From Selaginella moellendorffii (lineage: Eukaryota > Plantae > Lycopodiophyta): a stretch of DNA of 64,000 nucleotides. Position numbers and translations under genes: made by a program. Below the pieces are notes generated by a model that was given only the letters and a program-made list of their open reading frames with translations, did no database searches and was not told where the DNA came from. How positions within the stretch are numbered: the first letter of the stretch is position 1; the number at the start of each line of letters is the position of its first letter. The stretch lies in contig NW_003314348.1 in the NCBI RefSeq assembly GCF_000143415.4, positions 624,062-688,061 of the forward strand, given 5' to 3'. Shown here in pieces: positions 1 to 64,000 of the stretch.

Positions 1-2020
1 TAGAAAAGCGCAACGGCCACTTTCCTATGCCAACTCCAGACTCTATCCAACTTAATTGCTTTAGCCCCAAAAGTTAGCATCCTTTTCGGGCTGCATCATA
101 CAAACTATCTACTAAGGTCTAAGCCAATCGAAGTCAACTCCAACCCTTTCACTAATTTGTATTAACTTACGAAAACGGAATGGTTTTTGGGCAAAGTGAT
201 CAACAGATCAACCATTGGAAAAGTCTATGAAAATTTGTGGAAAGTTTTCCATCATAGAGAAAGAATGACTCTCAGTCCAGGATTGCAAACTTTTAAGACT
301 CAACCAACTTCCTCCTATTAACAACTTCACATAGGTTCACCTCAACAGAAATTCTCATGACCCATAGTATACTTAAGCTTTGAACATCTTTGCCCATACT
401 TTGACATCCAACACCGACATCCGCAAATGCAAAGTGAACATTCAAGGCTTGATCATGAAAATCACATCTCCAGATATCTAAATTACACTAACACTCTTCT
501 TCAACCACCTTCAAGATCCAATGTGAAGCTTAATACACTAACAAGAAAAATGACATGGAAAATCAAGGTCTAAAGAAAATTCTTCATTATTCGAAATAAT
601 AATGCCACTTCCACTAACACAAGTGCTAGTGATATTAATGCCTTCACTACACACCTTCTCCATCTAACAATTTACTCCAAGTGTTAACGGATCAACTGAT
701 GAGATATAGCAACTGAATGCTACAACCCTTTTCCAACACCACATAGGCAAACTCTCAAGGAAACAAGGTACCAACTAGAGCTTAGCATAATGGACCACCA
801 TCAAGAATCCAATCAAAGCTACTACAATGCTACTATATGTAAGTAGATTAGCTTCACTATCAACCACTTTGGGGTTGATCATTGTCTAACCAAGCAACTT
901 CGTAAACACATTACTCATTATCACATGGATATGATATAAGTATCACAATGAATTGATCATCAATTGAGCAACACCACGAGCAATACCCATGTTATTACTT
1001 CAAAGGTTTATATGAATATCAAGTGCTAACTCAATTCGACAAAATGTTACATAAATGCCACACCCTATCAATAGAGATTTACAACACTTAACGCCACTAA
1101 CTTTTGTTCACAACATGGACAAGCTCATGCCACTCTCTTTCCAACCAAACTCAAAACTAATCTAACACCAAGCTATTCAAGGAGTAATAGCAAGGTTCCC
1201 TTGAAAAAGAATTGAGCATTGTAATCCAAGTCTTCTAATAGCAAGCCTAGACAAAATGGTATAGCGCTTCACTGCTATCCATCTCACGACTCACCATTTG
1301 CAAGACTATCATTTCCAACATGCATCAAGGTAGGGACTCTTGATTACATAATGTGAACACGAGCAATGAGTCATACTTCGTTGCAAATCATCTCTCCAAG
1401 AAGAGAAAATGATTTATGTGTTTGATCCTTCATCCCTGACGACTCTCTTTTCGGTCTCATCTTTGACTAAACCTCAAGCTTGCATTTGCATTACCTTCAA
1501 TTTAATCCAAGAAAAGTTTATGAGAGAGCACAACAATGACTACCTGAATCAATAAACTAATCCCTACAGTCTTGATTGATCCACTTATAATCATGCCTAA
1601 GAAGGATCTACTAGTGCCATGCTAAACAGTTACAGGCTAGCCTATTTGCCACTTATAACAAACCTAGGGAAAGTTTACTTAAACCCACGGTACATGGAAC
1701 AACTCACGGAACCACTGATAGGCTAACATTAATCCTACCAACTCAAAGCATAACCTCGAGTTGTTAATGTGCCTCACTCACGAGCCCAAGCGTAAACTCA
1801 TGTTGCTGGAACAACTCAATCCTTCTTATGAGCCCAAGAGCAAGCTCACACAATGCGGTACAAAAAAGTAAACAAATCCATACCCAAGGAACAATTGCGA
1901 AGTCTTTGCACCTAAATGTGTACCCACTCGGATCATCGTTTTCATCTCTGCGTATGTAACGAGACTAGTTGCCCAATCTCATTGGATAGTACTCACCGAG
2001 ACTCATCCTCTGATACCAAA
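1..2020 (-). mobile_element. Degenerate internal region of an LTR retrotransposon (runs off the window start)
   Basis: Lies directly downstream (minus strand) of an LTR and PBS. No intact ORF. Positions ~820-2020 align with a second eroded copy at ~17280-18384. Confidence 0.8.
2008..2018 (-). other. Primer-binding site complementary to initiator tRNA-Met
   Basis: CTCTGATACCA on + reads TGGTATCAGAG on -, 2 nt after the LTR-terminal CA. This is the canonical plant LTR-retrotransposon PBS. Confidence 0.9.
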
Positions 2021-3164
2021 TGTAGCGCATGTGGTTTTGACCCTTTATCCTATGATGATTTACCATAGGATAACACCACGAAGCGGAACCTAAACTCTCT
2101 TTGTGCCACGTGACAGATGCCATGTGTCACATGCCACGTGTCCAAAGGAACGTGGTGTGGAACCCGAGGTTCAAGGCCTTGGGCCATTGAACGAAGGAAC
2201 GGTGCCAAACTCCCAAGCATGGAGCCAAAGAGTGATGGAACTGGACCATAGAGCAACTCCTGAGCATACAGCCCAAGGAGTGAAGGGACAGGAGCCCGGA
2301 GCGACTTGGAACAGTCCTGAAGCAACCAGCATCCCAATGCCAGGACCAGCACGCAAAACGGAGCCAAACGGAGTCTGGCACTATTTCGGCATACCGGTGG
2401 CCTAACGTGAGGATATGGGTACTCCACCAGCTAGCATGGAATGGAACTTGGGCTTAGACCCAAGCCGGACGCAGAACAAGGACAGGCACGCAAGCAGGAG
2501 CTAGACTATGCCTCAGGTTGGTCGGCCATGCTCGACCTACCCACTATCCCTACTATTCATTTGGAACCCCTCATAGCCCCCCCACCCCCCCTTGAGGAAC
2601 ACTTTAGGCTTTCACCCCAAGCCTCCCTTAGTACCAGAAGTTAGTCTCTGGGACAAGCTCGAAACTTACTAAATATGGAATGTCCTTAAATTGTGAATTT
2701 AAACACGGGACGAATACCATTGTGTTCAGGCCAATCTCTACATTCCGTAAATATGCCAAATGAGCAAATTTAGACACTTTCCATAATTAGCATTTGGGAC
2801 CAAAATGAGACTAACACTAAAGGCATGATAGCGAGGGTGTTTGGCATACATGGTAAGCTATCATCCAGCGATATTGAGGGACTAATCTCAATACGCGAGG
2901 GTTCTTGTCAAACCAGTGCAAGACAGAGCAAAAGAGAACTAAGAGCCAGGTCGAGTATGCTTAGGTAGAAACACATAGGAGTTCCTACCTTATGTCCATC
3001 TGGCTAAGTACATGTGCTAAGCCCAGTAAACTAACACTTGAACAAGAGGGGCTGATAAAGGGAACCAGCAATACCGACCTCCTGCTGTCGTGGCAGTAAG
3101 GTAAGAGTGTCCGTAAGGACTGGTTGACAGGTAACTTTTGATACCCAAAGTCATATTCACAACA
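2021..3164 (-). mobile_element. 5' LTR (~1.14 kb), best-preserved copy of a family present several times in the window
   Basis: TGT...ACA termini (tgtagcgc...ttcacaaca) and adjacent PBS. Homologous segments at 3165-3368, ~16615-17250, ~18385-19352 and ~20615-21216. Confidence 0.8.
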
Positions 3165-3368
3165 ATTTTAGCATACCGATGGTTTAATGCGAGGATATGG
3201 GTACTCCATTAGCTAGTATAGTATGAAATTTAGGCTTAGACCCAAGTTGGACACAGAATAAGGATAGGCATGCAAATGAGAGCTAAATTATACTTTAAGT
3301 TGGTTAGCTATACCCAACCTACCCACTATCTCTATTATACATTTGGAACCCCTTATAACCCCCTTTTT
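3165..3368 (-). mobile_element. Older fragment of the same LTR family abutting the younger LTR (probable nested insertion)
   Basis: Ungapped alignment to ~2383-2580 at roughly 79% identity (hand count). Confidence 0.85.
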
Positions 3369-3399
3369 TACTATTATTACTAGTTGTTGATATTATATT

Positions 3400-5500
3400 C
3401 TAAGAATAGTATTTAATAAGCATTCTTTCACTTGTCCAAGTGGAGTTTGTTGAACACTTGGGTTGTATATAAGTGTGACAATAATAGTGCTACAACTTCT
3501 ATAATTGTCCATTTGCAGAGTTCAAAGTGAATGACCTAGTATTAGTCCATTTCCCCAATTTTATAATACATAATTTATTTAAAAAATTCCTTGCTCAATG
3601 AAAAGGATCATATAAAGTGTTATGGCAAGATGAATCATAAGTTTATGAGGTTCAACATGATGTTCAATAGGCCAATCCTCCAGAAATTTTGCATATACAA
3701 CTAAAATGCTTTATACAAAAAGATCAAGAACAACTAACACCATTTACAAATTCATTAGTACCTCCTTTTGATGTTCTTCTAGATCTTGGTCCATCAATTA
3801 GAGAACTTTAATTGCATTCCATCCTTCTGAGAGGAGGAGATGATGTGAGGTCTAATTATATAACTATAATGTCGTATATTAATATTAGTATGGTAGAATT
3901 TTGATAACCATTGGATTGATTTCAATTTGGAACACTTTCTTTTATATATAACTTAAAGTTTTTGAGTTAATTGATATACACATTTCTATATTCCACTTTC
4001 CTATTCTATACACTCATAACATGGGATTTAATCCTTCAATAGGTAAGAAAGGGAACTGTTGTCATCTTATGTTTTCTAATTTGTAATTAATATATTTGAT
4101 TATTTAAATAATTTTTTAATTAATTCATGAGTAAAGTTGACAAAGGGAAGAAAAGTAAGATCTAACTCTAGTTTCTAGAAGAGTTTATAAAATCTTGGTG
4201 AGGCTTACCTTAAAATATCTTTAAATTTAAGAAATAAAAGAGAATATTAGTTTTAGAAGTATAAAGTTCCTCTTATGTAAACATTTCTTAACATATTACT
4301 TTATATTTAGTTTGATGGTAAAACTAGAGGATTGGATATTTTACTTTACCTTTCCTCATCTTCTATGATTTGTTATTACAAAGTATTATTTTTATATCAA
4401 TATAAAGGAGCATTGAAGGTAATTTATTCATGATATAAGAATAAAAACCTAATGCATAAGGAGAAAGATAAAAATGAAATATCAGCTGCTTACTTTAATC
4501 TTTCATATATATACAACCAAAGCAAAATTTTTGGCACAAATAACAATCAATAAGGGAAAGTTATTCTTTCATGTATATATTTAATATATGAAGAATCTAG
4601 TGCATATAACCATAGCTCAAATCTTGCTAAAATACTATATACTCAATCAATTCAATATTATGTTTAAAATTGATGTTTCTTCTTTGATTTGCAATAGTAG
4701 AAAAATTACCTTTTCTTCACCATCTCTTGTATTATGCATTTCTTAGATCATGTCAATTTCTATTTTCTTAATATATCCAGAACTATTCTTTGCTCTGGTT
4801 TATGAAGTTTAATATAAATATGAGCAATTTGGATAAATTTATTTATATATGTTCTTAAATGAAAAATTAGATACATAATAGAAATTATAATATTTTTTCA
4901 TTAAACTATGAATGTTAGAGCTATCATTACACCTCAGATAAAAGCATTTAACTCAGTATGGAATTAAAATTGTAACTTCACCAAAAATATTACAAAATAG
5001 AAAACCTATTATTCTTTAGTTTAGTAAAACTTAACTATTTTTAAAGTTTGGATATGTTTTGGTTGTATAAAGGCAATAAAAACTATTAATTTTGTGATGC
5101 CTTGTTTTTTCCAACACTTGCATTATTATCTAATTGTATTATTTACATTATTATGTATTTCTCTAGAGATGAATAGTGGAAAATTTCTAAATAAATTTAA
5201 CCATGCATAGAATCAAAATTCTCATATGCAAAATTAGAAAAGAAGATTGCTATATCTTCCAGCAGAAATAGGATCTCTACTAATCTTATGTATATTTTAG
5301 TGTTTAACCTGGCTATGGTTTAGGAGGATATTCTTTGAATTTAACCCATGTTCTACCACCCAAAACATGCCACATAGGCCTCTCCTGTGATAGAGAGTAT
5401 ACATCTCTTGTTGCCATGGACAAATCATCTAAAATTTTGGGGTTCAAACACTAATTAAGAAATTTGTATTTGTTTCATAAGTAAAATCTTTAATCATTTT
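3400..5500 (+). mobile_element. AT-rich degenerate retroelement remnants with a probable polypurine tract and 3' LTR start
   Basis: GAGAGGAGGAGA (3829-3840) followed by TGA then TGTGAGG (3844), a PPT-LTR junction pattern. No ORFs; very AT-rich. Confidence 0.45.
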
Positions 5501-6401
5501 TAGTATTGAATATTTATTTGTTCCAAGAGTAACATTTGTAACACTGTCACATAAAACACATAACCAAAGATCGCGTTGAAGTCGAAATCTTCCACATCTT
5601 TCACTAACTTCAATTGTGTACTCCTTATCCCGCCAGTTGGGCTTAGCCGTCCGATGCCACCATCCTACGGCCCAATTTTTATCTTGGAGAAAATCTCCAA
5701 CGTAATAGACGAATCCCCTGCCGAGCTAGAAAACGAGCGCTGATTCCCGCTCTCTCTTCCTGCCTGTTGGGGCTGTAGCGCCCCTTGGGTTTGGGAGGAT
5801 CTCCCGTTCAATGCTGTGCCTGAGGCATTCAATGGCAGGAGTTTAATTCCTGGCTTCAGCTTCGCGACCAGCAGGAGGACAACGAGTCCTGCGATCGGCG
5901 CTAAAGCACGGTGATGCGCCAATGCCATTGCACCAGCGCTTCTTGTCAGAGATGGAGGGAAGAGTTCTACTGCAAGTTCCCAAGAAGGCCGTTGTCATCT
6001 TCTTGGGAACTTGCATTTCTAGAAGGTAGAAGAAGAGGTCCAGCTGACTGAAAGGTATGGTTATAGAAAAAGACATGTCTACCCCATAGCTTCAACGGAG
6101 AAGCTCGAAGAATGGAAGAGAACAATAAATTCCCATACCCGACAGTAAGATTCTTGCTTCTTTTTCTCTTTGATTTTTCCCGTACAGAAACTAACAATAG
6201 CTCAATCAGCTCGAAAGAGACAGGTTTGACTATGGACCAAAGGGGAGACGCAGTCTGGCCAGACCCCGAGCGTGGACTCATAGCTGGTGATCTTAGAATT
6301 GATTGTGTACCTAACCACAGCTTTGAAAGTTTTGTATCCCCACTGAGAATGTTGTCAACTTATACAAAATAATTGTATGTACATTTAGCATTGTTTCTTT
6401 G

Positions 6402-9400
6402 TTACTCCTCCTCCCAGACTTGGTAATCGCTGCCTTGACCAACGCTTCGTTTCCAATTTCCAATGAGATCGTTCTGCTTGGATGGGTTCCAATCGAAGCG
6501 ACCGAGTTTTACCACCAGCTGCTCCCCAACTTTCGCAACGTAGCCATCGTTATTTGCGTGGAAGATTTTTACAGGACTCCGGCAGTTGATGCCAGTGCGA
6601 TTCCTTGCTGCGATGAGATCCACAATGGGATCACGCAGCCCAAAGTCATAAAAGTGATCGTAGAAGATCACAGGCTGTGGCAACAAATAAAGGTGAGGAA
6701 AAACGCACTGCAATATATTCGTTTCAAAGAGAGACTTACCGTCCCAGGATGTGTTAGTATGTATGCGTAGCCTTGAAGGAGTTTGTCACGAGGAAATGGC
6801 CAATGACCCTGTGCCAGAATAAAAACTTTCAGTCACTTCAGGAACTCATGCAAGACGGCGTACCTGAGTTGATCCTGTGTCGTGGTTCTCAAGGAATGTT
6901 ACCGCTCTCGAAGGCCACCAGCCCATAACACCAGGGGGTTTCTGTCGTGGATCAATGAGTCTCCAGTACTCGTTGTGCAATGCAGCATGAAGAATGCCCT
7001 GTAAAACAGATCAGTCAGGCACATTCTTTTCTAGTTTTGGGTGCACACCTTTGTTGTCACGTCGAAAGCAGAGGAAGTTCCTCCAGTTGCATTGATCCAA
7101 TCGATGATACGTTGTCTATGAGCATCTTTACGCAGAAGAAAAGATAAACATTAGATGAGGTAAGTCATGGATTTATCCTCAGGCTTACCCTGGTTATATG
7201 CAACGTTTCCACCTTCGTACAGCAAACTGTCCCAGTACTCGCCGATCGCAAAAGCAGGTTCACTGGCTTCAATATATTCTTTCACGTAACCTCCCCAAAA
7301 TCCCCTGTGTTTAACGAGAGAGAGTGTCAATCGATATATAGCATCAAGTTGTCTAGACCGCTTACCTGACAAAGTCTAAACGCCAGCCATCATATCCAAT
7401 CTCTGTTTTCAGCCAATCCAAGTATTCTTTGATGTCCTTTCGAACGAAGGCCTGGGAGTGATCAATATTGGGAGCAGCATGGAAAATATCACCTGAATAC
7501 GTTAAAAGATGTTAAATAACTGTTGAAGAAAATGCTGAACTTACCGCTCGAAGGATTTCCTCGCCCTTGAAAGTTTGGATCATCGTTCACTATAGCCTCT
7601 GGTCCCCAAGAAAGTTTTCCTCCAAAAATATTCCAGACGCCATTTGAATTCTGTGATTTTTGTCGCTCAAAAACAGTCAGAATTACTGGTGAGAGGACAC
7701 ACAATGCTGCTTACTTGTTTGTAGGCACACCGGTGATTCAACACAACATCACCTAAGACCTGTCGCATTTAGAATAGTTAGAAAGCACCTAGGCCAGTAG
7801 TTGAGTTTACCAAAAGGTCGTGCTTGTGCATTTCTTGAATACAATGTTTTAACTCGTCCATGGATCCGTATGCTGAATTGAGGTTGTAGAGATCCACCGG
7901 CATGTAGCCTACACAATAGAAAAAAAAAACTTGATCCGTTACTCTGTTCAGCAACCGATTATTGACATGAAACCTTGTGGAGCGACGGATTCTGTAGGTG
8001 GAGGAAACCACACAGTTGTTATGCCGGACTGCGAAAGATCAGCAGCTTTTGGCGCCAGGTCCTGATACCATCTCTTGCGGCAACTCTCCCAATTGAAGCC
8101 TTGAAACTTAAAACAGAAAGAAGAATCTAATGATTTTTTGCAAAACAAGGCTCAGAAATATACATACCACGATTTCACGACCAGACCCTGTCCCTGATTC
8201 TGTAGGACAAACAAAGTGAGATGAAAGATTATAAAGAGGAAAGAAAGAAAAGAAGATCACTGTACCAGAAAAGAGAACGTACCAGGTTTTTCTTTTATCA
8301 CTCTTCCTTTCCTCTTCGTAATAGTTGTTTGACCAAGAGCCTGCTCCAGGTCCCTTCGTTGTTTGTCCAGAGTTTCCTTCGCTACCACGTCCTTGGAAAA
8401 CAAGTCATCTTGCTTCACTTTCGCCTTTGCAACGGACCATACTTCCTCCAACGAAGGAAGCTCAAGAGGTTTCGAGGTCTCTGTATCCGCAGAAACTGTT
8501 GTCTGATGTCTAGGAGGAATTCCTTGCATTGCTGCTTGTATTCTCTTCTTCATCCAATCTGGTATCTCCCTTCGTGGACCACCTTCAACGAGTTCTGCGA
8601 TCTTATCTCCGCCTAGCAGTGCCGTCATACGACCATCTGAAAATACCACTGACCACTCAGCATCGGATCTCTGAAGCAACCCCTCGCTATTGAGGGCTCT
8701 CTCCTTCCAAGCCAGCAGCGAGGCTTCGGAAGCAGCAAGCGCGTTCTCGAAAGCTTGAAACCTTCGCAAATTCGCTTGCTCTTTAATTTTCTTGGCTTTC
8801 TCGGACGCCTCCATGGCTGCTTGTAGAGCTGCTAGCTGCGCCTCGAAAGCAACCTTGAGCGACTCCTCCCTCGCGCTTGCTGTGGCTCTGAGCGACTCGA
8901 CTGTCTCGTTAAACATGGAAGCGCGCTCTTGAGCAGCATCCCCGACTTTCTGACGGAGTTCCTGAATAGTAACGTCCGCCTTGGCAGCTCGAGCCTCCGC
9001 AACTTTGGCTTGAGACTTTGCAGCGTCGGCAGCAAATTGGAGTCGCGAGAGATCGTCCTTTGCAATCTCCAGTTGTTTCTCGAGAGAAGCCACCGATTCT
9101 TCCAGAGTCGACAGCAGAAGCTCTGGTTTCGGCACCTTCTCAAGCAGCAGGAGCTTCTGTGCTAGAGTTTCTTCCGCCCGCTGTGCACACTCCTTGGCCG
9201 TCTCTAGCGCCTTTCGAGCCTCGTCTGCTACAGCTTCGAGCTCCGTAGCCACCGATACAGCCGCGTCACTGGCAGCATCTTTGACAGTCTTCTCCACAGT
9301 AAGATTCGCGTCGGCAACCGACGTCTTTTCCACCACGTCTTTGCGCTTTGCACTGCGCCTCGATATCTCCTCCAGTACAAACTCGGCAATCTTCTGGGCC

Positions 9401-9949
9401 TTCTTGTTGATGTCTTTGACGTTTTGTTTCTCCAGCGCAGCAATCTTCTCTTGCAAAACGTTTCCCAGCTCCGACTTGAGTGACTCATTGCTCCAGTCAC
9501 TCGTAGACGCAGACATTTGCTTTGTCACTGTCTTCCTCTTGCTATCCTCCACTACCGGTGAATCACGTTGCAATGCAGCACTGGAACACGAATTCAAAAA
9601 GAAGTGAGACACGTCTAAAGCTTAAAGGCAAACGGGAAAAAAGTAAAGAAATTTACTTCACAAAATGCGTATAGCTCAAACGCTTCTGGATACCGGTGGC
9701 TCGTACTCCCTGCCGATTTCCGGGTATGAACTGCGAGGAAACAGTGAATCAATATCCACAGAAGAGATCGATCGAGATCTAAATGCGAGGCGAGAGAATG
9801 CGGCGCTATCGATCCTGCCAAAACCCTCGACGCACTGGATCCGTCGCAATCGGACCTCCAGACACCGCGCACGCAAGCGCCGCCGCGACACAAGCCGCTT
9901 TACATACCGTGGAGCAGCTGTGAGGCCGAATCACGGCAGCCGACGCCAT
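6402..9949 (-). CDS. AMY: Alpha-amylase (GH13) with a long N-terminal coiled-coil extension, probably plastid-targeted; multi-exon, start uncertain
   Basis: Spliced exons give GREIV|[50 protein letters not shown] and C-terminal [10 protein letters not shown]...QVWEEE* (stop 6402). A ~430-aa A/E/K/L-rich exon (~8284-9570) splices in frame via EKP|[14 protein letters not shown] 9949 is tentative. Confidence 0.92.
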
Positions 9950-10310
9950 AGCTCCGCCTCGCCCTTGCTCTGCCTTGACGATCCTGGAAGTAATAATATA
10001 AGGACCTCAAGGAATGTAAGGAAAACGCGCACATCGATTACGATGCAAACACGTGGCGCAACAGGATGCATTTGGGGCGCTTTACACTTTTCCACAGCCA
10101 TATCTCCCTCCTTTCAGTTTTTGCCAACGTGGATCAACGACGTGTCAGACTTGACCTCCAATCAATGCAGGAAAAATGTTGCATGGATATTCTAAGAGAT
10201 AGGCTCGTGGGTTTCTAAATTTAAAGAGATAGAAACTATAGCATGGTTGATCATACAATCGAACAAGGAGACATTGAAAGAGATAGAAACTATAGCTCGC
10301 TCATGGTTGA

Positions 10311-11630
10311 TCACTTCCTTACGTAGGCGAAGTATTGGAGCATAGGAACCACGAAGGCGATGACGAGAAGGCCCACAACCACTGTCGTGAACTGGCCACG
10401 CTTTTCCTCGGTCTCTTTCTTGGTCTTGAAATTGGATTCGCGTTTGTTCTCCTGGAACTTGGGGCCGCCTGGATCTGGCAGCCCGTCTATGGCGGCGATC
10501 AGACGATTGCAAGTGCTGTAGAGGGCTTCGTTATACTTCTCGTCGGTCGCCAGCACTGGAAGGAGGCCAAGAGAGTGATTAGAAATAAGAAACATGAAAA
10601 GAGTAATGAATAGAAACATCTCTAGATGTTAAGAAACAGTAGTTCAATCTAGCTATCAAACTGACTAGAAACCGCTGTGACTTTGATCTAGAAAAACCAT
10701 AGAGGAGAAAGATTTGCTCGTTTGAAGGAGAAGTATAACGAGCTGAGAGGAGTGATATGATCTAGAGACTTGAAAGAATTCGTACCAGGAAGGTTTTCGG
10801 AGACGACGGCTTCGAGGACCTGGTCACCGACTACCTTGGTGAACTCTGGGCCGCCGGTGACAGCGCCTTCTTTCTGTGTTGTCACGAGTAAAACGAGTCC
10901 TTTGTTGTTGCCAACTTCTACAGTAGGGTACCACTTCTCCAGTAGCTGATCCGCAAATTCGAACGCATCGGCTTTACTCTACACGCACACTGTTTGTAAG
11001 TTAGTCTCCGTTCCAAGAAAATGGCATTCAATCAAGGAGAGATGAAAGAAACAAGGCGATGCATGAATCAGGATCATGAAAAAATCGCGGGGGACAATCT
11101 AGAAGAACACAAACTACCTAAAGGATCGTCATGGAGACATTGCCTCAATTCACACAAACCACTGGAGAGCAATCATCTAGCAGAGAAAGCACAAGAACAA
11201 AAAAGTAGACAACACGGAAGGATGGAAGTGAACTTACCGTCAATTTGCGAAGAGTGACAATGTCGATGTGAAAACCCTTGCGCTCCTCCAAATCCGTGAG
11301 AAGATTCTTGATATCCGACTTGTTGACACGGCTCACAACACCGGCATCGTCCACGAGATGGCTCTCCGTGGGAGGTCCATTGGCCAGCACGCTGAATTCG
11401 TTCGCATTTGCTGGAAGCACTGGCACCGCTGAGATCTGGAGCGCCCCAGCGATGGCAAACGCCGCCGCAGCTTGAAGCGCTGGCACCGCTCTCGAATCTG
11501 GGGAAGAACGCATTGCTGCCCTAGCACTTACCTGCATTCGAGGAGAGGATTGGCGGCATCTTCTAGAGTTCTTCCCCAGGATTGACGATGCCGCGATCGA
11601 TGCTTGCTGCGGCAATGTGAGCGTCGCCAT
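10311..11630 (-). CDS. TLP18.3: Thylakoid lumen 18.3 kDa protein / Psb32 (TPM domain), 3 exons
   Basis: Bipartite transit peptide ending ANA-NEF. Motifs LVDDAGVVSRV, KADAFEFADQLLEKWYP, LATDEKYNEA, and SNFKTKKETEEKRGQF followed by a C-terminal TM helix. Confidence 0.95.
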
Positions 11631-11878
11631 AGCCGATGTAAATATTTCCCCTCGCTAAAGAGGCATTCCCGCCTTATCTATCACAAAGTCATCTCGGCCG
11701 TTGGATCAAACCCCACTTTTGAAAGAAGGGCAAGGAACTCCCAGCCGTTAGATCAAGGACTTTAACGTGGCGGGGTTGCATGCGTCCACCGCGCGGGTTT
11801 AGAGCCCTAACAGGAGGGAATATCAGGAATGCTGGCAACAGGCGATTGCCGTGCACTGTGATCGTCCAGATTTTGGGA

Positions 11879-13902
11879 ATGGCGGACACGCGAGGAGCGG
11901 CGATTTACAGGCTAGAGGATGTCAAGGCGCATGATAGCGCCGAGGATTGCTGGCTGGTGATCGCTGGGAAGGTCTACGATGTCACATCCTGGTGAATACG
12001 AATCAGGCGTTTCTAGATTTTGGGAGCTAAGTGATTGCTGTTGCAGGGTCCCGTCTCATCCTGGAGGAAGTATGATCTATTTGCAGGCCGGGCGAGATTC
12101 TACTCATCTCTTCGATTCTTATCATCCGCTATATGTGAGGTACGTCGGTCGATTTGGAAATCTCCAGGCTGTGATGCTGACTCTAAGATCCCAGGAAATT
12201 GCTGTCTCGATACTACATTGGTGATTTCCAGGATGAGAATTACGATAATATCCAGTACATGCAGCCATTCGAAGAGAAGTTCTACACGACCCTCAAGGAA
12301 CGAGTGGAGTCTTTCTTTGATAAATTCAAGGTAACATTTTCTTTGTTCTCATTTCTTGTGGGAATTAATTGACCATTGTGCAGCTGGATGCAAGAGTTCA
12401 TCCTCATATGTTTCTCAAGTCGGCTCTAATTTTTGTAGGCTTGACCTTCTGCTACTACACGACTTTCTACAGGCAACAGCATTTTTTGTTTTCACTGTTC
12501 TCTGCTGCTGGGATGGGATTTTTCATTGCGGAGATTGGTTTATCAATCATGCACGATGCGAACCACGGTATTTATTTAGTTGGTTATCTCTCCAACTTGG
12601 CTATGTTGTTTCTCACGGCATCCATATTGTTTGTGTATTCAGGTGCTTATTCTCGATACCCTCTCCTTGGATATATCATGGGAGCGTCGCTAGATATTGT
12701 TGGCGCTAGCAGGTATTTTGTCTTGCAGTTTTAGTTTCTTCAAAACCAGATTCTGCAGTTTCATGTGGAAATACCAGCATGTTGTGGGACATCACTCTTT
12801 TACAAACGTTCACAACTACGATCCTGATATCCGTAAGTTTCCTGTTTTTTTTCCACCGCCTCCTGTGAACTTCGTAGCTTTGTGTATACCAGGTGTTAAA
12901 GATCCTGATATCCGCCGTGTGACAAGCAAACAGCCATGGCATGACTACCATATGTATCAAGTAAGACAGCTTCTGAAATCTTTTTTACGTGCTAATGTAA
13001 CTTTTGCAGCACGTCTATCTGGCCATTCTCTATGGCCTTCTAGCGCTGAAAAGCATCTTTCTCGATGATTTCGTGGCTTATTTTAATGGACGCATTGGAC
13101 CGTGAGTTTTTCTACGAAAGCCTCTTTCAATAATAACTATCGTTGTTTTTCTGCAGTGTAAAGGTGCCCAAAATGACACCCGTTGAATTTCACATTTTTT
13201 GGTGGGGCAAGGCTGTGTATGCCACCTACATGCTTGTCTTGCCCCTACTATTCAGCTATCACAATTTTCTTTCTTTATTAGTTTGTTATCTGGTCTCGCA
13301 GGTATGATGTATCCAGACTCTTGTTCATCTATAATTCACTTCTACAGCTAGTGACGGGATGGATGCTCGCTTTGCTCTTTCAAGTAGCTCATGTAGTCGA
13401 AGAAGCTGAATTCTTCGATGTCGACTGTACCAATGGTGTCCCAACTTTGTCTTCTGGGTGGGCGGCATTACAGGTAAGAGAAATATACTTGAGCGGATAT
13501 GTATCCTGCTTATGATGCAATTTTTTTCCAGGTCAGGACTACCGCAAACTTCAGTGTCAATTCCTTATTCTGGACGCATGTTAGTGGCGGTTTAAATCAC
13601 CAGGTATTATTGTTCCTCACTGTCCCTTGATGTATCGTAACACTGTTTTCCAGATTGAGCATCACTTATTTCCAGCGATTTGTCATCTTCATTATCCTAG
13701 GATTCAACCCATAGTGGAGTCCACGTGCAAAGAGTTCGGCATCCCTTACCATCGATTCCCAGATGTGAGTGCATTCGTATTGATGGTAGTCCCGCTACAT
13801 TCTTAACCCTCGTCCTTCTTCCAGGTGTGGACGGCTCTCAAAGCTCATTTTGCGTACTTGAAGAAAGTTGGGGGAAGTGTCGAATTCAGGTTAGCCGGGT
13901 AG
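11879..13902 (+). CDS. Front-end fatty acid desaturase with N-terminal cytochrome b5 domain (Delta5-desaturase-like), multi-exon
   Basis: HPGG heme motif and His boxes HDANH, QHVVGHH and QIEHHLFP across spliced exons. Stop TAG 13900-13902. An in-frame upstream ATG at 11780 is possible. Confidence 0.92.
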
Positions 13903-16614
13903 CCAACAGGAGGGTAATCCACTCGCACTTTCTCTGATTGTAGGGTACGGATCTTATCTTTTAAGTTCAAATGTGAAAGTTCTTTTCCCAAGAATCTTTA
14001 AAATATTAAAATTGTCAACAGAATCCATAAGAATAATAGTGTTATTCTTATTTAGTATTATTATTAATTCAATTGGTCAAATTCTAAAACTTTTGCTAAA
14101 AGAGAAATTAATAAAAATTTGAATGAATACTTTAAGCATAAAAACAAACTGTGAGTGCATTTCTCTTCAATAATTATATATGTTAGAATAAAGAATTCGA
14201 AGTTGCATTTAATTAGTAATTTTGTATTATATTTCATAATTGTCAACACCAAATTTAATTATGCTTTCTTGACAAAGGTGTATTTATTTTTAAATTTACA
14301 TCTAAATTTTTATAATATATATTTAGATTTTAATAAAATTAATTAATATTTTATTATTAATTTGCAAAGCAACCAATTAACTAGTAGCTAACTAATAGTT
14401 AACTCATTTATACTTATCTATCTTTTATATCTAATCTAAATGTGATCTCAAGTATTTAGGAATAAAATCCTGATAATACCTTTATTTTCAAAAATGAGTG
14501 GAAGAAGAATATAAAAAAGTGTGACATTAGTATTAGTATAAGGATGATGGGGCTAAAGGAGATGTTAAAGATGAAAAATTAGGTTTATAATGCTAATGAT
14601 AGTGAAAAAATTTAATTTTAATAAGGTTATAAAAAAAATGTTTAACAAGCTCTTAAGTATTATTAAAAGAACCATAAAAAAGAAAATTAAATAATAGAAA
14701 ATGACACAAATTTTATACTTTTCATTGGTGGAGAAGGGGGTGACAATTAAGAATGATATTAGAGTGGGAAGGTTCAAGAAAATGAATATGAAAAATAAAA
14801 TGAATTTGATAGAATGGAAAGAAATAAAATTAATTTATTTTAAGAATATGAGAATGACCCAAAATGTTTGTAATGAAGTCTAAAAGAAGGATGCGTAATA
14901 CATGATAGCAAAGTAGTTAAACTTGATTTCTAAATTTAATCCTCCTCCTCCATCTTTCTCTTCCAATCTTGCTTTTGAAATCTTTTTTTATTCCTGTTAA
15001 AATATTTAATTGTTAACACCTCTAACATATCTAAAATTTTTACAAAAGTTTATTGATTGCTATTACCAACCTATCCCTACATATAAGGTAACTAAGGAAA
15101 TAGACTATCATCTCAGCCAAGGATAAGTTGCACTTAACCCTATGTAATTTGAGAAAATTATCTCAATGAGAAAAAAATTTAAAGTTATAATCACTTATAA
15201 TGTTCTAAAGAATGCTATGTAAGTGAAAAATCTCTTTGAAGACTAACTGAGGAATTCTTTCCCTAGTGATAAATTTAGTGTATGGAAGGAAATAGGCCAT
15301 CTTTGTGAACGTATTAGCCACCATCAAAAGATTATCAAATTTCTAGGAAGGTTAATCAAGAAATCCATTTAAAATTATTATAATCCAAGAGGAATAAGAA
15401 GAGGTTGGAGCAACCCTAAAAAAGCATGTAAAAAATTATTATTGCCAAAATGTCTAATAGTTGAGATTGTAAAGCTAATCACTAAACATCCCCTTCAAGA
15501 ATGTGAAAAAGAAGTTCTTACAAACTTGAAAATACATGTGATTAAGTTAAAACATTAATAGCAAATGAATCAGTCTATAAAGAGTTTTGAACAATATTGA
15601 AAGCTTACTAAGCTTGATATTGATTGATAACCCAAGTAGTTAAGAAATACTTAAAGCTCTTATAATCATTCCACACCACAGTCTAATGTTGTGGGCTCTC
15701 AAGAAAACATTGCCACTTCTCAAAATAATAAACAATTTACAATAATTCTTTATTATAAATCTTTGTTAACTAAAACTTTCTAGAATGGAAATCTATAGAA
15801 TGTAACTTGCCATCCTCACCAAGTTGGGATAACACACTCCCAAAGCAGAATCACAGATATTAGCTTTGCTAAAAAAATGGTTTTATACATTTTTTAAAGA
15901 AGCATTGTTATTGAAGTAAAGACAACTTACTTAAGAAAAATAATTTGCCATAGAAATGCCATGAGGTATGACTATATATCCCAAGAACTCCAAGACCATG
16001 TTTTTCTAGCATCTTGAGAACCAAGCAAATATGTTAATCATGTGTTTGCTTGAATTCAAGATAAACAAGAATATCATCAAGGTACATAATCACCATTTTA
16101 TTGAGAAGCTCTCAAAAGATGTTATTGGCTATATATTAGAATCGGTAGAAGCATTAGTTAGCCCAAATGTATTATGAAGTACTTGAAATATTCATAGTGT
16201 GTTCAAAAGTAGTCTTCTACTCATCACTAAAGTGAATCTGAATAAGATTATAAGCACTACAAAGGTAGCACTACCAAGTCTATAAAAAAACCTAAGAGTG
16301 TTTTGGACTAAAACTGCATTTAAACCTTAATAGTCAAATACAAGCCTAAGAATTCTATGCTTCTTTTTGACAAGAAAATAAAAACACCTATATGAAATTA
16401 AGAGTGATAAATTGTATTCTTGATTTGCAATAAACTTAAAAGGAGAAAAGTTATAGATTGGTCCTTATGGTGGCTGCACTCCTTGCAAATTAATTGGGAA
16501 ATCATATGAAAGGACACTTACTTTCTTCTTATTGAACACATAACTAAAGTTTTGATTAAATAATATATTCAGAAATAAACATTATTAGACTTATATGCAA
16601 CATATGTGTTCCTA

Positions 16615-17250
16615 TACCCTACTATGATTTACTATAAAATAGCTATTGAGTGAAACCCTTGGACATATATGCCAAGGACAATGGAGTGAGACTTAACTTT
16701 CAAAGCTTTAGGTTGTTGAATAAGGGATGGAGTTGAACTCCCGAGTGTACAACCAAAGAGTAAATGAATAAGAACATAGAGTATTATTAGAATAATTCTA
16801 GAGTATCTCAACAACAAAATAAATATGTAAAATGGAGCCAATAAAGTCTAGTGCTATTTTAACATATTAATGGCTTAATGTGAAGAAATAGGTGCTAGCA
16901 TGGTATAAAACTTAGGCTCAAACCTAAGTTAGATGTGAAATAAAGATAGATATATCTAGTGAAGAATCAGACAATGTCTTAGATTGGTTGACTATGCTTG
17001 ATACTATACATTTGGAACCCCCAATAACTAATAAGACTAAAACATAGGATATAATAGTGAGTGTCTGGTGGATAAGGTAAACTATCATGTAGTGATATTA
17101 AGGGACTAATACTCAATATGCTATGGTTTTTATCACTAACTAGTGCATAATATAACGAAATAAAAATTTCTTATCAAGCTAAGTATGCTTAGTTAATTAT
17201 ATGTATGAATTCAGTCCTTATATTCATTTAGTCCAAGTATACTCTTAACT
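16615..17250 (-). mobile_element. Eroded, internally deleted LTR copy (2021-3164 family)
   Basis: Matches such as ctatgatttactata, catttggaacccc, aactatcatgtagtgatattaagggactaat. Confidence 0.75.
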
Positions 17251-17279
17251 TAATAATAGATCATCTTCAAGAATTAGTC

Positions 17280-19352
17280 AAAGCTACTACAATGGTACTA
17301 TATACAAGTAGACTACATCATCTTCATAAATACATTGTTCACGATCATAAGGACATGATATAAAAATCCCAATTACTTGATCTTCAATCAAGAAATACTA
17401 CAAGCAAGCCTATATCACTACTACAAAAGTTTATGTGAATATCAAGTACCAACTCTAATCAATAAAGTACAACATTAATGCTTTATCTTACCAATAGAGA
17501 TTTATGACATCTAACATCACCAATGTCATTTACAATATAGATAGGCTTTTTTCTTATCAAACTTAAATTTAATTTAACACCAAACTATTCAAGGAGAAAT
17601 AATAAGGTTCACTAGAAAGAATTAAACATTGCAACTCAAGCTTTTCAATAACAAATCTAAGTAAAATGGTTTAGTGTTTCACCACTTTCCATCTTATAGC
17701 ACATCATTCATAAAACCATTATAATCAACAAGCATTGAATTAGAGATTATTGATTGCATGATGTGCATGAATAATAAGATCAAACCTTATTACAAATCAT
17801 CTTTTTGAGAAAAGAAGATGATTTATATGTTTGATCTTTGTCCCTAATGGAATTTTTTTTTCAGACTCAACTTAACTAAATTTTAAAGTTGCATTTGCAT
17901 TACATTAATGAAAAGTTATGAAAGAGTATGGCAATGACCATATGAATTAATAGACTAATCTCTATAGTCTTGAATAATCTAAGGATAATCATGCATAAGA
18001 AGGATCCATTAGTGTCATGCTAAATATTTGCCACTCCTAGCAAATATAAGAGAGGTTTCCTTTTACCCATAGTAATATAGTAATAATTCATGATAACTGC
18101 TAATAGGTTAATATTAATTTTGCCAACTTAAAGTGTAACATAAGTTGCTAATTGCCTAAGTCATAAGCTCAAATATATACTTGTGCAAATAGTACATCTT
18201 AAACCCATCTAAAAAGCCCAAGCTAAAGTTTATACAAAATGGTATGTACCAAAATTTATATCTAGAGATATATGCAAAGCTACAACAACTAAATACCCAC
18301 TTAAATCATTATCTTCATCTCTATAAAACTAGTTGTCCAATTTCATTAAATAGTGCTTGCTAAGATTAATCCTTTAATACTACTGATTTTCACTTAATAC
18401 CCTATAATGATTTACTATAGGATAACTATACATTGGAATTTAACTTTTGGACATATGTATACCAACAATGGAGTAAAATTTGAGTTTCCATAGAGTATGT
18501 GATTTTTGCACTTTACCTTATAGTGTTTTATTATAAGATAACCACAGAGTGGAACATTAACTCTTGGATACGTATGCCAAAGGAAGTAAGGTGGAACCTG
18601 AATATTAAAGCCTAAGCCCACTAAATGAAAGGATGGAGCCAAACTCAACTAAGAAATGAAGGAATTGGAATACAAAATAATTTTTAAACATATAATGAAA
18701 GAGCAAGGAATAGGAGTATAAAGTGACTTGGAATAGTCTTAAATCATTTAGCATCCCAACACCAAAATTAGCATTTAAAATGAAATCAAATCAAGTTTAG
18801 TGTTATTTCAGTATACTAGCAACCTAATGCAAAGTTATAAATACTCCACCAAGTAGCATAATATGGAATTTGGGCTTAAACTTAAACCAGACACAAAAAA
18901 AAAGACAGACACATTTAATAAAGAATTAAACAATATTGCAATTTCATTAGCCATACTTGACTTACTTACCTCATTAGCAAATTTATACATTTTTTATAAA
19001 TAGTTAATAGGACTGAATATAACCAATGTATAGAAGAGCATGATAGTGAGGGTGTCTTGGCAAATATGATAAGTTATCATGTAGCAATATTGAGGGATTA
19101 GTGCTCAATACATAAAAGTTATTATCACTAACTATAATGAGACAAGAATTCCTTACTGGGCAAAGTATACATAGCTAATAGTATTTAGAAATTTTGACAT
19201 TATATTTGTTTAGTCTAAGTACACTTCAAATGCTTAGTTAACTTCACTAGCATAAGAGGAATTGATCTCCTTCCATCATAACAGTAAGAGAAGAATATCT
19301 TAAAAGATTTGTTAATAAGTAATTTTTGATACCCATAGTCACATTTGCAACA
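17280..19352 (-). mobile_element. Eroded copy of the same element: internal region (~17280-18384, decayed PBS ~18371-18382) plus LTR (~18385-19352)
   Basis: Collinear with ~820-3164. Ends gatacccatagtcacatttgcaaca, matching gatacccaaagtcatattcacaaca at 3164. Confidence 0.8.
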
Positions 19353-20614
19353 ATTTTAAAACTTTAAGCCACTTAATGAAACAATGCAGCTAAAATCTTG
19401 AGTATATACCCAAAGAGCAAACATAAAGTAGTATGGAGTCACTATGTTTTTGTAAGCAACCAAAGAGAATAACTTGAAAGACAATCCATAAGGGTTTAAA
19501 TATAAAAGGAAAGGACCCATAAACAAAAGTGCACTCCTTTTTCTAAATTCAGGAGCTTACAGTTTTATTCAATTAACTGGTGTAATAATTAGCATAGTTG
19601 AGTGTTTGTTAGCTCTTGTGACATTCATTCTGATATGTTGATTATTGTTAAGGTTACTTTTGATAAATTAGGATGTTATTTCCTTTGGATAATATATTTA
19701 GTAGTAAGAATGACATGAATAGTAAAAAGAGACATTGGTTTATCATGCAATAATTCTTGCATAGTGATGGGTAGAAATACAAGGATTGTAAGAAATATTA
19801 TATCAAGAGAAGTAAAGAATATCTCAAGAAATGGTTGATAACTCAAGAATAGTATGATCTTTGAGAGAGAAAATAAGAAGAGGATATAATAGGTTTTTCC
19901 CAATCCATAAGAGATTAATATAGCTGAAACCATAACATTATTGGAGAATATAGAGATTTCATAGTGTTGAAAGAAACTTTAGTCAAGAAATTACCACTAA
20001 TGGAAACTTGAACTAATTGAGTTTTTCAAAGTCTTCAAGTAGAAAAAACCATATACCTATTGATAGCCTTAATCACTTACTTTCTAATTTGAGAATGTAC
20101 AGAAATTGTATGGTGTCAAACAAACTCTTTATTAATGAAATAAGAGGTAGCACCGGAGTATAAAAGCAAAAGAGAGGGGACCTTAACCAAGATAAAGTGC
20201 CTAGAATGTACAAAATCCAACTATATAATTCTTATGTTGATTAGAGATCCTTGTTTAGTATAATCCTTTAAACCTGATCACTTGAGAATTCATGATATAG
20301 GAATTGAATAGTCAAAACTTGAGTGGAAAAAGAGGGTATATATGTCCTACTATATATCCTACTATATATCATGTAATACCATAGTAGAGTTATACTTCAT
20401 TGAGATAACGTTGACACTTTGCTAAAGACAATTTATATTGTCCTCCTTATTGCTATTGATCAATCTTAATATAGTGCATTTGAATTTAGAACTTAACTCC
20501 AAGTTTGTTATATTATGAAATAAGAGATTGGTACATACTCAAAATCCCTTATGAGCACTAACTCTCTATATTTAACTCTTGTACAAAAAATGGTGTTAGA
20601 TAAAGTTTGGCACA

Positions 20615-21216
20615 ATTTTAACATATTGGTGGCTTAATACAAAGAGGTGGGTATCCCACCAATTAGAACAACATAAAGTTAACTTAGTATAGAGCTTGGG
20701 CTTAGACTCAAGCTAAATACAAAATAAAGAGTAATAAATCAAAGCCAAATTAATATTTTAAATGGTTAGCCATGTTTTTTACCACTATTTTTACTATACA
20801 TTTGGAAACCCCCCCCACCAACCATGGTGTTCATGACACTCTCTACATTTCATAATTCATAAATATACTTCATTAGCAGATTGAGATACTTGCCATAAAT
20901 AGCACATAAAACTGAAATAGGACTAACACATCAAATATGATGATGAGGGTGATTGGCAAATACTGTAAACTATTATATAGTGCTATTAAAGGATTTTCCC
21001 TAATATCATAAGGGTTCCCAACACTAATAAGTGCAAGCCAATAACATGATTATATTATACATACTTGACTTAATAACAACTTGGGATTTCCTTTTTTAGT
21101 GCCTTGTTAGTCTAAGTGCATATATGCTTACAACTAGCTGGCATAGTAGTAAAGAAAGAATGTTTGAAAGGATTGGCTAACAAGTATTTTTCAATACTTA
21201 AAATCACATTTGTGAT
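20615..21216 (-). mobile_element. Eroded partial LTR copy (2021-3164 family)
   Basis: Matches ttgggcttagactcaag, catttggaaaccccccc and the terminal aaatcacatttgtgata. Confidence 0.75.
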
Positions 21217-22397
21217 AAATATGTTGATGTTACATATAAACTATGAGAAAGTCATCAAATTTTGATTATAGTAGTGTAAACTTAGTCTGTATCACTAAAA
21301 CACATATGAATCTTTTCCTAAAATAAAATAAGGTTGAGACAAATAGCAAAGGGGAAAACCACAAAAAGGCAAAACCTTAAAGAGACCCCAATCATGGATT
21401 TCTTGGTCAAAGTATCATCATGAAGATTAGGTTCATTTGATTTAAAATACTATACCAACATGTCAATATCTTATAAATTTTGCAAGAAAAGTAATTTCAA
21501 GTTCTATAGAGTAAGAGGCTTGATTATGTGGTTGCTAGATCACCAAACTTGCTATTTGTTATTGTAATTGAAGAACCAGAAGTTACTAATTCTCATACTA
21601 AAGTTAAAAAACCTTAGAATTGAGGTGATCACCTTGTTGAGCTAATAAGTTTTTTTAAACAAACCAAAATAATTAAACTAGATAAAGTATATAATATAAT
21701 ATTATTTTGGCAAACTCTCAAACTCTCAGTTATTTTTTATTAATTTAAATTTTGAATTTTATTAATTTTATAGTTTATCTTGGAAATATTTTATTTCTCT
21801 AATAAAACATTTCAATTTAAATGATATAAAGTTAAATTTTTAATATGTCATTTATTGGTTGAAGATTTTTAGCTTCATATTTCCAAAATAAGTTCTGTTT
21901 CTAAATGTTATATCAATTTTAAAAATAATGTTCACAATGAGAATATATTTATTAATTATGGAGAATACAAAAGTATGAGATCCAAGAGAATTATTATAAC
22001 TAAATAAGGAATTAGTTTAAGACACACAAAAGGATAGAAAATTATATAGATATTTTTATTAAGATTGTATGTGTATAAAATATAAAAATGGAATACAGAA
22101 ATACAAGAGCAAGTGGTCCAGATTAAAACCAATGTGACAGCAATCACAATCCCATTACACTAATATTAGTGTATAGTGTTAATATTGATATACCACATTG
22201 TAATTGTACACTTCACAATTGTAAATTTAAAGAGCAAGATAGCATATTATGATTAAATATAAACCATAACAATAAATTTGTTTATTGCCTTTATTTACTT
22301 ATCTTCAATTCTCTTTTTTTTTACTTTATATATTTTGTATATAAGCCCTATAAACAAGAGTGCAAAACCTAAAAGTTTGTACTTTATCATTCATTCG

Positions 22398-25053
22398 TCA
22401 GCCTTCGGTGTTGCCCCGAGCAGAAACGCTGCTCAAAGGGCGGTCGTGCTCTGAAGGATTCCAATGACGCTTTCTCTGGTTGATAAACCAATTGTTAATT
22501 TGCTTCTGGTCGAGTCCAGTATCAGTTGCGAGGTTAGCTTTCTCCTGTTCCTGAAACCAGCCAAACAACTAAGAATATAAATTCAATGAAAACTATCACA
22601 ACATACCGATGGATATGGCCACTTGATATGAGCTTCCCACCACTCATACAGCTTCTCGGTCGAGTGCTTGGGCAGCTTTCCTTTCTTCTTCTTCTTGAGA
22701 AACTCCTGCTTGAGGCCTTTGATGTAAGCACCATACCTCTGAGCCAGATACTCCTTGAGGTTCTCGTCCTTGGCCAAGGGATCAACCTCGTTTCCAACCT
22801 CGGAGCTGCTGATGTCCTCCTCGATCTCGGCTCCTCCTCCCGTGGTGGTCGTCTCTGGCTCCTCGCTCTCCACTTTGGAAAAACACAAGTATATTAGTTC
22901 TCGATCGACACTCACTCTTGAATAGACTATATAGCTCGACAGGAATCAACCAAAGTCAAGCACACAGCGAAGAAACCCTTTTGCCAACAAGAACGATGCA
23001 CCGCTGGCCTATCCTTCGCAAATCTAAAACCAATTCTACCACCATCACCACCACCACCATTGGCATGCTTAAGTTAATCCAAAGATTCGACTAATGAAAG
23101 CCTCTCCACGTGCAAGTGTTCGTTGGTTTGTTGACGCATAGAGCCGACAGCCAACACGTCGCGTGAGCGCTGCTAGCAAAAGCTACGACAAAAAATACCC
23201 GCCCCCTCACATTGGCCAAGTGGCCGCCCACTTCCGTACTAGACCACATTTTGGGCCACCCATCCATCACGCCATGCCGCATGGCCCATGCATGACGCCA
23301 GCCCGTCAGCCCGTCAGCAGCCTGGCCACCAATGACGGGCGTGTGACGTCACCCTGCCCGACAATACCGTATCCGTGACATGACCCCCCATGAGTCACCC
23401 ATGCATCACCATCACCCCATGGCAGCCATTCATCACGATATTCTTGGATACGCCGCGAATCTAGCCTGCTCCTCGGGGTTTACGAAAAATAAGAAAAACC
23501 CCAGGAAATAGAAATAAAAACCCTGCGCTTTGCCTGCTTTGCTTGATTGTAAATTCCCAGGCTGCTCGTCCAGCTTCACGCTTTAGCTTTAAATTTAAAG
23601 CCTTTGTCTGCCCTGGACTGCTGCTGTTCTTGCTCTGCAGTTCTATCCTTTTTTGCCCGTTGTTTTGCCTGTTCTATGCAAACTTCACGTGAAATCCTAA
23701 ACCCCCACACCCCCAGCCCCTGCTGCCCCACACCCAAATCACTTCTTTTCCTCGATCTGCTTGCTTGGCTGCCTCGACCCAACTCTAAAATATAACCAAA
23801 CCCTTCGAGAGAATCGGACGTCGACCGTGTTGTAGGCCGACATTGTTGGCGCGGATCGAAACTTCCCGGTTTGAGTGTCGCTGTCGTTGCTAGATTAGTT
23901 TGCCAAGTTCCCGAATGACAGCCCACACTTGCAGAACTGTGACCCCTAGATTGCGAATGCATGCATTGCAGTCTCAAAACATTACCAGCTAGGGGTTTTG
24001 GAAAGGAGATGCGTACCCGGATGATCGGAAACGCTGGTAACCACACTGTTCATATGAATGCTTGCGGCTGCGATCGCTCCCAGCTGATCCGTCTTCGTTT
24101 TGCAAAACGCCATTGCTCCCTCGAGAACATTCCGGAATTCGTCCTCAAATTCCTTCATGATGGCACAGTAGGCAACCTGCAAGAAACACAACCATTGGCA
24201 AAGTAATCTCTAGATGGTACGCAAAACGATCTTAGAACACTGAAGTACCATACCATGAAGTCGTCAAGCTCCGGATTAGCTCCCACGCTGGTTACTACCG
24301 CGGGTCGAAGGTTCAGCAGCAGCTGGCCGGCTTCGTCGAGCTTTGCAACGCGATCCGGCGGCGCACCAACCTTTTGGTTCAAACACAAACTTTGTGAGAA
24401 ACCACTCCTCGTATCAATCCAGGAATCCCAAAAGCCGAAGAACACATCCACTACCTGAGCAAGCAATACCTTCTGGATGTTCAAGAGCGAGGCCAGGAGA
24501 TCGGGGTAGTGCGCGTGAGCCACAATGGAAGCCTTCATCGTCTCATCCGTTTCAGTGGTCGAGATCGAGCTGGCCATGGATCCCGGCGGTGGCGCCAAAC
24601 GAGCGCCGCTGCTGCTGCTACTGGCACCGCCGTGGTGATGGTGTGGCTGCTGCTCTTCCGGATCGTGGCGGCTGCCCTCCCCATGAGAAAAATGGGCTCC
24701 GTGGATGTGTTCCAGTAGATGCTTGCAGAGGTCGGCCGACTCGGGAGACATGGATTCGATGAACGAGTGATTGTCCCATGCGAGGTGCTCCATCGCGGCG
24801 GCGGCGGCGGCACCGTGATCGATTAGATGGTGCTGCTGTTGGGGCTCGGGATCTTCCTTGACGCAAGCTTGCGAGATGAGAGCGCTCGAGGCAGCTAAGA
24901 AGGCGTCGTGCTGCTCCGGAGTGGGGTGAGCTCCAAATGGGCTGTGTCCGTCGCGCTGCGAGATATCAAACCATGAGTCGACCACGAGAAGAATTCGTGT
25001 GAACTTACCCCGGGGGATCTCTTTGGGGAGGAGTGCCTGTCCATCGGCTCCAT
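22398..25053 (-). CDS. KNOX1: Class I KNOX (TALE) homeobox transcription factor, 6 exons
   Basis: Exon 1 [15 protein letters not shown] (25053-25009) splices in frame to 24955. KNOX1/2 motifs [15 protein letters not shown]...KVGAPP and PELDDFM|VAYC. ELK domain and homeodomain KKKKKGKLP...WPYPS|E...[15 protein letters not shown]. Stop TGA 22398. A ~1.1-kb intron precedes the ELK exon. Confidence 0.96.
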
Positions 25054-27329
25054 GGGAAATTTCGATCAGGATGTCCTTGGAAGCGCTCGACTATAAGCAC
25101 TGGAACATTTTCTCGTCTCCTTGCCGCAGCTTTACGCCTAGCTCCTAGCCGCAAAAGCAAAGAGCGCTGCGCCTGCGACCCATGATGCGAGGATTGCCCA
25201 AATCCCTCGCTGCAATTCTTCACGCGGCTTTTCGTTTACCCACACAAAAGTCGAGTGTGCGATAAGCTCGAGCGTGGTGATGACTCGTCAGGTATGTGAA
25301 TGTCTTCTCGTCCTCCCCAACATACAGTCCATATACGGTGCCAACAAGCTCTGAACTAGCGAGCTGAATCCTTCCTTACCGAGTTTTCCTTCTCTTATTT
25401 CTTCTTCTTTCCCGAATCCTAGCCTATATACTTCCAAGTTCTCCGTTTTTTGATATGCCTGTATGATGCCTGTGTATCTTATCGAGACATGTACATCTGA
25501 GCTAAAGCTAGAGAATGGCTCTCAGTAGCTCGCTGGAGTGCCTGTTGATTTTAAGTCATGGCTGGGTGTGCGAGAAGTCTGGATCCGAACCGAATCCAGT
25601 AACGAGCAGCTAGCAAAACAAAGAAACACCATCATCACATCTCTGGAAGCACTAAATATCTGCTGTATTTGCTGCAGACGATACGAAGGGCGGGGAAGCT
25701 CGAGACTGGAAGAGCATCTCTGCGTATATTCCAGGAGAGGCTAGCATGGCACTGGCAAAGGGGGGATTTCTGGTGCTAATCTGGATGGAGCAGCTTTGCT
25801 TCGGATCTGGATTTGGATCGCGGATTGCGGATTGCTGCGCTGCGGGCTTCAAAATTGTCCTTCGGCGCCCCCCGCAGTTGAAGTCCGAGAAAAAAAAAAT
25901 GGAGTTTTGAGGAACAGAAGGAGAAGATACGGAGGAAAGTTGCTAAGAAAATAAAAAAAGCCTCTAACAAACTTCCTTTGATTCACACCATCAAAGTTTA
26001 AATGCAGAGGATCTGGTGATTATTAAGAAAATCCCACTCCTTAAACAGGGATTTTGTGTACGCCCCCAAATCGGAATTACGGGGGCCGCGGACAACGACG
26101 TTTTCCATTACAAATCGCCAACTTCCGATTTTGAGCTCGATCACACAAAAAAATTGAAAAAAGCCAACCCATCTCTGTAACGTGAAGGTTGGCATTTTCC
26201 AGAGCACAATTTGTTGTACGTTGTTGGAACACATTGGCGGTGATGGACCCTCCCCAAAGCTTTCCAATGTAAAATATAAGAGGGAAAATGACCCCAAAAA
26301 CTCCTCGAATTCAGTCCGACTATGGTGATAATTTTGAAAAGCTCGGTTTAAGTTGAAGTAATTAAGTGCTCAAGCAAATAAACAAACAAACAATTTCCGA
26401 GACCAAGCCTCCTCGGTTAACGCAGCATCACTTGATGTTTAAGTAAAGCAAGCCTCTGCCTCTCAGACTTTGATGTCACAAACCTTTTGTTGGTCGTCTT
26501 GTTGTTTGCCGATCGCATTTCATTTCCTTGTCCAGCTTTGTTCCTCGAGCCAGATGCTGGCACACACACTGCTCAAACATGTCGTACGCACGACTGGTCA
26601 AGAGAGCTCTGAGGAAGGAAGACTAAAACCTCTCAGGGGAGACTTACAGCCAAACGCCAATCCACAGGCTTGCTGAAAAGACCGCAAAAGAGGCTGCAAT
26701 GCAAGAACAAGGGCTGCGTAGAACAGAAATACTTCTACCTTATCCTCAAAAGACAGTTGCGCGTTGAATTATTGTTTCGCTCTGCAGACAATAACCTGTG
26801 GGAAAAGAGAAACATTCAGAAACAAAAGCTATTGTCGCTGTTTTAAGAGCTGCATTAATTCATACCACCACCAGAAAAACAATAGAAAACAGAAAAGAAA
26901 AAAAAATTAACCTGGATACAGTGTGCACGCTGAATTATTGGACCGTATCGCCTGATCCAAGTGCTCTCCGGGACTTCTTTATTCAGATTGTTCTCATTTT
27001 CGGCTTGAAAAGAGCCCAAGCAGTGGAAAAAGAAGTGGCACCACGCAAGGGGCTCGACTAATCTGCCAGCCAGCAAGCCAGAAAGCAACCTTAGTCTGCA
27101 ACGAGAGAGCTCAACAACAGACCTCTTGCAAGTTTTTTAAAGGATTTGTAAAGTTGGCCAACCTGCCTTTTTCTTTTCTCCATGCCACTACAGGGAAAGG
27201 ACACGTGGATTCCAGTAAAGTCAAGATCAGGATCCAGGCAAATCTCCTCTCTGAGAAGAACTTCGAATCAAGAGCCCTGTTGCGCGACAGAGCTGCTCCT
27301 GTTTTATTAGAAAGCAGCGAGTCTTATAC

Positions 27330-28668
27330 CTACAAACAAGAGTACGCCATCTCTTTCTCCTCGATGAGCTCGTCGGCGGTTGCGTCAAGCTTCGTTCTGG
27401 AGAAACCATCAATCAACAAGCCTGGGAAACACACGACTGTTTAAGACAGATCAAAGAATCGTGTAGTGTGTACCTTGGACAATAGACCACTCCCCGTTCG
27501 CGCAGGTCACCGGGAAAGAGTAGATTACTCCCTTGGGAACTTTGTAAGAGCCGTCAGACAGGACTCCCATTGACACCCAGGTGCCCTGCAATTTCCCAAG
27601 GAGTTAGCAATAGAGCCAGAGGGAAGTTTTTGACTTCAAACCTTGGGAGTTCCCAGCACCCAGTCACGGATATGGTCACACGCAGAACTTGCAGCAGACA
27701 GTGCACTGGAGAGCTTCCTTGCCTTGATAATTGCAGCACCACGCTGCTGGACAGTGGTAATGAAGGGCCCGTTCAGCCTGGAATGATAAACACAACAAAT
27801 ATAAACTCGAAAGAAGGAATGAAAGAAACTTGCCATTCGTCGTCGTTGACAACTTCACGAACAGGCTTCTCTCCCTTGGGAGTAATCACCACAGCATGAT
27901 TGACATCCGGGTACTGTGTCGACGAGTGATTTCCCCAGATAATCACGTTCTTCACGTCCGAGACCTGGAAACCAGTCCTTTCAGAGATCTGCCCCAGCGC
28001 CCGGTTGTGGTCCAGCCTCGTCAAGCAAGTGATGTTCTTGTCAGGAATGGAAGGAGCAAACTCCTTGAGGATCAGCGCATTAGTATTGGCAGGATTAGCA
28101 ACCACCAGAACCTGTCACGCCCACAGTCATGAGCTTCTGATACGTTTTGTATTTCTACGTTACCTTCACGTCCTTGGCAGCACACTTTTCAAGAGCAGAA
28201 GCTTGAGACTTGTAGATGGAGACGTTCTTGGACATGACATCCTTTCGCTCCATCCCTTCCTTCCTGGGAAATCCTCCAACCATCACTGCGATGTTAACAT
28301 CCTTGCAAGCTTCCTCCACATCCGTGGTGGCGATCACTCCTGAAAAAAAAAAAAAACGATTGGTGGAGAGACTTTCTAGCTAAAATAAAGGGATCGCATT
28401 GAAAAACTTACCTTTAAGCAAAGGAAATGCCGAGTCGATGAGCTCCATCTTGACTCCATTGAGCGATTCCGCCGCGGGCGGAATATCCAGCATGTGGAGG
28501 ATCACAGGCTGGTCCGGCCCGAGCATGACGCCCCTCGCAATCATCGGGACGAGCGCATACCCGATTTGCCCTGTCGAGCACCGAAAATTTCGCAAAAGTC
28601 TGTCAACGAAAGCCATACATCTTACCCGCAGCTCCAGTCACAAGAACACGCACTGGCTGCTTCGCCAT
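27330..28668 (-). CDS. MDH: Cytosolic NAD-malate dehydrogenase, multi-exon
   Basis: [15 protein letters not shown]|[58 protein letters not shown]. Ends EKEMAYSCL*. Confidence 0.97.
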
Positions 28669-29030
28669 GGCAGAAATTCGATACCGCTTCCACGCAATCC
28701 AAGCGCCGGCGACGACGAGTACGAGCGCGCTGCCGCGGAGAAGAAGAGCAGGGGGAGCTATTTTGATTGCGCTGCCCGAATTAGATCCCTGGAGCTGGAA
28801 AAAAAAGAAAGATCAGCGCCGCGAAACGATCGATCAAGCAAAGCTCGCGAGAAACGATGACCTAAATAATTGCCTTGCCAAAGAGAGCTAGAAACAAAAT
28901 CGGAGGCACCGGACAGGGCCAGGTATCGAACCCCGACTGGTACCAACAGAGCGATTTAAAACTGGCCGTCCGATTGCGCGGGCAAATACAGCATATTCGA
29001 TAACGAACAGGGTAGGGTTTTGGGGGTGCG

Positions 29031-29429
29031 ATGGATATGGAGGAGGACGAGGAGGAAGGCGAGGAGTGCTGTATGAGGTACTGTGTAGTGGACGAGGATG
29101 AGTACGTGATCACGACGCGCGAGGCTGTGAAGCGCCATTCATCGGCCAAGGATTTGAGCGTGGTGAAAGGGACGACGCTTGGGGAGATCTTGGAGCGCAT
29201 TAGGGCAGCGGTGGGGACTCGCGAGGGCACGGACACTGCCTTGTTTGCTCTGTCGAGCTTGAGTTGGATCCCAATCCGGGAGGAGTATTTGCAGCGACGG
29301 ATCGACAAGGGGCTCTATCTCAAGGTCGTGAGGGCGCCAATCACCGAGATAAGCTATGGCTTGGCAGAGCGATATGGTAAATTTCCTCTTTCATTTCCTT
29401 TGGGTTCTTCCATGTTTGCAAATTCATGA
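29031..29429 (+). CDS. Hypothetical protein (first exon; probably spliced at ~29376 to short downstream exons)
   Basis: GC-rich coding-like ORF divergent from MDH, preceded by TAGGGTTT, with a G|GTAAAT donor. No family recognised; downstream frame unresolved. Confidence 0.55.
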   Translation: MDMEEDEEEGEECCMRYCVVDEDEYVITTREAVKRHSSAKDLSVVKGTTLGEILERIRAAVGTREGTDTALFALSSLSWIPIREEYLQRRIDKGLYLKVVRAPITEISYGLAERYGKFPLSFPLGSSMFANS

Positions 29430-29906
29430 CTTGAGAGTCTATTTGGTGGATTTCTGTTTGGTTTCTTTTGCGTCATAGTCGATTTTGGGTGGATGTTTTG
29501 GGCGTTTTAATTTCCCATTGTGTTTACATTGCAGTTGTTCATGATGGGAGAAGGCAGCACGAGGAAGAAACTTGGCAATTTTTTTGACGTCCGAGCTTAC
29601 GTTATTGTTGGTTGAATCAGACGTAAGCCGTTGCGGTTTCATCCTAGTATTGATTTACTTACCGGTTTTTCTTGCATTTGTCCAGAACTGATCTATCTGA
29701 TGCTCCTTGTCGAATTCTTTCGCAAGTGAAGTCGAGCAAAGAGGTTTGGCTTAAGTTCTCTGAACTTTTCTTTACTTTAAATTGTTTAACATCAGGTGCC
29801 ACGAAGCTGGAGGTGAAAACAAAATGATAGAGTTGGAATGGAAAACAAAACAATAATTTTAAGCTTTTTCGTTACAGATTTCCATATCAAAAAGAATTTA
29901 TTCTTT

Positions 29907-29980
29907 TGGCCCACACAGGTCTCGAACCTGTGACCTTGGCGTTATTAGCACCACGCTCTGACCAACTGAGCTAGAAGGCC
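29907..29980 (-). tRNA. tRNA-Ile (AAT)
   Basis: GGCCTTCTAGCTCAGTTGGTCAGAGCGTGGTGCT-AAT-AACGCCAAGGTCACAGGTTCGAGACCTGTGTGGGCCA: cloverleaf with A and B boxes and a downstream T-run. Confidence 0.95.
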
Positions 29981-30172
29981 ACCATTAATAAAGCTCACTT
30001 TCTCTCGATATATTATGATGACTTTGACAGTACCTAAAGCCAAGTACACTTCAAACTCATACCTTATAAATTAATTTTAAAAAAATTAAAAGTATTATTT
30101 TTATTTAATTAAAAAGTTTAATTTGGATTTGAAAATATTAGTTTCATAATTCAGGAAACAAAAACAATTTCT

Positions 30173-30406
30173 TCATCTATTATGTAAGGGATTTGGGCCT
30201 GTTGGAGCCATCCTTTTTGACACTACGTTGGGATCCACTGAAAGACTCTCAGGTCCTCGTTGAGCTCTCAACACCCTGTGATTATTCACTTGGAGCTCTC
30301 GAGCAACACCAGTGGTGATTGACAATATCAGCATCAACAGGAGCATCACAAAGTAGAGCCTGCCCAGTGCCATTCGAAGGGCCTGGAGATCTCTGCCAAA
30401 AGCCAT
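30173..30406 (-). CDS. CLE: CLE (CLAVATA3/ESR-related) peptide precursor
   Basis: 77 aa, hydrophobic signal peptide, C-terminal dodecapeptide RMAPTGPNPLHN followed by R-stop. Confidence 0.95.
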   Translation of the reverse strand: MAFGRDLQALRMALGRLYFVMLLLMLILSITTGVARELQVNNHRVLRAQRGPESLSVDPNVVSKRMAPTGPNPLHNR

Positions 30407-31239
30407 GGAGCATTCAGCCTGCCAAGGAATAAGAAGACTAAAATCAAGTTCCAGCCATTGTCAACAACACCATCGCAGGCATTTTGGAGCTCCTTTAGAG
30501 ATCCTTCTCCCTTCTCTCTATTTATTCACGAGCAAAAGAAACAAACCTCAAAGACCCCATGATTCCGTTGCTCCTCGAACAACCGGCGACGAGTACATAA
30601 GATTTGTGCCTTGGATCTCGAAATCTCACGACAAGGATCAGTTGTGCAATCATCCAGACCCCCAGAAACTCGAGTGATCTTTAGATAGAGGGGGACACAC
30701 CGAAAAGAGGAGAAGATTCAAGCCGGGAAGCAAACAGATCTATACCACCGCTTCTACATGACAGCCTTGTGAGTGGGGTACCAAATCATTTATTTCCGCT
30801 GCCCGGATCGTCCTTTGGCCGCTCCATATTCTCTCTGCCTGACGCAATGCTTGCCGCGGCTATAATCTTCCCAGCCGTCGTGTGGAGCTTTTATAGTGGA
30901 GCTCCCTCTCGGCTTCTTTGTTTCACACCTTGCAAGTGGGAGAGTGAGCTTTACGTGTTTGCATAGCTTTTCTAGAGATGGTTTCGATAGTTACTTCTTC
31001 GTGTCTAGTAACTTCTCGCGAGCATGTACATATCTTGGGTGGGTTTCATGAAATGCGGCACTGAGGAGCCTTCAATTATAGCGACCAATTCGGCCGAGTC
31101 GAGTACACATAAACTCATCGCATGGATATTGCGAGAGCTCGAAAGGATCTCTTCTCCTGTTTATGGAGCACATCATGAGTATGAATGCAACCAGGACTAA
31201 CCGCGAATTTCTTTCTTCGTGCGTGTTTCCGATCTCTTT

Positions 31240-32607
31240 TCACTGCTGAATCGTAGTTCCAACAGCTTCCACTCGATAATCGGTGGACAGGATCTGACTG
31301 CATATGGGAATCACCTTTTCTGAAAACACCTGAAGCCAAAGCAGGAGTGAAAAGAAAAGAGAATGTCCATAAACTTACAGAGACGTAAGCTTCGTGCTTG
31401 TTGAAAGCTTCTAATGCGTCCTCTGTAAGAGAACACCCCTTGCGTTTGAGAGCTTCGAGCTGGATTGAAAAGTTTACTACCTGATGGAAGCCTGGCGACG
31501 ATTGCATGCGTGTAGCCTTGATTCTGAGCGGAGAAGATGACCCCTGAAAATCATGAAAACGAGTGAGTAATCTCGATTACGCAAAAGGAGCTTACCTGCA
31601 GTGAGCTGGACGAGAACCGTGGGTAGCATCTCGGGCAGCTTGCACAAAGACTGGAGCATATCTTGGACCCTGTCCGCTGAAGCGCTTTCACTGACTTTGA
31701 GTAGAATGATATGCTCGATGCCGCTCTCAAATTCCTGGCAGGAGCATAAATGCTTTTGAACACCACGTCAATAGCTCGTTACCTCACCACGACGGAAGAG
31801 AGGTTCTAGACTGTCCTCTACCTCGGCTTCGAAGTCTGCAGTGATAAATCCCTGCCACAGTTTGAAGACGAATTAAAAACTTGAAGAAATTCTTTACACT
31901 TCCAAAGACAAAAGAAAATGTATTTAAAGTTTCGAACCAAGAACAAGAACAGGAGCTCTGAGGGAGATTATCTTACGTTGCAGTATGGAAGCACGAACTC
32001 CTTGGCTACTTTGGAATGTGTTGGATGCTCATTGTATTTCAGCAAGAGGTCTTTCGAGGCAAAACGCATGAGGATGCCATGCGTGCAACGCTCTTGGTTT
32101 TCCGAAAGAATCCGGCCTGGAATCGCAAAATATATCTGTTCGTCACCATGCGAAGCAACGAACTAAAAGAAAGAACGCGAGTTCTTACCCAAGGAAACGC
32201 ACAGGATGCCTCTAAAGTGATACTGAAGAGTGTACACATTGTCCAGCATGGTCGTTTCTTGCTCCTCCGTTAAATCCTCCTTCATCTTCAGCAAGACAAG
32301 ATGATCCACCACTTTCCTGCGTTACAACAAACCAATCTAAAACACCAACCATGAAAATTTTTCCATACCGCATTGGTTTGTTCATCGCGCAATCCAGCCC
32401 AGCAAAGGCCTCCAAATTCCTCCCGAGACGGCAAACGCGGTGGCGAAATTTATAAGTTCTTCGCCTTCCTCCGGGCAAATTATCTGCTAGAAAAAGGAAG
32501 AATCCAGCTCCAATTCCACACGCATTCGCAGAATAGATCATACCAGTTCGAAGGATGGGTCTCCTGATCCCCGCAGTGCTGTAGTACTGACTAGCCATAA
32601 GCGCCAT
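31240..32607 (-). CDS. Stress-responsive A/B barrel (double Dabb domain) protein, probably plastid-targeted, multi-exon
   Basis: Spliced translation KVVDHLVLLKMKEDLTEEQETTMLDNVYTLQY...CTHGILMRF...DFEAEVEDSLEPLFRRG...GIEHIILLKV...LVQLTAG...GYTHAIVARL. Stop TGA 31240. Confidence 0.85.
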
Positions 32608-33052
32608 TTTATCGCCATGGCGCCACTCAAAGACAAGCTCTAAAACCCTATTTTGTTATCCACCTCATATGGCCACGATAGCGCCACGTCGAGCAACTTT
32701 ATCCAACGTGGCCCTAACGAATATTCTATCCTCTATCAATAAAATAGAAAACCAGCTGAAAGAAAGACACGTTGCGCGGGACACGTCGCGGCCATGCATT
32801 GATGGTAGGAGCGTATGTATGTTTGTATTCGTAGAGATGCTCTATCCGCGAGGATGAGATCGTAGCTCTCGCGTTCTTTAAACCCTATCCTGTGTGAAAT
32901 TTCTTTTCTCGGGATGATCCTGGTAGCGCTGCTGGCGGATCTTTTGGGCGCTTGCTATATTCTTTTCTCCTCTGTCGTGATCCAGCTCGTGAATGAGTTT
33001 CCAATCTCGAGCCGCGTGCGACGGATGATCTTGGAGCGCCTGGTGTCCGGAG

Positions 33053-33966
33053 GATGGAGATAGCAGCGCTAGGGCACGATCGCGGGCATGGAGACGCCGC
33101 CGCGGAGGATCGGCCGCGCGATTTGCAGGTGTGATGCCCGGGCTCTTGAAATTTCTTTAAATTTCTCCATATTTCGGTGTAGAAGGATAAAGCGCACGGC
33201 ACTGACGCGATCGTCGAGCCGATCGATCGAGCAGCTGGAGAGGATGTATCCGCCAGGCGCGCATTGGCTTTCGCGGCGAGGAAGACGAAAGCTGCTGCGG
33301 ATGCCGCCACTCAGCGAGCGGCAGACGCCGCCGCGCAAGAGCAAGGTAGTATGAGACAGGGCGAAATCACTGGTTTGCAAGCAGCGCGGCAAAATGCGGC
33401 TGTGGAGCAAGCTTCTCAAGTAGCCGCGGTCTATTCTCCAGCCAAGAAGAAACAAACTAAGTTGGTACCCACTGCTCAAGCGCCGGTTCCACCAGGAATT
33501 CCTCCACAGTGTCCTGCTCCTACTGCTGCTATCCAGGCACCGATACCAGCAGTAACTTCATCCGGTAGAGGTGCCCTTTTCTTTAAACTGTTCTTCCTTC
33601 TGTTCTTACGTGGTTTTCTGGCAGTCGAAGGAATGGAATGCCAAAAGTTTCTCTACGAGGTGGCGAATCAAACAGCTAGGAGTGCGACTGCCCAGATGGC
33701 TGCCGCTGAGAATCTCGCGACAAATGCTCGAGACACTGGTACTAGACAGGTATATAGATCCGATTTGGAAAAATTCCTTGCGTTTGTTCTTTAGCTGTGT
33801 TACCCACGTTGACGCTTGTGAATAGGAAGCGAAAGATCAGGGTACGAAAGCGCAGAAGAATATGGGATTAGCCAAACAAATGGCGGAGGCTGCACAGTCG
33901 CCTGCTGTAGCTGTCCAAGCCGTCGCTGCCATCCAGAAAGCCTGTTCCAATAAACACGAGTCCTGA
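33053..33966 (+). CDS. Ala/Gln-rich helical low-complexity protein (LEA-like or orphan), spliced; start uncertain
   Basis: Open exons with GT-AG junctions (~33129/33183, 33565/33624, 33749/33826) giving ...AARKTKAAADAATQRAADAAAQEQ...EAKDQGTKAQKNMGLAKQMAEAA...KHES*. Confidence 0.55.
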
Positions 33967-34092
33967 GTAAGCTCTTTCAAGACTACTATTGACTGGAAAA
34001 TGAATTTTGCCCAGTTTGCTCAGGACTGCAACCCAAAGGATTTGAACCACGAACGTTATCCAGAAGAAATCTATATGCTCTTCTAGAAATCG

Positions 34093-34707
34093 ATGGCTAT
34101 GGTGCTCCCTTCCGCCAGTCCAGCAGCAGCAACTCTTGGTGTTCTCGGATCATTTCACAAGCGTACGCTTGCTACTCAGTCGCTCAATTTTTACACGGCA
34201 CGATCGCTGCTAAGGTTTGAACCACTGTCAGCTCAGATCCGAGGGAGAAGCCGCCATAGCTTGATCCGAGCAGCAGCATCATCAACAGGGCCATCTTCGG
34301 AGAGAAAAGAGGAAGTGTTCTTCGATGGTGGTCCACATTACGGTGATCTGGTAGCCAACTTGGTGTTTGGCTTCACGCTTTTCTGGCTACCATTGACAGT
34401 CGCAGCGGTGTTCCGGGCCTTGTTCTTGAGGTACAGGTTCACAACCTACAGAGTGACTATTCTTTCGGGATTAACAGGTGGTGATAGGAAAGACTTCAAG
34501 TATGACGCGATCAAGGACGTCAAGTATGTCCCACGATTCATCGGCGAGTGGGGCGACGTTGTGATCACTCTCAAGGATGACACCAAGGTGGAGCTCAAAT
34601 CCTTGCCCAGATTCAGAGAGATCGCAAAGTTCTGTCTAGACAAGTCTGGAGTTTCCGGTGGCGGCTCTGTGGAAGAGATGGAAGTCAAGAAGAGGGGATT
34701 TTCGTGA
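34093..34707 (+). CDS. RPH1: RESISTANCE TO PHYTOPHTHORA 1-like chloroplast protein (bacterial PH domain)
   Basis: Transit peptide followed by EEVFFDGGPHYGDLVANL...LRYRFT...VPRFIGEWGD...PRFREIAK, recalled as the RPH1 family signature. Confidence 0.85.
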   Translation: MAMVLPSASPAAATLGVLGSFHKRTLATQSLNFYTARSLLRFEPLSAQIRGRSRHSLIRAAASSTGPSSERKEEVFFDGGPHYGDLVANLVFGFTLFWLPLTVAAVFRALFLRYRFTTYRVTILSGLTGGDRKDFKYDAIKDVKYVPRFIGEWGDVVITLKDDTKVELKSLPRFREIAKFCLDKSGVSGGGSVEEMEVKKRGFS

Positions 34708-34985
34708 AGCTTTAGAGTTTGAGACGAAGTATGAGATGTGTTGCTTCCGAGGGAAAAGAAAAAACTTTACGTTCAGTATAGAGATAGAAAAGCTTGCAAT
34801 GGGTGGCTGACGCGTGGCTAACTAGATGACGAGCGTTGTCTTTAAAGTCAACGTCAGTGCTTTGGTCGATGGTCATTGACACGCAAACTTAGCTATGGCG
34901 GCTAAACCCTAATGTCATGGATGCTGCGGGGATTTCTTCGCGGAAACGCAAACGCTGAAATTTCGGAAAGGAAGCACACGTCGCA

Positions 34986-35023
34986 TCTCTCTCCCTCTCT
35001 CTCTCTCTTCTCTCTTCTCTCTC
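34986..35023 (+). repeat. Imperfect (CT)n tract in the promoter of the DUF716 gene
   Basis: tctctctccctctctctctctcttctctcttctctctc, followed by a TATA-like catataa. Confidence 0.8.
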
Positions 35024-35112
35024 ATATAACTACGGGGTGACCTCGCATTCTTCTATTAGGGTTCTTCCTTTCCTCTATCACCAATCTCCCCCCGTAATAT
35101 CACTCCTCCGCC

Positions 35113-36060
35113 ATGGGGACGCTCGTCGGCCATGTCGCGCCTGGCATCGGATTCGCGCTCATCGGCCTCTGGCATCTTGTCAACATCGTCAGGAGCTACA
35201 TCGAATCGCCGTCGGGATTCGAGGCCCGCCCCTGGTTCCCGGTAAAAATCTCCAGGAGATCGCGCTTCTCCTCGCGACCGATCGTCGTCTACGCGGAGCT
35301 CTACCTCATAATCTTCGCGTCCGCGCTCTCCATCGCGTCGGAGCTCTTCATCTGGCCCGAGAAGCACCAGCCGCTTGCCGACGATCTCTCCATCCCGGCC
35401 AATCACCTCAACAATTTCGAGCACTCGTCCATGTCCTTCTTCTTCCTCGTCTACGCGGCCGTGGCGCTCGTCACGAATCTCCTCAATCTGGCGCTCCCGC
35501 CGGGGACGCTCCATCTCTTGGCGGCCCTAGCATTCAGCCAGGAGCTCCTCCTCTTCCATTTCCACTCGGCAGATCATATGGGACTCGAGGGACAGTATCA
35601 CTGGCTGCTCCAGCTCGCCATCGCGATTTGCCTCCTGTGCACCGTCCTGGAAATCTCTCGCCCGAGCTCCGTCTTGCTGGCGCTCGTCCGCGCGGTAGGG
35701 ATTCTCTTTCAGGGACTGTGGCTGATCCAGATGGGGCTCGTGCTCTGGATTCCAAGATTTGTTCCCACTGGCTGCCGGATGGTCTCGGAGGACGATCACG
35801 ACGTTGTGCGCTGCGCCGACGAGGGATCCACGATGCGAGCCAAGGCGCTTGCCAATCTCCAGTTCTCCTGGTACCTGGCCGGGGTCGTGATCTTCTCCAT
35901 CGCGCTGCTGTGCGCCTTGATCCAGCGATCGCGGCACGGGAATGCGTACGCGAGGATGGATTCCAGCGAGGGCGAGCAGGAATTTCGGCACAAGAGCTCC
36001 GGATCGCACAGCTCCATCGAGATGGAGGAGGGATTTCCAGCGCTGGAGCTGGGGCGATGA
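35113..36060 (+). CDS. TMEM45 / DUF716 family multi-pass membrane protein
   Basis: MGTLVGHVAPGIGFALIGLWH, NHLNNFEH, QELLLFHFHSADHMGLEGQYH, QGLWLIQMG, RAKALANLQFSW. Single exon. Confidence 0.93.
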   Translation: MGTLVGHVAPGIGFALIGLWHLVNIVRSYIESPSGFEARPWFPVKISRRSRFSSRPIVVYAELYLIIFASALSIASELFIWPEKHQPLADDLSIPANHLNNFEHSSMSFFFLVYAAVALVTNLLNLALPPGTLHLLAALAFSQELLLFHFHSADHMGLEGQYHWLLQLAIAICLLCTVLEISRPSSVLLALVRAVGILFQGLWLIQMGLVLWIPRFVPTGCRMVSEDDHDVVRCADEGSTMRAKALANLQFSWYLAGVVIFSIALLCALIQRSRHGNAYARMDSSEGEQEFRHKSSGSHSSIEMEEGFPALELGR

Positions 36061-36277
36061 TGGACAATCGGCTGGATAGATGGAAGATGCTCGAGCCGAG
36101 GTGAGATAGCTCCCCAGAAATTTGGATTGGAATTCCCCCCCTTTAGAGTGTTTCGTGTCTGTCTATTCTACCGTCGTCTTCTACCAAGATGTACAAAAGA
36201 CCAAATTGAAAAGATTCCATGTTCTCGTTTGAGTATATTCGCATCTTTGGCGGGTTTAGGGTTCTTGGAGGGAGGGA

Positions 36278-37979
36278 ATGGGAGAAATGGAGGGAGAGGC
36301 AACGGCGATGGAGGTGGACGACGGCGCTGTTGATGTTGATCCGCCGCGGAAGCTTACGGCGGCGCAAAAAGGCAAGGCGCCGATGACGCAGGAGCTACAG
36401 CGATCCGGGCCCTGGGTAGAGAAGTATCGCCCTGCGTCTCTCGCGGACGTTGCAGCGCACAAGGATATCATCGATACAAGTAAGATCTTAGCTGCTTTTG
36501 CAGATTATGTAGGGATTTCTCGCGATCTTGGGAAGAATGTAGTGATTCTCTCGGCATTTTTTAATTCCTCCCTCTTTCTTGCGTTCTTTGTCTTTTATTG
36601 TTTGTTATCTTCCTTTTTGTAGCTCATTTTGTCCATGCCTTTCCGAAGTTGACAGGCTCACTGCGGAGAACAAGTTGCCCCATTTGCTTCTCTACGGGCC
36701 TCCGGGGACAGGAAAAACATCCACGATTTTGGCTGTGGCACGCAAGCTCTATGGTCCGCAGTTCCAGAATATGATTTTGGAGCTCAATGCCTCGGACGAT
36801 CGAGGTATTGATGTTGTGAGACAGCAGATACAAGACTTTGCTAGCACGCAGAGTATCTCCTTTGGGTACGAGAGTTTTGTTTTTGTTTCCTAACCTTTTT
36901 GTTTTCTTTTTTTTGTTCTTTTTTCTTTTTTTTTCTTACTTACCGAATAGTAACCACAGAGAGAAAGCGAATGTTAAACTTATAATCCTGGATGAAGCAG
37001 ATGCCATGACCAAGGATGCGCAGTTTTCTCTGCGGAGAAGTACGTTGTCGTTGCTTAGATTGAATCATCCATGACGGTTTTCATTCGATAGTCATTGAGA
37101 AATACACGAAGAACACAAGGTTTTGTTTGATTTGCAACTACGTCAGCAAGATTATCCCAGCGCTGCAGTCTCGATGCACACGTTTTCGTTTTCCTCCTCT
37201 TCAAGCACAGCATGTCAGGGAGCGCCTTGAGTTCGTAATTGACCAGGAAAGGTAAGCAATGCTTTTGTTTCGAAATATCGTTTTTGACAAGTTTTTACAA
37301 GGCTGGATGTCACGGAAGATGGCCTGTCTGCCATCGTGAGACTTAGCAATGGCGACATGCGGAAGGCTTTAAATATCCTTCAGGTCAGTGATGGAAACGC
37401 TTCTTGTCGCTGCTCATACTGCTTGTTTATTCTCCGTAGTCGACGCAAATGGCCGAGCCGCATGTCACGGAAGCAGCAGTTTACTCATGCACAGGAAACC
37501 CCACGCCAAAGGAAATCGAGCAGATTGCGTCCTGGCTTCTCAACGAGTCATTCCAGTCGGCTTACAGCAGTATCCTTACTAGCACAAAACTTCTCCTTCT
37601 TTTGCTGCACAATCCATCTTAACTCTGCCCAGATATCGTGCAGCTAAAGACAAGCAAAGGACTGGCGCTGGTGGACGTTGTTAGGGAGCTGCAGCCGTAA
37701 GTAAGCTCGTACTACCTCTCTTGGCATTCAGAACCTATACTACGTTTCCAGGTTCATCTTTACCATCAGCATGCCCGGCAACATCCGCGTGCCTCTCATC
37801 AATTGCCTCGCGGACATCGAGTACGCTGCACTCTTTTCTTCTGTACATGAGCTGAAATTGTGTGTGCGTTCTGTTACAGGTACAGGCTTGCGTCTGGACC
37901 CAACGAGAAGCTCCAACTGGGAGCGCTAGTGAGTGCCTTCACTCACACACGCGTAGCCTTGGTTTCTGCCGCAAGATAA
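36278..37979 (+). CDS. RFC5: Replication factor C small subunit (human RFC5 / yeast Rfc3 type), multi-exon
   Basis: [72 protein letters not shown]. Ends [12 protein letters not shown]...AAR* at 37979. Confidence 0.96.
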
Positions 37980-39916
37980 ATCTGTGAGCGAGTTTCTGTC
38001 CCTGTCATCGACTGTTCTAACCTCAGGGTCTGGTTCCAGGTTCCAGTGGAGGTAGTGGAAGAAAACATGTTTGCAAGCAAGAGCAACGCTGTTACGTCCT
38101 TTCTTGATCCAGTGTCGAGCACGCGTTTCGCAATTGTAACTCCGTCACGCACGTCGCTGTGGCTTCCACAGGCCCCGAGCAGGGAAGTCCACTCTATTGC
38201 ATCATCTTCATACGGCATACTGCTGATGAGATCTTTAGCGTCTTCCAGATATCCAGCTCTGCTGAGCAAGTCCACCATGCAAGAGTAGTGCTGCCTCGTT
38301 GGCTCTAGGCAGTAGTCCTGGATCATAGACTGGAAGCAGCGGTTTCCAGCAGAAGCTTTGCCACCCTGGCTGCAAGCAGTGACAAGCAAGCTGAAACAAA
38401 TCTCGTCGGGAGTCTCCGTGAGATTCATCAATGCAAAGGTGGCGAACGCTTGTTTTCGGTGATTGTTTTGGCTGTAGGCGGCTAAAAGCGCGGTCCAGGC
38501 AATGGCATCACGCTCGGGCATGACGCTGAAAAGGCTTTGAGCTTTGAGTATATGCCCGTTTTGGGCATATGCTACGAGCAAGGCATCCCAGGAAATTAAG
38601 TCCCTCTCGGGCATTTGGTTAAAAATCGCTGTGGCGGTGTCCAGTTGCTTGTTTTGGGCATATGCCCCCAGCATCGAAGTCCACGTTACTATGTTATGTT
38701 CTGGCATCTCGGACGCAATGCGATTAGATTCTTCCAGATGCCCTTGAAAGGCATATGCCGCGTAGAGCGCATTCCACGTCATGAGATTCCTTTGTGACAT
38801 TGATTCAAACAAAGCTTTAGCTTCCTCGACGCAACCGTGCTGGCTGTACATCGTCAGCATGATATTCCACGTCACTAGATTCCATTGTGGCATTGTGTTC
38901 AAGAATGTGTGTTTGGCAGCTGTAAGATTCCCTTGTTGGGCATATGCTGCCAGCATGGCATTACACGTAACTACATTTTTTTGCGGAATTTTGCTAAAGA
39001 GATTCTCTGCCTGCTCCACAAGTCCCTTCCTCGCGTACATAGAAATCAGAACATTCCACGACACGGAATCTCTGTTTGGCATTGTATCAAACACTCCCCG
39101 CACTTCTGTAATATACCCTCTTTGGGCATATGCACAAAGGATAGAGTTCCATGAGACAATGTTGCGTTGCGGCATTTCATCGAAGTATCTTTTAGATTCA
39201 GAGAGATTCCCAACTTCGGAATGTGCAGTGATCATACAAGTCCAGGATATCAAATCCCTTTCGGGCATAGTCTCGAACATAAGAGTCGCTCTTCCCAAAC
39301 ACAAGTTTCCAGCATATGCCGAGAGCATGCAGTTCCACGCAACAAGATTCCTCTGTGGCATATCGTCGAAAATCTTCTTGGCCTCCTCCACAAGCCCGTC
39401 TTGCGCGAGAGCGTCGATCACAGCCGTCCATGAGAACAGATCCCTGGCTGGCATTTCGCCAAAGACCATCTTTGCCACGTCAGTATGCCCGTTTTGGGCA
39501 TATGCCGAGAGCAAGGACGTCCACACAACAATGTCCCGCAGCGGAATATTATCAAAAATCCTGCGCGCTTTTTCAAGATTCCCATCCTGAGAATATGCCA
39601 CAAGCAAACACGTCCAGGACACAAGGTTCTGCTGAGGCATAGTGTCAAATATGCGCTTGGCGTCTGCTAGATGCCCATTCCGGGCATATGCCGCGAGCAT
39701 GAGATACCACGAGAAGGGATTTCCAGCACCGACGACGCTGTCGAAAACAATCCGGGCATCTCTCATGCTGCCGCATCTAGCGTACATTTCGATCATGCGG
39801 TTGAGCACAAAGACATCGGTGCCAAACGGGCTTTGGGCGATGCGCTGGTGGATGATTCTCGCAGCGGAGACGCTGGTAGAGGAAGCAATAATCTCCAGGC
39901 ACTGCTTTCTGTCCAT
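37943..39916 (-). CDS. PLS-class PPR protein with a long array of 31-aa S/SS motifs and E domain (no DYW)
   Basis: Tandem repeats xWxxxLxAYAQxGxxxxAxxxFxxMPxRN. C-terminal HYSCMVDLLSRAG...WTSLLGAC. First ATG 39916. Confidence 0.95.
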   Translation of the reverse strand: MDRKQCLEIIASSTSVSAARIIHQRIAQSPFGTDVFVLNRMIEMYARCGSMRDARIVFDSVVGAGNPFSWYLMLAAYARNGHLADAKRIFDTMPQQNLVSWTCLLVAYSQDGNLEKARRIFDNIPLRDIVVWTSLLSAYAQNGHTDVAKMVFGEMPARDLFSWTAVIDALAQDGLVEEAKKIFDDMPQRNLVAWNCMLSAYAGNLCLGRATLMFETMPERDLISWTCMITAHSEVGNLSESKRYFDEMPQRNIVSWNSILCAYAQRGYITEVRGVFDTMPNRDSVSWNVLISMYARKGLVEQAENLFSKIPQKNVVTCNAMLAAYAQQGNLTAAKHTFLNTMPQWNLVTWNIMLTMYSQHGCVEEAKALFESMSQRNLMTWNALYAAYAFQGHLEESNRIASEMPEHNIVTWTSMLGAYAQNKQLDTATAIFNQMPERDLISWDALLVAYAQNGHILKAQSLFSVMPERDAIAWTALLAAYSQNNHRKQAFATFALMNLTETPDEICFSLLVTACSQGGKASAGNRCFQSMIQDYCLEPTRQHYSCMVDLLSRAGYLEDAKDLISSMPYEDDAIEWTSLLGACGSHSDVRDGVTIAKRVLDTGSRKDVTALLLLANMFSSTTSTGTWNQTLRLEQSMTGTETRSQIYLAAETKATRV

Positions 39917-40564
39917 GGCATCTTTTCTATTTCGTAGAATATGCCAGTCGGACTCATGGCACAAACTTTGTTACTTTTGTCAATACCAGGACCTGACACG
40001 TTTGGAAAGGCATTGTAGTCCTGTGAAGCAAGAGAAAACGAGTGTCGACAAGTATCAAATTACATGTCGATAAAGCAATGGGATAGATTGACCAGAATTT
40101 TGTTTTTTTTCCTTCAACTTAGACAAGGTTTAAGATTTTCTGGTTAGAGGTTAACAAGTGCTGAAACTGTAATGAGGTTGAGTGTTAACGTTGAAAAAGC
40201 TACTGATTCTCGCCCGACCTTTTGAAAATTCATGTGCTTACCGGTTTTTCTAGTAAGATTCTTTGAGTCTTTTAGGACGAATCTCACACAGCCTGGCCGT
40301 CACTCACACAATGGCCTTGGAGTTCAATCTAAGTGTATTTTCCTACAGTGTCTTAGGGGTGGAGCTTTTCGCTCACAAGAAGGGGTTGTTGACAAAGCCC
40401 CTTACAGCTATGGGACACCCTTGAGACACATTTAAAAAGCTATAGCACACCACCCTGTAGAGTTGAGTATACCTTTAAAATAACTTTAATCCATTGTAGT
40501 TCTGTAGCAAGACTTCATAGTCCCCTTTTTTACCGGTCGCTAATTTACCAGAAAGTTTCTTCCC

Positions 40565-40731
40565 ACGCGGGTGCAAAAACTCAAGATAATAACGATCAGT
40601 CAACAGTCAGCCAGTCCAGCTAGATTTATCGACAGCACACGCGGGCCAAACTTCCACGTGTTCCAGTCAAGGTCAGTGGCGGTCAAGTCGGGATTAAGAA
40701 GCTCTCGAATACATCAACGGCCATGTTGACC
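40565..40731. promoter_or_regulatory. W-box / CGCG-box / G-box cluster upstream of the U-box gene
   Basis: TTGACY on either strand at 40598, 40665, 40681 and 40726; ACGCGG at 40565 and 40639; CACGTG at 40655. Confidence 0.55.
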
Positions 40732-41134
40732 ATGACCACCGGCCATTGCGGACCATAGGGACGCCATCCCCGCCGTCCATGCGCCCCATCCAACGGCCGC
40801 CCCTGGTCCTTGTCTCTGTGTAACAGGGGCCCCGTGATTTGGAGTTAATTGAGCCACTGCTCTGGCAGGGAGCCGGAATGGGTCTTTGTCTTGCGCCTTA
40901 CAATGGCGTGTGGTATATGTATCATGTCTGGGTCTTCAAAGGAGAGGCCTGGAAGCTCGCAGCTTGAGCCAGGATATAAGTTTGAGTCGAGAAGGTAGAT
41001 CACTGCCAAGAAATCGGGGTCTTTTAGTGCCTGTGGATTCAAGGAGCTGAGATTTACCCCTGGAGAAGGAAAAACCAAGTTTTGATAGCGGTAGCAGTAG
41101 TAGCAGCGGTAGCAGCAGCAGCAGCAGCAGTGGT

Positions 41135-42388
41135 ATGGCCATCTCGCCGGTGCTTGATATCCAATTGCCCAGAGTTCCTACGCTGTTTCGATGCCCCATC
41201 TCGCTGGAGCTCATGAAGGACCCGGTGACGCTGAGCACCGGCTTGACTTACGACCGGAGCAGCATTGAGAAGTGGTTTGATGACGGCCACCACACCTGTC
41301 CCGGAACCATGCAGCTGGTGAAAGTCCGCGACTTGGTCCCCAATCACACGCTCCGGAGGCTCATCCAGGAGTGGTGCGTCGCCAACAAGTCGAGAGGCAT
41401 CGAGAGAATTCCCACTCCAAAGCAGCCCCTGGACGACGAGCAAGCCGGCCACCTCGTCCGCCAAATCTCCTCCGCGGAGCTCTCGGGACGCGCAAAGAGC
41501 CGGCTCCTCCGGAACCTCCGAGCGTCGTGCAAAGAGAGTGACAAGAACCGGAAGTGCATTGCCGGTGCCGGGGCGATCCCGGCGTTGAGCGGCTTGGTGT
41601 CTTCGTTCCAGCCCAGAATAAGTTTCGACAGGCCTTCGAATCTAGAGGACCTCCAGTGCTGCGAGGACGCGGTCGCAGTTCTCGTAATTCTGCTACCACT
41701 CGAGATCGAAAGTTTGAGAAAGTCCATCATCAATCCGTCGCTGCTGGCTGTTTTATCCTGGATCCTCCACCGACGTAACACCGAAGGCCAGATCAACGCT
41801 GCCCGCCTGCTCGAGCTTGTGGCGACTGACGATGAATCCAAGTCGATGATGGGAGCGACTGAGAGGTTGATACCGGGACTTGTCAAGCTTGTCAAAGAGG
41901 ACAGTGCGTATCCGCGAGCAGTCAGGGCGAGCCTGACCGCGTTGCTGGCCATCGTCTCCTGCCGAAAGAATCTCGTAAAGGCTGTCCAAGGTGGTGTGGT
42001 GCCGCCGTTGATAGAACTCCTCTCCGAGGCCAGCCGACTCAACACCGAAAGAGCTCTGGCTGTGCTCGAGTTCGTGGCCAGATGCGCAGAAGGACGGGAA
42101 GCTTTGATGGATCACAGTCTGTCAGTGCCGATGCTGGTGAAGATAATTCTCACGGTTTCGGATCTGGCGTCAGAGCGAGCAGTCGGGATCCTGTTGTTGA
42201 TGTGCCAAGCTGATGACTCTGTCGTCCAAGCAGCTGCCAGCGAAGGTGCTTTTACTCAGATGATTCTTCTCATCCAGGCCGATAACACTTCGGAGACCAA
42301 TCACCGGGCCAGACAGTTTCTTAAGTTGCTTCGCGGAGCTGTTCCTCGAGAGTGCATGCACGACTTTGCCTTCACAATGCCGTTTTGA
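41135..42388 (+). CDS. PUB: U-box/ARM E3 ubiquitin ligase (CMPG1/PUB20-29-like), single exon
   Basis: VPTLFRCPISLELMKDPVTLSTGLTYDRSSIEKW...PNHTLRRLIQEWC...IERIPTPKQP followed by ARM-like helices. Confidence 0.95.
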   Translation: MAISPVLDIQLPRVPTLFRCPISLELMKDPVTLSTGLTYDRSSIEKWFDDGHHTCPGTMQLVKVRDLVPNHTLRRLIQEWCVANKSRGIERIPTPKQPLDDEQAGHLVRQISSAELSGRAKSRLLRNLRASCKESDKNRKCIAGAGAIPALSGLVSSFQPRISFDRPSNLEDLQCCEDAVAVLVILLPLEIESLRKSIINPSLLAVLSWILHRRNTEGQINAARLLELVATDDESKSMMGATERLIPGLVKLVKEDSAYPRAVRASLTALLAIVSCRKNLVKAVQGGVVPPLIELLSEASRLNTERALAVLEFVARCAEGREALMDHSLSVPMLVKIILTVSDLASERAVGILLLMCQADDSVVQAAASEGAFTQMILLIQADNTSETNHRARQFLKLLRGAVPRECMHDFAFTMPF

Positions 42389-43152
42389 AAAGCAGCTAGC
42401 TTTTAGGATGCCCAGTGGTAGAAGAAACACGGAATCACAGAAAGTTTGGAACCCCCAAAACCTGTATAAACAAAAGGAAAACACACAAGTTTATTCTTAC
42501 TTTCACTGTGCCAAAAGAGAACCATACCATTTCTTTCAATTCCAAACGTACACCCATTAGAAGTCCTGCACAACAAGCCAACAGGACAAATCAACTCTAG
42601 ACCAATGTTAACGCTAAGAAAAAAAGAATCGAAGGCGAATTACCCGGTCAAAGGTACTTGAAGCCAAAGGAGAGGTCAATTTCATCGTTCTCTCCATGAA
42701 TCGCGAAGAAATAAGAAACAACGCTCACGCGCTCGAGATGAAGGGTCGTTGTGACATCATTGCGTTTGGGACCCATCCAAAGACCCCGTCTTGTCCGGGA
42801 TCCCTACAAGACAAAGAAATGAGACACACTTTCACGGAGCCTCACAACAAAGCTAGAATCACTTCAATGCTTGTAATCATACCTTTCCCTCGGTGTCAGC
42901 TCATCTCCGCAAGCTCCAAAATCTCGGGCTAGCGGCTGCGAACACTCCAGGCATGAAATCTTCGCTATCTCTAACCTGGAAAATGGACGCGTGACAAGAT
43001 TACCCAGCCTCCAGGCCGAAATCGATCCACGCCAGCGCCAATGCCAGCGCCAGAAATTTCCCTCGCGATGCCTAGGAACCCTAAATTCTAATAAAGTAGG
43101 GTTTGTTAAACCCGCCTTGTTTTAAATTGAATTTTCCCTCTACACGGAGGTT

Positions 43153-44431
43153 TTAAATCTCTCCATCCCATAACGCTTCAATGCTTTCGTATGGACCGCC
43201 GGGAGCGACCCATACGCGTCCGACTAGTACTCTCTCCTGCGATAGCAATCAAGGTTACGCGAAAGAAACTTGGAGAGAAGAACAATCGCGATACCTGGGG
43301 GATGCTCGAGAACTTTGCGAGATCTTCCTCTGGAATGGAGAAATCAAACACTTGCAGATTCGATCTGAGGCGCTCCGCGTTTGTGCTCTTGGGAAGAACC
43401 GAGCAGCCTCGCTGCAGCCCCCAGCGCAGAGCGACTTGAGCGGGAGTTTTCCCGAGTTTCTCCGCGAGATCTTTCACAACGGGGCTCTGGAGCACGCTCT
43501 TGCCGGATGATCCCAGTGGAGAGTAAGCCTGCATTGTGATCGTTAGTTAGGATCAAACAGAGAAGAAAAACGATGGAAAACTCTTTACCGAGAGATGGAC
43601 GCCGCTGGAGATGCAAAAGTCGCGAAGCTTGGCTTGCTGCCAAACGGGGCTACACTCGACTTGGTTCACGGCCGGGGGGATCCTAGCAACAGCGAGCAAA
43701 TCGCCCAGTTTCTTGCAGCTAAAGTTGCTCACGCCGATGGCTCTGGTTTTCTTGGCATCGACGAGCTTCTCCATGGCGGCCCAAGTTGCTGGAATGTCGA
43801 GAGGAGCAAAATCCGCGGCACTAAAGTTGAAACCTCGGACATGTTTCTTCAAATGAACTGGCCAGTGAATCTAGATCAAAAAGTTATAAGCTTTTGGAGA
43901 AAATACAAGAAAAGCATAGTTTTTACCAGGTAAAGGTCGAGGTAATCAATCTGGAGATCCGCGAGCGTTGCCTCCAAAGCCTTTGACACCTCCTCGGGAT
44001 CATGATCCGTGCACCTAGATCAATTTTTAGTTTTCTTCCGGAGATCACGCTCTACGTACCAAAGTTTGGAGGTGATCCAGAGATCTTCCCGTTTTAGATC
44101 ACCGGATTTGAAGGCCTCCTGGAGTGCATCTCCGATCTATAGAAAACAGGAGAATTGATGGAGCGATTCCTGGAAAAAAAGTGAAAGTTCCTCACCTCCT
44201 TTTGGTTGCCATAAGCGCTTGCGCAGTCCAAGTGACGGTATCCAGCCTAGAGAAAAGAGAAAGAAGTCTAGAATGGACATGGACACACAAAGAGGAGAGA
44301 AATCATTCCTGGAGCGCAGCCTTGACAGCCTCTCCAACGAGGCCTTTCTCCGCCTGCCAAGTTCCAAGGCCGAGGCCGGGCATGAGAGCGCCACTGCTGA
44401 GCTTGAATTGGAGCGCGCCCTCGGATCCCAT
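43153..44431 (-). CDS. Aldo-keto reductase (AKR4C-like), multi-exon; first intron has a non-canonical GA donor
   Basis: [23 protein letters not shown]|C, DLYL|[32 protein letters not shown]. Ends LWDGEI* at 43153. Confidence 0.93.
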
Positions 44432-44520
44432 CAGCGAAAATTCTTGCCGGCTTTTAGCCTAATAGCATTATATGCTTGAGAATATTGCTTAAAACGTTAA
44501 TCTTTAAAACAGTTTAGGGT

Positions 44521-44593
44521 TGACGGCTGTGGGATTTGAACCCACGCCCTTTGGGATTGGAGCCTAAATCCAACGCCACTCGGCCAAACCGTC
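44521..44593 (-). tRNA. tRNA-Leu(TAG)-derived gene with a 7-nt D-loop deletion (variant tRNA or pseudogene)
   Basis: GACGGTTTGGCCGAGTGGCGTTGGATT-TAG-GCTCCAATCCCAAAGGGCGTGGGTTCAAATCCCACAGCCGTCA. Acceptor, anticodon, variable and T arms pair; the TCTAAGG of the usual plant tRNA-Leu D region is missing. Confidence 0.85.
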
Positions 44594-44695
44594 GTTATCT
44601 CCCATTTACAATAATAGAATGTTAATCATGACTAATCTTAACCGTCAGTATCTCTTTAATCCCCTTGAGCACTAGGGTTTAAGTTCCTCTCTAGA

Positions 44696-46531
44696 ATGCG
44701 GATTGTGACGCTCGTCGCAATTGCCTTGCTCGCCGCCGGAGCTGCCCGTGGCGATGGCGATCCAGCCTCCTGCTCGGTCGATTACAGCTACGTCGGCGCC
44801 TTCTCGTCGACTCTGGATCACTGCCGCCGATCGCCTCCGGGTAAGAACAGCAGCGATTGCTGCTCCGCACTGCTCACTACCTTTGGGATCGGCCTGGCCG
44901 ACTACCTCCGGCGATCGGGAGGGTTTGAGTTCGCGGATCTCCCCACGGCCAATGCGTGCCTGAAATCCTTCCAGGCGGAGCTCGATTCTCACGGCACAGG
45001 CACGGATTTCGTCCGGGATTGCCCCTTCGAGCCGCCGATGTTCGTCCAGTCACCGATCTGCGCGGGAGTTATGAATATTTCGGACTGGAAGAGGGTCGTG
45101 GCTCCGGATCTGGATCGCGCGCTGGAGCGCTCGTGTGGCGGCGATCTTAGCAGCGCCTTGCGGTGCCAGTCGTGCACGGACGATGTCACCAGGGTTGTTC
45201 TTGAGCTCCAGGGCCTCTCCAACAGCACCAGCGTCGGCCAACAGTGTGTTTACGTCTCGTGCCTCTATGCCGCCGGGGTGGTCAACAAGCTTGGGCCCAA
45301 GGAGCCCTCTACAGCAGTGTGTGTCCTTGGCTTGACTCCACCATCGGCAGGAGCTCCGGGAGGCTCGAGAGGGACCGACGCGAAGCTCTACATTGGCATC
45401 GGCGTTGGAGGCTCTGCGATCGCTCTAGCCGGAGCACTGATCGCGTGTATCTTCCTCTTCCACCGGAGACGGAAGAAGCGGGAGCTTGTCCAGTCTTCGC
45501 TGGTGGGCCTGTCGAGGATGCCCAACCTGGGGCTCATCAAGTTCAGCTTCGAGGAGATCAAAGCTGGCACGCAGAACTTCAGCTCCAAAAACTTCATCGG
45601 CGAGGGTGGCTATGGCCGGGTCTATCGAGGAGTTCTCGCAAAGCGTGGGAACTCGGAGGTGGCGGTGAAAGTCATGAAGGCGAGCTCCAAGGAGAACAAT
45701 GCCGAGTTTCTCAACGAGGTGGAGGTGATCAACCGGGTGAGACACAGGAATCTCCTCTCCGTCCGAGGAGCTTGCGTCCATGCAAACGGGCCCGACTCGC
45801 AGCACATCCTCGTCTACGACTACATGCCAAACGGCTGCCTGAAAACTTATCTCTCGTCCGGAACCTTGTCATGGCAGCAGCGCAGGAAGATCGCCATCGG
45901 CATAGCAGTCGGGATAAACTACCTCCACAACGAGGTGGAGCCGTCTATCATCCACAGGGACATCAAGCCGAGCAACATCCTTCTCGACGAGGATCTCAAC
46001 GCTCGAGTGGCAGACTTTGGGCTCGCGAAGATCAGCCCCGAGGGGATGAGCCACCTTACAACCAGAGTGGCTGGAACTCCGATCTACATGGCGGTCGAGT
46101 ACGCTCTCTACGGCCAGTGCAGCGACAAAGTCGACGTCTACAGCTTTGGGGTCCTACTCTTGGAGCTCATGAGTGGGAGGAGTGCTCTCGACACGAGCCA
46201 AGAGAACCCGGTGCACTACCACATCGTGGACTGGGCGTGGAGCTTGGTCAAGGCCGGGAGATTGCCGGAGATCATCGATGAGAAGATCCGGGACAGTGAT
46301 CCGGCAGCCATTGTTCTCCAGCAGCGGTTCGTGCTGGTTGGCATACTCTGCGCACATTTGCTGGTGGCGGTCAGGCCTCCGATCTCTCAGGCTCTCAAGC
46401 TGCTCGAGGGCAACGACACGATCCCCCCGATTCCAGATCGACCACCGCCTTACATCTTCGCAGGCCACACTCTAGTCGATGGAGAAGAAGTTAACTTATT
46501 TTCCAGTTCTTCTCAGACTTCGGCTCCTTGA
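44696..46531 (+). CDS. Receptor-like kinase with Cys-rich SPARK-type ectodomain (URK-2/RKF3-related), single exon
   Basis: Signal peptide; Cys-rich ectodomain (CC...FGIGLADYL...CLKSFQ...CQSC...YAAGVVN...GP...C); TM helix; kinase GEGGYG, VAVK, HRDIKPSN, DFG, HLTTRVAGT, RFVLVGILCAH. Confidence 0.9.
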   Translation: MRIVTLVAIALLAAGAARGDGDPASCSVDYSYVGAFSSTLDHCRRSPPGKNSSDCCSALLTTFGIGLADYLRRSGGFEFADLPTANACLKSFQAELDSHGTGTDFVRDCPFEPPMFVQSPICAGVMNISDWKRVVAPDLDRALERSCGGDLSSALRCQSCTDDVTRVVLELQGLSNSTSVGQQCVYVSCLYAAGVVNKLGPKEPSTAVCVLGLTPPSAGAPGGSRGTDAKLYIGIGVGGSAIALAGALIACIFLFHRRRKKRELVQSSLVGLSRMPNLGLIKFSFEEIKAGTQNFSSKNFIGEGGYGRVYRGVLAKRGNSEVAVKVMKASSKENNAEFLNEVEVINRVRHRNLLSVRGACVHANGPDSQHILVYDYMPNGCLKTYLSSGTLSWQQRRKIAIGIAVGINYLHNEVEPSIIHRDIKPSNILLDEDLNARVADFGLAKISPEGMSHLTTRVAGTPIYMAVEYALYGQCSDKVDVYSFGVLLLELMSGRSALDTSQENPVHYHIVDWAWSLVKAGRLPEIIDEKIRDSDPAAIVLQQRFVLVGILCAHLLVAVRPPISQALKLLEGNDTIPPIPDRPPPYIFAGHTLVDGEEVNLFSSSSQTSAP

Positions 46532-46618
46532 ACACAAGTAAGCTTTTTTGGAGCAACTCTTTCTCTCACTTACGCCATAGAAGCTGTACAGGTTGTGAGA
46601 GACTGGAACCTCTCTCTC

Positions 46619-49165
46619 TCACAAAATCTCCACCAGCAACGGGTCCCCGACCGACAAAGCTCTTATTCTTCTCACGATCTCCGAGACGTTTCTAGCGCTC
46701 CAGGGACGAACCAAGTGCTTGCTCTTCCGGTAAAACACGGCGGGATCGCGCCTCACGCTCGTCTCGGCCACGTACTTGAACGCTTCGGAGTCGTAGCTCG
46801 CTGGCTTCTCCATGGCCAAGAAGAAGAGCGGTATCGCCAGCTCCGGACGGAGCTCCAGTTTCACCCCGATTGGAACTAGGGCCTTGAAGTCACTCACGTA
46901 GCGGTGGGGGATGTAGAAGGAATCGGAGCTCGAGACAACGAAGTGCATGTCGTCCATGCTCTTCTTGTAGTTGGCCAGCATCTTTGGGGACAAGCTACGA
47001 ACAGCGGCTTTGATGCTCTTCTTGACGCTGCTTGCGAGATACCAGGCCGAGCCAGGTCGCTTGAATCCGATAACTTGCCATGTCGTCTTTGGCTGGATGG
47101 CTGTTCTGGACTGGAGGCGGAGGAGAGAAAGATCCATCAGGCTGGGCTGGAGCTGGGAAAGAGAAACAAGCTCACCTTTTGGAGACTCCAGAGCTTGTTT
47201 TTGTTCGAGGTGACGAAGTTCCAGTAGTTGAAGACGGCATCATCTTTGAGATAAAGATAGCCATCAGCGTGCGGGTAGCGATCAAACACCTCTGGAAGGG
47301 ACCTGGAACAAAAGTCTCAGAAACAAAAACAAGGAAGAAACTTGCCGAAGAACTTACTGATACGTGAAGTTTCCACCCTCGACTCGAAGGCCAGCATTGC
47401 TCTCCCGCGAACGAATCTCAACGTGCTTGAACAAGCGGCTGTAGAACATCCGCCATGCCAGGACCGTGGCATTCGCGTCGGGCGAGCAGTCGAGCACCAG
47501 GACGATGTTGCCAAAGTAACGCCGCCACTTTAGCCAGTCTCCCATCTCCTTCTCCAGCTGCGACGACTCGTGGATGCCGAGATAAACCGACGGTAACGTC
47601 TCCGGCACGAACTGGACGTGCTCCGAGTTATACAGCAACGGGTCCACTCGTCCGAGCTCGAGAGCTAGCATCCGAGGCTGGCGGTACCCAACCGAGACGA
47701 GATCTTGCAACCAGGCCACCGTCAAGTCGACGTTTTGTGCGCTCCAGTAGCCATTCTCAGCCATGGAGTGACTGAGATGGAGAATCCGTTGGAACAACGA
47801 CCGCTTGTCCGACCGCCATGAAACCACGAAGTTGATGAGCCGCTCCATCTTGTGCAAGTCCTTCTCGTCCTTGAGAAGAATGGGATCCAGTTGATCGACA
47901 CGGTGCGCTGTAGGAGGAAAAACCACGAGCATCCCGCCAACTTCCCACAGCAGCCGCTGAGCCCAGTAGCCTCGAACGACGTCGGCAGCTCTCGAGCTCA
48001 CGTCCGCCGGGATCATGAGCGACCAGAGAGCCGGGCTGTGGAACAGAGTGTTGACGGAGCTCACGGGCGCCATGGTTCCTTGCGGAAGCGCCACTGGCGG
48101 CGCTTGCAAGTCGAACTCGATGCTCAGGGCCTCGCGCTCCGACCGCCGGGTGTAGTAGAAGAGCGCGTCGACGTCCGCGAATCCATTCGCCAGCCCCTGC
48201 TGGATGAAGTGCCTCCCGGGAGCGATCTCGTTGTAGGCGACTTCGAGAGAGGTCTCTCCCACCATCCTGACGGGAAAACCTCGCGGCCACATCGATCTCT
48301 GGCCAAAGTGAACGTAAGGATTGACGATGGTCCGGTTCTCCACCATCCGGTACTGGTATAGAGGCTCCCTCCTGCCCGAGGTTCCGCTCAGCTCCACGTC
48401 GAAGACTTTCTCCAAGTTTCCTCCGCGGACGATGATCGTCTCGTCCGCGTCGTAGATCTTGCGGGCTCCGTGCTGGATGGCGAAGAGGTAGCCAACGTTT
48501 TTCCTCGCGGGACCGTCTGGATCGATGTGGCTCTGGACCCGAAAGTTCAAGCCTGCTTGAGCGTCCTTGGAGAGGAAAATCGCCCCTGGAACTTCCCACT
48601 TGGTGGGAGTTTGAGAGTTTCCAAGAGCTAGAAGCTGCCACCCATCCAGCTTGGCGAGCTGCTGGATTTCTTCGCTAGGAGCTCCCGATACCGCCACGAC
48701 GATCCACTTCTCGGACTTCAAGATCCCCTTGTCGACTTTCGCGCTGGCTGCTTCCAAGTCCACTCTCGGATATGGAATCTCTTCCCTCTGCCTGGAAGCC
48801 GACTCTATGCACGAGAGCACCGCATTGTCGCCCCGGCTTCTCACCATCAAGAACACTATCGCGCTGAGGAACACGAAGAGCCCAATCACGATCTTCGGGA
48901 AATTCTCCACCACGAACGACTGAATCGAGGAGGAAGGCTCCGGAGGGGAGGAGCTTGGCGCGGGCAAAATCGGCCGCCTCTCAGTGTCTTCTTCCACCTC
49001 GCTCTCCTCGCTGCCCTCGAAATCTTCCTCATTGCGGCCCGGAATCACGGTGGTGGAGTTCGAATCTAGCTTGAAGTGCACACCATTCCTGGCCGGAGCC
49101 CCAGATCCATCTCGAGCCTCGCCATTCCCAGCCGAGGATGGGTCTATCCTGTCCTGCACGTACAT
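46619..49165 (-). CDS. STL: STELLO-like Golgi glycosyltransferase (DUF288), 3 exons
   Basis: MYVQDR start, type II TM helix, SEKWIVVAVS, RKNVGYLFAIQHGARKIYDAD, VNPYVHFGQRSMWPRG, DVVRGYWAQRLLWE. Ends GDPLLVEIL*. Confidence 0.94.
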
Positions 49166-49440
49166 TTCGCTTACATGAGCTGCGCGCAAGATCTAGCGCG
49201 GCCTTCTACCAGATCCTACGCCCGCATTGCTGCTCCACGATCACCCAAGAACCCTAATTACGACTTCCCACCAAACATTTGGTAAAAATGACACGCAAGA
49301 ATGGACGGCCAAGATCTTTTATCGCCATAGCCGAGATTTCTTCTAAGCTCTAGATTTTCTCAAGCTCGAGAGTTTCTCTCCTTTACCAGGCTCTTTACCA
49401 AGGTCAAGAAAAACTCGCGAAGTAAAGCTGAGCCATAAAT

Positions 49441-51870
49441 CTAGAAATCGTCTTCAATCTCGTCACACTCGTCGGCAGCACTGGTGATAACTTTTGGAGA
49501 TCTCGGCTTCCAAGCGTCGCGAGTGAACGCGGAAATATTTCGCAGGAATGGAATGTACTCGGTTGCCTGCTCAACCGGACCAATATTACTATCTCTCAAC
49601 GACGCAAAGATCTCCCTCTGCAGCACGAACCGAGAAGAAAAAATAAAAACTTTTGCGTTAGCTCGGATCCACCAAAAGATGTGAAAGCATCACCTTCTTG
49701 CTTGATAGCGAGCGCTCAACTTGCCAAAGCATGGGACTTCTCAGCGTCTGCCATCTGTTTAAAGAACCAAGTTTAAGTTGTCCGGAGAAAAACAAGAAAA
49801 TAAGAAGCTACCTTCGAGGAGCAGGGTGTGTGTTACCAAAAAGAACACCCCGTGCAGCTATAGAAGCAGCCGCAGCTTCTCCAAGTTGCGAAGCATTCGT
49901 CCATCCGGAATCTAAGAGGGGCCCTCTCGACTGCCAGGAAAATCTTGCACCAACGAGGTCTGCGTCACTTATGTACTGGATGATGTCCGCAACGTCTTCG
50001 ATGGCATCGTCATCGACAAAGTCTGGCACTGCACAAAACGATCAAGGATTATAATCAAGAGCTGAGCCAGTACCATTCTCGTGGAGAAAAGAGACGAGTG
50101 TTGAAGCTTCGGCGTGCGACTGGGATATGACTAGCTCGGGATCTTTCATTTGCAAGGGTGGTCTTTGATACTGCTGTTGAAGTGGACACGAAAGTTTTTC
50201 ACCTGCAAAAAAGAAATGTCGGTCACGATTCTTAGACAACAAGTACCAACCTGACTCAGACTCCGCGTCGGCCACTCGCTTGTTGTGCAAGAATTTTCCA
50301 AGCGCATGAAATAGAGATAAGATGTGATCCCTACCGCATTTGGAACCATACTGTTCTTTGGGAGGTTCGTCGTCTGAAGCTCCGCGAACTTGCTGGCGCT
50401 TTCGTCTTCTTGACTCGGATTTATCGGATTTCGGACTATTGAGGCAGAGAAATTGGAGATGTAGGATGGCGTGTCTGATATCTCCCGCGGCGGTTTGAGC
50501 AATTTCAGCCACCATTTCGCTAGGTACACGGCATTTCTTCGCTTTGACAAGATTAGCCAAAACTTTCTTAATGGCATTTACAGTGATCGGGTTGAAGGCA
50601 ATCTGTGAAATCGAACTGATGAGGAGTGAACAAAGCGGAAGGAGAGAACAAAACAAAAAAAAAAAACCTTGGAGGCTCCTCCACTCTCGAGTGTTTTTAC
50701 TATCTCTCCCATGCATCGTGCCATTGAACTTCCTCGATAACCATCGTCAGCCACATCTGTAACAACTATAATGGTTGGAAACTTCGCACCCGCAAGTAAC
50801 TGGCGAAGTGATTGGAGTAGCTGCCTTTTCTTGTCCTCCCCATTTACTAAAGGTACGTCGTCAATGAGAACGAATTTCATTCTCCTAACCGGAGCATTTA
50901 GTGGAAGAGAAGGAAACTTGGTTGTTTTGTCCAAAAATGTTTCAAAATCCTTCAGCTTTGAACTATATTTTGATCCTAAAAACCATGTCGAGGAAAAAAA
51001 TTCAGCAAGTTCTTGTCAAGTGTTACCTAGTGTATCATTGTGTAGATGCTCCTTCCAGAGAACAGGCGTTGGAGCAGTCCACTCACAAAGCTCGGCATTC
51101 ATCGTGTTGGCTAAGACTCGCACAACAGTCTACAAGATCCACCGTCTTTCAGAAACGAAGAAAGGAAAAGAAAAAAAAAACTGAAGGAAAGAAAACACTC
51201 ACCTTCTTACCGACACCAGCAGGTCCGGTGATCAACAAAAGCTTGCATGAACACTGCAGTGGCAAACAATTTCAAACGAATGTTATGCAAGAGTTAGTGA
51301 AGGGCGAGAGGAAAAAGAGGTTTTACCCAGCCTTACCCCCAAGGGGTTGTCGATTTGAGTTTCCATCCATTGTCTCACTTCTCCAACCTGGAGGAAGAAA
51401 GAAAAAAAAAAAAACCACTGTTAGAAAAGAGACAGGGAACGACCAGAGCAAAAACTAGCGTTGAAAGAACTAAAACCAAAAGAATCGTAGCGATGGTGAA
51501 GAATGTAAGTGATTTACCTTCTTGCTATGAACTGCTAGATCACTCACACAGGCCGGCCGAAACTTGTCGATCCAAAGATTATCAGAGTCTTGCCGATTAT
51601 CTGGAAATCTTAGCTCGCATTGCATTCCATTGTCCATTCCAGCTCACCTCGAGTGCTATCCACCTGTAGAAACGCCATATCCTCCTCGACTCGCTCGAAC
51701 GGCGACCGCGAATCCTGCCGACGCACCCGCATTGGGAAAAAAGGAAGCGAGAAGAGAAGGAGCTACGAAACCTGGCTGCTCTTCTGCGAGGAGAGCGATA
51801 GCGGCAAGCGATCGTCGTCGTCATCGTCGCTCTCCTCGAGCGCCAAAACGTGGCGCTTACGCTTGGCCAT
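49441..51870 (-). CDS. RAD17: Cell-cycle checkpoint clamp loader RAD17, multi-exon
   Basis: MAKRKR...; LWIDKFRPACVSDLAVHSKK; LITGPAGVGK; VLIDDVP; IAFNPIT; GDIRHAILHLQF; GRDHILSLFHALGKFLHNKR; FLHEN; ends EIEDDF*. Confidence 0.94.
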
Positions 51871-51961
51871 AACCTAGGAACCCTAGAAGCCTGCCACGCG
51901 TCAAAAATCTAGCCCATATAAGATAGAACGAAAGCCTCGCTTGTATCTATCTAGCGCAGCG

Positions 51962-52657
51962 ATGAGCTTCTTCGTGCTCTTGGCCTTCGTTTTCTCTTCC
52001 ATTCTCGCGAAATCTCAAGCCCAGATTTCTGGTCAGTTCGATCGCTCGGTTTTTTCACTGGAATTCCCAAACTTCTCACTGTTTTCCTGCTAAACTCGTG
52101 TGTGTGTTTATGCAGAGCTTTGCAAGGAATGTACCACTCTCTTCGACAACAAACACAACCATTCGGTGGTAAAGTTTGGGCAGTTTATGTGCGAGAACTT
52201 CTGCGACGAGCACGGAAAGGTGGTGGGGCTAAACTCCGTGGCTGTGAATGCGGAGGAGATGCTGGTGTGTGATAGATGCAGGAAGAGCAAGGGCCAGTTT
52301 ATGTGCTCGCTGTGCAATCCAGAAGAGAGATCGAAGATCCAGGAAGAGGATGAAGACGACGACGATGACGATCTGCCCTATGGAGCTCGAAGAACACAGT
52401 TCTTTTGGACATCGAACGAGACCTCGTGTGACACCTGCCGGGATCGTCTGAAGTCGCCATTCTGCTTCCAGTGCAGCCTCAAGGAAGAGTGTCGAAGTTG
52501 CAACAACACCGTGGAATGCAAAACGTGCGATGTCTTTCGGCAGCACACGGTTCATGTCTCGAAGCTGTGGCTCGGCGAAGACAAACCATCCAAAGGAGTG
52601 GATGATCTTGGAAATGATCGCCAGAGTAATCCAAGCACCACCGGAACTAGAAGTTGA
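51962..52657 (+). CDS. Secreted CxxC-rich orphan protein 1 (2 exons: 51962-52031, 52117-52657)
   Basis: Exon 1 MSFFVLLAFVFSSILAKSQAQIS (signal peptide), phase-1 GT-AG intron, exon 2 with 7 CxxC + 1 CxxxC and an acidic tract. Confidence 0.85.
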
Positions 52658-53441
52658 CATGTTGATACTCGAGCTTAAGTTCTTAAGAACAAATTAAAGT
52701 TATTATTAATTAATATAAAATTCAGAACTACATTGCTCTTTTTTTACTTCCAGTTAATTTGCTTGATCCATTTTCGTATTGATTTGTTTTTCAAAAAAGT
52801 GTTGTTATGAGAGTTTGCTTAATTGCAATTGGCTGAAGCGCTCCAATCCTAGTTGCGCTGCTACAAACAAATTCAGGAGGGATGTGGAGCATGGGGTCTA
52901 CCTGATAGTTTTAATACACTTTAATTTTTCTTATCTTTTTTAAAATAAAATTGAACCATGAGAAAAATACAAAAAAATCAAATGTACAATGGGGCCATTA
53001 TTGGGCCCCTAACCTTATAGTTATTTTTAATTATTGATGGTCCCTTTATAAACAACTCTGTTCTGTTGTGTTCTGTAAACTCGTGCTTCATTAAGTGATC
53101 TCTGGAGTTCTGATAGAATTTTCTACAATTTTGTAACTGTAACAATTGCATGACTTTTCGAGGTTGATATACGGACATAGAAGAAAAAAATATGTATCAA
53201 ATTCTGCATTGTCAACGCTATGTGGCTCAAGCTTCGCACGAAAATGTTCCACATAGAAAGAAATAAAGCTAAAGTTTTGTGACATGGCTACATTCTATTG
53301 CCCTAATAAACAGTAATAAAAAAACAAATACATTGGTGTAGTGTCGTAGAAACCAACGTATCTCTCTATAGTATTTAAACACACCATAGCTAAAAACTTT
53401 ATTTTTTTTTTCTTCTTCTTTCCTCTTGTTAATATACATCA

Positions 53442-54057
53442 ATGGCGGGCTCTCTTTTCACTCTTTTCGCTCTTGCTCTTTTCTTCTTGATTGCAGCACA
53501 GCAGTCCCAAGCTCAAGAAGGTAAATTCAATCGAGCTTTCTCAAACAAAATTCAATTTCTAACTTCTTCTCGCAGAGTATCTAAAACGAGTTTGCGATGG
53601 CTGCACTACGACAAAAAACAAGCTCCTTTGCACGCTCTGTGACACTGCACAGAAGCAAGCCGCAGCAAAACCTCCAACCATGGTGACAGAGATCCCTCAA
53701 GAGGAAGCCAAGAAGGAGGCCCTGGGCATCGCCCAAGCCGCCAAGCCAATCCACTACACAAGTGCCAAGGTCGAAAAGAAGGACTGCGCGGAGAAATGCC
53801 CCAAAGGAAGCATTACATACTACCTCGACGAGTGCACCGAGTGTAGGACGGAAGTCACCACCCTTCCAGTCTATCCCGATGGAATGGACATCTCCAAGAG
53901 CTACTTTTGCACCAAACTTTGTGCCAGCAACTTCTTCAAGGGATCCAAGATGTGTAAGTTCTGCTGGGCAACATCGCCATCGCCATCTCCATTGCCTTCT
54001 CCGGCCCCGGCGCCGACGCGAATGCCAAAGAAGAAGAACCCGCCTAAACACCACTGA
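53442..54057 (+). CDS. Secreted CxxC-rich orphan protein 2 (2 exons: 53442-53520, 53576-54057)
   Basis: Exon 1 MAGSLFTLFALALFFLIAAQQSQAQE, phase-1 intron, in-frame exon 2 EYLKRVCDGC...CTLC...CAEKC...CTEC...CTKLC...CKFC with an SP/AP tail ending KHH*. Confidence 0.85.
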
Positions 54058-54563
54058 GTGTTTTTAGATCCAGCGTAGTTTAGTCGAGGAAATAAGGAAA
54101 AGCACGGACCTGTGTGTTGTTTCCAAGATAGGCCTAGTGTTTGATTCGATCTGGTTGTCTGTGCAGTAGTGATAGTTTGTAGTAGTTTGATTCTTCGCAA
54201 TAAATCTGGCAAAACTTTCTTCCTTCCAACTTTGTTCTTCACGACCAAGTGGCGATCAGTCTGTTCCAGAGCCATGAGCGCAAGGAAATCGCTGGAACGA
54301 TGTTTTACCTCAGTCGTCTCGCCGCGCTAGTTTGTCCGTGCATTGCCTTCACTTCGGTTCGTATCGCCCAAGCGCACTTAGAGAGAACTTTAAATCTGTC
54401 TCAGCCTAGAACATAAAAGTTTGTCACGATTGTCAAAAACAGATGAAGATCACGAAGCGCCAAACCAAAGTTTTTGTCCAAATGTCCGGTTGAATCATGA
54501 CTTTTCCCAGACAAGGAGCTCCATAAATTCTCTTGTTCCGGGAAGCTTTATCCAATCTCTCGC

Positions 54564-55136
54564 ATGGATCTGGCAAGAGTTATTAGTATCGTTTTGGTTC
54601 CCCATGCCTTGCTTCTCTTGGTGCAGTCTCACGCACAAGGCTTACCAGGTTAGTGCTCTACAAAACTTCCGCGTTGATCATTCTTCTCGCTATCTGTGTC
54701 TCCAGATACATCTGAGCTTTTCGCTGAGATTCCAAGGCCTCTAGAAAACACAACTTGTGAGAAATGCACCGACCCAATGACAAACACTCAGTGCCTCGGT
54801 TGTAGCATCAAAAGCATTTGCCACAAATGTAACACCTCCATGGTATGCCTAACCTGCATGAATTTCGGCATCGAGAACATGTTAGAGAGTTCGTTTGTCG
54901 AGAAAAGTATCAGCAAGGACCTGAAAGAAACTGTGTGTAAGCTATTTTGTCGACGCGAGATGGACTTCTGGATATCAAGATCAGCGCTCTGCCGTTCTTG
55001 TAGCTCTTTACCTCCGTCCCACTCCCCGGTTGCATCTCCAATACCACCTCCCTTTTGGGGTCGTCCCAGACAGAAACGTCAAGCTCCAGCTCCAGCTCCA
55101 GCTCCAGCCCCTGGATATCACGGATACCATCACTAG
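54564..55136 (+). CDS. Secreted CxxC-rich orphan protein 3 (2 exons: 54564-54648, 54706-55136)
   Basis: Exon 1 MDLARVISIVLVPHALLLLVQSHAQGLP, phase-1 intron, exon 2 CEKC..CLGC..CHKC..CLTC..CKLFC..CRSC with a Pro-rich/(AP)5 tail ending YHH*. Confidence 0.85.
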
Positions 55137-55206
55137 TTTAGCGCCCGAGAAGAAACATAATAATTCACTGGCATACCTTTGTCAGTTGTCTGGAAATGAG
55201 AAAATT

Positions 55207-57447
55207 TTATGTCACTGCCTTTGTCACGTTTGAAAGTAGCACGTATGGTCCCGAAGAAGCACCTTCTTTCACCCCAAAAATCTTTTGAGATATTCTCTGT
55301 GCTCGTTCCAAGTCATTTGAGGTCTTACAGCAGCCGAGCAAGCTTGTCCACGCTACCGGCGTTGGCTCAAACGGCATAAAACTGAGCACGTCCTCTGCCA
55401 GCTCCAGCTTTCCAACTCTCCCGAGAAGGTCTGCGATGCACATGAAGTGATCGGCACTGGGCTCTATACCGTGATCTTGTCTCATGACGACGAAGAACTC
55501 GATGCCGGTTTTGAGCAAGCCTGCGTGAGCACAAGCCGAGATTATGGCGATGAAGGTAATATAGTCGGGAAGCTCACCTTGGAGGGTCATATCCTGGAAG
55601 ACTTTGAGAGCTTCCGAGCTACGAGCACACTCGGCATAAGCTGCGATCACGGCACTCCACGAAACGACGTTGGGATTGTTGATGGTGTTGAACACGTCTC
55701 TCGCTCTTTGTAAACAGCCACCTTTCGAGTACATGGTGATGAGAGCGTTTTGGACTCTGATTTGCTTCTCTAGTCCAGTCCCGAGGATGCTCGCATGGAC
55801 CATCTTCCCATCTGGTATCGAGCAGAAGTCCAAAACGCTCACAACTGTGATCGCTTCCGGCTTCACACCTTCCAAGTTCATGGCTTTGAACAGCCTGAAA
55901 GCCTCACTGCTGTGTCCATTCCGGGAGAGAGCTCCGATCATCACATTCCACGGTACTATATCCTGTCCTTGCGAACTTCCTGTGACTTCTTCGAAGACCT
56001 TCCATGCGTCTTGCAGGCTTCCACACCTCCCGTACATGTCCATAAGAGCGTTGGCAAGAAGACCGCGTCTAGGAAGTCCTGCCTCTGTAACAACACCATC
56101 AACCATTCTAGCTTTAGAGAGCTCACCAAAGCAAGAGCACGCATCAATAGCACTTAGAAACGTTACCTCGGATGGAGCCGTGCCGTCGAGGTCCATAAGT
56201 CCCAGGATTTGCAAGCCTTCCTCTCCAAGCCCGTGCTGTGCAAACACTGCGATCATCGCAGTCCATGCTATAACGTCTGGGTTTTCAATCTCTCCTAGTG
56301 TTCTTCGAGCATCCCGCACGCTCCCACACTTTCCATACGTGTTAACAAGAGCAGTCCCGACGACCACATCGCTTCCAAGTCCATCCTCGTAGACTCTCCC
56401 GTGTATTTCCCTGCAGCAACTCAAATCCTTAGAACCAGAGAAGCAATCAACGAGGGTGATAAAAGTGACTTTGTCTGGCTTCGTACCTGATAAACACATC
56501 AAGTGGAAGAGCTCCATCGCGTTCTTGCCACTGCCAAGTTGACGAGCGTATGACGCGATCATAGTGTTCCAAGAAACCACGTCCTTTGCAACCATGGCAT
56601 CGAAGAAATTTCTAGCTTTGTCTGCGAAAGCGTTGCTGGCATAAACCCACAGCATGCTGTTCCACGAAACCAGATCTCGCTCGGGCATCTCATCGAAAAT
56701 CCTCCTCGCTTCGTCGGGACAGCAGTGGCCGAACAAGCCGATCAATCCATTTCCAATCTTCAAGTCGGCGGCAAATCCAGCACTCTCAATCATCGTCTGG
56801 AGGATCTTCACCTTAGCTCTTGAGCAGAAGCCCGCAGCGCGGGAGGAAACGTTGAGAATGATCACAAAGGTGATGGAGTCCGGCTTAAATCCTTCCAAGT
56901 TCATGCGTCCAAAGTGCTCTATGGCCTGTCCCTCTTGCCCATTCTCGGCAAATGCGGATAGCATCGCGTTCCACGTTGTAGCATTCTTCCCAGGCGTCTT
57001 CTCAAAGATCTCTCTCGCCCGCTCAATCTCCCCATGGCTCGCAAACGCTTTCACAATAGTCGTCCATGACACCACATTCTTCTCAGGCATCGCCTCAAAC
57101 ACCTCCACCGCGTCCCACAAATACCCATTCTGGGCAAATGCCTCGATCAGGATCGTCCACGAGAACACATTGGGGCTCTTGATCCGGGCCAGCGCCGATC
57201 GACAACCCTGGACGTCACCGCAGCGCCCATACATCTGGATCACAAGATTCCCCAGCAGCCTGTCGCCTCCCAGCCCGGATCCGAGGATGAGATCCTCCGC
57301 TTGCCTGGCCTCCGCGATCGCGCTGAGCTTGCCGCATCTCTGGACGAGCGCCGCGAGATTGGAGAAAATGACGCCGCTAGCGCAGCTACCGCATTGCTGG
57401 ATCGATTCTTTCACCCGGAATAGGGTTACCGCCAAGGGCTCATCCAT
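55207..57447 (-). CDS. PLS-class PPR protein with E domain (no DYW)
   Basis: P-L-S triplets, HFMCIADLLGRVG, WTSLLGCC, PYVLLSNV. First ATG 57447. Confidence 0.95.
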   Translation of the reverse strand: MDEPLAVTLFRVKESIQQCGSCASGVIFSNLAALVQRCGKLSAIAEARQAEDLILGSGLGGDRLLGNLVIQMYGRCGDVQGCRSALARIKSPNVFSWTILIEAFAQNGYLWDAVEVFEAMPEKNVVSWTTIVKAFASHGEIERAREIFEKTPGKNATTWNAMLSAFAENGQEGQAIEHFGRMNLEGFKPDSITFVIILNVSSRAAGFCSRAKVKILQTMIESAGFAADLKIGNGLIGLFGHCCPDEARRIFDEMPERDLVSWNSMLWVYASNAFADKARNFFDAMVAKDVVSWNTMIASYARQLGSGKNAMELFHLMCLSGTKPDKVTFITLVDCFSGSKDLSCCREIHGRVYEDGLGSDVVVGTALVNTYGKCGSVRDARRTLGEIENPDVIAWTAMIAVFAQHGLGEEGLQILGLMDLDGTAPSEVTFLSAIDACSCFGELSKARMVDGVVTEAGLPRRGLLANALMDMYGRCGSLQDAWKVFEEVTGSSQGQDIVPWNVMIGALSRNGHSSEAFRLFKAMNLEGVKPEAITVVSVLDFCSIPDGKMVHASILGTGLEKQIRVQNALITMYSKGGCLQRARDVFNTINNPNVVSWSAVIAAYAECARSSEALKVFQDMTLQGELPDYITFIAIISACAHAGLLKTGIEFFVVMRQDHGIEPSADHFMCIADLLGRVGKLELAEDVLSFMPFEPTPVAWTSLLGCCKTSNDLERAQRISQKIFGVKEGASSGPYVLLSNVTKAVT

Positions 57448-57660
57448 GCTCAAAAGTGACACGTAAGGGAGCCACCAGGATTCAAACAGCCACGTCTGCC
57501 TCCATCTTGTGCCACGTGGGATTACACTGCCATCTCATCTCCACGTACCAGAAAATTAGTGCCACGTAGGGCAGCCAGCCCTCCACGTACCAGAAATTTT
57601 CTATGTAAAAATCTGTACAACCTATGGAAAAGCTTGAGCGTGAGAAATTTGGGCTGGTTC

Positions 57661-58045
57661 TTAGCCAGTGGAATTTCCAGAGATATAGATCCGATGGACC
57701 ATCGAATTGGTGAGTTTTCTCCGGCAAGTCGGGCACCTCTTCTGGGCCTGGATGGCGGATAGAATGCAACTCCCGCAGAACAAATGCCCACAAACCGTGG
57801 ACGTCTCGTTCTTCATCGTGTCGAAGCAAATGCCGCAAGTGAGCGATGGTTCCTTGGCCGGAGGAGGCGCTGGAGCAGCCATCTTCTTCTTCTGCGAGAC
57901 GAGATCTCGCAACTTAGCTGGGAGCGAAGAGGAACATATGTAGATCTAAGTTGGAGCTCTTTACCTGGGGTCTCTCGTACACAACCTCGCAATCTTCCGC
58001 GGTGAGATCGATCGTTGTGGGATGGACACGCTTTGATCTGTGTCG

Positions 58046-58076
<31 letters not shown>

Positions 58077-58494
58077 GGCTGCTGCTGCTGCTGTCGAGCT
58101 CTAGATTGTAGCTTTCTCGATTTTCGTGGAGGCTTCGACCCTATACGAAGATCAAGAGTGAAGAAAAGAAAAAAACCAAAGTTCTCAGCGAGATAGTAGA
58201 AACGAGAAGAAACTTTGTACCGGAAAATCCCAATCGCAGCTGTAGAAGGTCTTCCTCGGTATGATTTTCATCGCCCACGGCCTAAAGAGGCAAAGCAAAT
58301 TAGAAAAGGCAAAACAAAAGGAGAGGAAAGTTTTTTCTTCTTCTTCTCAACCAAAGAAATCTAACCTGAGCAAACGATCTGGGCGAACAGACTTGGACAT
58401 CGTCATCGTCGTCGAGGATAACAATCGCCGCGCTGGTTGAGGCATAGCCAGGCCCTTTCAACGACGACGAACTCACAGAATCAGGGCTCGACAT
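57661..58494 (-). CDS. RNF4-like SUMO-targeted RING E3 ligase (STUbL), 4 coding exons plus a probable 5'UTR intron
   Basis: SIM-like IVILDDDDD and TIDLT, polyQ, C-terminal C3HC4 RING CGICF...STVCGHLFCGSCI...CPTCRRKL...HRIY. Confidence 0.88.
58045..58093 (+). repeat. (GTT)n/(GCT)n microsatellite encoding polyQ in the STUbL
   Basis: gttgttgtt...ggctgctgctgctg reads CAG/CAA codons on the minus strand. Confidence 0.9.
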
Positions 58495-58969
58495 CAAGTC
58501 CAAGCCTCGGCGCCGCCCTGCAAAACATCGCATTGCGGATTCAATCCGAGCCCTCCCATCCGCCCGCCCCATACCTGAAAAGATCCTGAGTCGATTCATG
58601 GCGACAATGCCCGGCCGCGCCGGCAGTCCATGCGAGATGAGCGCAGCTATGGGATCCAGCAAAAGAAGCACTACTGGCAGCGGGAAGAAGCGCCCTTGCC
58701 CACAAACCCTAAAATGGGAACCATACACGAAGAAAATCCACAACTGTACACGAAAGCCGTCGATGCCCTGGCACGGACGCTCATAATCTTGCCACGACTG
58801 CGGCTGCCAACGTGGCCCTAATACCAACGGTCTGACTAGAACTAGGGCTCTTCCTAGATCTGTCCTCGATTCAAATCGAGCGTCAATCGATCGCTGCGCG
58901 GTGTGATCTAAGCAAGAGCTCCACGGCGATGCCGCAAGATCTCCTCGACTCAAGCGAGCTGGCCTTTGG

Positions 58970-61591
58970 ATGCTAATTTGCCACAAGCGATGGCGATCTT
59001 CTCTATCGGCTGGATTCATCGCTCTCAGCAAGCGAGCATTTGGAATGGAGGATTTTCAGCGGCAGCGAGAGGATCTGGCGCGGGGTTTCCAAGCTTGCGG
59101 TGACGAGGGATCGGCAGACGCGCTTGCGCAGGGCAAATTTCTCCACTCCCAGGCCGCTCGCCTAGGCCTTGATCGCGACGAGCTTCTTGCCAAGAACATC
59201 GTCCACATGTACCTCCGGTGTGGATCCATCCCCGGCGCCAGGCAGGTCTTCGACAATCTCCACGATCGCGATGTGATCCTCTGGACCGCAATGATCACAG
59301 CATATGCCCGGAATGGGGATTTCCAGCAGGGAATGGCGCTACTCCGGGCGATGCTGCTCGACGGCGTGGCCCCAAACAAGATTACGATCTTGGCCGCGCT
59401 GGGGACGACCGATTGCGTAGTGGAGGCGCGATCGATCCATAGAATTCTCGCGGTGGAGAGCGGATTGGAGTGGGATGTGAGCGTCGGGACCGCGATCGTG
59501 AGCATGTATTGCCGCTGTGGTAGCCTCGAGGACGCGATCGATCACTTCGAGCAGATGCCAGTGAAGAACGTGGTGACGTGGAGCGTCGCCATGGCCGGTT
59601 GCAAGGAGCTCCATCGCCCGGAGCTCGGGCTGGAGATCTTCCGGGGGATGCTGCTCGAGGGCGCAGCAGTGGACAAGATCACGCTCGTCACGCTACTTGA
59701 TCTGTGTTCTTCATGCGAAGATGTGGTGGTGGGGGGAGAGATCCTTCCCGACGATTTGCTCGAGAGATTCGGCGAGGAGATAGAGACCAACGTGATCGTC
59801 GGCACGGCGCTGGTGAATCTCTACGCCAAAGGTGGCGATCTGGAGAGAGCTTGCGGCGTTTTCTCGCGGATGAAGAACAGGAACGTCGTCACCTGGACGG
59901 CGCTCATCACCGCCCACTGCTGCTGCAATCGCGACGAGCAAGCGCTGGAGATCTTCCGGCAAATGCAGCTGGAGGGAGTTCGTCCCAACGCGGTGGTGTT
60001 CGTCAACGTCTTGAACGCCTGCTGCTCCATGCCCGCCGCGGGAAGAACAGTCCTGGAGCTCGTCCTCGAGTGTGGAGCCGAGCGCGACGCCATCCTCGGC
60101 AACGCCATCGTCAACATGCTCGGCAAATCCGGCCTCCTGGACGAAGCCCGCGAGTTCTTCGAGCGGCTCAAGAGCAGCGCCGCCACCCGCAAGAACTTGG
60201 TCCTCTGGAACGGGATGCTCGCGGCGTACGCGCTCCAGGGCGAGTTCCCAGCGGCCATGGAGGTGTTCGCCGGTATGCTGCTCGAGGGTGCCAAGCCCAA
60301 CCAGGCAACGTACGCCAGCGTCCTCCTCCATTCCCGCCGAGCTCTCAAGAGCGTCACCTCCCAGCGCCACCTCAAGCTCTTGCGTCTCTGCGCCGAGGAG
60401 ACCGGGCTCGGAGAAGCCATCGCCGGGTTGAGCACTCTGGATCATGGTTGCGAGCACGATGATCGCGGTCGCTCGCCCCGGGGCGTTGTTTGGTGGACGG
60501 CGCTCATCGTCGAGTCGGCTGAAGATGGTCGTTACAGCGACTGCCTGGAGCACTTTGGGACGATGCAGCTCCACGGCGTCAAGCCCAACGCGGTCACTCT
60601 CGCCAACGTTCTCTACGTCCTCGGCCTGGACCGCGGCAAGCTCTTGCACGGCGTGATGGTCGACAGCGGGGTGGCTGTGGACGTTGGCGTCGGCACTGCT
60701 CTTATGAATCTCTACGCGCGGTCCAAGCTCCCGGAGCACGGCCACCGGGTGTTCCTGGAGATGGAGGAGCACACCACCGTCTCCTGGACTGCGATGATCG
60801 CTTGCTTCGCTCAAAACTCCCGGAACGCCGAGGCGCTGGGACTCTACCGGCGGATGCATCTCGAGGGTCACCGCGCCGACGCCAAGACCTTCACCACCAT
60901 TTTGCTGGCCTGCTCGAGCTTGATCGCGCTGCCGGAGGTGAGGAGCATCCACAGCTGCGTCCACGAGAGTGGCTTCCACATCAACGACGCCGTGAGCACC
61001 ACTTTGATGAGCGCCTACGGCAAATGCGGCACCCTCGAGGACGCGTCCCGGATCTTCCTCCACAGCAGCAGCACCAATCCGCTCAACACCTCCCGCTGGA
61101 GCTCGATGATCGCCACCTCCGCCAGGCACGGCTGCGCGGCGGAGGCGGTGGCGATCTTCCACCTGATGCAGCAGGAGGGCGCTCGGGCCGACGACGTAAC
61201 TCTGCTGTGCGTCCTCGCGGCTTGCAGCCACGGCGGCATGACCGCCAAGGCCGTGGAGTTCTTCGTCTCGATGATCCACGACTACAAAGTTGGCCGGACG
61301 GGCGACCATTGCTCTTGCATGGCGGATCTCCTCGGACGGAATGGAAGGCTGGAGGATGCCGAGGAGCTCATTCGCAAGATGCCGTTTCAAGCTGCGGCGT
61401 CGGTGTGGATGACGCTGCTGGGAGCTTGTAGAACTCACGGAGATCTTCCTCGAGCTAAAGAAGCCAGTGACCAAGTATCCGGTATCAACCCCGAGCACGC
61501 ACAGAGTTATATAGTGCTCTCCAATGTCTACGCGGAGAGTGGAACTAAACAAGACCACAGGTGTTCGCGAACGAGTTGCTTAGCTCAGTGA
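58970..61591 (+). CDS. PLS-class PPR protein with E domain (no DYW) and an N-terminal organellar targeting-like peptide
   Basis: 873-aa single ORF, PLS repeats, HCSCMADLLGRNG, WMTLLGACRTHGD, SYIVLSNVY. Confidence 0.95.
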   Translation: MLICHKRWRSSLSAGFIALSKRAFGMEDFQRQREDLARGFQACGDEGSADALAQGKFLHSQAARLGLDRDELLAKNIVHMYLRCGSIPGARQVFDNLHDRDVILWTAMITAYARNGDFQQGMALLRAMLLDGVAPNKITILAALGTTDCVVEARSIHRILAVESGLEWDVSVGTAIVSMYCRCGSLEDAIDHFEQMPVKNVVTWSVAMAGCKELHRPELGLEIFRGMLLEGAAVDKITLVTLLDLCSSCEDVVVGGEILPDDLLERFGEEIETNVIVGTALVNLYAKGGDLERACGVFSRMKNRNVVTWTALITAHCCCNRDEQALEIFRQMQLEGVRPNAVVFVNVLNACCSMPAAGRTVLELVLECGAERDAILGNAIVNMLGKSGLLDEAREFFERLKSSAATRKNLVLWNGMLAAYALQGEFPAAMEVFAGMLLEGAKPNQATYASVLLHSRRALKSVTSQRHLKLLRLCAEETGLGEAIAGLSTLDHGCEHDDRGRSPRGVVWWTALIVESAEDGRYSDCLEHFGTMQLHGVKPNAVTLANVLYVLGLDRGKLLHGVMVDSGVAVDVGVGTALMNLYARSKLPEHGHRVFLEMEEHTTVSWTAMIACFAQNSRNAEALGLYRRMHLEGHRADAKTFTTILLACSSLIALPEVRSIHSCVHESGFHINDAVSTTLMSAYGKCGTLEDASRIFLHSSSTNPLNTSRWSSMIATSARHGCAAEAVAIFHLMQQEGARADDVTLLCVLAACSHGGMTAKAVEFFVSMIHDYKVGRTGDHCSCMADLLGRNGRLEDAEELIRKMPFQAAASVWMTLLGACRTHGDLPRAKEASDQVSGINPEHAQSYIVLSNVYAESGTKQDHRCSRTSCLAQ

Positions 61592-61695
61592 CAAACAATG
61601 AGAAGTACGGCATAGCGATATAAATACCAGGAAACTAGGGCAAAATATAGGCAATTTAAGGAGGAACAACGAAGGTTATACACTTACTCAAAGGC

Positions 61696-62571
61696 ATGTC
61701 GGTCACAGATCCTGGGCGGCTGGATGAGTGCCTCAAATGTTTGGCGTTTAGCTCATGGCAGGGGATGTCGAAGCAGGAAATGTGGGCCACGCTGATGCGT
61801 TTAGGGGTACCATTCAATTATTTAGCTTCGAAGCACAGTGTTCTTCTGAGAAGGCTGACTGAAAGGCCAGTGGAGAAGCCGCTCCCCTCAGTTGATGATC
61901 CCAAGCCACGCCGCAGCTTGCAGCAAGCGGAGCAGGAGAAGCAGCAGCTGCTGAGTTTCTACAAGCTGCTGGATGCATGGAAGCCCAGCCGCTGGAGCAG
62001 GAGTAGTCACCGCCTGAAGAAAGCCTACTCAAGTCTGATGGATGAGGCTAAGCCTCAGGCTGAGGCAGCCATGCGGAAGAAGTGCCGTGGCCTGCTGTTG
62101 GAGAGGAGCAGTGGCAATGACTTCTTCATCTTCAACAACCTGTTCATGAGCTGCTCGATGAGGGGATTCCAGATGCTGGCGATCCAACTGACAATGAATA
62201 GTCAGTACCTAGATGCGCTCAAGAGCAAAGCGAGCAGTAGCAGCAGCAGCCTGGCCTTACTCCTCGAGTTCTTGTCGCGCTTCCTTGAGCTCATGTTGGG
62301 AGGAATCCTGCTACAGATGAGGGACCTGCGCCTCGTGTTCATACACTGGTGCGCCATGGTGCTGGAGGAAGTGGAGGTTGCCGAGTCCAACATTTGCTGG
62401 AAGCACCTCATCGAGCTCTCCACCACGCTTCTCAGCAAGGACGAGGAGAAGCTGTTGCAGCTCCTCTGCAAAACCTGCCACCAATCACCTCCTCCAGGGC
62501 ATGCGGGTTGCCCGCATTATGAAGAAAGAACATCAACGCAGACATTAGATCGCATTATGAATGTTTGTTAA
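61696..62571 (+). CDS. Hypothetical helical protein (291 aa, single exon)
   Basis: Long ATG-initiated ORF with coding-like composition. No family confidently recognised. Confidence 0.55.
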   Translation: MSVTDPGRLDECLKCLAFSSWQGMSKQEMWATLMRLGVPFNYLASKHSVLLRRLTERPVEKPLPSVDDPKPRRSLQQAEQEKQQLLSFYKLLDAWKPSRWSRSSHRLKKAYSSLMDEAKPQAEAAMRKKCRGLLLERSSGNDFFIFNNLFMSCSMRGFQMLAIQLTMNSQYLDALKSKASSSSSSLALLLEFLSRFLELMLGGILLQMRDLRLVFIHWCAMVLEEVEVAESNICWKHLIELSTTLLSKDEEKLLQLLCKTCHQSPPPGHAGCPHYEERTSTQTLDRIMNVC

Positions 62572-62699
62572 GATAGATAAGATTAACTGTTCATGAAGGT
62601 CGGAACCCCTCGAGCTATACAAAAAGCTAGGTACTTATTTTGAGGAGTTCTCAATCACCACAAAGCTAAAGAGGTGGCAATATTCCTTCTGGAAGTTAC

Positions 62700-62990
62700 G
62701 CGACACTTAACAGGAGGGCTATTGTGTCCATACCATCCTATTGTGTTGCTGAGGTGTTGGTGGATGCTGGGCATCAATGTGTGGTGTGTGTCACTGTTTC
62801 CACCTCTTCATAGCAGAGCTGGCAAAGCCGTTCCTCCCGTCGAGACCATTCCCATCATGCAGTCGGTGACCGCCCAGCCGATATGCTGCGATCCTGTGTT
62901 TCCATTCCAGGATAACTCAGTTTTGATTTCTTTCAGTGTTCACCATTCAGAGATACCGCACGAATGTCGTAGAGTGATCAGCTCCTTGCA
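62700..62990 (-). mobile_element. Frameshifted 3' fragment of a non-LTR retrotransposon (LINE, RTE-X/L2-like C-terminal zinc-finger region)
   Basis: Two frames give HRIAAYRLGGHRL and WSRREERLCQLCYEEVETVTHTTH*CPA, matching the RLxxHxL...RxxRxCxxC...ExxxH...C pattern of LINE ORF2 ends. Confidence 0.65.
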
Positions 62991-63299
62991 GCAATGCCAT
63001 ATTCAATTTAACATTTGTGAAATGGAAAAACATACGGTGTGGCAAGCATAACTTAGTACTTAAATTCTTTTCTGTTCTTCTTAAAGAATCTATCAATCCA
63101 ATCCAGGCAACAAGCTTTGGAGGCTCCAACATCGATACAAGTGTGTGGTGCTGAAGATTTGTCTCTCGTTTTCTAAGAGAATAGAAAGCTTTACCTTGTT
63201 CTTGATCCTGCAAGAGATACAACATACAGGTAAGAATTAGAGTGCAAAAGGCATGTAAAGCTCTTGAGGAGGATGCGTTTCAGCCCATACTCAAGGTTT

Positions 63300-64000
63300 C
63301 GCTTGGTGCCAAAGGTAAACAAAAATCTATTAGTCTATTTTGGTGTAAATAATATACCTGGAATATCTAAGCATATTTTAAAATATTCTTCAATCCAAAT
63401 TTTATGTTGTTAAACTCTTCTCTTTGTAATCAATGTTTAATGCTAATAATCTTACTTATGACTAATAGAAGATTTGAGCATGTATTTGTCATGGTTTACA
63501 AGAGAAAAACAACAGCTTATCTTCTTGGCATGTACACTTAAATATATTCACCATATTCTCAAGCTTCCATGCTATCATAGACGGAAGAGAATTTGTCAGC
63601 AATGATGAGATTTGCCATATACTGCAATTGACAACGATGATTGTTCCATTGCCACAACTAGAACTATGAATCAATTCATGATATCAGGGTTATTAACATT
63701 GTTGATTGAATACTAAAAGGATTTTCTTAGCAGAGTGATTTTTCAACTAATGCAGCCAACTTGTTCAAACTCCTTGAGCTCAGCTTGGAAGCATGTTCAA
63801 TCCTCACCTCCACCACCTTAGTCAAAACATCAATAAGATCTAAAGTGCAAATTAATTTATCGAATCAAAGCTTATTGACATTGTTGATTGAATATTGAGT
63901 TGTAGTGGATCCAACATGTTCAATCCTCACCTCCACCACCTTACTCAAATTGTTCCTCACAAAGCCAACTCACCATTCAATTAGGAATGTCAATAAGCCC
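63300..64000 (-). pseudogene. Possible eroded NB-ARC (NLR) pseudogene fragment with local duplications
   Basis: Broken frames give KKILLV/INNV (kinase-2-like) and GNGTIIVVNCS (RNBS-B-like). Duplicated blocks at ~63794/63915 and ~63691/63873. Confidence 0.35.

Follow-up and report, generated by a model that had tools for sequence, protein, structure and literature searches.

Three neighbouring, co-oriented genes, referred to here as g1, g2 and g3, lie on the plus strand of the stretch of Selaginella moellendorffii DNA that was analysed (the window, 64,000 nucleotides in length). Each gene has two exons, and all three are built on one plan, in which a signal-peptide exon that ends in S-(Q/H)-A|Q is followed by a phase-1 GT..AG intron of 55-84 nt and then by a single Cys-rich exon. 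The first gene, g1, occupies positions 51962-52657, from its ATG at 51962 to the end of its stop codon at 52657, and encodes 203 amino acids; its exon 1 (51962..52031) is separated by an intron of 84 nt (52032..52115) from exon 2 (52116..52657), which contains 16 Cys in 8 pairs, an acidic linker and the stop. The second gene, g2, runs from its ATG at 53442 to the end of its stop codon at 54057 and encodes 186 amino acids, with exon 1 at 53442..53520, an intron of 55 nt at 53521..53575 and exon 2, with 12 Cys in 6 pairs and the stop, at 53576..54057. The third gene, g3, extends from its ATG at 54564 to the end of its stop codon at 55136 and encodes 171 amino acids, with exon 1 at 54564..54648, a proposed intron of 57 nt at 54649..54705 and exon 2 at 54706..55136, which carries 12 Cys in 6 pairs, a Pro-rich tail and the stop. 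The splice donors are GTCAGT in g1, GTAAAT in g2 and GTTAGT in g3, and the acceptors are pyrimidine-rich and end in CAG.

All three of the gene models of shared architecture that had been proposed in an initial annotation made from the DNA alone are present at these positions, and the models for g1 and g2 agree letter for letter with two hypothetical proteins of the existing annotation, SELMODRAFT_427014 and SELMODRAFT_427015, respectively. The third gene is without annotation in either haplotype and is absent from the protein collection that was searched, where it did not find even a match to itself. When the full window and the allelic locus were searched by tblastn, no further copies or relics of g1, g2 or g3 came to light.

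The predicted N-termini are hydrophobic, with maxima of 2.6-3.1 on the Kyte-Doolittle scale over 11 residues (2.74 for the core of g1), a heuristic measure rather than a SignalP result. In each gene the residues at -3/-1 are S/A and are followed by Gln just upstream of the intron, which places the predicted cleavage after KSQA in g1, QSQA in g2 and QSHA in g3. These features fit the cleavable signal peptides that the initial annotation had assigned to the three proteins, at the level of a heuristic prediction, as do RNA-like contigs in which the two exons of g2 are joined, and we infer from them that the products of all three genes are secreted. The mature proteins would be 183 (g1), 162 (g2) and 147 (g3) amino acids long. 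Mature g1 is acidic, with a pI of 5.1, and is in this respect unlike typical cationic antimicrobial peptides.

Every one of the 40 mature cysteines falls in a CxxC or CxxxC pair, the number of pairs is even in each protein (8, 6 and 6 for g1, g2 and g3), and the pairs are grouped into four-Cys units, four in g1 and three in each of the others. Each unit comprises two CxxC/CxxxC pairs with 5-19 residues between them, and low-complexity linkers separate the units from one another. The pattern CxxC-x8-CxxC-x5-CxxC-x5-CxxC, module A, has exactly two occurrences in the whole window of 64 kb, where 100 shuffles give an expectation of 0. One copy is in g1 (52427..52528, plus strand) and the other is in g3 (54756..54857, plus strand). 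Each copy is preceded by an N-glycosylation sequon (NET/NTT), and a second sequon is found at the same place in both copies, after the third CxxC. Module B is a unit of the form C-D-x-C-x8-C-x-x-C found in g1 (52268..52315, plus strand) and g2 (53593..53640, plus strand), in both cases within the longer pattern VCDxC-x8-C(S/T)LC; the more general form C-[DE]-x-C-x8-C-x-x-C has four occurrences. Units that combine the two kinds of pair, CxxxC...CxxC, are present twice in g2 (two CxxxC-x11-CxxC units at 53785..53964, plus strand) and once in g3 (a CxxxC-x13-CxxC unit at 54936..55001, plus strand), and g1 has the reversed order, C-x2-C-x19-C-x3-C. The pattern scan thus bears out the three recurring modules that had been noticed in the initial annotation, which were module A with identical spacing and a preceding NET/NTT in g1 and g3, VCDxC-x8-C(S/T)LC in g1 and g2, and a CxxC/CxxxC module common to all three genes, with the qualification that the pair order of the last of these is reversed in g1.

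Comparison of the proteins with one another points to common descent. The Smith-Waterman score of 95 between g1 and g3, the pair that shares module A, stands against 32 +/- 5.5 in shuffles, none of 2000 of which reaches 95, while the g1-g2 score is reached in 2/2000 shuffles and the g2-g3 score in 3/2000. The corresponding BLASTP E-values are 5e-7 for g1-g3 and 4e-4 and 6e-4 for the other two pairs. As judged from these scores, g1, g2 and g3 are homologous and form a divergent tandem family, which, together with the gene models, upholds the earlier proposal of such a family with one shared architecture. Such a family would also be a concise illustration of how modules are reshuffled once a gene has been duplicated in tandem. 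In the second haplotype (L001) all three ORFs are complete and every Cys is kept, and the differences between the haplotypes comprise 17 nonsynonymous and 12 synonymous changes, for a pooled dN/dS of 0.39 (one-sided binomial p = 0.012).

The C-termini distinguish g2 and g3 from g1. The SP/AP-rich tail of g2 (53974..54018, plus strand) is by composition an arabinogalactan-type glycomodule, is followed by a basic KKK..KHH end and aligns with the Pro-rich tail of g3 (55008..55112, plus strand), which includes (AP)5 and is followed by a GYHGYHH end. The (AP)5 segment is encoded by a GCTCCA repeat, and this repeat was flagged at 55070-55118 in the contig comparison. Clustered non-contiguous SP/AP glycomotifs of the kind found in chimeric arabinogalactan proteins are thus present in g2 and g3 and missing from g1, which has an acidic linker instead. 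According to the Hyp-contiguity rule, non-contiguous SP/AP dipeptides direct arabinogalactan addition. The tails of g2 and g3 would accordingly be expected to carry Hyp-O-arabinogalactan and, with their basic or His-rich ends, could make these two proteins wall- or apoplast-associated chimeric glycoproteins. They share with chimeric arabinogalactan proteins and Cys-rich extensin-like proteins of the HRGP superfamily a signal peptide and a Cys domain joined to non-contiguous SP/AP, but their Pro-rich part is only ~15-35 residues long and C-terminal, a GPI signal is missing, g1 lacks such a part altogether, and the Cys domain has no Pfam match to fasciclin, plastocyanin-like, nsLTP or PAC/Ole e 1 domains.

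Searches for relatives beyond the locus were uniformly negative. No Pfam family reached its threshold with the whole exon-2 proteins or with seven single modules, and what lay below the thresholds was noise (CofB pilin, DUF3795, Zn_ribbon_11, PHD_2, DZR, Fer4 and the ELAPOR TNFR-like model). Models of defensins, thionins, LTP, GASA, RALF, EPF, STIG1, DUF26, Bowman-Birk, hevein and prolamin-like proteins gave no match even at E <= 10 with the exon-2 proteins and single modules. The first nine of these families (the LTPs as nsLTPs and GASA as snakin/GASA) resemble g1-g3 in being small and secreted and in having an even Cys number, and plant secreted Cys-rich families are often found as tandem clusters that diverge fast and whose genes have a signal-peptide exon; the Cys of g1-g3, in contrast, occur in pairs only, with no CC or CxC. 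Sequence searches of the PDB with g1, g2 and g3 and with a module A profile returned nothing below E = 0.3. An exhaustive phmmer search of 1.84 billion representatives, with g1 as the only query, matched g1 itself and nothing else, and word-indexed homology searches with all three genes returned self matches only. The ESM Atlas, whose models score 0.42 and 0.48, offered no usable feature matches for g1 or g2, and its structure rows had TM <= 0.32. In the literature, nothing was found on the four locus tags, and the work on Selaginella cysteine-rich peptides that was found concerned known families only. These results agree with the initial annotation on two counts, in that the Pfam and PDB sequence and profile searches tie the Cys modules to no characterised family, and the phmmer search of g1, the word-based searches of all three genes and the ESM Atlas yielded no relatives outside the species, as would be the case for a lineage-specific family. 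At the level of sequence comparison, the family is an orphan, with no relatives detected outside Selaginella moellendorffii.

Back-translation of the module A Cys spacing also retrieved at least 120 loci from metagenome contigs. Almost all of the matches listed were simple repeats with a TGY period. With the Cys positions set aside, the highest BLOSUM score that any listed locus reached against module A was 8, compared with 17 for g1-g3, and none of those listed looked related.

Taken as a whole, the locus is best explained, with a probability that we put a little above even, as an orphan, tandemly duplicated, Selaginella-restricted family of secreted, disulfide-stapled and partly AG-tailed Cys-rich proteins. 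In this explanation one ancestral two-exon gene, in which a phase-1 intron lay between the signal-peptide exon and the Cys-rich exon, would have given rise to the three genes by tandem duplication. The products of g1-g3 would enter the secretory pathway, and in the oxidising ER each four-Cys unit may form a small hairpin held together by two disulfides, with the C1-C4/C2-C3 ladder of plant alpha-hairpinins, so that the stapled units would form compact, stable extracellular modules. Such disulfide-stapled hairpin units probably make up the proteins of the family. The alpha-hairpinins, which include EcAMP1, Sm-AMP-X, Tk-AMP-X and MiAMP2, have the motif Xn-C-X3-C-Xn-C-X3-C-Xn and adopt a helix-loop-helix fold with C1-C4 and C2-C3 disulfides (PMC7191063). 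Like g1-g3, with their 3-4 units, they are made as secreted precursors in which a signal peptide precedes a series of short four-Cys modules and the C-terminus ends in a short tail, and their module likewise consists of two close Cys pairs with a loop of ~10-13 residues, to which the CxxxC-x11-13-CxxC units of g2 (twice) and g3 correspond. They differ from g1-g3 in requiring CxxxC on both sides, an arrangement of two CxxxC pairs that is found in no unit of g1-g3, most of whose units (A, B) are CxxC/CxxC with loops of 5 or 8 residues. There is in addition no sequence similarity, the units within each of our proteins are dissimilar, and multimodular alpha-hairpinin genes are intronless (PMC7191063), whereas g1-g3 have an intron. 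Single-sequence AF2 models of exon 2 are of low confidence (pLDDT 39 for g1 and 46.6 for g3); that of g3 places two helices on the CxxxC and CxxC pairs of its CxxxC-x13-CxxC unit and predicts units A and B as strands.

If the four-Cys units were instead to bind metal, as Zn(Cys)4 knuckles or ribbons or as Cu or Fe sites, then the proteins would be secreted or ER-resident metal-binding proteins, derived perhaps from an intracellular zinc-finger module that gained a signal-peptide exon. CxxC/CxxxC pairs grouped in fours account for all Cys, the spacing is also that of a Zn(Cys)4 knuckle, and the C-termini of g2 and g3 are rich in His. Intracellular treble-clef and zinc-ribbon fingers (B-box, RING, DnaJ-type CxxC repeats) share with g1-g3 the runs of CxxC with four or eight ligands and the C-[DE]-x-C-x8-C start; the unit that contains this start, present four times, is one that we take to resemble the beginning of B-box fingers. 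Among the neighbours that fall below threshold in Pfam and the ESM Atlas, the nearest are likewise zinc ribbons and RING/PHD fingers. All of these zinc-finger families nevertheless remain below threshold, at 14.1 bits for Zn_ribbon_11 (cut-off 24, E = 0.036), 12.6 for PHD_2 (cut-off 28, E = 0.097) and 9.6 for DZR (cut-off 27.3, E = 1.4), B-box has no Pfam match even at E <= 10, and the zinc-finger feature matches of g3 in the ESM Atlas (0.75-0.78) lie within the range of shuffled sequences, one third of which reach scores below 0.8. The three proteins also lack His ligands or Gly signatures of the zinc-finger type, and their signal peptides and conserved sequons, together with the Hyp-type tails of g2 and g3, indicate an oxidising secretory pathway. 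In that pathway, paired Cys normally become disulfides. We regard metal binding as unlikely.

A different kind of doubt concerns whether all three genes are active. The expression evidence consists of contigs that resemble transcript assemblies, from four runs of four studies, over 3,401 letters compared. Contigs from the four runs support the 5' end and the junction of g2; they start at 53412-53416, ~35 nt after a TATTTAA at 53372, and join exon 1 to exon 2 exactly as modelled, with the GT..AG joint present in contigs of the runs X1, X4 and X7. The spliced transcripts that the initial annotation had looked to for confirmation are thus found in the case of the g2 intron, while g1, whose exon 1 and intron stand as sequence models, has no cover in any of the four runs, and the junction of g3 itself is not seen in them. 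Expression and splicing are shown for g2 only.

The contigs also reveal, on the minus strand, a spliced transcript that covers g3 as well as the 3' end of g2 (53646..55206). Contig joints define its GT..AG introns at 54044-54109, 54261-54308, 54406-54465 (alternative), 54570-54645 and 54854-54920 (alternative 54741-54920), and a further intron is probable at 55111-55176. Contigs of 1.7-2.2 kb reach from this antisense RNA into the neighbouring PPR gene (55207..57462, minus strand, not a member of the family), whose transcript appears to extend into it. The antisense exons hold no coding continuation of the PPR ORF, there being no ORF longer than 65 aa downstream of the PPR stop, and no E/DYW-like sequence was found in them by eye.

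These observations could mean that g2 is the sole working gene, the other two being duplicates that are silent or in decay, and that the PPR transcript has overrun g3 with its 3' extension. Besides the missing contig cover of g1, in a comparison where at most 0.36 of the words of the stretch are present in any listed run, and the unseen junction of g3, such a reading would account for the position of g3, which lies wholly under antisense exons with almost all of its exon 1 inside the spliced-out minus-strand intron 54570-54645, for its omission from the annotation of both haplotypes and for its dN/dS of 0.85 between haplotypes, a value that comes from only 4 differences. The dN/dS of g1, on the other hand, is 0.38, and both haplotypes keep the complete ORFs, all the Cys, the canonical splice sites and the TATA-like boxes of g1 and g3. 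Rare transcripts, moreover, are dropped from contigs, and the comparison was made with four runs. Tissue-restricted expression, for example in reproductive tissue or after induction, is usual for such genes. A single working gene is also judged unlikely.

The four-Cys units might alternatively be parts of polyprotein precursors, with the linkers cut to free hairpin peptides of 20-40 residues that are antimicrobial or inhibit proteases. The signal peptide, the 3-4 Cys units with low-complexity linkers and the short C-terminal tail match the second type of alpha-hairpinin precursor (PMC7191063), the CxxxC-x11-13-CxxC units differ from the alpha-hairpinin motif by a single residue, and the low-confidence model of g3 has helices on both Cys pairs of such a unit. 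Against this, the C-x3-C...C-x3-C motif occurs in no unit, units A and B are CxxC-only and modelled as strands, and the units differ from one another, as opposed to the near-identical cassettes of hairpinin precursors. Processing itself would be a hypothetical step, and the polyprotein reading appears rather improbable.

Still less credence is given to a bolder proposal in which the C-[DE]-x-C-x8-C-x-x-C unit is a zinc-knuckle module of intracellular type that was captured behind a signal-peptide exon and now acts outside the cell. It would found a new extracellular class of lycophyte proteins with Zn(Cys)4 sites in tandem or with redox-active CxxC pairs, and g3 would in addition be controlled by a natural antisense transcript, the spliced 3' extension of the neighbouring PPR mRNA; we think this quite improbable. 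That the signal-peptide exons are mis-joined, and that the true products are intracellular zinc-finger proteins from the large exons alone, is barely credible: the density of CxxC is, as the initial annotation observed, typical of intracellular zinc fingers, but the RNA contigs join the two exons of g2, no ATG is found close to the 5' end of the large exon in either g1 or g3, and the cleavage motif and intron phase are repeated in all three genes.

For the favoured explanation, a family of secreted proteins stapled by disulfides, the likeliest role is at present a guess, namely apoplastic defence or wall-associated binding, as in other plant Cys-rich proteins. The roles put forward in the initial annotation, in defence, gamete recognition or wall structure, are likewise conjectural. 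Lineage-specific clusters of secreted Cys-rich genes are common in plants, and since orphan clusters of this type are so frequent in plant genomes, the family is undescribed but unsurprising and opens no long-standing question. The practical gain is one unannotated gene, g3, together with a correction to the picture of the overlapping PPR gene model on the opposite strand. If the family is real and its products are secreted, then it would add a new Cys scaffold, made of pairs only and organized in four-Cys units, to the extracellular Cys-rich proteins of plants, and it would do so in the lycophytes, a lineage whose secreted Cys-rich proteins have barely been studied.

The three co-oriented genes g1, g2 and g3 were modelled by enumerating GT..AG introns downstream of their three ATGs, which reproduced the structures proposed in the initial annotation: g1 (CDS 51962-52031 + 52116-52657; intron of 84 nt; 203 aa), g2 (53442-53520 + 53576-54057; 55 nt; 186 aa) and g3 (54564-54648 + 54706-55136; 57 nt; 171 aa), all on the forward strand, with phase 1 introns bounded by good donors and acceptors. 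The window comes from Selaginella moellendorffii, and the g1 and g2 proteins are identical letter by letter to SELMODRAFT_427014 and SELMODRAFT_427015, both annotated as 'hypothetical protein'. The hydrophobic N-termini end in S-Q-A|Q or S-H-A|Q, with the intron following 3, 2 and 5 codons later in g1, g2 and g3, respectively. Kyte-Doolittle hydropathy in the hydrophobic core reaches 2.6-3.1 and small residues occupy -3/-1, a heuristic criterion under which the N-termini appear compatible with cleavable signal peptides. TATA-like boxes lie 40-70 nt upstream of the g2 and g3 ATGs, and one is also visible upstream of g1.

The kinship of the three proteins emerges from both Cys spacing and alignment. 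The spacing of module A, CxxC-x8-CxxC-x5-CxxC-x5-CxxC, occurs exactly twice in the 64 kb, in g1 and g3, versus 0 times in 100 shuffles, and the two copies are identical at 14 of 38 residues, comprising 8 Cys and 6 non-Cys positions, one of the six being the first Asn in a conserved N-glycosylation sequon. When local alignment scores were compared with those of 2000 shuffles of the partner protein, the g1-g3 score of 95 was reached by none (shuffles 32 +/- 5.5), the g1-g2 score of 61 by 2 and the g2-g3 score of 66 by 3; BLASTP among the three is consistent with this result. The original sequence observation as a whole is confirmed. With the common exon-intron plan and cleavage motif, the simple reading is that the genes arose by tandem duplication, then diverged strongly and lost or gained modules. 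No extra copies or relics were detected by tblastn in the window or the allelic locus. Two other Cys-run ORFs, 57918-58193 (+) and 40848-41177 (-), are TGC/TGT simple repeats unrelated to the family.

The mature proteins of g1, g2 and g3 contain 16, 12 and 12 Cys, each within a CxxC or CxxxC pair, and the 8, 6 and 6 pairs fall naturally into four-Cys units, of which g1 has 4 and g2 and g3 have 3 each. One of these units, C-[DE]-x-C-x8-C-x-x-C, is found in two copies in g1 and in a single copy in each of g2 and g3, four in all, and module A consists of it and two further pairs; g2 has two copies of CxxxC-x11-13-CxxC and g3 has one, and g1 carries a reversed-order counterpart, CxxC-x19-CxxxC. 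The C-termini of g2 and g3 have an SP/AP-rich stretch followed by a basic or His-rich tip, while g1 has an acidic run in place of a Pro-rich tail; the pI of the mature protein is 5.1 for g1, 8.9 for g2 and 8.3 for g3. The compositional criteria for chimeric AGP-like proteins fit g2 and g3 solely in these short tails. A GCTCCA microsatellite at 55070-55118, of equal length in both haplotypes, is read as the (AP)5 of g3 on the forward strand and, in minus-strand translation, as Leu-Glu repeats (LELELEL).

The initial annotation had assigned the cluster to no known family, and the searches brought to light no relative. Pfam gives no family near threshold for the whole proteins or single modules, which disposes of both a Pfam-defined plant Cys-rich family and a recognisable zinc finger. 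PDB sequence and profile searches with the proteins and module A were empty, and the ESM Atlas gave no usable neighbour. Short Cys-rich modules are difficult to detect, and the orphan status is to be read with this in mind and with the scope of the exhaustive search, a phmmer run with g1 against 1.84 billion cluster representatives that recovered g1 alone. In word-indexed searches of 5.8 billion proteins, g1 and g2 recover only themselves and g3 finds no match, not even itself, which implies that g3 is unannotated. The matches listed for the DNA pattern of the module A Cys spacing over metagenome contigs were almost all simple repeats and none looked related, single-sequence AF2 models are too poor to use, with pLDDT values of 39 (g1) and 46.6 (g3), and a literature search found the cluster's locus tags in no paper.

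On the second haplotype (GL377684.1), where the counterpart cluster members are SELMODRAFT_429711 and 429712, all three genes are intact, with identical lengths and every Cys retained. Nei-Gojobori counts of nonsynonymous to synonymous differences are 6:4 for g1 (dN/dS 0.38), 8:7 for g2 (0.31) and 3:1 for g3 (0.85, uninformative taken alone); the pooled ratio of 17:12 (dN/dS 0.39, one-sided binomial p 0.012) provides modest evidence that the genes as a set are under constraint. Haplotype divergence in the AT-rich g1-g2 spacer (52660-53440) is far above that of the genes, with 87 differences or gaps at 52750-52999 alone, compared with 1-7 for every 250 nt of gene.

The RNA picture of the cluster is new relative to the initial annotation. 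Twenty runs contain part of the stretch (at most 0.36 of its words in any run), and the contigs of four of these, each from a different study, were aligned to 51850-55250; such contigs do not show strand directly and may miss rare transcripts. Contigs of g2 start at 53412-53416 and in 3 runs contain the GT..AG joint 53521-53575, so its signal-peptide exon is spliced to the Cys-rich exon. In the same four runs g1 has no contig cover and the proposed g3 joint was not found; of the three predicted splice junctions, RNA thus bears out that of g2, the only one of the genes with RNA support for expression. At g2 positions 53688, 53775, 53815-53816 and 53838, contigs of all four runs read the letters of the second haplotype, including T107V, and the window's own letters are unseen, a pattern suggestive of allele bias or of samples whose lineage is nearer the other haplotype.

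Over and around g3 the contigs have joints with CT..AC ends on the forward strand, all of them canonical GT..AG introns on the minus strand, which means that spliced minus-strand RNA covers g3 as well as g2 at its 3' end. These introns lie at 54044-54109, 54261-54308, 54406-54465 (alternative), 54570-54645 and 54854-54920 (alternative 54741-54920), and the coordinates in the record of a single contig indicate a probable one at 55111-55176. Contigs of 1.7-2.2 kb extend from 54945-55069 into the neighbouring minus-strand PPR gene (ORF 55207-57462), and the spliced antisense RNA holds no ORF >65 aa downstream of the PPR stop; most simply, it prolongs the PPR transcript at its 3' end over a long stretch with several introns. 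The PPR transcript appears to continue (53646-55206, minus strand) ~1.5 kb beyond its stop codon and to cross five or six canonical introns. An mRNA with introns downstream of its stop would ordinarily be destined for nonsense-mediated decay, so the extended RNA may represent an isoform that is regulated or non-coding. In the annotation of the second haplotype a 325-aa minus-strand 'PPR' model overlaps g3, the probable reason why g3 went uncalled. That annotation splits the PPR ORF, one continuous 751 codons in the window, into two models of 325 and 358 aa, at 7347-8825 (-) and 8854-10006 (-) in the numbering of the second-haplotype stretch. The ORF stops eight codons past a PYVLLSN motif, and no E2/DYW-like continuation was found downstream. 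A C3HC4 RING-finger exon lies at 57664-57945 (-) of the window.

As to how the proteins may work, membership in the alpha-hairpinins is excluded, because their defining double CxxxC motif is absent from every unit. The main rival to a disulfide-bonded structure is that the four-Cys units bind zinc as Zn(Cys)4: the Cys spacing permits metal binding equally well, and zinc fingers among the sub-threshold neighbours offer a hint in the same direction. The signal peptide, the conserved N-glycosylation sequons, the occurrence of Cys pairs in even numbers and the tails of the Hyp type together point to the secretory pathway, where paired Cys form disulfides. Alpha-hairpinin precursors combine a signal peptide with a cassette of four-Cys modules, in which two Cys pairs form a solved two-disulfide ladder across a hairpin (PMC7191063). 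Given these secretory features and this precedent, we infer that two neighbouring pairs in each unit would form a comparable ladder, making the proteins strings of small disulfide-stapled hairpin units; in g2 and g3 an arabinogalactan-type tail may tether or solubilise the protein. The initial interpretation stands in part, as regards an orphan, probably secreted family, with expression upheld for g2 alone of the three genes. A defence or wall-associated role would be a guess by analogy; the family represents an undescribed Cys scaffold among the well-known lineage-specific secreted Cys-rich proteins of plants.
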